Positions 1-45,617 of a DNA stretch of 45,617 nt are shown piece after piece. Location of the stretch: sequence record OP966821.1; one strand, written 5' to 3'. Source of the stretch: Pseudomonas phage Fyn8. The notes under the pieces were generated by a model, which ran no database searches, had not been told where the DNA came from, and was given only the letters and a program-made list of their open reading frames with translations. Each line of letters begins with the position of its first letter. The stretch's first letter is position 1. Made by a program: the position numbers and the translations under genes.

Positions 1-585
1 ATGGCGCTGACACCCAAACAGGAAGCCTTTTGCCTGGCATACCTGAAGACGGGGAATGCCAGTGAGGCGTACAGGCTCAGCTACGACGCCAAGAACATGA
101 AGCCTGAGACCGTAAATCGTACGGCAAAAGAGTTGATCGATAACCCCAAGATTGCCGCAAGAATGGCAGAACTGAATGCCAGCGCCGTTACCGATGCGGT
201 GATGACCCGTCAGGAGGCCCTGGAGCGTCTTTCCAGATTCGCCCGTACCGATCTGGCTGACCTGGTGGAGTTCGGCAGCTATGAGATAGGCGAACAAGAT
301 GGACAGCCGGTAATCCAGGCGGCATGGAAGATCAAGGACTCAGCCCTGCAAGACCCGCAGAAGATGGCCGCAATCTCTGAACTGGCTGCCACGAAAGATG
401 GCATTCGGATCAAGACCCATAGCCCTCTGCAGGCCATCCAGCAACTGGCAAAGATGCAGGGATGGGAGTCTGCGACGAAGCATGAAGTGTCCGGTCCTGA
501 TGGTGGTCCTCTGGCAGTTGCCACATTGACCAAGGAGGACTACAAGCAGGCTCGCAAAGAGATGCTGGCAGAAGATGATTGCTGA
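1..585 (+). CDS. Terminase small subunit
   Basis: 194 aa with N-terminus MALTPKQEAFCLAYL typical of the P27-family TerS; immediately precedes and overlaps the large subunit. Confidence 0.7.
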   Translation: MALTPKQEAFCLAYLKTGNASEAYRLSYDAKNMKPETVNRTAKELIDNPKIAARMAELNASAVTDAVMTRQEALERLSRFARTDLADLVEFGSYEIGEQDGQPVIQAAWKIKDSALQDPQKMAAISELAATKDGIRIKTHSPLQAIQQLAKMQGWESATKHEVSGPDGGPLAVATLTKEDYKQARKEMLAEDDC

Positions 586-2038
586 TCCCGTGACGCTAGC
601 CCGAAAGGAGGAGTGCGAAGAGGATGGGATGTACTTCGCCCGCTACTTCTTCAAGCAGCGCATGGGCAGCAAGATGGTTGTTGCGCCGCACCACCGTGTC
701 ATTCAGGACACGCTGGATCGAGTGGTGAGCGGCGAGATCACGCGACTGATCATCAACGTGCCTCCTGGATACACAAAGACCGAGTTGGCAACGATCAACA
801 TGATCGGTCGGGGATTGGCGCTGAACAACCGCGCCAGGTTCATGCACCTGTCCTACTCGCACAATCTGGCCCTACTGAACTCCAGTACGGCGCGCGGCAT
901 GGTGAAGTCCTCGGCGTATCAGGCCATGTGGCCTATGTCGCTGCGAGATGACGCCGACAGCAAGGCCATGTGGTGGACTGAGCATGGCGGCGGGGTTTAT
1001 GCATCGTCCGCCGCCGGCCAGGTGACAGGGTTTCGCGCCGGCCACATGGAGCCTGGATGGCAGGGCGCGCTGATCATCGACGATCCGGTAAAACCGGACG
1101 ATGCATACAGCGAGACTGTTCGTGACGGCGTGAATAGCCGATTCAACGAGACGATCAAGTCCCGCCTGGCGCTGGAAACGACGCCGATGATCGTCATCAT
1201 GCAGAGGATCCATTACCACGACCTGAGCGGCTACCTTCTGCGAGGCGGGTCAGGGGAGATGTGGCATCACCTCAACCTGCCAGTGATCATCGACAACAGC
1301 GAGCCGTACCCAGCGGAAAACACTCACGGAATCCCGGTCGAGCATGGTCTTCCGGATGGCTGGCTATGGCCCTTCAAGCACAACGAGAGCCACCGCACAG
1401 CGCTTTTCTCGCATCGACGCACCGCAGAAGCCCAGTACATGCAGAAACCTCGGCGGTTCAACGCCGAGGGGGCGTTGTGGACCGAGCAACTGATCAATGC
1501 GGCGCATCAATTGCAGATCAGGGCCGACCGCAAGCGGTGCGTGGTGGCCATCGATCCTCAGGCCACCAACAGCGACGAGAGCGACGAAACTGGGATCGTG
1601 GCCGCGAGTTCCTACGGTGCTGGTGACTCCCGCCAGTTCTCGGTCGATGGCGATTACAGTGGGAAATACTCACCAGCCGGTTGGGCGAAAAAGGCTATGG
1701 CTGCATACGAGCAGCACCAGGCCGACGCGATCGTTATTGAGACGAACCAAGGCGGCGACATGGCGGAAGAGACCCTGAAGAACGCGGGTTTCAAGGGGCG
1801 AATCATCCGAATCCATGCCAACAAGGGAAAGTTCGCCCGTGCTGAGCCGATATCCGCCCTGTACGAGCAAGGCAGGGTGGCTCACCAAGGCGCGCTTTAT
1901 CTGCTGGAGAACCAGCTCATGGAGTACATCCCCGCGACGGCGAAGAAGTCGCCGGACCGGCTGGATGCCATGGTCTACGCCTTGACCGAATTGGGCGGAG
2001 CCGCGCCGCTTGGCATCCTTCTTCCTGGAGCCCGCTGA
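575..2038 (+). CDS. Terminase large subunit (alternative start at ATG 629, which has a better SD)
   Basis: 487 aa; conserved TerL N-terminus (YFARYFF...RLIINVPPGYTKTE, Walker-like) plus a C-terminal nuclease region; overlaps the terS stop. Confidence 0.8.
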   Translation: MIADPVTLARKEECEEDGMYFARYFFKQRMGSKMVVAPHHRVIQDTLDRVVSGEITRLIINVPPGYTKTELATINMIGRGLALNNRARFMHLSYSHNLALLNSSTARGMVKSSAYQAMWPMSLRDDADSKAMWWTEHGGGVYASSAAGQVTGFRAGHMEPGWQGALIIDDPVKPDDAYSETVRDGVNSRFNETIKSRLALETTPMIVIMQRIHYHDLSGYLLRGGSGEMWHHLNLPVIIDNSEPYPAENTHGIPVEHGLPDGWLWPFKHNESHRTALFSHRRTAEAQYMQKPRRFNAEGALWTEQLINAAHQLQIRADRKRCVVAIDPQATNSDESDETGIVAASSYGAGDSRQFSVDGDYSGKYSPAGWAKKAMAAYEQHQADAIVIETNQGGDMAEETLKNAGFKGRIIRIHANKGKFARAEPISALYEQGRVAHQGALYLLENQLMEYIPATAKKSPDRLDAMVYALTELGGAAPLGILLPGAR

Positions 2039-2235
2039 TGGCCATCTTCATCCTCAAGGAGCGCGCAACCAGCCGCTCCATGGTGGTCCGTGCTCGCTGC
2101 ACGTCCTGCGCCCGCACCGTGGCGGTCGAGAACGCTGGCGCCGAAGGGACGATGGTCTGGCGTGACCCCAACCTCTCATCTGTCGAACTGGTCCGCGAGG
2201 CGGACAAGCCAGGCCTCATCCTGAAATCGGACTGA
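2038..2235 (+). CDS. Hypothetical small protein (65 aa)
   Basis: ATG overlaps the terL stop (TGATG); fills the gap before the portal gene. Confidence 0.3.
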   Translation: MAIFILKERATSRSMVVRARCTSCARTVAVENAGAEGTMVWRDPNLSSVELVREADKPGLILKSD

Positions 2236-2237
2236 CC

Positions 2238-3608
2238 ATGACTGACAAACTCGACCTCGCGGTCAATCACGCGATGAGCAGTGCTGTCGCGCGTGCGCGA
2301 ATGAGCCTGCTGAACCAGGGCATCGGCCATGACGCCAAGCGCCCGCAGGCATGGTGCGAGTACGGTTTTCCCCAGGAAATCACGTTCAACGACCTGTACA
2401 CCATGTACCGGCGGGGCGGCATCGCCCATGGCGCGGTCGAGAAGATCGTCACCACGTGCTGGAAGACAAATCCGCAGGTCATCGAGGGCGACGATCAGGA
2501 CCGCTCCAAGGACGAGACCGAGTGGGAGAGGAAGAACAAGCCGCTGATCGCAGGCGGCAGGTTCTGGCGGGCTGTCTCCGAAGCCGACAGGCGCCGCTTG
2601 GTGGGTCGGTATTCCGGGCTGCTCCTCCACATAAGGGACAGCCAGCCCTGGGATAGACCTGTTTCGGGCAAGGTCAATGGCCTGGCGAAGGTCACCCCGG
2701 CCTGGGCTGGGTGCCTTAAGCCGAAGTCGTTCGACGAAAAGCCGGATAGCGAGACCTACGGGCAGCCCACCATGTGGGAATACACCGAGGCTTCCCAAGC
2801 CGGCCGCCCTGGCCTGGTGCGAGATATCCATCCGGATCGGGTGTTTATCCTCGGCGACTGGACCGGCGATGCAATCGGCTTCCTGGAGCCTGCCTACAAC
2901 TCCTTCATCAGCCTGGAGAAGGTCGAGGGAGGCAGTGGCGAATCGTTCCTGAAGAACGCTGCACGTCAGCTCCTGCTGAACTTCGACAAGGATATTCAGC
3001 TCGGCGAGATCGCCAGCACCTACGGCGTGACGCTCGATGCGCTCAACGAACGCTTCAACGAGGCGGCGCGTCAGCTAAACCGCGGAAACGATGTCCTGCT
3101 TCCAACCCAGGGTGCGACCGTCACGCAGATGGTGTCCGCCGTTTCGGACCCTGGGCCTACGTACAACGTCAACCTGCAAACCGCCGCCGCCGGCGTCGAC
3201 ATCCCGACCAAGATTCTGGTGGGCATGCAGACCGGCGAGCGGGCGAGCAGTGAGGACCAGAAGTACCACAACGCCAGATGCCAGGCGCGCCGGGTGCAAG
3301 AACTGACGTTCGAGATCAACGACCTGTTCGCGCACCTGATGCGCATCGGCGTGGTTCCGCTGAAAGCCGAGTTCACCGCGATCTGGGATGACCTCACCGT
3401 GCCGACCAAGGCCGAGCGCTTGGCCAACTCCAAGACAATGAGCGAGATCAACAGCGCCGCGATCGGCACTGGCGAGCCCGTGTTCACGGCGGAGGAAATA
3501 CGCGAAGAAGCTGGATACGACCCGCTCAAGGGTGGCGATCCGCTGCCTGACACCGAACCGGAGGATGAAGATGCCGCGCGCACCGATCCTACCGGCGAGC
3601 AGCAGTGA
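2238..3608 (+). CDS. Portal protein
   Basis: 456 aa directly after the terminase genes with an acidic C-terminus; size and position fit a portal (DUF1073-like). Confidence 0.65.
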   Translation: MTDKLDLAVNHAMSSAVARARMSLLNQGIGHDAKRPQAWCEYGFPQEITFNDLYTMYRRGGIAHGAVEKIVTTCWKTNPQVIEGDDQDRSKDETEWERKNKPLIAGGRFWRAVSEADRRRLVGRYSGLLLHIRDSQPWDRPVSGKVNGLAKVTPAWAGCLKPKSFDEKPDSETYGQPTMWEYTEASQAGRPGLVRDIHPDRVFILGDWTGDAIGFLEPAYNSFISLEKVEGGSGESFLKNAARQLLLNFDKDIQLGEIASTYGVTLDALNERFNEAARQLNRGNDVLLPTQGATVTQMVSAVSDPGPTYNVNLQTAAAGVDIPTKILVGMQTGERASSEDQKYHNARCQARRVQELTFEINDLFAHLMRIGVVPLKAEFTAIWDDLTVPTKAERLANSKTMSEINSAAIGTGEPVFTAEEIREEAGYDPLKGGDPLPDTEPEDEDAARTDPTGEQQ

Positions 3609-3642
3609 CCCGACCGGGGTAGATCGCCTGGAAAGAGGCGCA

Positions 3643-4494
3643 ATGCGCGAGTTCGACAGGCGCATGCGGAAGATCAGGGATGGCTACGTGTCCGCCCTGG
3701 ATCGAATCCCGGCCCAACCGGTGGTGAACGAGCAGTACACCTACCGTCTCGACCAGGCCCTTCTTTCCGCGATCTTCGCCGACACCAACCTGATGGTCGA
3801 CGAGATCCTGCAAGAGGGCGGGGAGCGTGACCTCTGGTTCTTCGAGTCCTACGTCGGGGTTGCCTACATCCGCGGGACTGCGCAGACCCACGCCAACCTG
3901 GCGCAGCAATCGCCTGCATACCGCGCCGGCCGGGAATCGCTGGATGTCCTGCTTCGATCTGACGCCTACCGCGCGCGGATGGCATTGCTTCGCGCCCGGG
4001 AGTTCGAGGAAATGAAGGGGCTGTCGGGCCAGGTCAAGGCCGACATGGCGCGCATCCTCGCCGAAGGCATGGGGCGCGGGAAGAATCCCCGGGAGATTGC
4101 ACGGGACCTGACCGCCCAGACCGGCATCGAGGCGCGTCGAGGCCATCGCATCGCCCGCACCGAGGTCACTACCGCACTCCGAAGGGCTCGCTGGGACGAG
4201 AAAGACGCTGCTGAGGCCGATTACGGCGTCCAGTCGAAGCTGATGCACATGTCGGCCCTGTCCCCCAGCACAAGGGCCACCCATGCGGACAGGCACGCCA
4301 GGCTCTACACCTCGGATGAGGTGAGGGAATGGTACAGCCGAGACGGAAACCCAATAAATTGCAAGTGCAGCCAGGTCGAGGTACTGGTCGATGACGAAGG
4401 GAACCCGGTTGTCCCGGCCATCGTCGAGCGCGCGCGCCGCAACTACCAAGTCATGAAAGCCAAAGGGCGCGGGCCCTGGGCGAAAGAGGATTGA
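3643..4494 (+). CDS. Head morphogenesis protein, Mu F / SPP1 gp7 family (the ORF is open from 3532; 3643 is preferred because of the GAAAGAGG SD)
   Basis: Motifs IARTEVTTALRRA and NCKCSQVEVLVD typical of Mu-F-like minor head proteins; follows the portal. Confidence 0.65.
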   Translation: MREFDRRMRKIRDGYVSALDRIPAQPVVNEQYTYRLDQALLSAIFADTNLMVDEILQEGGERDLWFFESYVGVAYIRGTAQTHANLAQQSPAYRAGRESLDVLLRSDAYRARMALLRAREFEEMKGLSGQVKADMARILAEGMGRGKNPREIARDLTAQTGIEARRGHRIARTEVTTALRRARWDEKDAAEADYGVQSKLMHMSALSPSTRATHADRHARLYTSDEVREWYSRDGNPINCKCSQVEVLVDDEGNPVVPAIVERARRNYQVMKAKGRGPWAKED

Positions 4495-4497
4495 GCC

Positions 4498-5775
4498 ATG
4501 CCCATGCAGGTCAACATCACCACCCAGGTCAACAGCGCCAGTATTCGACGTGAGACCTACAACGGGCGCGAACACCTGGTGCTGCCGAGCTACACCCTGC
4601 CGGCCGGAGTGATCATGAATGGTGGTCTCTACACCGCCGAGCAGATCGACAAGCACTACCCAGGCCTGGAGGGAACGCTGGCGCCGCTCGGGCACCCGAT
4701 GGTCGACGGGAAGTTCGTGTCTGCGTTCTCGCCTGAGGGGATCAACGCCGCCCACGTCGGCGCCTGGAACCGCAACGTGAAGAAGTCCGGCAACCGGGTT
4801 TACATGGAGAAGTGGGTCGACGTCGAGTTCGCCAAGTCCACGGAAGGCGGTCGTGAATTGTTGCAGCGCGTCGAGGCGCTGGAGAAGGGGGAGGACGTTC
4901 CCCCGATCCATACCAGCGTTGCAGCATTCCTCAACCGCATCGAGCCGAACGAAAGCCAGCGCGCCCAAGGCGCGGAGTGGGTCGCCGACATCCAGAGCAT
5001 GGACCACGACGCGATCCTGCTGCACGAAGTAGGGGCGGCCACTCCTGAGCAGGGCGTCGGCCTCATGGTGAACGCGGACCAGGCTGTGCCGCTTCAGCCG
5101 AACTCCGGCGCCTTGGTTGGCGAGTCCTACCGGGAGCGTGAGCAGCGCCTAGACCGAGCCGCAAAGGAGCGATTCGCCTCCGGCCCCGACCAGTACGCAT
5201 GGGTTGCCGATTTCACCGATTCCCAGGCCGTGATCAGCCTCAACGGCGGTGTGACCGAGGTATACGGCTACAAGGTCGAGGCAGGGAAGATCGTCTTCGA
5301 CGAGTCCGGCCAGCCCGTTGTCCGGCAAGAGTCCTGGGTCGCCATGGTGGCCAACAGCATCAAGAACATTTTCACCCATCGTCAGGCTCGGCCTGATCAA
5401 CCTGAGAAGGAGGGCGACATGCCCCTGACCCCCGAAGAAAAGGCCGAAATTGTGAAGGAAATCGGCACCAACACCTCCAGCGCCATCAAGGAACTGGCGG
5501 ACACCATCATCAAGCCCCTGGCCGACAAGGTCGACGGCCTGGTCGCCAATCACAAGGCGCTGGCGGATACGCTGACCGCCAACCAGCGCGCCGAGGAAGA
5601 CAGCATGCGCGAAGCGGTCAAGGCCAAGTTTGGCGAGGTCATCGCCAACAGCCTGGCCGGCGACGCGCTCAAGGAAATGTTCAAGCAGTGCGGCGAGTCC
5701 GCCCCGCTGGGCGCCAATGCCGCCACCGACAAAGGCGGTCTCACCGCCGATATCAACAACCTGCCGAAGGAGTAA
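4498..5775 (+). CDS. Putative prohead protease / scaffolding protein (DUF2213-like)
   Basis: 425 aa between the Mu-F gene and the capsid gene; C-terminal coiled-coil region rich in A/K/E (EKAEIVKEIG...KAKFGEVIANSLAG). Confidence 0.45.
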   Translation: MPMQVNITTQVNSASIRRETYNGREHLVLPSYTLPAGVIMNGGLYTAEQIDKHYPGLEGTLAPLGHPMVDGKFVSAFSPEGINAAHVGAWNRNVKKSGNRVYMEKWVDVEFAKSTEGGRELLQRVEALEKGEDVPPIHTSVAAFLNRIEPNESQRAQGAEWVADIQSMDHDAILLHEVGAATPEQGVGLMVNADQAVPLQPNSGALVGESYREREQRLDRAAKERFASGPDQYAWVADFTDSQAVISLNGGVTEVYGYKVEAGKIVFDESGQPVVRQESWVAMVANSIKNIFTHRQARPDQPEKEGDMPLTPEEKAEIVKEIGTNTSSAIKELADTIIKPLADKVDGLVANHKALADTLTANQRAEEDSMREAVKAKFGEVIANSLAGDALKEMFKQCGESAPLGANAATDKGGLTADINNLPKE

Positions 5776-5778
5776 GCC

Positions 5779-6228
5779 ATGTCTCGCTATCGTCGCGTGA
5801 ACATCGACGGCAAGTCGCTGTTCAAGACCGAAACCCGCAAGACCGCCGCGGCACTCCTGCCCGGCACGTTCGCCGTGATCAATGGCAGCGACCTGTTCGC
5901 CCAGGCAAGCGCCAGCGTTGGCCGCCTCTACGTCATCGACTGCGCTCACCACGAAGGACTCAACATCCGCGATGCGGTTCCCGCCGGCCATTCGGCCGTG
6001 GGCAACTACGTCGAAGAGGGTCGCGAGCTCGCCGTGCTGTGCCCGGCCGGCACCTACAAGAAGGACACGCCGATCAAGCTCGGAACCAGTGGCCAGGGTG
6101 CCATCGCGTCGAGCGATACCGACACGGTCCTCGGTTACAGCCAGGACGATGCAGTCATCGCCTCCGGCGAAACCGACTTCATCCGCATCCGCTTCCGTGT
6201 CGGCAGTGTCGCCGCCCCGGCGCCCTAA
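5779..6228 (+). CDS. Putative head structural / decoration protein
   Basis: 149 aa, lies between the scaffold and major capsid genes. Confidence 0.35.
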   Translation: MSRYRRVNIDGKSLFKTETRKTAAALLPGTFAVINGSDLFAQASASVGRLYVIDCAHHEGLNIRDAVPAGHSAVGNYVEEGRELAVLCPAGTYKKDTPIKLGTSGQGAIASSDTDTVLGYSQDDAVIASGETDFIRIRFRVGSVAAPAP

Positions 6229-6243
6229 TAGGAGTACGGACAC

Positions 6244-7335
6244 ATGTTCCTCACCCAGCAAGCAATCGCCGCTCATCCTCGCCTGATGGGCCACTTCCAG
6301 GAGTTGCAGGCCAACCGCAACATCTGGAACAACCAGAACGCCGCTATGCTCGCCGAGCACCGCGGCGCCATGACCCCTGGAATGCTGGCCTGCAATGCGC
6401 TGGCCGGCCTGGGGCGTGAGTTCTGGGCAGAGATCGACGCCCAGATCATCCAGTACCGCAACCAGGAGACCGGCATGGAGATCGTCAACGACCTCCTGCA
6501 GGTGCAGACCGTTCTGCCGATCGGCAAGAGTGCCAAACTCTACAACGTGGTCGGCGACATCGCCGATGACGTGTCGGTGAGCATCGACGGCCAGGCCCCG
6601 TACTCCTTCGATCACACCGAGTACAACTCCGACGGCGACCCGATCCCGGTATTCACCGCCGGCTACGGTGTCAACTGGCGCCATGCCGCTGGCATGAGCA
6701 CCGTCGGCATCGACCTGGTCCTGGATTCCCAGGCCGCGAAGCTCCGCAAGTTCAACAAGCGGATCGTTGCTTACACCCTGGACGGTGCCACCAACATCCA
6801 GGTCGAGAACTACCCGGCTCAGGGTCTGCGTAATCACCGCAACACCATCAAGGTCAACCTGGGCTCCGGCGCCGGCGGCGCGAACATCGACCTGACCACT
6901 GCCACCCAGGAGCAACTGGCTGCGTTCTTCACCACCGGCGCTTTCGGCCAGGCCGCCCGCAACAACAAGGTCGATGCCTATGATGTGCTGTGGGTGTCCC
7001 CGGAAATCTGGGGAAACATGAACCGACCGGCAACCGTGGCAATCGGTGGCAGCACGATCCTGAGCGGCGGCACTGTTTTGCAGTTGATCACCCCGTTCAT
7101 CCCGGCGCGCGAGGTTCGCCAGACCTTCGCCCTGTCGGGCAACGAGTTCCTGGGTTATCAGCGACGTCGTGACGTGGTGTCCCCGCTAGTCGGCATGGCT
7201 ACCGGTGTTATCCCGCTGCCGCGCCCGCTGCCGCAGGTCAACTACAACTTCCAGATCATGAGCGCCATGGGCATCCAGGTGAAGAAGGACGACGAAGGTC
7301 TGTCCGGCGTGATCTACGGCGCCAACCTGGCGTAA
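6244..7335 (+). CDS. Major capsid protein (DUF2184-like)
   Basis: 363 aa with SD AGGAGTA upstream; position after scaffold/decoration genes; capsid-like composition. Confidence 0.65.
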   Translation: MFLTQQAIAAHPRLMGHFQELQANRNIWNNQNAAMLAEHRGAMTPGMLACNALAGLGREFWAEIDAQIIQYRNQETGMEIVNDLLQVQTVLPIGKSAKLYNVVGDIADDVSVSIDGQAPYSFDHTEYNSDGDPIPVFTAGYGVNWRHAAGMSTVGIDLVLDSQAAKLRKFNKRIVAYTLDGATNIQVENYPAQGLRNHRNTIKVNLGSGAGGANIDLTTATQEQLAAFFTTGAFGQAARNNKVDAYDVLWVSPEIWGNMNRPATVAIGGSTILSGGTVLQLITPFIPAREVRQTFALSGNEFLGYQRRRDVVSPLVGMATGVIPLPRPLPQVNYNFQIMSAMGIQVKKDDEGLSGVIYGANLA

Positions 7336-7345
7336 GGAGAGCAAC

Positions 7346-7804
7346 ATGCCCAAGTACGAGGTGATCAAACCCTGGAACGGCGTTTCCAAGGGCCAGGTGC
7401 TGGAACTCGACTCTCTGGCTTCGGCGCTCCTGCCGAACGTGCGCGAGATTGGCGCACTCAAGAACGGAAGCCTGACCTTGGACGTTTCGTTCCAGGTCGA
7501 CGAAGCGACCAAGCAAGCTCTCGCCGAAGCGCAGGCATCCGTCGACGCCATGATCGTTGATGCCAAGGCTCAGGCCGAAGGCATCATCGCCGCAGCCAAC
7601 GCGGAAGCAGCGAAGATCCTGGATCAGGCCAAGGCCCAGGCCGGTACCCTGACGCCGGCGATCCCGGACGGCAGCGAGCGCCGGGAGCTGATCAAAGCGC
7701 GCTTGAAGGAGCTGAAGATCGAGTTCGATGGCCGCCAGGGAGAGGAAGCGCTTGCCGCCCTTCTGCCGGATGGCGAGCTGGCGAAGCTGTTCCCGGCCAA
7801 GTGA
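7346..7804 (+). CDS. Hypothetical phage head-associated protein
   Basis: 152 aa with SD AAGGAGAG; A/K/E-rich coiled-coil C-terminus; followed by a terminator. Confidence 0.4.
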   Translation: MPKYEVIKPWNGVSKGQVLELDSLASALLPNVREIGALKNGSLTLDVSFQVDEATKQALAEAQASVDAMIVDAKAQAEGIIAAANAEAAKILDQAKAQAGTLTPAIPDGSERRELIKARLKELKIEFDGRQGEEALAALLPDGELAKLFPAK

Positions 7805-7818
7805 CCGGTGCGTGACGA

Positions 7819-7850
7819 GAGGCCGCCTGCGGGCGGCTTCGTCGTTTCTG
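7819..7850 (+). terminator. Rho-independent terminator after the capsid module
   Basis: 9-bp GC-rich stem (GAGGCCGCC / GGCGGCTTC) followed by a T-rich tail GTCGTTTCT. Confidence 0.45.
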
Positions 7851-7888
7851 GCCCCAGAAATGGGGCCTTCTTCTTCCAGGAATCGGAC

Positions 7889-8290
7889 ATGATCACAGTT
7901 GAGCAGGCCCGGCAGTACCTGCAGAGCCAGGGCATCGACAACGTGCCCGATTTCATCCTTGCGGCGTGGATCGAGCAATTGCAGCAGATCCAGGACTGCC
8001 TGGATGCACATTACCCGGCATCGACCGCACTGCTGATTCAGGCCTACCTGCTGGCGCTATTCGCCTTGGCCCAGGCCGACAAGTACATCAGCAGCCAGAC
8101 GGCACCATCCGGCGCTTCTCGATCGTTTCGCTACCAGGCCTTTGCTGATCGCTGGAAGGCGCAGTTGGCCCTGCTGAACGCCCTGGACAAGTACGGATGT
8201 GCGACGGGGCTGATTCCTCCGAACCCAACCCAGACCGCCCATGGCGGTCTTTGGATCGCGCGCGGTGGCTGCATGTGTGGTGACTCATGA
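7889..8290 (+). CDS. Head-tail connector protein (DUF4054-like)
   Basis: ATG at 7889 after the terminator (AGGAATCGG upstream); about 134 aa. Confidence 0.45.
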   Translation: MITVEQARQYLQSQGIDNVPDFILAAWIEQLQQIQDCLDAHYPASTALLIQAYLLALFALAQADKYISSQTAPSGASRSFRYQAFADRWKAQLALLNALDKYGCATGLIPPNPTQTAHGGLWIARGGCMCGDS

Positions 8291-8607
8291 GCACGACAGC
8301 GAATTGGAGTTACACCAACACGGCGATGATTCGGCCATTCCTGCACTTCGACCTTTCGACCCAGGAGGCCGTTTACGGCCCCGAGTACGAGATCGCCTGC
8401 ACCTGGGTAGCGAAAGGTGAGCAGGTCCGCGATAACAACGGCGCCGAGTTCGTGTCGCGCCACCAGATCTACACCGAGGACCGCCGTCCGAAGTACCTGG
8501 ACCTGATCCAGTTCGACGGCTCCAACGGCTGGGAAGAGATTCGCTCGGTGACGAACTGGGACATGAGCTTCTTCGGCGAGCAGCCGGACTTTCTACTGGT
8601 GACCTGA
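8287..8607 (+). CDS. Hypothetical head-tail joining protein
   Basis: 106 aa translationally coupled (ATGA overlap) within the connector gene cluster. Confidence 0.4.
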   Translation: MSTTANWSYTNTAMIRPFLHFDLSTQEAVYGPEYEIACTWVAKGEQVRDNNGAEFVSRHQIYTEDRRPKYLDLIQFDGSNGWEEIRSVTNWDMSFFGEQPDFLLVT

Positions 8608-8608
8608 C

Positions 8609-9013
8609 ATGGCAATCCAAGGAATCGACCGCGTCCGGCGGAATCTTCGTGTGGCTGTCGAAAACATTGCCGGCGGTGTTTCCGAGCGCGCAGTTTACGA
8701 GGTACTGAGCCAGGGCGCCGCAATGGCGCAGACCATGACGCCGATCGACACATCGACTCTCGTCAACAGTCAAGCGGCCCCCCAGATCACTGTTGGCTCC
8801 AATGGGGTCGAGGGGAGCGTCGGTTACACCGCCGCCTACGCGGCGACAGTCCACGAAGCGCCAGGCACTCTCGCCGGCCAGCCGCGCGACGAGAACGACC
8901 CCAGCCGGGGAGACTACTGGGATCCGAATGCGGAGCCTGAGTTTCTCACGAAAGGTTTTGACCAGATCATTCCAGCTATCCCGGCCATCCTCCGCAGGAC
9001 CTACCGCGTATGA
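8609..9013 (+). CDS. HK97 gp10-family head-tail joining protein
   Basis: 134 aa; family-typical size and sequence (MAIQGIDRVRRNL...); in the head-tail cluster. Confidence 0.5.
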   Translation: MAIQGIDRVRRNLRVAVENIAGGVSERAVYEVLSQGAAMAQTMTPIDTSTLVNSQAAPQITVGSNGVEGSVGYTAAYAATVHEAPGTLAGQPRDENDPSRGDYWDPNAEPEFLTKGFDQIIPAIPAILRRTYRV

Positions 9014-9384
9014 CCCCCTACGACGCCTTCCAGGATTGGCTGGCTTCGATCCTGGGCGAAGGCTACCAGTACAGCCGTGGGATGTGGGTCGACCACCCCG
9101 CGCTCGACTCGGCATTCATCGCCGCGATCCAGCAAACCGGCGGCGCCCCGACTCAGGTCGACGTCCGTCGCCTGCGGTTCAAGGTGATCCTCCTCGGCCC
9201 GAAGGGCGTCCGGAAACACGTTGTCGACGTCGGCAACTCAATCGAGACCCTGGCGCAGGTAGCGCTTGGTGACAGCGTCCCCTGTGGCGCCGCATCTGTT
9301 CGGGCAATCGGCGAGCCGATAGGGCCCGGATACACCACCGAAAACCGGGCCTGGTACAGCCTGGACCTTGAAGTTCTCTATTAA
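9010..9384 (+). CDS. Putative tail completion / terminator protein
   Basis: 124 aa coupled to the previous gene and immediately before the major tail protein. Confidence 0.4.
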   Translation: MTPYDAFQDWLASILGEGYQYSRGMWVDHPALDSAFIAAIQQTGGAPTQVDVRRLRFKVILLGPKGVRKHVVDVGNSIETLAQVALGDSVPCGAASVRAIGEPIGPGYTTENRAWYSLDLEVLY

Positions 9385-9398
9385 TCAGGAGGCCAGAC

Positions 9399-10394
9399 AT
9401 GGCTTGCAAGAAGCTCAAATTTCCGGGCCGCGACGTCGTGCTCGAGTATTACATCGGGTGCGGCGATGCGCTGCCGGCGGAGACTGACTGGCTCCGTTTC
9501 GGGTCGCTCCGCACGAAGGAATTCACCGTCGAGTGGGACACCATCGACGCGACTGATTCCGACTCGGTTGGCGCACTGCGGGAGAACCTAGCCAGCTTCC
9601 AGACGCTGACCATTTCCGGTGACGGTACCGTGAAGTCCTCGGGTGCTGGCGCGCAGAACCTGATCGACCTGACGAAGCATGTCGTGAAGCCGGACGCGAC
9701 CGGCGGACAGCCTGTTGTCTGGATGCGCATGACCTTCCCGGACCTGACCTTCACCGCATTCATGCTCATCAGCAACCTCAGTCGCTCAGCGCCGTACGAC
9801 GATGTCACCACCTACAGCTTCGAGGCTTCGGCGACCGCTTCGGACTTCGGCCTGATCGTCGAGGACACCCCTGACGCGGATGCGCCGGACCCGACCAGCA
9901 TTCAGGTCGTGCCGGAGACCCTCTCGCTTACCGTTGGCGAAGGCTTCAACTTCGAGGGCGTCGTGCTGCCTGTTGGCGCTCCGCAAGGCCTGCGCTGGAC
10001 TTCCAGTGCGCCGACCGTGGCTGCGGTGAACGCGGTTACCGGCGAGGTGAGCGCGCTGTCGGCCGGCACCGCCACGATCACCGCTGCTTCCAGCGTCGCC
10101 CCGGGCGTCACCGATACCGCAACTGTCACGGTTGTCCCGCTGGTGCAGGGTATCACTGTCTCGCCGACCTCCGTCTCGATCGCCGAAGGCGCCACCCAGC
10201 AACTGACCGCCGCTGTATCCCCGACCGGTGCGGCTCCTGGCCTGGTCTACGAAAGCGCGGCGCCGGCGATTGCCACCGTGAGCTCGACCGGCCTGGTGAC
10301 CGGTGTTGATGTCGGTACCACCACGGTGAAAATCACCAGTGCGGCGCGGCCGTCGGTGAGCGTGACCGTTCCGGTAACCGTTACTGCACCGTGA
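9399..10394 (+). CDS. Major tail protein with C-terminal Ig-like (Big_2) domains
   Basis: 331 aa with SD AGGAGG; two C-terminal Big_2-like repeats (VVPETLSLTVGEG...ATITAAS; VSPTSVSIAEGATQQLTA...TTVKITSAA). Confidence 0.7.
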   Translation: MACKKLKFPGRDVVLEYYIGCGDALPAETDWLRFGSLRTKEFTVEWDTIDATDSDSVGALRENLASFQTLTISGDGTVKSSGAGAQNLIDLTKHVVKPDATGGQPVVWMRMTFPDLTFTAFMLISNLSRSAPYDDVTTYSFEASATASDFGLIVEDTPDADAPDPTSIQVVPETLSLTVGEGFNFEGVVLPVGAPQGLRWTSSAPTVAAVNAVTGEVSALSAGTATITAASSVAPGVTDTATVTVVPLVQGITVSPTSVSIAEGATQQLTAAVSPTGAAPGLVYESAAPAIATVSSTGLVTGVDVGTTTVKITSAARPSVSVTVPVTVTAP

Positions 10395-11008
10395 TCCTCA
10401 CCGAGATCGGTGAGATAGGCGTACACACGGCCTCGGGGGAGTTCTTTCTCCTGCGGCCGTCCCTGTACGCCATGACCCAGCTCGGTACGCCGGCCGAGAT
10501 TGTCGACGTCTTCGCGCGCGTCATGAGCGACCCGATCACCGAGAAGCATCAGGCGGACCAGTTCGCGGACGCCCTGGCCGTGGTGGTGGCCTGTAGTGAG
10601 CAGGACCTGTCCGACGTGTTTGGCTACTACGACCAAGACCTGGTCTACCGGCCAGGAACTGCGGACGTCGAGCACCTTGTGCCTCTCGCGCGCTGCCTGC
10701 TGAAGCACGGCGTCACAGGAGCGCTTCCGCCACTCCCCCGGCGCCACGACGAAGAGCCGAACTACTCGGGGGAATTCGTTGCGCGGGAGTACGTCGCGAC
10801 GGCGATAGCGCACCTGGGGCTGAGCGAGCGCGAAGCTTGGTCCATGACCATGACCGGCCTGATTGGCGCCCTGCGCGCGAAATACCCCCCAACCGAATCG
10901 AACGCTCCGGGCGCCAGAGCCCCGACCGCGGCAGAGCATGACGCGACGATGGAGTGGTTCGACAAGATCGAGGCCAAGCGCAAGGCGCGGGCGAAAGGAG
11001 CACCCTGA
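10391..11008 (+). CDS. Tail assembly chaperone
   Basis: 205 aa lying between the major tail protein and the tape measure, the canonical chaperone position. Confidence 0.5.
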   Translation: MILTEIGEIGVHTASGEFFLLRPSLYAMTQLGTPAEIVDVFARVMSDPITEKHQADQFADALAVVVACSEQDLSDVFGYYDQDLVYRPGTADVEHLVPLARCLLKHGVTGALPPLPRRHDEEPNYSGEFVAREYVATAIAHLGLSEREAWSMTMTGLIGALRAKYPPTESNAPGARAPTAAEHDATMEWFDKIEAKRKARAKGAP

Positions 11009-14000
11009 TGGCTGAGAATGTCGGCAGCATCTACTACACCGTCGAGGCGGATACCTCTGGCCTTGTAAACGGCACGAATGCTGCTGACCGTTCATTGGAT
11101 CAGATGCAGGCAACCATGCGGCGTGCTGATAGCGAGGCGGCACGTCTCAACACGACTGTCACCAAGCTTTCGTCGGCTATTAAGACGATCATCGCGGCGT
11201 CAGCGCTCCGCGAGATGGCCAGCATGGTCCAGTCCTATCAGGAGATGGCTGACAGGGTTCGTCTGGCGTCTGCAAGCCAGGAAGAGTATGAAAACGTACA
11301 GGCCAGACTGCTCCGTACCGCCAACGGGACATACCGGGCGCTCTCCGAGGCGCAGGAACTCTACATCCGCACTTCTGCAGGCCTGAAAGCTCTCGGATAC
11401 GACACAACGTCTGCACTGGATGTGATGGATTCGCTGTCGTATGCATTCGTGACCAATGCGACCAAGGCGGATGCAGCAGAGGCAGCGATCAGCCAGTTCT
11501 CCAAGGCAATCAACACCGGCAAGGTTTCGGCTGACCAATGGGAAACAATCTCCAGCGCAGTTCCGTCTGTTATTGAGGATATCGGCGCCGCTGCAGGTAA
11601 GACGGGGGCGGAAGTCAGGAGTCTTGGTGCGCAGGGGCAATTAACGGCGCAAATGCTCACCGAGGGTCTACGTAAGTCCTTGGAAGAGAACTCAAAGGCA
11701 GCCGCCGGCATGTCCAATAACCTGACCGATGCAGGGGTCAGGATTCGGACTGCATTTACTCAAGTCCTTGTTTCGCTGGAAGACCAGACTGGCGCCCTTC
11801 AAACCTTCACCAATGGTCTTATTTCGGCTGCTGATGCGCTTCTTGAGTTCGGGCTTGACTCGGAAAAAATGGCAGCATTTCTCGACACTGCAACAGTCGC
11901 AGCAGCTTCTCTGGCCTCTGTTGTGGCTGGGCGTCTAGTTACCTCCCTGTATGCAGCAGGTGCGGCCCAAGTGCAAAGATTGCGGGCAACGCTTGAGCAG
12001 ATAGCAGCTGATCGGAATGCTGCTATAGGTGCACTGAGGCGGGCAGAGGCAGAGAAGGCCGCCGCCGCCGCGGCTGTCGCTCTGGCTCAGGCGGACTTGA
12101 ATGCTGCCAGGGGTTCAAATGCCCACGCAACAGCTCTAAACGCGCTGCTGGCCGCTAAAGAACGCGACTTGGCCGCCACAAGAGCGCTAACGGCTGCTCA
12201 AGCAACGCTGAATGGTGTAGCAACCACCGGGACGGTGGTGATGGGTGGACTTCGATCGGCAATGGCGTTCCTCGGCGGACCGCTTGGGGTTGTTCTGCTG
12301 GCAGCAACCGCGATCGCAACATTTGCAACGAATGCACGGGAGGCGAAAGAGCCTACGGACCTTCTAACCCTGTCCGTTGAAAAACTTGGACAGGCACAGC
12401 TGAAGGTTGCACAACTGGACATCGACAAGCGAATCCAAGCAGTGAGCGATAAGCTCAAACTGCTTGGGGAAAACTATGCGTTCGCGGCAAAAGAAGCCCA
12501 AGGCTCTGGTCGAAGGGCCAATCGATATGCTGAAGATGCCGTGCGTATCCAGGGCGCGGTCGAGGAGCTTACGCAGGAGCTTGACCAGTTACAGAAAAAG
12601 CGTTCAGACGTCGACGCAGCCCTAGATAAAAAGAGTTCATCCCCATCTGGTAATGGCCCGGATCGCCAGGCAAACCCGGAGGATACAAAGGCTCTCCAGA
12701 ATCTTCGCGACGAGGCTGAACTATCTGCTCTCGCGGGTGAAGAACGGGCGAAGCTTGCCGCGCGCAAAAAGCTCAGTGCTGATGCCACAAAAGAGGAGAT
12801 CGCGGAGGCGGAGCGTCTCGCTGTCCAGATATTCCGCAACAGCGAAGCGCGGAAGCAAGAGAAGAAGTCAGCCTCTGATACCGCCTCTACGGTCAAAAAG
12901 TCGATGGAGGATCAGCGTCGCGCTGCCTTGGACAATGAGAAGACTATCGGAGACCTTTCCCAGCAACTGGCACAGGCTGGACTGAAGGGAAAGGAACTGG
13001 CAGAAGCTGGGGCGCAATCTCGCCTTAATCCATTCGCCACGCCGGAGCAGGTCGCCCAGGTCCGCGCGCTCGCCGCAGCTCTGTACGAAGCGCAACAGGT
13101 CGAAGCCAACAAGCAGTTGCTGGGGCAGATGGACCCGATCGCCGGCGAAGACCAGCGCTACCAGACCGAACTGGAGAATCTGAAAAAGCTGAACGAGGCC
13201 AAGTTGCTCGAGGACCAGCGCTACCTGGAACTCAAGGCGCAGGCCGAGCAACAGCACGATGCCACGATGAAGCAACTGGAGGAGGAGCGATTCCGCCGCC
13301 AGGCTGCCGGCAACGAGATGATCATGGCAACGCTGGATCAGGTGCAGCAGGCCGGCACGAACGCTCTGACTGGGCTGATAACCGGGGCGAACAACGGTGC
13401 CGATGCCATGCGACAACTGGCCGGCGCCATGCTGAACCAGGTCGTTGGCGCCCTCGTCAAGGTCGGCATCGAACAGGCGAAGAACTTCATCATGGGGCAG
13501 GCCCAGCAGGCGGCTGCGGCGACGACAGCCGCGGCGACAGGTGCAGCTATGGCTTCTGCCTACGCGCCAGCCGCCGCTGCCGCCTCGGTTGCGTCATTCG
13601 GTGGGGCGGCAACGGCTGGCCTGACCGCAATGGCGGCTGCTATCCCGGCGATGCTCGGCATGTTCGCTGGCGGCCGACAGTACGGCGGCCCCGTAGCGGC
13701 TGGTGGCATGTACCGGATCAACGAGAACGGCGCGCCAGAGGTATTCCAGGCTGCGAATGGCCGGCAGTACATGCTGCCGAACACCCGTGGAGAGGTGATC
13801 AGCAACGGCGACGCCTCCGCTCAAGGCTCGCCGCAGATCAGCCTGCAGATCATCAACAACGGTCCGCCGGTTTCCGCCACCGCCGCCATGGACGGGAACA
13901 ACCTGCGGGTAACTCTCGATGCGGTCGAGCAGGACTTTGCCAACAAGGTTTCGTCCGGCCAGGGGCTTTACCCGAAAGCAATCGAAGGCGCATATGGATT

Positions 14001-14019
14001 CAAGAGGGCAGGGCGATGA
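11008..14019 (+). CDS. Tail tape measure protein
   Basis: About 1003 aa, highly alpha-helical and A/Q/E-rich with a Gly/Ala-rich C-terminal region; ATG at 11008 with SD AAGGAG overlapping the chaperone stop (ORF is open from 10954). Confidence 0.85.
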   Translation: MAENVGSIYYTVEADTSGLVNGTNAADRSLDQMQATMRRADSEAARLNTTVTKLSSAIKTIIAASALREMASMVQSYQEMADRVRLASASQEEYENVQARLLRTANGTYRALSEAQELYIRTSAGLKALGYDTTSALDVMDSLSYAFVTNATKADAAEAAISQFSKAINTGKVSADQWETISSAVPSVIEDIGAAAGKTGAEVRSLGAQGQLTAQMLTEGLRKSLEENSKAAAGMSNNLTDAGVRIRTAFTQVLVSLEDQTGALQTFTNGLISAADALLEFGLDSEKMAAFLDTATVAAASLASVVAGRLVTSLYAAGAAQVQRLRATLEQIAADRNAAIGALRRAEAEKAAAAAAVALAQADLNAARGSNAHATALNALLAAKERDLAATRALTAAQATLNGVATTGTVVMGGLRSAMAFLGGPLGVVLLAATAIATFATNAREAKEPTDLLTLSVEKLGQAQLKVAQLDIDKRIQAVSDKLKLLGENYAFAAKEAQGSGRRANRYAEDAVRIQGAVEELTQELDQLQKKRSDVDAALDKKSSSPSGNGPDRQANPEDTKALQNLRDEAELSALAGEERAKLAARKKLSADATKEEIAEAERLAVQIFRNSEARKQEKKSASDTASTVKKSMEDQRRAALDNEKTIGDLSQQLAQAGLKGKELAEAGAQSRLNPFATPEQVAQVRALAAALYEAQQVEANKQLLGQMDPIAGEDQRYQTELENLKKLNEAKLLEDQRYLELKAQAEQQHDATMKQLEEERFRRQAAGNEMIMATLDQVQQAGTNALTGLITGANNGADAMRQLAGAMLNQVVGALVKVGIEQAKNFIMGQAQQAAAATTAAATGAAMASAYAPAAAAASVASFGGAATAGLTAMAAAIPAMLGMFAGGRQYGGPVAAGGMYRINENGAPEVFQAANGRQYMLPNTRGEVISNGDASAQGSPQISLQIINNGPPVSATAAMDGNNLRVTLDAVEQDFANKVSSGQGLYPKAIEGAYGFKRAGR

Positions 14020-14483
14020 TCAAATGGCCTGATGGCCTTCCCTTCCCGCTCAGGGAGGGTTACGGCTTCAAGACGGTAGAGCCTATGGCCAGGACGTCCC
14101 TCCAGAGCGGTCGGGCACGCTACAGGCGGAACTTCAGCAATGTGCCGGTCGCACTGGAGGTTTCCTGGCTGTTCACTGCTGAGCAGGCTCGGCTGTTCAA
14201 AGGGTGGTACCGAGACGTCCTGAAAGATGGCGTCAAGTGGTTCGAGTGCGATTTGCGTACGGAGGAGGGAATCGTTCCGTGCAACCTGCACTTCGAGGGG
14301 ATCTACGACGGTGGCTATCTCGTCGGGCGCGACCACTGGCGCTTCAACGCGACCGTCGTGATGCGAGAGCGCTCGATCATCGATCCTGGGTGGGCCGAGA
14401 TTCTGCCCGAGTACATCCTCCTCGCGGATATCTTCGACATCGCGATGAACAGGGAGTGGCCTCGACATGGCGACGGCTCTTGA
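14016..14483 (+). CDS. Minor tail protein (distal tail, gpM-like position)
   Basis: 155 aa coupled to the tape measure stop. Confidence 0.5.
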   Translation: MIKWPDGLPFPLREGYGFKTVEPMARTSLQSGRARYRRNFSNVPVALEVSWLFTAEQARLFKGWYRDVLKDGVKWFECDLRTEEGIVPCNLHFEGIYDGGYLVGRDHWRFNATVVMRERSIIDPGWAEILPEYILLADIFDIAMNREWPRHGDGS

Positions 14484-14958
14484 GCGCTTCTATGCCTCCG
14501 GCGGTGAAGACCTGAAGCTCGCCACGGTCGAGTTGTCATGCCCGGCGTGGCCGGAGCCTATCCTCATCTGCCAGGGCTATGACGACATCACCTGCATGAC
14601 CGAAGACGGGCGGCTGCTGACGTTCATTGCCGGCGCTATCGACGTATCGATTCCGAAGCGAGACAACAGCGGAAACCAGAACGTCGGATTCGCAATCGAC
14701 AACGTGACCGGATTCGCCCAGCAGCGTATCAACGAAGCCCTGGAGGCTGGCGAGTATGTGACCCTGATCCTGCGGATGTACCTGGAGAGCGATCTCACAG
14801 CGCCCGCTGAGCGGCCATACCGCATGAGGGTCAAGACGCCGGGTTTCGAGGGTCTCACTGTTCAGGTCGAGGCCGGTTACTACGACCTCATCAACACCGC
14901 CGCGCTGCGCCACATCTACAACGTTAGCGAGTTCCCTGGCCTCAAATACTGGCCCTGA
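14467..14958 (+). CDS. Minor tail protein (DUF1833 / gpL-like)
   Basis: 163 aa in the lambda M-L-K-J style gene order. Confidence 0.5.
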   Translation: MATALERFYASGGEDLKLATVELSCPAWPEPILICQGYDDITCMTEDGRLLTFIAGAIDVSIPKRDNSGNQNVGFAIDNVTGFAQQRINEALEAGEYVTLILRMYLESDLTAPAERPYRMRVKTPGFEGLTVQVEAGYYDLINTAALRHIYNVSEFPGLKYWP

Positions 14959-14962
14959 CCCC

Positions 14963-15370
14963 ATGCCGAACAGATACCTCACCGCCATCTATACCGAGGG
15001 CGGGCGGGCCCTGCCGTGCCTGGACTGCTGGGGCCTGACGCTCATCGCGCGGGTTGAGCTGTTCGGACTGCCGATGCTGACCGACTTCGGTGGTGTCACG
15101 CGACTCACCCCGGTTTCGATGCAAAGGGCGTGCGATACGGAGATCCAGCGCGCGCTCGAGCAATGCGAGCCAGGACCTGGGGTCATCGCCGCGGCCTACA
15201 GAGGGCGGCTGCTCGATCACGTAGGTCTGCTGGTTGAGGTGGATGGACGCCTCCGGGTTCTCGAAATCAACCCGGGAAGCGGGGTTTCACTCACCCCGCT
15301 CCAGAAGTTCTCCGACAAATACTCCAAGGTGGTCTTCTACCGTGATCGAAATCTACCCATCGCTCCTTGA
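14963..15370 (+). CDS. Tail-associated NlpC/P60 (C40) peptidase, gpK-like
   Basis: 135 aa; a catalytic-Cys context (LDCWGLT) and a His context (DHVGLLV) resemble the NlpC/P60 Cys-His pair. Confidence 0.55.
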   Translation: MPNRYLTAIYTEGGRALPCLDCWGLTLIARVELFGLPMLTDFGGVTRLTPVSMQRACDTEIQRALEQCEPGPGVIAAAYRGRLLDHVGLLVEVDGRLRVLEINPGSGVSLTPLQKFSDKYSKVVFYRDRNLPIAP

Positions 15371-18071
15371 CGGAGAACCGCTGGAGCGGCATCCGATCGG
15401 CCGCAGGATGACGATTCATGCCTGGCTGACCGCGAATTCTCCTGGGTACCGCTGCCACGATGTCCACCCGTTCTCCATCGGTGTTGTCCCCGCCGAGGTT
15501 GCGCTCTGCGGTGACCTGACCGACAAGCAGAAAAAGGCGCATGAGGAGTTCGTCCACCCCGGCGAGTGGGCCGAGCGCATCATCGACCGCGGCGACATCG
15601 TTCGGATCTACAAGCTGCCGCGCGGGACCGATCCGTTCACGATCACGGCAGCGCTGTTCAAAGGTGCGCAATCCGTTTTTCGGATGCTCATGCCTCAATT
15701 GCCTGGCATGCCAACGAACCCAGGGCAGGGCGCGTCGCTCTCTGAAACCAGTGCGCGTGGAAACAAGGTCAAGCTCGGCGATGCGATACGCGAAGTCGCT
15801 GGCCGTCGCCTGATTTATCCCGACTACATCCTGCCGCCCCGGAAGTATTTCGCCGGTCCGCGTGAGCAGTGGACCGAAATGCTGTTGTGCATTGGGCGTG
15901 GTCGATTCCAGATCGCCGAGGGTGCTGCGAAAATCGGTGACACGTCGTTCCTGGCGCTGGGCGCTGATGCCTCTTTCCAGATTTTCGAACCAGGGCAGAA
16001 CGTCAGCGGGCACCCTGCATCGGTCTGGTGGCACCTGGTTGAGGAAGTTGGTGCGAGCTCAACTGGCAATGCCGGCCTGGACCTGACCGAGAGCTCCAAT
16101 CTCACGCCGAACCCGTCGGCAACTACGTTCACGTTCTCCGGAACGAACATCATCATTTCAGCCGGAGCCGGGTCGTTCCCCTCTGACTGGGTTGCGGGGA
16201 CGATCCTCCGGGTTGAGGCGATGTACCCCTATTCGGTGAACGATGGCGGCGGGACGAATCGCGACGTAGTGACGGGGGATATCGCTCAGCTCGGGCTAGA
16301 TGTTGGCGATGAGATTGAGGTGGTTGGCACCAATGGCGGCCTCTACCTTGTGAACGACATCACCTCAACGTCGATGACGCTCAACTACAGCAACGGTTCG
16401 CCGGCCAATGCGTTGCAGACCGGCTCCGGAAATGCAGCAATCGGCCCGCGTGGGCTGCGCTATCGGATCACGGCATACAGCGCGCAGCAACTCACCGTCG
16501 AGCGGCTGACCAGTGCGGGCGGTGTCGATGTTGACTGGCCAGGATTCACCGCTCTCAACTCGTCTACGTCCCGAGTCACCATCGATCCGACCAGCCTAGA
16601 AGGGGGCTGGCGCGGTCCCTTCCCGGCGTGCCCTGTATCGGAGAAGACCAACTTCGTCGAGATCGACGTATTTTGCCCGGAAGGGCTTTGCGGTGTAGGC
16701 AGGGAAGGGCAGATATATCAGATCCGCACCTATTACGACATCCAGTGGCGAGACATGGCCATCGGCGGCGCATGGACGACGGTCAGCAAGAACCACGCAG
16801 GGAGTTCACTGGATCAGCAAGGATTCACGGACGGCATCTCGCTGCCTTACATGATGCGACCCGAATTTCGCATTCGAAAAGTGTTCGTCAACCAGGGTGG
16901 CAACTCTACGTCCGAATACCGGGACCGGACTCAGTGGTACGGGATGCGCGCGCGCCTACAGGCTCCATCGTCCTACGCCGGCGTCACGACGATGGCTGTT
17001 CGATATCGGTCGTCTGACCGCATCGCGGCGCAGACAGAAAGCCGCGTTTCGGTGGAAGCTACTCGCATGCTACCGACTCGGCAGAACGGTGCATGGACGC
17101 CCGAGATCGCAACGCGGGATATCGTCCCGTTCCTCTGCTACATCGCTAAGGAGCGAGGCTATACCGATGCCGATCTCGATCTCGAAGAACTGGATCGGCT
17201 GGACGCCATCTGGAAGGCCCGCGGTGACACGTTCGACATGATCTACGAGGACGGCAAGGTTACGGTGGCGCAGATCATGGACGATGTTCTTGCGGCCGGG
17301 TATGCCGAGAAGACCATCAAGCGCGGCGTGATCTCTGCGGCCCGGGACGAGCCCAGAACCACATTCGGGCACATGTACTCGCCGCAGAACATGGATGGCC
17401 CCCTGAGGATCAGCATCAGCGCTCCGTCTGAGGACGACTATGACGGAGTCGATGTTGAGTTCGTCAATGCCAACGGCTGGATAGAAGATACCGTCCAGTG
17501 CCGCCTGCCCGGGGATGTCGGCAGGAAGGTCGAGAAAATCACGGCTGTCGGCGTCACAAACCGCGACCGAGCCTGGCGCTACGGGATGCGCCGCAGGATG
17601 GCACAGCGATACCGGCGAACCGAGTATTCGTTCGACACTGGCCTCGACGCGCTGAACAGTGAGTTCTGGGATTACGTGGCTCTCGCCGGCGATGTTCCAG
17701 GTCCCGGATTGGCGCAGAGCGCATACCTGAAATCGTTCGTGATCGCTGGAAACTCGGTCCTGATCGAGTCCAGCGAGCCGCTCGACTGGTCACTGCTGAA
17801 CTCTCCAGCGCTGTACTTGCGCCGGCCAGACGGAACGGTTTCCGGCGGATACCCGGCATCTCGGATCGACGACTACCGGCTGAGCATTCCCAGCATCGAC
17901 TTCGTCCCTGATGTTTCCTGGGAGATCGAGCCGCCGCACCTGCTGCTGGGAAATCCATACCCGGCCCTGATCAGTTCCATCGATCCAAACGGCAATACCG
18001 CGGCATCTGTTCGTGCGGTGAACTACGACCCCAGGGTCTACACCTTCGACAACGCCAGCGCCCCCAACTGA
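15342..18071 (+). CDS. Host specificity / central tail fiber protein (J-like); GTG start at 15342 inferred, ORF open from 15234
   Basis: About 909 aa, the largest tail gene after the K-like gene; SD AAGGTGG upstream of the GTG; followed by a strong terminator. Confidence 0.55.
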   Translation: MIEIYPSLLDGEPLERHPIGRRMTIHAWLTANSPGYRCHDVHPFSIGVVPAEVALCGDLTDKQKKAHEEFVHPGEWAERIIDRGDIVRIYKLPRGTDPFTITAALFKGAQSVFRMLMPQLPGMPTNPGQGASLSETSARGNKVKLGDAIREVAGRRLIYPDYILPPRKYFAGPREQWTEMLLCIGRGRFQIAEGAAKIGDTSFLALGADASFQIFEPGQNVSGHPASVWWHLVEEVGASSTGNAGLDLTESSNLTPNPSATTFTFSGTNIIISAGAGSFPSDWVAGTILRVEAMYPYSVNDGGGTNRDVVTGDIAQLGLDVGDEIEVVGTNGGLYLVNDITSTSMTLNYSNGSPANALQTGSGNAAIGPRGLRYRITAYSAQQLTVERLTSAGGVDVDWPGFTALNSSTSRVTIDPTSLEGGWRGPFPACPVSEKTNFVEIDVFCPEGLCGVGREGQIYQIRTYYDIQWRDMAIGGAWTTVSKNHAGSSLDQQGFTDGISLPYMMRPEFRIRKVFVNQGGNSTSEYRDRTQWYGMRARLQAPSSYAGVTTMAVRYRSSDRIAAQTESRVSVEATRMLPTRQNGAWTPEIATRDIVPFLCYIAKERGYTDADLDLEELDRLDAIWKARGDTFDMIYEDGKVTVAQIMDDVLAAGYAEKTIKRGVISAARDEPRTTFGHMYSPQNMDGPLRISISAPSEDDYDGVDVEFVNANGWIEDTVQCRLPGDVGRKVEKITAVGVTNRDRAWRYGMRRRMAQRYRRTEYSFDTGLDALNSEFWDYVALAGDVPGPGLAQSAYLKSFVIAGNSVLIESSEPLDWSLLNSPALYLRRPDGTVSGGYPASRIDDYRLSIPSIDFVPDVSWEIEPPHLLLGNPYPALISSIDPNGNTAASVRAVNYDPRVYTFDNASAPN

Positions 18072-18089
18072 CCGCACACACAAATCCAG

Positions 18090-18114
18090 AGCCCGCCAAT
18101 AGAGCGGGCTTTTT
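18090..18114 (+). terminator. Rho-independent terminator after the J-like gene
   Basis: AGCCCGC-caataga-GCGGGCT stem followed by TTTT. Confidence 0.6.
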
Positions 18115-18132
18115 CACGCCCGGAGAATTTGC

Positions 18133-20373
18133 ATGACGACCTACGCCACCGGCAATCCGCTTGGCTCCAAAGACCCGCGCGACTTGTACGACAACGCCGA
18201 GAACTTCGACGCGGCGATGAACGACCGGGTGAATACCACGTGGAATGATCGTTTCGGCGTTCTTCGCCCAACGATGAAGGGGTATGAAGAGCAGTTCAAT
18301 GACTGGCTGGATGCTCAAGGATTCGAGCCAGGCTTCCTTGAATATGTCGACGGCTCGCCGCTGACCGTAGATCGTCCGACCCAACTGATCCAGCGCGGGG
18401 ACAACATCTACAGCGTCAAGCGTCCTGCATCGTTCCCCGTGACCCTTTCCGGCAACTGGGCAGCCGACGAACCCCTGCTGGTGGCCCAGGTTGACCGGAC
18501 GCTGCAAGCCACCCTGGCCACCAGCGCTGGCGCCGGGATGATCGGCTATCGCGAGCGCACCGTAGCCGACCGCCTGAACGATACTGCGAACGTAAAGGAC
18601 TACGGAGCAATCGCAGATGGCGCTTATCACCCGCTGTCAGAGCGGTTCGCAACACTCGCGGATGCGCAAGTGGTTTACCCACACGCCACTGCGCTGACCG
18701 ACAGCATCGACTGGGCGGCGTATCAGGCGGCAATCAACTCCGGATCTCCGCATGTGCATGCGCCAGGCGGCCACTACGTCATGAATCGCGGAACTCTCGC
18801 TGAGCGGGATATTCGGTATACCGGTGATGGCTATGCCACACACGTGGATTTCAGCCTGGCAGATGGACCCGGTAGCTGCATGCTGACGCAGGGCGAGCTT
18901 ACGCAAATCGGCGACCTGTCGGTAAGCGTAGTGAAAGGGGCGCGCACATTAACCTTTGCTGCCGCCCCGGACCTTGTATCAGGTGATGTGGTCGTTGTGT
19001 ACAACCCAACTAATGGATCGTGGCTGGCTGACCGCGATCCGTATCGCGCTGGTGAGATGTGGAAGGTCCATTCGGTTAGCGGCAACACCGTTACGATCTA
19101 CGGCAACAGTTCGTCGGTGTACCTGTTCACCGAGGTTGACGTATACCGCCTGCGCGGCGTGCGTGTCTCTGTTGACCAGATGCATTTCTCGCCGTCTGAC
19201 ACATATTCCATTGCGCCGTTCAAGGTTGTTTTCGGCGATGGCGTTAGAGTTTCGAACTACTACGCCAGCGATGTCTCGCTTTACACGGGGCTAGAGGTAG
19301 AGCGTTGTTTTGACGTGTCGATCAATGCCTCCTCAACTCCAAACATGTCTCCGGCCGTCAACGATGAATATGGCATGACTATCTCGAACTGCCATAACTT
19401 CTCAGTTTACGGTGGTTACGCGGCAGCAACCAGGCATGCCGTGGCGCTGGGCGGAATGGATGACGTATGCTGTGTGCCCAATCGTAACGGCCTGATATAC
19501 GGCATGCACATTGAAGGTATTGATATCGCGTCGGATATTGGTGCAGGTGATATGCACGGCAATGCCGACAAAATCACGTACGACAACTGTGAGTTTCGGA
19601 ACGGTGTAATTCTTCAAGGGCGCGATGCCACCGTCCGTAACAGTACGATCTACGGAGTATCAAGTACCTCCGGAGAAGCGCTCTACGGAACCGAAGTTTA
19701 TGGCGGAACGTACACAATCGAGAACAATCGTTTTATCAGTTATGGAAATGGAGCTTCTTTCGGCATCATCCATATTTCACCGGGGACAAGCCAACGCGAA
19801 GCGCTGCTCATCATCGCGAGAAACAATACGTTCGAATTGCCGAACGCGACAGGATCGACCAAGGTGTTGTTCCTGCGTGGACGCAATAGTCCTCTCCCTT
19901 GCAGCGTGAACATCGATGGCATGCATGTCCACATGGCGCCTGTTGCGATGCAGTGCTTCCTTTTCGCAGATGACCAAGTTGCGGCCACTCTGAACAGTAA
20001 CTATCTCATCGTGGATGGAGTATACGGGCCAAGCGGCACCTATTTGCTGTACCCAACCGCAAAGAACGCAGGTATAGCAACCCGACAGATGCGCCAAGCT
20101 GGCGCAGTGAACGTGACCACCACGGCATCCGCTACGGTCGCAGCTCCAGCTCAGACCATTCGCTACCCGTATTCCAAAATGCCCAATGTTAGCGTTCAGG
20201 TTTCAAGCCAGTCGGGCGCTGATCAGAGCGCTATCGGATCGATCACGCCTGTGCCGATTGCGTACAATGTTCAGCCCGGCAGCATTCGTCCAGCCATCAT
20301 GGCCCCTAGTGGATCATTTGCCGCCGGCGGGTCTGCGCGTCTTCACTGGTCTGCGAGCCTAGATGATATTTGA
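18133..20373 (+). CDS. Tailspike / tail fiber protein with a right-handed beta-helix (pectate-lyase-like) body; probably the O-antigen-recognising receptor-binding protein
   Basis: 746 aa with SD GGAGAA; conserved phage-fiber N-terminus (ATGNPLGSKDPRDLYDNAENFD); central NxxGxxxG-like beta-helix repeats. Confidence 0.6.
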   Translation: MTTYATGNPLGSKDPRDLYDNAENFDAAMNDRVNTTWNDRFGVLRPTMKGYEEQFNDWLDAQGFEPGFLEYVDGSPLTVDRPTQLIQRGDNIYSVKRPASFPVTLSGNWAADEPLLVAQVDRTLQATLATSAGAGMIGYRERTVADRLNDTANVKDYGAIADGAYHPLSERFATLADAQVVYPHATALTDSIDWAAYQAAINSGSPHVHAPGGHYVMNRGTLAERDIRYTGDGYATHVDFSLADGPGSCMLTQGELTQIGDLSVSVVKGARTLTFAAAPDLVSGDVVVVYNPTNGSWLADRDPYRAGEMWKVHSVSGNTVTIYGNSSSVYLFTEVDVYRLRGVRVSVDQMHFSPSDTYSIAPFKVVFGDGVRVSNYYASDVSLYTGLEVERCFDVSINASSTPNMSPAVNDEYGMTISNCHNFSVYGGYAAATRHAVALGGMDDVCCVPNRNGLIYGMHIEGIDIASDIGAGDMHGNADKITYDNCEFRNGVILQGRDATVRNSTIYGVSSTSGEALYGTEVYGGTYTIENNRFISYGNGASFGIIHISPGTSQREALLIIARNNTFELPNATGSTKVLFLRGRNSPLPCSVNIDGMHVHMAPVAMQCFLFADDQVAATLNSNYLIVDGVYGPSGTYLLYPTAKNAGIATRQMRQAGAVNVTTTASATVAAPAQTIRYPYSKMPNVSVQVSSQSGADQSAIGSITPVPIAYNVQPGSIRPAIMAPSGSFAAGGSARLHWSASLDDI

Positions 20374-20588
20374 TATTTAGGCATGGGTTGGTCGCTGCAA
20401 CCTCTTCGTCCACGTCTGGAGCGCAGGCGGTCGTAGGGTGGCGGGCGGGAATCAAGGAGATATAAGAGATACGGTAGGTCTTGATATGATCGGCGGAAGT
20501 GGCCTCTATCCAGTCGCTAATTAACTTCATGATTGTCTTTGCATGAATAGCAGGTCACATTCCGGCGATCCAATATTAGGCGTTTGGA

Positions 20589-20684
20589 TCATATGTCTTG
20601 GTAATAAGTTGCAATAAGTACTAGCGCCATGAAGGCCGTAATTCCTACTGCCTTTATAATCATGATTGAAAATTTTAAATGCAT
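20589..20684 (-). CDS. 31-aa hydrophobic peptide, candidate Iap-like inhibitor of the host O-antigen alpha-polymerase
   Basis: Not in the ORF track (under 60 aa). Minus strand reads GGGAGGatagctATG (perfect SD), giving MHLKFSIMIIKAVGITAFMALVLIATYYQDI then TGA; a single TM helix; located in the AT-rich island with oac and wzy. Confidence 0.4.
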   Translation of the reverse strand: MHLKFSIMIIKAVGITAFMALVLIATYYQDI

Positions 20685-20866
20685 AGCTATCCTCCCTATA
20701 TTTACTTATAAATATCTTGCATTTTGGTGCGTAATTTGCTAGGCGTACGCCTCGATAGCCGAGACGATCCCTTTGGACATGGCGCGCTCACTCATCGTAG
20801 CACGGTGGGTTTTTTAGCGTAACCAGACGGCGTATACTCGACGGCATTTTTCTCCATGGGGATCAA

Positions 20867-28819: not shown

Positions 28820-30688
28820 TCAGGAAGAGGCCGTGGTGGCTCCCGGCTGGGGACTTTGCGATATGCCTGCCCGGTCGAGACGTTCGATCTCGGCCAGCGC
28901 CAGGGCGCAGGCCTTGACCAGATCGCGGCGTGGGGTGGTCGGCTTCCACGAGTCTTTGTCCCAAGGCCAGAACAGTGCAGCGCCATTCTGACGACCGTCC
29001 GGCCAGTCCGTGCCGATTCCGCCGGCGTGGAGCGCGTAGCAGCCGGCTGCCTGGGCCATCTGTCCATCGGCGTGCTCGTCGTCGTGCTCCGGCGTCCAGC
29101 CCTCGGCCTCGACCTGCCGGCGGCGCTCGGCCAGCACGTCTATCCACGCTTGCGGAACCGGGGTGCTGTGCGAGGGCGCGGCGGCGAGCACTTTGCGCGC
29201 GACCTTGATGCATTCGCCGAAGCCATTCACATAACCGTCGCTGTAGCCACCTTTCGGCTGGTCGGACTGATCATGGCCAACCATGTGGCCAGCATGAGTG
29301 CGCTCCAGCGCTTGAAGAAGTTCGGCGTGGTCCGGCACGCTGTGCTGAGCCTTGCCGGGCGCGGCGGCGATGTACGCATCCAGCAGCTTCTGCGTATCGG
29401 TGCGGGCGACGCCCTTGTACAGCAGCGCCATCACGGCATCGTGCATTGCCTCCGTCTCGCGAACCGGGATCAGAGCTAGCCCCTCCGGCACGCTGTGCTG
29501 AGCCGAGTTGCCGGGCGCGGCGGCGAGCAGTTTTCGCGCAATTGCTTGAGCATGCTGTTCGCGCACGATACAGTAGCCATGCTCGTCGCCTTGTTCCGAG
29601 TGCTCAGCATTATCGGCAAAAATCTGCAAGATCATGTCGTCATCCGGCACGCTGTGCTGAGCCTTGGCGACCGCTAGCGCCTCGTTGAGCCGGAACCCTT
29701 CGTGCACCCAGTCCGTCAACTTCCCTTCCAGCTCCGCGACCCTGGCCAGGGCGTCGGCGAGTCTCAGCTTCAGACTGTCGCGGATGAGCGGCCAGCGGTC
29801 CAGGGCTTCGCTCAGCTTCGCGTTCTCCGCCCGCAGCGCCCCGACGATGCGCTCATGCTGGGCGACGGTCATCAGTTCGTCCTCGCTCACCTCGCAGCCG
29901 CGCTCACGCCAGTGGGCAGCTTGATCTTCCGCGTTCTGCTTGTAGTAGTTCAGTGCGTAGTGGGGATGCTGGTGCTTTGTATGTCGCCCGATAGTCCGGT
30001 ACGCCACAACCTCCGGCCGCTCCGCCTCTGCCTGCTCGGACTGCAACGGGGATGGTTGCGCAGTGGTTGGCTCCTCATCCAACAAGACGCCGCCTTCTTC
30101 GGGATACTCAGCGCAGAAGGCGTATAGGCCTGCTTCGAGGAAATCGGCATCCTGCTGGCGCCACTCGATGCAGGCCTCGCTTTCCAGTTGCTCGGCAGTG
30201 CCATCCGGCGCAATGAAGTCCAGGGCGGCGCGCAACTGGTATCCGTTGATCAAGAGACTCGAGCGCACTGGGGAGGGTTGCGCCAGGGCGGCGCGGGCTT
30301 GCAACAACAGCGGATAGAGATGGCGCCATGCCTGGAAGGCGAACGTGCGTTCGTAGTCGCCTCCGCCGGCGCGGCAGTATTGACCTTCTTCTTCCCACCA
30401 CTCGGCGAACACGCCAGCGAATACCTCATCAGGGACGTGCGCGCCCTCCGCCTGCTCGGCCTGCGCCTGGGAGGGTTGCGCCAGGGCGGCGCCGGCCAGG
30501 CCCTGGGCGGCTTGCGTCGGCGCCTGGTCCTTGATCAGGTCCAGCAGGCTCTCGGCTGAGGAGTGAACGTCGTCGAGGTCCGTCGACCAGCGGTGCGGGC
30601 TGGTGTCGTGGATGTTGTCCAGGGCTTCGACGATGCCGCGCAGGCGGGTGGCGCACTGCTCGATCAGTTGGTGTTGGGTAGAGGACAT
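28820..30688 (-). CDS. Large acidic hypothetical protein with four roughly 51-aa tandem repeats (AAAPG-x-AQHSVP) and a conserved C-terminal domain (EGWTPEHDDEHADGQ...FWPWDKDSW), possibly DUF550-like
   Basis: 622 aa from the ATG at 30688 with SD CAGGAGA; repeats are visible at both protein and DNA level; first early-left gene after xis/int. Confidence 0.5.
   Translation of the reverse strand: MSSTQHQLIEQCATRLRGIVEALDNIHDTSPHRWSTDLDDVHSSAESLLDLIKDQAPTQAAQGLAGAALAQPSQAQAEQAEGAHVPDEVFAGVFAEWWEEEGQYCRAGGGDYERTFAFQAWRHLYPLLLQARAALAQPSPVRSSLLINGYQLRAALDFIAPDGTAEQLESEACIEWRQQDADFLEAGLYAFCAEYPEEGGVLLDEEPTTAQPSPLQSEQAEAERPEVVAYRTIGRHTKHQHPHYALNYYKQNAEDQAAHWRERGCEVSEDELMTVAQHERIVGALRAENAKLSEALDRWPLIRDSLKLRLADALARVAELEGKLTDWVHEGFRLNEALAVAKAQHSVPDDDMILQIFADNAEHSEQGDEHGYCIVREQHAQAIARKLLAAAPGNSAQHSVPEGLALIPVRETEAMHDAVMALLYKGVARTDTQKLLDAYIAAAPGKAQHSVPDHAELLQALERTHAGHMVGHDQSDQPKGGYSDGYVNGFGECIKVARKVLAAAPSHSTPVPQAWIDVLAERRRQVEAEGWTPEHDDEHADGQMAQAAGCYALHAGGIGTDWPDGRQNGAALFWPWDKDSWKPTTPRRDLVKACALALAEIERLDRAGISQSPQPGATTASS
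29155..29666. repeat. Intragenic tandem DNA repeats (period about 153-160 bp, 4 copies) centred on CCGGCACGCTGTGCTGAGCC...GGGCGCGGCGGCGA
   Basis: Near-identical 40-43-nt cores at 29331-29370, 29484-29526 and 29643-29666, plus a degenerate copy near 29155-29198. Confidence 0.7.
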
Positions 30689-30785
30689 TGCGGTGTCTCC
30701 TGTTGCTCCGGCGCCGGCGGCCGGCAGCGGAAGCATTTGCACAGGCCTATCCGTTGGCCCGTGGTGCGGCAGATGGTGGGGCGGT

Positions 30786-31478
30786 TCATTTCGTGGCGTC
30801 TTGCTTCATGGCTTTGGCGTGGCCGACGCAGGTGCGGACCGGGTTTCCCTGGTCGTCCAGGTCGGCGTGGCAGTAGAACCGGCTGAGTTCCTGCCGGCAG
30901 TGGATGGCATCGGAGGTGGTGACCGGCGAGGTGTTCGCCGGGGTGCCGAGGCGATAGGCACAGCCGGCGCACGTGCCGCGTGGGTCCACAGTGGCGGCCA
31001 GGACAACGCCTTGCAGCGCTCCGAACATCGTCGGCAGGTTCGCCTGCTCCGCGGTGTGCGGGTGTTCGCCGCGCTCGATGAGGATCAACTCCACCATCGC
31101 ACGGCAGTTCTCGGCGACGGCGTTGGCCATGCCCAGCACCTGGGCGAACAGGTCGAGGATGGCGGCCAGGTTGCGCTGGGCGGCCATTTTCTCCAACACC
31201 TGGCGGCGCAGGTCCGCCGGCAGAAGAACGGCGCCGGCCAGTTCGTGCGCGTCAGCGGCACTGATCTGGTAGTCGACAGGGGCTGAGCCATAGTTCCTCC
31301 TGGGGTTTATTCGTAGGGACCGGTCATGGTTGAGCTGTCGGAACTCGGTGCAGATGACGATCACGTCGGGACCGTCACGGCGGTGGACCGGCATCGTGCT
31401 GAAGTCGAAGCTCGAACAGTCGTCCAGGCGTCGCTCGCAGGCGCGGCAGCGCCCGCCCTTGGGGTAGTAGTTGGGCAT
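30786..31478 (-). CDS. Hypothetical Cys-rich protein (230 aa from the ATG at 31478)
   Basis: N-terminal CRACERRLDDC motif (Zn-ribbon-like); start 7 nt after the upstream gene stop; the ORF track extension to 31742 overlaps the upstream gene. Confidence 0.4.
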   Translation of the reverse strand: MPNYYPKGGRCRACERRLDDCSSFDFSTMPVHRRDGPDVIVICTEFRQLNHDRSLRINPRRNYGSAPVDYQISAADAHELAGAVLLPADLRRQVLEKMAAQRNLAAILDLFAQVLGMANAVAENCRAMVELILIERGEHPHTAEQANLPTMFGALQGVVLAATVDPRGTCAGCAYRLGTPANTSPVTTSDAIHCRQELSRFYCHADLDDQGNPVRTCVGHAKAMKQDATK

Positions 31479-31485
31479 GGTTGGC

Positions 31486-32088
31486 TCAGGTGAAGAGGGT
31501 GGGCTGGGCGCTCTTGTCCAGCGCCTGCTGGATCTTGGTGAAGGCCTCGGGGTGCTGCTGGTCGAACGCTGGCATGCGGGCAGACTCAACCCACGTGCCG
31601 CGCTCGGCGCCCTTGTCGAGCCAGGATCGTGTCCAGTTCGTCGCGCTGACGCCGCATTCGGCGATCTGCTCGGGGGTGGGGAGCGGGCGGAACAGCATGT
31701 CGCGCGTGCGGTAGTACTGTTCTTGGCCGTTGTCGTACGCAACTAACGACTCGTCGCTGATGTACCGAATTTCACAGCGCCGATACTCCGGCCAGATCAT
31801 GTGCCTGTATTCGCATTCCACGCCGACCGGCGGCAGGCCGTCTTGGCCGTTCCACTGTATGACAGGCTCCTTTGCCTCATCAGCCACAGGACGACGTTCC
31901 ACCAGTCGCCATGCGTGGTCCAGTTTGGTCATGTCGCAGGTGTTGAAGTCTGGCCGCAGGTTGCCCACGCGCTGGCGTTTGCTGATCCGGCAGCCCCATC
32001 CCTCAACCCAGTACATATCGTTGCCGTGCTCGGTAGTGACCACTGCCTGCGCCCAATGAGGCGCGATGCTCCAGTCGATACTGGTCAT
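31486..32088 (-). CDS. Hypothetical early protein (200 aa)
   Basis: Tightly packed in the leftward early operon. Confidence 0.45.
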   Translation of the reverse strand: MTSIDWSIAPHWAQAVVTTEHGNDMYWVEGWGCRISKRQRVGNLRPDFNTCDMTKLDHAWRLVERRPVADEAKEPVIQWNGQDGLPPVGVECEYRHMIWPEYRRCEIRYISDESLVAYDNGQEQYYRTRDMLFRPLPTPEQIAECGVSATNWTRSWLDKGAERGTWVESARMPAFDQQHPEAFTKIQQALDKSAQPTLFT

Positions 32089-32135
32089 TCTCGTTTCCTT
32101 GAACTGTGCCGGCGTGGCCGGCGCGAGGTGGCTAG

Positions 32136-33152
32136 TCAGGCCGCTTTCGCGGGGGCCTTTTCGACGATCACGCCCGGCAGATTCAGCGTTTGGCCCTTGC
32201 TGTTGGCCAGGTTGTCCAGGGCCGGCTGGTCGACGACGAGCAAGTCCTCGGTGGCCAGGCCTTCGGCGATGGCGGCGATGAGCGCGGTTTTATCAACGAC
32301 GCGGGCGCGCCACTGGGTAGCGCTGGGCTCTGCTGCCTTGCTGGCTGGCTTGATCTGGGCGGGTGCTGGTGCAGCCTCGACCCTCGGCGCCTCCGGATCG
32401 ACAGCGGCGGGTGTCTCCTGCTCGGCGAGTTGCTGGCGCGCCGCGGCAAGCTCTCGCTGCTGGCGTGCCAGTTCTTCGCGTTGGCGTTGCATTTCCTCCT
32501 GTTGGCGGCGCATTTCCGCGTCTTGCTCCTCCATGCGGCGGCGCATTTCGGCTTGCTGGGCTTCCAACTCCTGCCGCTGGCGCTCCGCTTGCTCGAAGGC
32601 CAGGCGGTCGGTCAGCATTTGGGTCAGTTCGTCCATGGCCGTCTGCTGTGCGGCTTGGGCTTCCTTCGTCAAGTCGTAGAAGTCGTGTGCTGTGTCGATT
32701 TCGCCACAGCGGTCGATCATCGCGGCAATCTCGTCGCTGGTCTTGCCGCGTACCTGGGCCGGCATCCCTTTGATGGCGTCGACCTTCGACAGCAGGCGTG
32801 CGATCCGTTCCTGGCGCTCGCGTTCGACGCGATCGTCGACCTCCTTCTTGGCGGCCTTCATCGGATCTTCCAACGTCACCAGTGCGGCGGTGATCCGCTT
32901 CGCCTCGGCGTCGATGATCTGGCCTGCCTCGATGTAAGGCGCCTTTTCACGCTTGCGAGCGGCTTCCAGGCTGGTGCGCAGTGTGGTCAATTCCTTGATA
33001 CCGGCCTTGATGAACTCGTAGCCATCGGCGGTATTGGCGTCCGGCAGCGTCGCGTACTTCTCGCGAAGTTTTGCCAGGGCGGCGTTGGTTGCGTTGTACT
33101 CGGCGACCTCGACGGTACCGTTTTCCAGGTCAACATTTTTCAGGATGGTCAT
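32136..33152 (-). CDS. Phage early protein, DUF1351-like N-terminus with a long charged coiled-coil (338 aa from the ATG at 33152)
   Basis: SD GAGGAA upstream; E/R/Q-rich repeat (ERQRQELEAQQAEMRRRMEEQDAEMRRQQEEMQRQREELARQQRELAAARQQL); adjacent to the annealing protein. Confidence 0.45.
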   Translation of the reverse strand: MTILKNVDLENGTVEVAEYNATNAALAKLREKYATLPDANTADGYEFIKAGIKELTTLRTSLEAARKREKAPYIEAGQIIDAEAKRITAALVTLEDPMKAAKKEVDDRVERERQERIARLLSKVDAIKGMPAQVRGKTSDEIAAMIDRCGEIDTAHDFYDLTKEAQAAQQTAMDELTQMLTDRLAFEQAERQRQELEAQQAEMRRRMEEQDAEMRRQQEEMQRQREELARQQRELAAARQQLAEQETPAAVDPEAPRVEAAPAPAQIKPASKAAEPSATQWRARVVDKTALIAAIAEGLATEDLLVVDQPALDNLANSKGQTLNLPGVIVEKAPAKAA

Positions 33153-33156
33153 GGTG

Positions 33157-33912
33157 TCATTCCTCGGGGCTGGTAGGAGCGGGGGAAAGCTGGCGCAGGC
33201 GCTCATCGGCGGCTTCATTCACGCGCAGCTCAATCTCTGAGGGGTTGAAGTTGACGACTGGCGCTTTGGCGCGGGCCTTCTCGGCGACTTGCTTACGCAT
33301 TAACTCCAGGGCGCGGGAGTTCGGTGCCGCGGCGATCGCGTCGAGTTGTGCGCGAAGCCAGGTCTTGAATTCGTCCTTGGCTTCGTCCAGGGCTGTCTCG
33401 GGATCGCCGGCATCGGCCAGGCGCTCTTTCAGCTTCAGGCCTTCGACATAGGTCGTGTCGTCGAACATGCCCATGTGAATGTCGGCGCTGAACCCGAGGA
33501 GTGACAGACACTTCTTGATGGCGTCGGTGAGTGACTTCTTGCCGTAGTCGTGGTCAGTCTTGAAGCCCCACTCGGTCTTGTAGACGTAGGGGGTGTGCCC
33601 GTATTGGCGGGCGTGATTGATCGTCCCGTCGTGGCGATACCAGAGTTCGATGTACAGGGTGTGGGTCTTGTCGTGGCAGATGACCGCACCGTTCTTATCG
33701 AGGTGCGGTGCGCCTTCATCGAAGCGCTCTACCAAGACTTTCCAGCCCCAGCCCTTGCCGACGGGGCCGAATAGCTCAGTCGCACGACGGACGATATACA
33801 AGCCGTTGATGGACGTCATGTCCTGACCGTTGAGCTTCGCCTGCCTTGTGTACCTGGTGTCCGTCTCTTTCACCTGGTCCCAGATAGCCATGTTGCTATT
33901 CATGTTTGTCAT
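33157..33912 (-). CDS. Single-strand annealing protein, Rad52/Sak family
   Basis: Rad52-like blocks LFGPVGKGWGW and YGHTPYVYK...DYGKKSLTDAIKKCLSLLGF. Confidence 0.55.
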   Translation of the reverse strand: MTNMNSNMAIWDQVKETDTRYTRQAKLNGQDMTSINGLYIVRRATELFGPVGKGWGWKVLVERFDEGAPHLDKNGAVICHDKTHTLYIELWYRHDGTINHARQYGHTPYVYKTEWGFKTDHDYGKKSLTDAIKKCLSLLGFSADIHMGMFDDTTYVEGLKLKERLADAGDPETALDEAKDEFKTWLRAQLDAIAAAPNSRALELMRKQVAEKARAKAPVVNFNPSEIELRVNEAADERLRQLSPAPTSPEE

Positions 33913-34061
33913 GGTGTTGCTCGCTTGACGGCTGCCGGCGCCGTGGCTGGTTGTTCCGCGGTAATCAGTCCGCCCCAGATCGGGCCTAGGGCGAGAATGA
34001 GCAGGAAGAGGAGGCCGCCAATCAGGCCGCCCACCCAGATGGCTTTGCGTTTCGCGTTCAT
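33909..34061 (-). CDS. Small membrane protein (50 aa)
   Basis: MNAKRKAIWVGGLIGGLLFLLILALGPIWGG with one TM helix; the longer ORF-track version (193 aa) looks non-coding at its N-terminus. Confidence 0.3.
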   Translation of the reverse strand: MNAKRKAIWVGGLIGGLLFLLILALGPIWGGLITAEQPATAPAAVKRATP

Positions 34062-34173
34062 GTCGGGAGCATCCTGTAGATCAGCCAGCCGTAAAACGGA
34101 GCCACCAGGGCCAGCACGCCGATTGCCGACGCAACTTCGGTGAGCGCCCGGCGGGCGCCAGTCGCATTTGGCT

Positions 34174-34545
34174 TCATGCGGAGGCCCCTCCCTTGGCTTT
34201 GTCGATTGCGCTTCGGGCCGCCTCGATCGCCGCAGTTGTGATCGCGTTGCGATGCTGCGGCAGATAGCCGACCAGCGCGCAGTACGCCTGCTCCAGGGCG
34301 ATGAGTAATTCGGGGCCGTAGCTTTCAACGCGCCGCCGTGCTGCGCGTTCCGCCCGCGTGCGGTTGTCGCGCTCGATTGCAGACTGCGCTTCCTGTTCGG
34401 TGGCGTAGAACCTGTACCAGTCAGCGCGCTTCGCGATGCGCGTGCCGTCGGCTCGAACGTAGTAGGCCTTCGTTTCCCGAACGAACTCACAGCGGCTAGC
34501 TGCGTCTCGGCCGGCCCGGACTTGAAAGCGGGTGATTGGATTCAT
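34174..34545 (-). CDS. Hypothetical early protein (123 aa)
   Basis: ORF in the early-left operon and coupled with the next gene; my re-reading of the printed sequence at its 3' end disagrees with the ORF track by 1 nt. Confidence 0.4.
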   Translation of the reverse strand: MNPITRFQVRAGRDAASRCEFVRETKAYYVRADGTRIAKRADWYRFYATEQEAQSAIERDNRTRAERAARRRVESYGPELLIALEQAYCALVGYLPQHRNAITTAAIEAARSAIDKAKGGASA

Positions 34546-34763
34546 ACCCGAGTGCTCCTGAGTTCTGCCCAGCGGGCGTCCGACGCGGCGTCGAGCCGGT
34601 GGCGCATGTCGTCGTAAATACGGGTGTCGATGAAGCCGACCGCATAGGCCAGTTCAATTTGGCCGTGGACGAACTTCTGGTCCGGGCGTGGGAACGGTGA
34701 TCGGCGCATCGCCGTAATGCCTTCCTCGATCATCAGCACCGCGCGTTCATCGCTGAAGGCCAT
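34542..34763 (-). CDS. Hypothetical small protein (73 aa)
   Basis: ATGA overlap with the downstream gene. Confidence 0.35.
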   Translation of the reverse strand: MAFSDERAVLMIEEGITAMRRSPFPRPDQKFVHGQIELAYAVGFIDTRIYDDMRHRLDAASDARWAELRSTRV

Positions 34764-34892
34764 CTTCGTCCTCCTGCTCTTCGTCCTCGGGCTCCGGGTC
34801 AGGCTGGTCCCAGAGCGGATCGACTTCGCGGTCCCAGGCCTGCTGGGCGCAGTTGAACGCTGCGCGGTTGTGGCGCTCGCGGTATGTCCACA

Positions 34893-35396
34893 TCATCCCC
34901 ACCTCGCTGAACTGGTGTAGATCGCTTCCAGGTACTGGTCGCAGATGCGTTTGGCCCGCTCACACCGGTCAACGTCGAAGAGTCCGAAGTGGCATTCGGG
35001 CGGCGTGATTTGGAGTTCAGCGGCGAGCCAGGCGTAGGCCTGACTGCGCGTCATCAGCTTGTCGCGCCAGATGCGTTCGAATGGGCGCTTGCAGCGGTTG
35101 CGAGCGTCGCGCAGCGGCTTGTCGGCCAGCGTTCCCAGCGGGATGTCGGTGTCGGGATGCAGGCCCACGTAAGCGCCGCAGCCCGTGCCAGTACAGGCGT
35201 AGGCGTATGGCCAGTCGCCGTACTCGCGACCGTAGATCACCCGGTTGCTGACCAGCCGGACCAGGCCGCCGCAGTGCGGGCAGCCGGAGGGGATTGGCTG
35301 AGGATGCTTGATGCGCTTGAGCGCGCCGCGGCTGACGTGGGGCAGCGGTGCCGGCGGCACCAGTTTCTCCAGGCTGTTCGCTCGTGGGTCGATCAT
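34893..35396 (-). CDS. Zn-ribbon protein (DUF3268-like)
   Basis: CPHCGG...CTGTGCGAY and a second pair CHFG...C; 167 aa. Confidence 0.5.
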   Translation of the reverse strand: MIDPRANSLEKLVPPAPLPHVSRGALKRIKHPQPIPSGCPHCGGLVRLVSNRVIYGREYGDWPYAYACTGTGCGAYVGLHPDTDIPLGTLADKPLRDARNRCKRPFERIWRDKLMTRSQAYAWLAAELQITPPECHFGLFDVDRCERAKRICDQYLEAIYTSSARWG

Positions 35397-35537
35397 GGCG
35401 TGTGCTCCGTATTCACCTGCATTCGGCTGAACGCTCGCGCCGCCGGGCTTGCCCGGCGGGGAGGCGGGGAACGTTCATGCGAATGTGGGCGGTGAAAAAA
35501 GCCCGGCCGTAGCCGGGCAAGGGGGGATGAAACGGGC

Positions 35538-35909
35538 TCAGGAAACAGCAGTGCAGTTGCGCAGCAGCACCGGCGTGGCCTGACCTTCTAGCCAGATCAC
35601 CGCCATGCCGGAGGCGGAAACTTTGGCTTGAGTGAGCGTTCTGGTGCGGATGGGGATGGAGTCGCGGAGCGGACGGTACTCAACGGCCACCTGGGCCGGG
35701 TGCGTGCGATTCCACTCTTCAACCAGGTCTTTGGGTGAGGCGGGCCGGACGGCGCCAACCCGGGCGTAGATCTCGGCGCGATGAATGGCCATCGCTTCCG
35801 GAGCAACGATTCCGAGGCGGATCTGGCCGCCTCTGTTCTCGACGACGGTCACGGTGATGTCGTCGCCAATGTGCAGGGTTTCGCCGACTCGGCGAGTGAG
35901 GATCAGCAT
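35538..35909 (-). CDS. CsrA/RsmA-family RNA-binding protein fused to a 70-aa C-terminal domain of unknown function
   Basis: N-terminus [48 protein letters not shown] matches E. coli CsrA / P. aeruginosa RsmA, including the conserved R44 context; residues about 54-123 are paralogous to the product of the adjacent gene at 35944-36156. Confidence 0.7.
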
Positions 35910-35943
35910 GTGTGCCTCCGTTCAGGATGCTGGGCGCGCGGGC

Positions 35944-36156
35944 TCAGGCCGGCTCGCAGTGGGAAAGGGCAACGCAACCGGACACGCCAGCGAGCCAGAC
36001 GACAGCAGTGTGTCCGCCGAGCACCTGGGCTTCGGTTGTCGTCCGGGTGCGTTTCGGCGTTGCGCCGCGATGGAACCGGTAATCGACCTCGGTGCCGGCG
36101 GGGTATGCGGAATTCCAGGCAGCAACGGTCGCCGCCGGGTTGGCGTTTCGCTTCAT
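35944..36156 (-). CDS. Small protein (70 aa) paralogous to the C-terminal domain of the CsrA-fusion protein
   Basis: ATG at 36156 with SD GGAGATA; aligns with the fusion C-terminus (WNxxxPA..V.YR..R...P.RTRT.T.A.V.....AV.WL.G....V.L..C); first gene downstream of PL. Confidence 0.4.
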   Translation of the reverse strand: MKRNANPAATVAAWNSAYPAGTEVDYRFHRGATPKRTRTTTEAQVLGGHTAVVWLAGVSGCVALSHCEPA

Positions 36157-36465
36157 CGGGTATCTCCGGATAGATTGCGATGGGGCTGGTCTGCAGTCCC
36201 GGCGAACCGGGGCGTGTTGACTTCTTCGATGCCCCTCTTGCGAAGGGCATCTGAGAAATCTTGGTGTTTCTCGCAAACCCTCACGCCGGTAGCCGGTGGT
36301 GAGCGCATTGCGCATTTCGTACCGTCCAACAGGTCTCACTTGCCTACCTCCGCAAACGATGCCCGATTGCAGAAGCGTTACTGGCGCCTGTTGGCTCATG
36401 TCTGGTTGTTAAAGAGCGGTCGGCTCGGTGGCCTGGCGCTGCGTTGTTCTGCGGCGTTGAGGTGA

Positions 36466-36494
36466 AATTTAGAAAACTAAACGGTTAAGGTCAA
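36466..36494 (-). promoter_or_regulatory. PL-like early leftward promoter: -35 TTGACC (36494-36489), 17-bp spacer, -10 TAAATT (36471-36466)
   Basis: Near-consensus sigma70 elements on the minus strand, overlapped and flanked by operator repeats; mirrors PR. Confidence 0.55.
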
Positions 36495-36516
36495 GGGATT
36501 TTTTTAGAAATCTAAA
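36468..36516. promoter_or_regulatory. OL operators: TTTAG-AAAA-CTAAA (36468-36481) and TTTAG-AAAT-CTAAA (36503-36516)
   Basis: Same inverted-repeat motif as at OR (TTTAG-N4-CTAAA); the first overlaps the PL -10. Confidence 0.55.
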
Positions 36517-36540
36517 CTTTTGGGTTGGGCGGGCACAAAA

Positions 36541-36565
36541 AAGCCCGCGCTAGGCGGGCTCTGTC
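36541..36565 (-). terminator. Rho-independent terminator downstream of the lipoprotein moron (minus strand)
   Basis: Minus strand reads GAGCCCGCC-tagc-GCGGGCTTTTTT. Confidence 0.65.
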
Positions 36566-36581
36566 CCTCTGGTTAGGGGTG

Positions 36582-37070
36582 TTACCGTGTGAGCATCTCG
36601 CGAAGCTTCACACCATCAGCGATGCTCACGACCTTGGCCACTACGCCTCCTTGGGGGAGGAGTCCGTACTTCGATGGCGCTTGCCAAGTGACGGTTGAAC
36701 TGAGGAAGTAGTCGCCTGGCGGGATGTCCGTGAATTTGAAGTTTCCGTTCCCATCCGCCACCGTAGTGATGGACCCCTGTCCTGATCGAGGATCTGGCGC
36801 CTCAAGCGCTTGTCCTCCTATATAGTTCACTTCGTACCACTGTTTCGAATAGGACGTAACGGGGACTAGGTAAACTGTGCTCCCTGCACCGAATTTCACA
36901 TCTCCACCAACGGTCTTCATAAAGACCTGGCCAGTCAATGTGCCAGTCCCTTTTGTCGGAAGAGCGGCAAATTCAGCAGCAGGGAATGGAATTCTCGGGA
37001 CCGGCGTTTGTTGAGATACGGCACAACCTGACAGCATGATCATTATTGCTGCTATGGCGATTAAACGCAT
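36582..37070 (-). CDS. Secreted lipoprotein (moron next to the repressor gene); carboxypeptidase-regulatory-like beta-sandwich motif
   Basis: 162 aa from the ATG at 37070 with SD AGGAGG; signal peptide plus lipobox LSGC; GC lower than flanking DNA (about 52%); own terminator. Confidence 0.6.
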   Translation of the reverse strand: MRLIAIAAIMIMLSGCAVSQQTPVPRIPFPAAEFAALPTKGTGTLTGQVFMKTVGGDVKFGAGSTVYLVPVTSYSKQWYEVNYIGGQALEAPDPRSGQGSITTVADGNGNFKFTDIPPGDYFLSSTVTWQAPSKYGLLPQGGVVAKVVSIADGVKLREMLTR

Positions 37071-37117
37071 GAAACCTCCTTGATTATCAAAAAGCCCGAG
37101 TGCCGGTCGGCACCTGA

Positions 37118-37783
37118 CTACATCGCGCCGCCACGCCAAACGATACGACCGATAATGTCTACGCCGCGCATACCATCATCAGTGACAGGCTGGTCTGGGT
37201 ATCGATTTTTGTCCTGGTTATCCGACCGAATTAGCCATCCTCCCGATATCTCACGGATAAGGCGCTTGAAGATCACCTCTTGGTCGGCATCATACAGGGC
37301 GAACATTTTCCCATTCGTCGGCTCCTTGCAGGAAACATCTATCAGGACGACCTCTCCGTCGGAGAGGGTTGGCCAGTTGCTATCTCCCTGGTTGTAGGCT
37401 GCGCGAAGATTTTCAGCCCTTAGCCCCATCCGTCGAAGCCAGTCGCGCTTAAATGCCAACCCGCCCTTGACCTCAACATGATCGTTTAGGTAGCCATTTC
37501 CTGACGAACCCTTAGCAGTGAGCTGGGGAATAAGCGCGTAGTCGGCCTCTGAAGGAGACCCTTCATGTGAGGGCAGATCCTTTTCTCCCTTCCCAGTTTC
37601 CAGCCATGAGGCGCTGCATTGAAGCACCTTGGCCAAGGCAATCAGGTTCTTCCCTCTGGCCTTGTTGGTGCCATTGGTCCAGTGGGAGAGGGTCCCCTTG
37701 GAGACCTTGATCTCTCTGGAGATGTCCGAGGCGCTGATGCCTAAGGCATCCATGCGCTGATTGAGTCTGTCTGAAAAGTCCAT
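37118..37783 (-). CDS. cI: CI-like prophage repressor (N-terminal HTH-XRE, C-terminal LexA/S24 peptidase)
   Basis: 221 aa with HTH (SKGTLSHWTNG) and a C-terminal S24 domain with the Ser...Lys dyad context (GDSNWP...KRL). Confidence 0.85.
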   Translation of the reverse strand: MDFSDRLNQRMDALGISASDISREIKVSKGTLSHWTNGTNKARGKNLIALAKVLQCSASWLETGKGEKDLPSHEGSPSEADYALIPQLTAKGSSGNGYLNDHVEVKGGLAFKRDWLRRMGLRAENLRAAYNQGDSNWPTLSDGEVVLIDVSCKEPTNGKMFALYDADQEVIFKRLIREISGGWLIRSDNQDKNRYPDQPVTDDGMRGVDIIGRIVWRGGAM

Positions 37784-37784
37784 G

Positions 37785-37845
37785 TTTAGGATTCTAAATC
37801 CTTGTTGGTTTAGATAACTTGCACACGGCTGTTTATTTTTCTAAA
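37785..37845. promoter_or_regulatory. OR operators, three TTTAG-N4-CTAAA-type sites: 37785-37798 (perfect, TTTAG-GATT-CTAAA), 37809-37822 (degenerate), 37832-37845 (TTTAT-TTTT-CTAAA)
   Basis: Inverted-repeat motif shared with OL; spacing about 23-24 bp; sites overlap the PR -35 and -10. Confidence 0.55.
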
Positions 37846-37846
37846 C
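37818..37846 (+). promoter_or_regulatory. PR-like early rightward promoter: -35 TTGCAC, 17-bp spacer, -10 TAAACT
   Basis: sigma70-like elements 27 nt upstream of the cro start and overlapped by operator half-sites. Confidence 0.5.
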
Positions 37847-37872
37847 TCCAGCAAAACCATGGAGGCAGCCGT

Positions 37873-38070
37873 ATGAATTACGAACAGGCGCTCACCCACT
37901 TCGGAACAGGGCGAGCGATTGCAAAGGCCCTAGGCGTAAGCCCTGGGCGAATTTCTCAGTGCAAATCGGAAGGTGGGTTTTCCTATCAGCATCAGTGCGT
38001 CCTGGAGAAGGCATCCTCTGGCGCGCTTCAGGCCCGTGAAGAAGACGAGCCTCAGCGGATGGCGTCTTGA
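37873..38070 (+). CDS. cro: Cro-like HTH regulator (YdaS/Cro family)
   Basis: 65 aa from the ATG at 37873 with SD GGAGG; divergent from cI; HTH (RAIAKALGVSPGRISQ). Confidence 0.6.
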   Translation: MNYEQALTHFGTGRAIAKALGVSPGRISQCKSEGGFSYQHQCVLEKASSGALQAREEDEPQRMAS

Positions 38071-38384
38071 CCATGACAGCCAGTCAATTAAACGCCGAGC
38101 GTGATGCAAGGGCACGGGAGTTCGAATCCCTGATCCTCAACCGACTTTTGTCGGTGGGTCAGAAGACCGTCGCTGATGCAATCGGCGTGAGCGAATCGAC
38201 TGTCAGTCGCTGGAAAGAGGGCGAGATAGAACGGTGGTGCAAGGTGCTTGCGCTGCTGGAGCTTCAGGTCGTCCCGATGTCGGCTCAGTGTCACCCCACC
38301 GAGTACATCCAGGCGCTCAAGACCCTGGCCGAGCTTGGCCTTCAGGCCGAAAAGAAGCGGCCTGGGCCGTTGGGGTGGGATTGA
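38067..38384 (+). CDS. cII: CII-like transcriptional activator
   Basis: Aligns with lambda CII across the HTH (KTVADAIGVSESTVSRWKEGEIERWCKVLALLELQVV vs lambda EKTAEAVGVDKSQISRWKRD...LLAVLEWGVV). Confidence 0.6.
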   Translation: MTMTASQLNAERDARAREFESLILNRLLSVGQKTVADAIGVSESTVSRWKEGEIERWCKVLALLELQVVPMSAQCHPTEYIQALKTLAELGLQAEKKRPGPLGWD

Positions 38385-38410
38385 GGGGCGCCGAACGCCG
38401 GGCACAAAAA

Positions 38411-38431
38411 AGCCGGGATTGCGGCCCGGCT
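38411..38431. terminator. Hairpin between cII and the next gene; the U-tract is on the minus strand (possible oop-like antisense terminator or tR1-like element)
   Basis: AGCCGGG-attgcgg-CCCGGCT preceded by AAAAAA on the plus strand, which reads as TTTTTT after the stem on the minus strand. Confidence 0.35.
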
Positions 38432-38459
38432 CATTGCTACATCAGATGAGGTAACTCTA

Positions 38460-39212
38460 ATGCATCAGATTATCCACGGCAATACCGAAACCGTCGTTCC
38501 GAAAAATGCGAACCACGACTTCGTGGCGCGCAAAATGAGCACCCTCAAGCTGCGCGATCTCATCAATGATGCCCGCGCGGATGCTGGGGAGCCCAGGGTC
38601 AGGAATGATCAGTTTCTTGCTCGTGTCGAAGACGAGTTGGGTGATGAACTTGAGGGGGTGCAAAAATATTACACCCCCTTCCATGGAAACCAGGTCGCCG
38701 CCTACGACCTGACTCTTGACCAGTGCGTGCTGGTAGGGATGCGCGAATCTAAGTCGGTTCGCCGAACGGTATTGGCCAAACTGAAGTCCTTCGAGGCCCC
38801 TCGTGTTATTGCCACGCTCCCAGACTTCACCAACCCAGTAGTGGCAGCCCGCGCTTGGGCGGATGAGGTGGAGCAGAAACAGGTGGCCCAGCAAGCACTG
38901 GCGATTGCTGCGCCCAAAGCAGAGTTTGTCGACAAGTATGTCGAATCCACCGGGCTCAAGGGCTTTCGCCAAACCGCCAAGCTGCTGAGGGCCAATGAGG
39001 CCCGATTCCGTGAGTTCTTGCTCGACAAGAAGATCATGTATCGCATGGGCGGCGAGTGGCAGGCATACCAGAACCATATCGACGCTGGACGCTTCGCCGT
39101 CAAGACCGGCACAAGCGACAGCGGTCACGCCTTCAATCAAGCCAAATTTACCCCTAAGGGCGTCACCTGGGTGGCCGGCTTGTGGGCGCAGTACAACCTG
39201 GAGGCCCAATGA
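38460..39212 (+). CDS. KilA-C (ANT/KilAC) domain protein, putative anti-repressor
   Basis: C-terminal KilAC-like block (FREFLLDKKIMYR...WQAYQNHIDAGRFAVKT...GHAFNQAKFTPKGVTWVA). Confidence 0.5.
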   Translation: MHQIIHGNTETVVPKNANHDFVARKMSTLKLRDLINDARADAGEPRVRNDQFLARVEDELGDELEGVQKYYTPFHGNQVAAYDLTLDQCVLVGMRESKSVRRTVLAKLKSFEAPRVIATLPDFTNPVVAARAWADEVEQKQVAQQALAIAAPKAEFVDKYVESTGLKGFRQTAKLLRANEARFREFLLDKKIMYRMGGEWQAYQNHIDAGRFAVKTGTSDSGHAFNQAKFTPKGVTWVAGLWAQYNLEAQ

Positions 39213-40018
39213 TGGCCCGTTCAAGAAACATCAAGCCAGGGTTCTTTTCGAACGAGCATCTGGTGGAGCTGGACTTTGCAACTCGCCTCCTGTTCATCGG
39301 CCTTTGGACCGAGGCTGACCGGGAGGGTCGCCTCGAAGATCGCCCGCGCCGCCTGAAAATGGCCTTGTTCCCGGCTGACAATGTCGACATGGACCGAATG
39401 CTCGATGACCTTGATCACTTGGGGTTCATCAAGCGCTACACCGTGGGCGACGTGAAGGCCATTCAGATCATCAACTGGTCGAAACACCAGAATCCGCACG
39501 TCAAGGAAGCCAAGAGCATGATCCCTGAAATGCCCGAGGTAGACGCATGCCAGGGAAAGAATGAGGAAAGCACCGTGCAAGCACCGGACTCGCACAGTTC
39601 TTTCCCTGCTGATTCCCTCTCTCTTGATTCCGGATTCCTGATTCCTGATTCCCTCAACCCGTCGCAAGCTCCGGTTGACCGCGCAGAGATGTTCTCGCGG
39701 TTCTGGAAGCTGTATCCGCGAAAGGTCGGGAAGGACAAGGCCGAGAAGGCGTGGGCGAAGCTGAAGCTCACTGCCGACCTGTTTGACACGATCGTCAGCG
39801 CCCTGGCCAAGCACCGGCAGTTGCCCAGTTGGACCAAGGACAACGGGCAGTTCATCCCGCATGCATCGACGTGGCTCAACGGGAAGCGCTGGGAGGATGA
39901 GATTGACCTTCCGCGCGGCAATGTCCACCACCTACCAAGCAGCCGCCACCACGGGTTTGCTGATCGCGACTACACCGCAGGCTTGATCGAGCGGGAGGAC
40001 GGCACCTATGGCTTCTAA
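39209..40018 (+). CDS. Replication initiation protein (O-like / replisome organiser)
   Basis: 269 aa with SD GGAGG; N-terminal winged-helix-like region followed by a D/S/P-rich linker that contains the DNA iterons; immediately precedes the DnaC-like loader. Confidence 0.5.
   Translation: MMARSRNIKPGFFSNEHLVELDFATRLLFIGLWTEADREGRLEDRPRRLKMALFPADNVDMDRMLDDLDHLGFIKRYTVGDVKAIQIINWSKHQNPHVKEAKSMIPEMPEVDACQGKNEESTVQAPDSHSSFPADSLSLDSGFLIPDSLNPSQAPVDRAEMFSRFWKLYPRKVGKDKAEKAWAKLKLTADLFDTIVSALAKHRQLPSWTKDNGQFIPHASTWLNGKRWEDEIDLPRGNVHHLPSSRHHGFADRDYTAGLIEREDGTYGF
39611..39652. repeat. Iteron cluster (candidate ori): five GATTCC repeats, the last three as tandem TGATTCC heptamers
   Basis: GATTCC at 39611, 39626, 39633, 39640 and 39647, all inside the O-like gene linker, as for lambda ori. 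Confidence 0.5.
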
Positions 40019-40823
40019 CGCCCTGAATCTTGAAGTCTGCGACCTGGAACGCCGTTTCGGGATCGTCTCCAAGACTCCCGCAAAATGCGACAAGCACGGC
40101 GAGTACGCGGCTGTTTTCCGTAGGAACTCGGACAAGCCCACCGGCTGCCCTGAGTGCTCCAGGGAGGCTGAGGCTGAAAAACTTCGCGATGAGCAGGCCG
40201 AAATGCGGCGCCGGAACGAGCGCGAGCGTATGGAGCGTCGGCTCGCTGGAGTAATGATCCCTCCGCGCTTTCAGGGTCGCACTTTCGACTCATACATCGC
40301 GCAGAACGATGGCCAGCGTAAAGCGCTGAAGGTTTGCCGAAAGTACGCAGACGACTTCGCCGAGAACAAGCGCCTGGGTCGGTGTCTGCTGCTTCTTGGC
40401 ATGCCTGGGACCGGGAAGACGCACCTTGCCACTGCAATCGCTGGGCACGTCGTCTGCAACAGCGCTTCGGTGACTGCCGCCTATCGCACGGTGAGCACAA
40501 TTCTCCAGTTTGTGAAGGGGAGTTTTGATCGCGAAGCCGAGTACACCGAAGCCCAGGCTTTCGAGGCCCTTTGCGCCCCCTCGCTACTGATCATCGACGA
40601 GGTGGGGGCAACGAAGCCGACCGACTTCGAGCTTGCAACCCTCTTCAGCGTGATCGATGGGCGATACCAGAACCTAATGCCGACCATCGTGATTTCGAAC
40701 CTCAAGGCCGAGGAACTGCCCGGAGCGCTTGGAGAGCGCTGCGTCGACAGGTTGCGCGAAAACGGCGGGATAGCGGTCCGGTTCGACTGGCCGTCGAAGC
40801 GATCGGAGGTGCGTCATGACTAA
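40008..40823 (+). CDS. DnaC/IstB-like AAA+ helicase loader with an N-terminal Zn-ribbon
   Basis: Walker A (LLLGMPGTGKTHLATAIA), Walker B (LLIIDEVG) and an N-terminal CDKHG...CPEC. Confidence 0.8.
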   Translation: MASNALNLEVCDLERRFGIVSKTPAKCDKHGEYAAVFRRNSDKPTGCPECSREAEAEKLRDEQAEMRRRNERERMERRLAGVMIPPRFQGRTFDSYIAQNDGQRKALKVCRKYADDFAENKRLGRCLLLLGMPGTGKTHLATAIAGHVVCNSASVTAAYRTVSTILQFVKGSFDREAEYTEAQAFEALCAPSLLIIDEVGATKPTDFELATLFSVIDGRYQNLMPTIVISNLKAEELPGALGERCVDRLRENGGIAVRFDWPSKRSEVRHD

Positions 40824-40968
40824 GGCTCACAACGGAAAGATCACCACCGAAGGCTTGCAACTGCCGAGTGCCTGCGACATCTGCGGCAAATCCCGCGCCC
40901 ACGGAAGCCACGTGAAGTGCAGCAAGATCCGGCAGGCGCAGTACCGGGCGAAGAGGGCTGCGAAATGA
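40816..40968 (+). CDS. Small Zn-ribbon-like protein (50 aa)
   Basis: Not in the ORF track; ATG at 40816 overlaps the dnaC-like stop; CDICGK...HGSHVKC; basic C-terminus. Confidence 0.3.
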   Translation: MTKAHNGKITTEGLQLPSACDICGKSRAHGSHVKCSKIRQAQYRAKRAAK

Positions 40969-41180
40969 AGACCTTCGAACTCCTGCGCATGGAAGGCCTG
41001 CGCACCTACGGTCGCCAGGTCGAGGCCAGCACCTGGCGCGAAGCCGAGCAGCAATGCCGCGACGGCGAGATCGTAAACGGCGAACTGATCGGTGTGTACG
41101 ACTGCGATCCGGTGACTGAGGCGGTATGCACTGCGCGCAATGACGTGATGATTGAGCGGATGGAGGTGTGCTGTGGCTAA
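40965..41180 (+). CDS. Hypothetical nin-region protein (71 aa)
   Basis: ATG at 40965 with SD GAGGG; ATGA-coupled to the preceding small ORF. Confidence 0.35.
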   Translation: MKTFELLRMEGLRTYGRQVEASTWREAEQQCRDGEIVNGELIGVYDCDPVTEAVCTARNDVMIERMEVCCG

Positions 41181-41574
41181 TCCACGCTTCCACCTGCGCA
41201 ACGAGACTGACCGTCAGCGCGCTATAGCGATCCTTCAGCGCGTTGACCTAACCGAGGGCAAGACCTGGAGCCTGCACGACGAAGCCCGCAGCGATGCGCA
41301 AAACAGGCGTATGTGGGCCATGTTGCGCGACATCAGCCAACAGGTCGAGTGGTATGGCCGGAAGCTGGACGACGAAAGCTGGAAGCACGTCTTCAGTGCG
41401 GCGGTGCAACAGCAGGACGCTGTTCCCGGAATCAACGGCGGCTTCGTGGTCCTAGGCGTCTCCACCCGCAAGCAATCCAAGAAGTGGTTCAACGAAATGT
41501 TCTTGGTGATGGAGTCCTTCGCTGCTGAGCGCGGAGTGAAGTTCACCACTCGTGATTATTGGGAGGCCGCATGA
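41173..41574 (+). CDS. ninB: NinB (Orf-family recombination mediator)
   Basis: Aligns with lambda NinB (DAQNRRMWAMLRDISQQVEWYGRKLDDESWKHVFSAAVQQQDAVPGINGGFVVLG vs lambda DQNRKLWACLGDVSRQVEWHGRWLDAESWKCVFTAALKQQDVVP); GTG start with SD GGAGG. Confidence 0.7.
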   Translation: MANPRFHLRNETDRQRAIAILQRVDLTEGKTWSLHDEARSDAQNRRMWAMLRDISQQVEWYGRKLDDESWKHVFSAAVQQQDAVPGINGGFVVLGVSTRKQSKKWFNEMFLVMESFAAERGVKFTTRDYWEAA

Positions 41575-42257
41575 GCGTCATCAAGCGCTTCGAGCGCAAT
41601 CGGGCCGGCCGAGACTTTGCAGTCGGTGACATCCACGGCCATTTCACACTTTTGCAGAAGGCTCTCGATGCTGCGTGCTTCGATCCGGCCGTTGACCGCC
41701 TATTCAGCGTCGGCGACCTGATTGACCGTGGCCCTGAGTGCGAGGACGTTGAGGCGTGGCTGGCCAAGCCATGGTTCCACCCAGTGCGCGGCAATCACGA
41801 TGACTACGTGTGCCGGTACGACACCTGCGAGATCGGAAACTGGATGCGCAATGGAGGTTCGTGGTTCGTCGGCCTCCCGGAAGTCCAGCAGCAGTGCCTG
41901 GCCATCTCCTTCCGCGAACTCCCGATCGGTATCGAGATCGACACCCAGAACGGCCTCGTCGGACTGGTCCACGCTGACTGCGTCTTCGACTCGTGGGATG
42001 AGCTGAAACGCGAACTCGACTGTGCGAGCAACCAGCGCCGCAAGTTGGTGATGAATACCTGCATGTGGTCGCGCACTCGCATCGAGCAGCACGACGAACG
42101 CCCCGTGCACGGTCTCCGTGCCCTGGTGGTGGGCCATAACCCGCTGCGCCGCCCGGTTGTGCTCGGCAACGTCTACCACATCGACACGATGGGATGGCGG
42201 CCACAAGACGGCGGGTACTTCACTCTGCTTAACCTCGAAACTCTGGAGGCCGCATGA
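41571..42257 (+). CDS. Ser/Thr protein phosphatase (lambda PP / NinI-like metallophosphoesterase)
   Basis: PPP-family motifs GDIHG, GDLIDRG, GNHD; SD GGAGG. Confidence 0.8.
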   Translation: MSVIKRFERNRAGRDFAVGDIHGHFTLLQKALDAACFDPAVDRLFSVGDLIDRGPECEDVEAWLAKPWFHPVRGNHDDYVCRYDTCEIGNWMRNGGSWFVGLPEVQQQCLAISFRELPIGIEIDTQNGLVGLVHADCVFDSWDELKRELDCASNQRRKLVMNTCMWSRTRIEQHDERPVHGLRALVVGHNPLRRPVVLGNVYHIDTMGWRPQDGGYFTLLNLETLEAA

Positions 42258-42517
42258 GCAAGTTCAAGGCTGGCGATCTCGCTCTTAATCTGCAAGACAT
42301 CCCCAGCTGCATCAGTGCGGGAGTGGTAGTCGAGTTGATGTCTCGACTTGCCCCTGGTGATCTGTTTGCCGAAGACGGCCAGACCTTTCAGGTGAATCGG
42401 CCAGCTTGGTGGGTGCTCCATGAAGGAGACCGGCTCTACATACCTGAACGGTATCTCATGCCCCTGCGCGGCGACTTCCAGCCCGAGCAGCAGAAGGCGA
42501 AGGGGGTGGAGGCATGA
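42254..42517 (+). CDS. Hypothetical nin-region protein (87 aa)
   Basis: Translationally coupled chain (ATGA overlaps). Confidence 0.4.
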   Translation: MSKFKAGDLALNLQDIPSCISAGVVVELMSRLAPGDLFAEDGQTFQVNRPAWWVLHEGDRLYIPERYLMPLRGDFQPEQQKAKGVEA

Positions 42518-42672
42518 GCAGGCGGCAGGTTGCAAAAATTCTGGTGGGCCAGCTTCTGGTCATCGCACTCGTCATCTACACGCAGACCTCTGCGGCCATC
42601 AGCCCATGGATTGTCTCAATGGTTGGGACGGCCACCCTATGGCTTGGCTACTTCGCGGGAGAAGAGCTATGA
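42514..42672 (+). CDS. Small membrane protein (52 aa, 2 TM)
   Basis: Not in the ORF track; SD GGTGGAGG; MSRRQVAKILVGQLLVIALVIYTQTSAAISPWIVSMVGTATLWLGYFAGEEL. Confidence 0.3.
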   Translation: MSRRQVAKILVGQLLVIALVIYTQTSAAISPWIVSMVGTATLWLGYFAGEEL

Positions 42673-42902
42673 GCCGCAGCTTGTTCTTCCGCGCCATGCG
42701 GAGAGTTCCTGTTCGGCCAAGAGCGCTCATTGTCCTGATGATCATGATCGCCTTTGGCTGGGTGCCGCTTGTGGTGGCCGTATGCGAGGCAGTCGGCGAA
42801 GGGGTTCGGGCCTGCCGGCAGGAATCGTCCAGGCTCTACGGCGACTTCAGCAAAGCTTTCACCGACTGCTGGAAAGCCTTGGTTTCGGGGGAGCCTCAAT
42901 GA
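42669..42902 (+). CDS. Small membrane protein (77 aa, 1-2 TM)
   Basis: ATG at 42669 with SD GGAGAAG; VPVRPRALIVLMIMIAFGWVPLVVAVC. Confidence 0.35.
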   Translation: MSRSLFFRAMRRVPVRPRALIVLMIMIAFGWVPLVVAVCEAVGEGVRACRQESSRLYGDFSKAFTDCWKALVSGEPQ

Positions 42903-43483
42903 GCCTATCCGCCAGCCAGCCCAAGCCGAAGAAGTGCCAGAACCCTGAGTGCAGCCAGGAGTTCACCCCTCGCTTCAGCAGCACGCAAAAGGTCTGCTCG
43001 CCGGCCTGCGCCCTGTCCATCAAGGACAAGCACGCCAAGCGGGCGCGGAAGGCTATCGCCGACCGCGAGCGGAGGGAGATCAAGGTTCGGAAGGAGAGGC
43101 TGAAGAGCAGGGCGGATCACCTGCGAGAGGCTCAGCAGGCATTCAACGAATTCATTCGCCTGCGCGACGCCTACCAGCCGTGCATCAGTTGTGGCCGCCA
43201 CCACGATGGGCAGTACCACGCTGGGCACTACCGCACGGTTGCCGCCAGCCCAGAGCTGCGCTTCGAACCGCTCAACGTCCACAAGCAGTGCGCCCCATGC
43301 AACAACCACAAGTCAGGCGACATCGTGAACTACCGGATCAACCTGGTGCGCAAGATCGGCGCCGAGAACGTGGAGTGGCTGGAAGGCCCTCATGAGCCCC
43401 TGAAACTGACCATCGAAGAAATCAAAGCGCTGAAGGCCCAGTTCCGGGCCTGGGTGCGAGAACTGAAGAGGGCTACGGCATGA
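42899..43483 (+). CDS. ninG: NinG / Rap-like recombination protein
   Basis: 194 aa from the ATG at 42899 with SD GGGGAG; Cys/His-rich NinG-like core (CISCGRHHDGQYHAGHYRTV...CAPCNNHKSGD). Confidence 0.65.
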   Translation: MSLSASQPKPKKCQNPECSQEFTPRFSSTQKVCSPACALSIKDKHAKRARKAIADRERREIKVRKERLKSRADHLREAQQAFNEFIRLRDAYQPCISCGRHHDGQYHAGHYRTVAASPELRFEPLNVHKQCAPCNNHKSGDIVNYRINLVRKIGAENVEWLEGPHEPLKLTIEEIKALKAQFRAWVRELKRATA

Positions 43484-44166
43484 ATCTAAACAGCGCGCGC
43501 ATTGCCTGGCACGATGCGTTCTATACCCCTTGGAACAGCGGCATGGCTGAGGCGGCAGAGCGAGCTGCTCTTGGAATTGTCGAAGCTGGCGGATATGTCC
43601 GGCGCCGTATCACCGAGATCGACGATGATGGGGATGCTGTCTCCTACAGCCAGCACACCTTCGTGCCAGGAATCCGCCAGACCAGGACTGAGCGCGACAT
43701 TAGCACTCCTCGGGCTGTTCATCAGGCGCTCGCCGGCGTGATTCAAAAGGCGATCGATACCCTCCCGGCGCACCTGAAGGTGTTCGGCAATCACATGTAC
43801 AGCCCGATGGCTGACGAAGACGACAAGGAGGCTGCGGAAGAGATCGTGTTCAGGGGCGCGTACGAAACTGGCCCAAGGATGTACACGAAGAAATTCGAGA
43901 AGGCGCGCTATGTCGCTGCGGGAGTCTTGTTCCGGTACCGTCGCATGCACCAGGGCGGGCAAAGCGAAGGTGTTGATCCTTGCCCGAGCCCTGAGTCGTT
44001 CCGCGCCTGGCTGCTCCAGACTCACGGACTTGAGCTGTCGTCAGAGCAATGGACCAGGGAGTGGGAGGGATTCATTCAGTCCTGTTTTGATGCCTGCAAT
44101 GACCTCGACAAGGCAGCGCTTGCGCCTGTCTCCTCGGCGATAAAAATGATGAAAAATGCTGCTTGA
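43480..44166 (+). CDS. Putative late-gene antiterminator (Q-like); assigned by position
   Basis: 228 aa, last gene of the nin operon, followed by a strong intrinsic terminator, tRNAs, and then lysis and packaging genes. Confidence 0.35.
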   Translation: MNLNSARIAWHDAFYTPWNSGMAEAAERAALGIVEAGGYVRRRITEIDDDGDAVSYSQHTFVPGIRQTRTERDISTPRAVHQALAGVIQKAIDTLPAHLKVFGNHMYSPMADEDDKEAAEEIVFRGAYETGPRMYTKKFEKARYVAAGVLFRYRRMHQGGQSEGVDPCPSPESFRAWLLQTHGLELSSEQWTREWEGFIQSCFDACNDLDKAALAPVSSAIKMMKNAA

Positions 44167-44237
44167 CGACAAATGTCCGGCTGAGGCACACTTATGTCCA
44201 TCGTGACAAATTCGCCTCTGGCGAAAGTCACCACCGA

Positions 44238-44266
44238 AGCCCTGGCATCTGCCGGGGCTTTTTCGT
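44238..44266 (+). terminator. Strong rho-independent terminator downstream of the Q-like gene (tR'-like)
   Basis: 10-bp stem AAGCCCTGGC-atct-GCCGGGGCTT followed by TTTTCGTTT. Confidence 0.65.
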
Positions 44267-44291
44267 TTCCAGCCCAATGCGGAGTTCTGAA

Positions 44292-44390
44292 ATGTCTGCC
44301 GAATCGAAAGATGTTTGGCTGCTCAAGGGTATCGGCGGTGGCGCGCTGGTCCTGCTGCTTCTGGTTGGAGCGGTAGTAGTACTGATCTGA
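44292..44390 (+). CDS. 32-aa hydrophobic peptide (single TM)
   Basis: SD GGAG 8 nt upstream; MSAESKDVWLLKGIGGGALVLLLLVGAVVVLI. Confidence 0.25.
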   Translation: MSAESKDVWLLKGIGGGALVLLLLVGAVVVLI

Positions 44391-44735
44391 ATCCTTCTGG
44401 GTTGCGACTACGCGGCCGAGGATGGTCAAAGGTGGGACCCGGCCCTACCGCGACCTAATACTCCGGGATCGCCTTGGACACGCAGGCGTTAAAGTGAAGT
44501 GGGGGCCGGTGGAAGCCCGGCACGGAGTGAATGCGCAGGCTGATGCGCTAAGAGGATACGCGGCGGCAACGTTCAGTGGGCGTTATAGCCAGTTCACCGC
44601 CATGCCGGATTCAGCACCGGTCACTCCAAATCACGCATGCGGAAGAAGAAGGCAAGGGTCACCACTGGTGATCAAGGCGAAAGCTCCGGCTCCTTGCTCT
44701 GCGGGCGTGACGCCGGCTAGTCCGGCACCTATTCT

Positions 44736-44801
<66 letters not shown>

Positions 44802-44812
44802 ACTCGATTCAA

Positions 44813-44887
44813 TGACGTGTAGCTCAGAGGTAGAGCGGTCGGCTGTTACCCGACTGGTCGATGGTTCGATCCCATCCGCGTCAGCCA
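44813..44887 (+). tRNA. tRNA-Asn (GTT)
   Basis: Cloverleaf: acceptor TGACGTG/CGCGTCA, D stem GCTC/GAGC, anticodon stem GTCGG/CCGAC with loop CTGTTAC, T arm GATGG-TTCGATC-CCATC, discriminator G and CCA. Confidence 0.8.
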
Positions 44888-44891
44888 ATAA

Positions 44892-44967
44892 GCCGGTATG
44901 GCGCAACAGGGAGCGCTGCTGATTTGTAATCAGAGGGTTGCGGGTTCGACTCCTGCTGCCGGCACCA
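44892..44967 (+). tRNA. tRNA-Thr (TGT)
   Basis: Acceptor GCCGGTA/TGCCGGC, D stem GCGC/GCGC, anticodon loop TTTGTAA (one G-A mismatch at the 27-43 pair), T arm GCGGG-TTCGACT-CCTGC, discriminator A and CCA. Confidence 0.75.
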
Positions 44968-44976
44968 CACTACAAG

Positions 44977-45001
44977 GCCCAGGCAATGACCTGGGCTTTT
45001 C
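44977..45001 (+). terminator. Rho-independent terminator after the tRNA cluster
   Basis: GCCCAGG-caatgac-CCTGGGC followed by TTTT. Confidence 0.65.
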
Positions 45002-45019
45002 TGCATCTGGAGTAAGCAA

Positions 45020-45352
45020 ATGGACCCGATGACGACCGTTGGCGGAGGTCTCTTCGCCAAGTACAGCGTCGCTATTGCCGGGTTCTGGGGGTCGATTCTG
45101 TCCCTTGGATTCCTGAGCGGCCTGAACCGCTGGCAAGCCGCGCTCGCTGTAGCAACCGGATTCGGGTGCTCAACCTATTGGACTGCTCCGGTTGCCGCAT
45201 GGCTTTCGCGTGAGTACGAGATTCCACTCGATGACGCATTTCTGAGTGGTGTCGCATTCACCATTGGTTTGCTGGCGATGAATATCATCCCCGGCCTGAA
45301 GGCGGCAGTAACGGCAATCACAGAGCGGTTCCTTCCTACGAGAGGAACCTGA
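45020..45352 (+). CDS. Putative class I holin (3 TM, 110 aa)
   Basis: SD GGAG; three hydrophobic helices and a charged C-terminus; sits just upstream of the packaging genes in circular order. Confidence 0.4.
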   Translation: MDPMTTVGGGLFAKYSVAIAGFWGSILSLGFLSGLNRWQAALAVATGFGCSTYWTAPVAAWLSREYEIPLDDAFLSGVAFTIGLLAMNIIPGLKAAVTAITERFLPTRGT

Positions 45353-45353
45353 T

Positions 45354-45617
45354 CATGATCATGTCGATTCTGGCGGCGCTGGATGCGCTGCTGTGTGTGC
45401 TTGTCGTTGTAGCTGCTCTGGAGTTCCTGCGCACCGTCCAGTTGTCTGGGCAGCCGCTATTGGGTATCTCCTTCTACCTGGTGGCTGGTGGTGCATTCGG
45501 AATCCTGTACGGAATCATGAAGGGCGCACCGGTTAATCCATTTTCGGTGATCCTCCATGCTGGGCTCGTACTTTACGCCTGGTCCCGGCGCCGGCAGATA
45601 TTCGGTGGAGACCTCTC
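45354..45617 (+). CDS. Membrane protein (partial, continues beyond the window end); possible second holin or antiholin component
   Basis: ATGATCATG dual start; two TM helices in 88 aa; open at the window end. Confidence 0.3.

Follow-up and report, generated by a model that had tools for sequence, protein, structure and literature searches.

Why would a temperate Pseudomonas phage carry a CsrA-family regulator with a long C-terminal tail, and why would a second version of this tail be encoded as a gene of its own right beside it? The question is raised by phage Fyn8 (record OP966821.1), of which we analyzed one stretch of 45,617 nucleotides (hereafter, the window). The larger of the two genes, here called csrA-X, encodes a CsrA core joined to an extra domain (fused X). 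It is preceded by a gene for a stand-alone version of that domain (free X), located 34 nt upstream on the same strand and without a terminator in between (Table 1). We are highly confident that this locus encodes a known phage CsrA/Rsm-family regulator—F116 gp24, of the RsmM subfamily and homologous to Bci—together with a duplicated X domain, as far as its identity, architecture, and evolutionary origin are concerned.

Table 1 Features of the csrA-X locus and its surroundings in the window
Feature	Position	Strand	Basis or remark
DUF3268 gene	34893-35396		left of the csrA-X terminator, followed by early-left recombination genes
Intrinsic terminator (GCCCGGC-UACG-GCCGGGC + U6), 20 nt past the csrA-X stop	35495..35518 (hairpin 35501-35518)	(-)	terminator scan
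csrA-X gene, 123-aa CsrA-family regulator with C-terminal extra domain	35538..35909	(-)	ORF; Pfam/NCBIfam; F116 identity
Fused X domain, residues 59-121, helix + small SH3-like beta-barrel	35547..35735	(-)	AF2; hhalign; BLASTP
Inter-domain linker, residues 54-58 (AVRPA)	35736..35750	(-)	pLDDT dip; mixed allele combinations
CsrA core, residues 1-53	35751..35909	(-)	PF02599 residues 1-51; AF2; 1vpz alignment
Free X gene, 70-aa stand-alone paralog (F116 gp25)	35944..36156	(-)	ORF, ATG at 36156, GGAG Shine-Dalgarno
Sigma-70-like promoter candidate upstream of free X (TTGACC-17-TAAATT)	36466..36494	(-)	consensus scan
Terminator-like hairpin + U-run, end of cI-lipoprotein unit	36537..36560	(-)	read from sequence
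185-aa ORF, lipoprotein-type signal sequence (MRLIAIAAIMIMLSGC, manual reading)	36582-37139	(-)	overlaps cI 3' end
cI-type repressor	37118-37783	(-)	
Cro-like gene	37819-38070	(+)	
KilAC antirepressor-domain protein, 250 aa	38460-39212	(+)	PF03374, E 1e-24

The original prediction had recognized a CsrA start in the 123-aa product, and profile searches bore this out. Residues 1–51 match the Pfam family PF02599 (E 5.4e-22; 77.9 bits, threshold 27), and two csrA equivalogs of NCBIfam likewise scored beyond their curated thresholds (NF002469, 80.6 versus 73; TIGR00202, 73.4 versus 70.1). Its best solved relative is 1vpz—named 'Carbon storage regulator homolog' by the search tool, and which we take to be P. 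aeruginosa RsmA—covering residues 1–59 with ~63% identity over residues 1–51 (manual count). When csrA-X is aligned with 1vpz, 7yr6, and 2bti, residues 1–12 (including strand 1, MLILTRR) and H43-R44 are unchanged, and the core carries the conservative changes V40M and V42I. R44 of the CsrA HR motif is an essential, RNA-contacting residue, and the RNA-contact positions—the N-terminal strand and R44 within the HR.EIY motif—are invariant in nine of nine fusion alleles. Neither 1vpz nor 2jpp (presumably RsmE) possesses a folded C-terminal domain, both host-type proteins being only ~61–70 aa long.

In the AF2 monomer model, the core folds as expected for CsrA (strands 11–14, 18–26, and 29–35; helix 44–53). 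The full-length model reached a pLDDT of 88.5 and a pTM of 0.55, with values of 93–96 in the X domain and a drop to ~73–76 in the residue blocks spanning positions 41–60; this dip around the linker, together with the pTM, is consistent with two domains that have no fixed mutual orientation. Alleles of the core and of X also occur in mixed combinations across loci. The frame comprises 123 uninterrupted codons and a length of 122–123 aa is kept in alleles as low as 63–65% identity, so the suspicion that the fusion might be a frameshift or split-gene artefact can be laid aside. The dN/dS of fused X between the window and the AUS531phi allele, 0.35, is close to that of the CsrA core (0.33), and at the sequence level the fused X domain is under purifying selection. 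All 123-aa homologs of csrA-X with a named source come from P. aeruginosa. We also came across a 140-aa protein (P0047; ENA metagenome, 1.2-kb contig) with two tandem CsrA domains in one polypeptide, which could represent a single-chain 'dimer' and shows no kinship with the X fusion.

The regulator itself is not new. The csrA-X protein is identical to gp24 of phage F116 (YP_164288.1), free X matches gp25 (YP_164289.1) at 100% by tblastn, and the window shares 99.6% DNA identity with F116 (genus Hollowayvirus) over 824 nt. This homology ends around position 36223; beyond it, upstream of X, a lipoprotein gene is found here and p26–p28 in F116. F116 gp24 has been listed as a phage CsrA within RsmM, a P. 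aeruginosa-specific, phage-borne subfamily whose extension was predicted to be structured (an extra helix plus two short strands) and suggested to serve as a protein-interaction scaffold (Sobrero & Valverde 2020, PMC7366521); the F116 CsrA homolog is cited in PMC8450108 as well. csrA-X fits the RsmM/Bci type in every respect compared: ~123 aa, a CsrA core with a structured C-terminal extension, and residence in a P. aeruginosa (pro)phage.

Functional data come from Bci, the Bacteriophage Control Infection protein of prophage AUS531phi (QGF21359.1; Ambroa et al. 2020, PMC7546807). Its gene is induced by acyl-homoserine lactones and its expression has been reported in the prophage state (PMC7546807). 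Infection with a bci-deletion phage—which remains inducible and infective—raised lasR, rhlR, and qscR ~5-fold and pqsR ~13-fold, and wild-type AUS531phi surpassed the deletion in infectivity, biofilm, and pyocyanin, with swarming being lower (PMC7546807). These deletion phenotypes of a homolog speak for the earlier proposal that a temperate phage uses a CsrA protein to rewire host regulation. Bci and csrA-X are both 123 aa long, with CsrA in residues 1–51 and X at the C-terminus, align without gaps at 63% identity, and are encoded in the early-left region of temperate P. aeruginosa phages. Bci differs in that it represents another allele of both core and X, and in that AUS531phi has no free X but an opposite-strand 194-aa ORF upstream. 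The C-terminal part of Bci was not analyzed in PMC7546807, and homology of the RsmM extension to gp25 or to a large domain family finds no mention in PMC7366521, PMC8450108, or PMC7546807. The regulator is therefore already known, while the domain identity of its tail and the copy relation to the neighboring gene have apparently not been described.

That the tail is a paralog of the 70-aa neighbor had likewise been proposed and was confirmed at several levels. By BLASTP, the C-terminal 75 aa of csrA-X align with free X over 65 residues, gapless and with 43% identity (E 1e-17). PHROG profiles cross-match: phrog_9165, which hits free X at E 4e-51, also recognizes csrA-X residues 55–120 (E ~1e-11 to 4e-11), and phrog_5527 recognizes free X (E 2e-12). 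Even a family profile built without Pseudomonas members aligned with csrA-X residues 56–122 at an hhalign probability of 97.9% (E 6.6e-13). The AF2 model of free X (pLDDT 90, pTM 0.73) consists of an N-terminal helix (residues 7–17) followed by five or six short strands, a topology that fused X has in common with it.

The two copies are not equivalent, though. Free X, 49–58% identical to its metagenomic homologs, carries all signature residues of the family (N15, G21, T39, A43, G48-H49-T50, W54, C61, L64, and H66). Fused X retains the hydrophobic core, the WN motif, the RTRT segment, and AV.W, whereas the equivalents of G21, G48, H49, T50, C61, and H66 are replaced in all nine alleles compared. 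Because signature residues are kept in the one copy and replaced in the other, free X is a typical member of the family and fused X a derived, divergent duplicate. In turn, twenty positions of the extension are invariant across these nine alleles, and an invariant patch specific to the fusion (W106, E108-G109-Q110, P113, V114, L116, R117, and C119, encompassing EGQ..PV.LR.C) has emerged in fused X. The binding target of fused X has probably changed after the duplication.

In the two proteins, Pfam matched only the CsrA core of csrA-X; neither copy of X falls into a named family in Pfam, NCBIfam, or PHROG scans, with PHROG 9165 (function unassigned) as the sole match. The domain is common. Searched with the family profile, 1.84 billion cluster representatives yielded 3,092 members (E<=1e-3), of which 1,031 also passed E<=1e-10, with N, G-T, Y, T, A, L-G-G-H-T-A-V-V-W, C, L, and H as (near-)invariant positions of the family. 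Among 146 of the matches listed, X stands alone in 67, is C-terminal in 41, N-terminal in 29, and internal in nine; Pfam named a fusion partner in few of 73 multi-domain members, namely Phage_zn_bind_8 twice and DUF4326 once. Neighbors of X in BFVD are all uncharacterized. The respective loci are dense runs of small unannotated ORFs in viral contigs and prophage-like or integrase-linked regions, with hosts including Streptomyces, Nonomuraea, Streptosporangium, Paraburkholderia, Acidobacteria, Kiloniellaceae, and a delta-proteobacterium. Judged by such genomic surroundings, the X family belongs to early-gene arrays of phages and mobile elements in several phyla. At the loci examined outside P. 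aeruginosa and P. paraeruginosa, neither a CsrA gene nor a second copy of X was present within ±3 kb. One 528-aa family member (P0156) contained three X stretches in the large search and two in a stricter re-scan, with zinc-ribbon-like CxxC pairs between them, which suggests that X can act in multiple copies.

Fold neighbors of the X model include the uL24 and NusG KOW domains as well as a PWWP domain whose structure was determined with ssDNA. Members of the X family have a net charge near zero, which lends no support to generic nucleic-acid binding. By sequence, the only solved-structure entry matching the X profile was PDB 3g87 (chain A, residues 334–393; E 3.5e-9), a 394-aa protein annotated as malonyl CoA-ACP transacylase and the sole partner of X seen outside mobile elements; its X segment is devoid of the C and the second H of the family signature. 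When the PDB was searched by Foldseek with the X model, 3g87 was not among the matches, so the X segment may not be modelled in the crystal, and the entry was dropped as a guide to the structure or function of X. Our literature search found no paper mentioning 3G87.

Recombinant alleles allowed us to follow the relation between the two copies on the DNA itself. Two loci encode stand-alone hybrids of 70–71 aa (P0008 and P0009; L006 3001-3213 and L007 3001-3216). Their 5′ 150 nt match free X (91–93% identity) and their 3′ part matches the 3′ end of a bci of the AUS531phi type (95–98%), with the crossover at the shared RTRT codons. No CsrA gene is found at these two loci. Given this hybrid structure, recombination between the paralogous copies deletes exactly the CsrA core. 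In a further P. aeruginosa allele (P0006, 98 aa), residues 1–56 of free X continue in frame into the C-terminal part of the DUF3268 protein, and the underlying deletion removes the entire csrA-X gene. The sequences of these alleles thus bear out the paralogy on the DNA itself, and the alleles amount to natural knock-outs.

How strictly do the two genes travel together? In P. aeruginosa viral loci from IMG/VR, every free X (74/74) has a fusion downstream on the same strand, either at a distance of ~37 nt (49/74) or beyond 0.45–1.1 kb of inserted DNA (25/74), and the phage collection gave the same picture, with a fusion in 34/34 records that contain free X. The reverse does not hold: the fusion occurs alone in 11 of 45 phage records and in 29 of the best 80 of 197 fusion matches in IMG/VR, so that roughly one fusion locus in four to one in three has no free paralog. 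Phage E220 encodes a fusion 100% identical to that of the window, yet the place of free X is taken by a 91-aa ORF unrelated to it, and in AUS531phi, the source of the studied Bci, no free X adjoins bci. Because so many fusion loci, these two included, do without free X, we conclude from the genomic distribution that the fusion works without the free copy, and the earlier idea of a two-component arrangement is not supported in its obligate form. Free X may be a facultative modulator, or may merely be tightly linked by descent. Then again, the consistent pairing in 74/74 and 34/34 cases, upheld even across 0.45–1.1 kb of foreign DNA, fits functional dependence, and 'facultative accessory' may understate the role of free X.

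Free X is nearly invariant, its 24 variants each differing at few N-terminal positions. Across the 74 loci we found no co-variation of free X alleles with alleles of fused X or of the core, because a near-invariant free X pairs with three very different types of fused X. Truncated, internally deleted, and frameshifted forms of free X are in circulation. One frameshifted form (variant X24; L101 3001-3209), and a fusion variant (F23) that lost its stop codon and reads on for ~90 extra residues, are signs of ongoing decay or remodelling at the locus. As for the inserted DNA, the insert at one inspected IMG/VR locus holds an opposite-strand 194-aa ORF with a PCPAC motif and no Pfam match (e.g., L039 3316-3900 (-); L003 2024-2608 (-)). 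The same ORF separates free X from csrA-X in many prophages, lies directly upstream of bci in AUS531phi, and looks like another moron of the same hot spot.

Within the window, the pair forms a small cassette. The hairpin of the csrA-X terminator has a folding energy of −17.5 kcal/mol (z −3.6) that none of 200 shuffles attained, and the annotation of phage LKA5 has a terminator in the corresponding position. On the other side, a terminator-like hairpin of −17.4 kcal/mol (z −2.2), which the consensus terminator scan did not list, separates the cI-lipoprotein unit from the X/csrA-X unit. The promoter candidate matches the consensus at 9/12 positions, no better than expected from shuffles. Placed between the cI-lipoprotein unit and the recombination genes and equipped with a strong terminator of its own, X/csrA-X resembles a moron in layout, with the promoter being only a consensus match. 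An Rfam scan of 35300–37300 for an Rsm-like sponge RNA or another RNA element gave sub-threshold chance matches only, and GGA motifs are not enriched in the leader (~4 by manual reading versus ~7 expected by chance). Hairpins presenting GGA at the Shine-Dalgarno sequences, considered as evidence for autoregulation, were discarded since they were no better than shuffles (z −1.8 for free X, z +0.6 for csrA-X).

What would such a regulator do? Domain identities, paralogy, fold class, co-occurrence, purifying selection, and recombinant deletion alleles can be read from the data; from its family, we infer that csrA-X would dimerize via the CsrA core and bind GGA motifs in the leaders of host, and possibly phage, mRNAs. 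Binding would shift quorum-sensing- and Gac/Rsm-controlled expression in favor of the phage, which would be consistent with the Bci phenotypes, be they direct or indirect. Each subunit is predicted to bear a separately folded X domain of ~65 aa, held by a linker of ~5 residues after the C-terminal helix. This domain very probably arose by duplication of, or recombination with, the neighboring stand-alone X gene. It would then have acquired a new use as a docking or interaction module that serves this regulator specifically, a protein being a likelier partner than RNA. We put this docking role forward tentatively, as a possibility somewhat short of an even chance. Free X would be a facultative accessory, not a component on which the fusion depends.

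Several other explanations deserve consideration. In a true two-component system, free X would bind fused X or the CsrA core and act as a protein antagonist or activator, following a logic known from FliW–CsrA and CesT–CsrA. The adjacency of the two genes, the presence of a fusion downstream of every free X, the persistence of this pairing across fusion alleles and insertions, and the scaffold role proposed for the RsmM extension (PMC7366521) would all suit such a system. In Bacillus and Geobacillus, a C-terminal CsrA extension indeed serves protein-level control by FliW (PMC7366521)—the very logic of the original prediction—and the CsrA–FliW and E. coli CsrA–CesT structures (5dmb and 5z38) are among the structural relatives of csrA-X. 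However, X is unrelated to FliW both in sequence and in fold ranking, and we rejected X as a FliW-type antagonist on these grounds; unlike with FliW or CesT, the extension would here be partnered by its own paralog, which many phages do without. Fusion-only loci such as that of E220, with its identical fusion, argue against an obligate version. We regard a genuine two-component system as unlikely. In a related scheme, free X would dock on the fusion—through X–X contacts or on the RNA-binding face of CsrA—to tune the strength of the regulator on host Rsm targets, and in a wider version the X family could be a general adaptor by which phages and mobile elements bring diverse effector modules to one conserved cellular target; this scheme is improbable in our estimation. 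If true, this switch would amount to a FliW-independent, paralog-based CsrA antagonist system in a gamma-proteobacterial phage.

X could alternatively be a second RNA-binding module (KOW, Tudor, or Sm-like) that extends or changes the RNA specificity of CsrA or lets it escape titration by RsmY/RsmZ. The KOW and PWWP fold neighbors, the basic RTRT-containing segment conserved in both copies, and the attachment of X right after the helix that flanks the RNA-binding face of CsrA are compatible with this; the near-zero net charge of the family lends it no support, and we consider an RNA module rather doubtful. Still another function, tethering CsrA to RNA polymerase or the ribosome in the manner of Tudor/KOW-type domains in NusG, CarD, and Mfd, which would let the protein act co-transcriptionally and perhaps, like N, as an antiterminator of the early-left operon, could be read from the location of the cassette just downstream of cI on the leftward strand, with a strong terminator ahead of the recombination genes. 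The fold class is common to RNA polymerase- and ribosome-binding barrels, and the spread of X across phyla would suit a universally conserved target. But X has no sequence similarity to any domain that interacts with RNA polymerase, the phage deleted for Bci is still inducible and infective (PMC7546807), natural prophage alleles without the CsrA core exist, and the leader is not enriched in GGA motifs; moreover, other small genes precede X in F116 and PA8, hence its position is not strictly N-like. Tethering is therefore very improbable. Equally far-fetched is an accidental read-through fusion with a functionless extension. Recombination between the two X copies clearly occurs, and truncated or internally deleted free X alleles circulate, as one would expect of such an accident; against it stand a dN/dS in fused X on a par with that of the CsrA core, the length of 122–123 aa kept in alleles down to 63% identity, the twenty invariant extension positions, and the folded domain confidently predicted in both models. 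A re-purposed docking module remains our preferred, if tentative, reading of fused X.

Since the regulator has been published, its rediscovery adds nothing; at the level of the original prediction, it was already known. What we add to the papers cited is modest: the membership of the extension in the X family, the degenerate nature of the fused copy, the asymmetric co-occurrence, and the recombinant deletion alleles. This reading of the tail offers a handle on the role of long C-terminal extensions in CsrA paralogs of mobile elements. Alleles with and without free X, along with recombinants deleting the CsrA core, make up a ready-made genetic series to address control or targeting of a phage CsrA by a protein partner. 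A further outcome is the recognition of a large domain family that is frequent in early regions of phages and for which neither Pfam nor NCBIfam has a model.

Two neighbors of the cassette are worth recording. The KilAC protein is encoded just to the right of a cII-like gene, an arrangement ordinary for such a phage. The 185-aa ORF, situated where F116 has p26–p28, shows only a weak match to CarboxypepD_reg (E 0.004), and phages of the vB_Pae_CF23a type carry a 99% identical version under the annotation hypothetical; from its sequence and position, it is a candidate for a lysogen-expressed moron, with superinfection exclusion as one example of what it may do.
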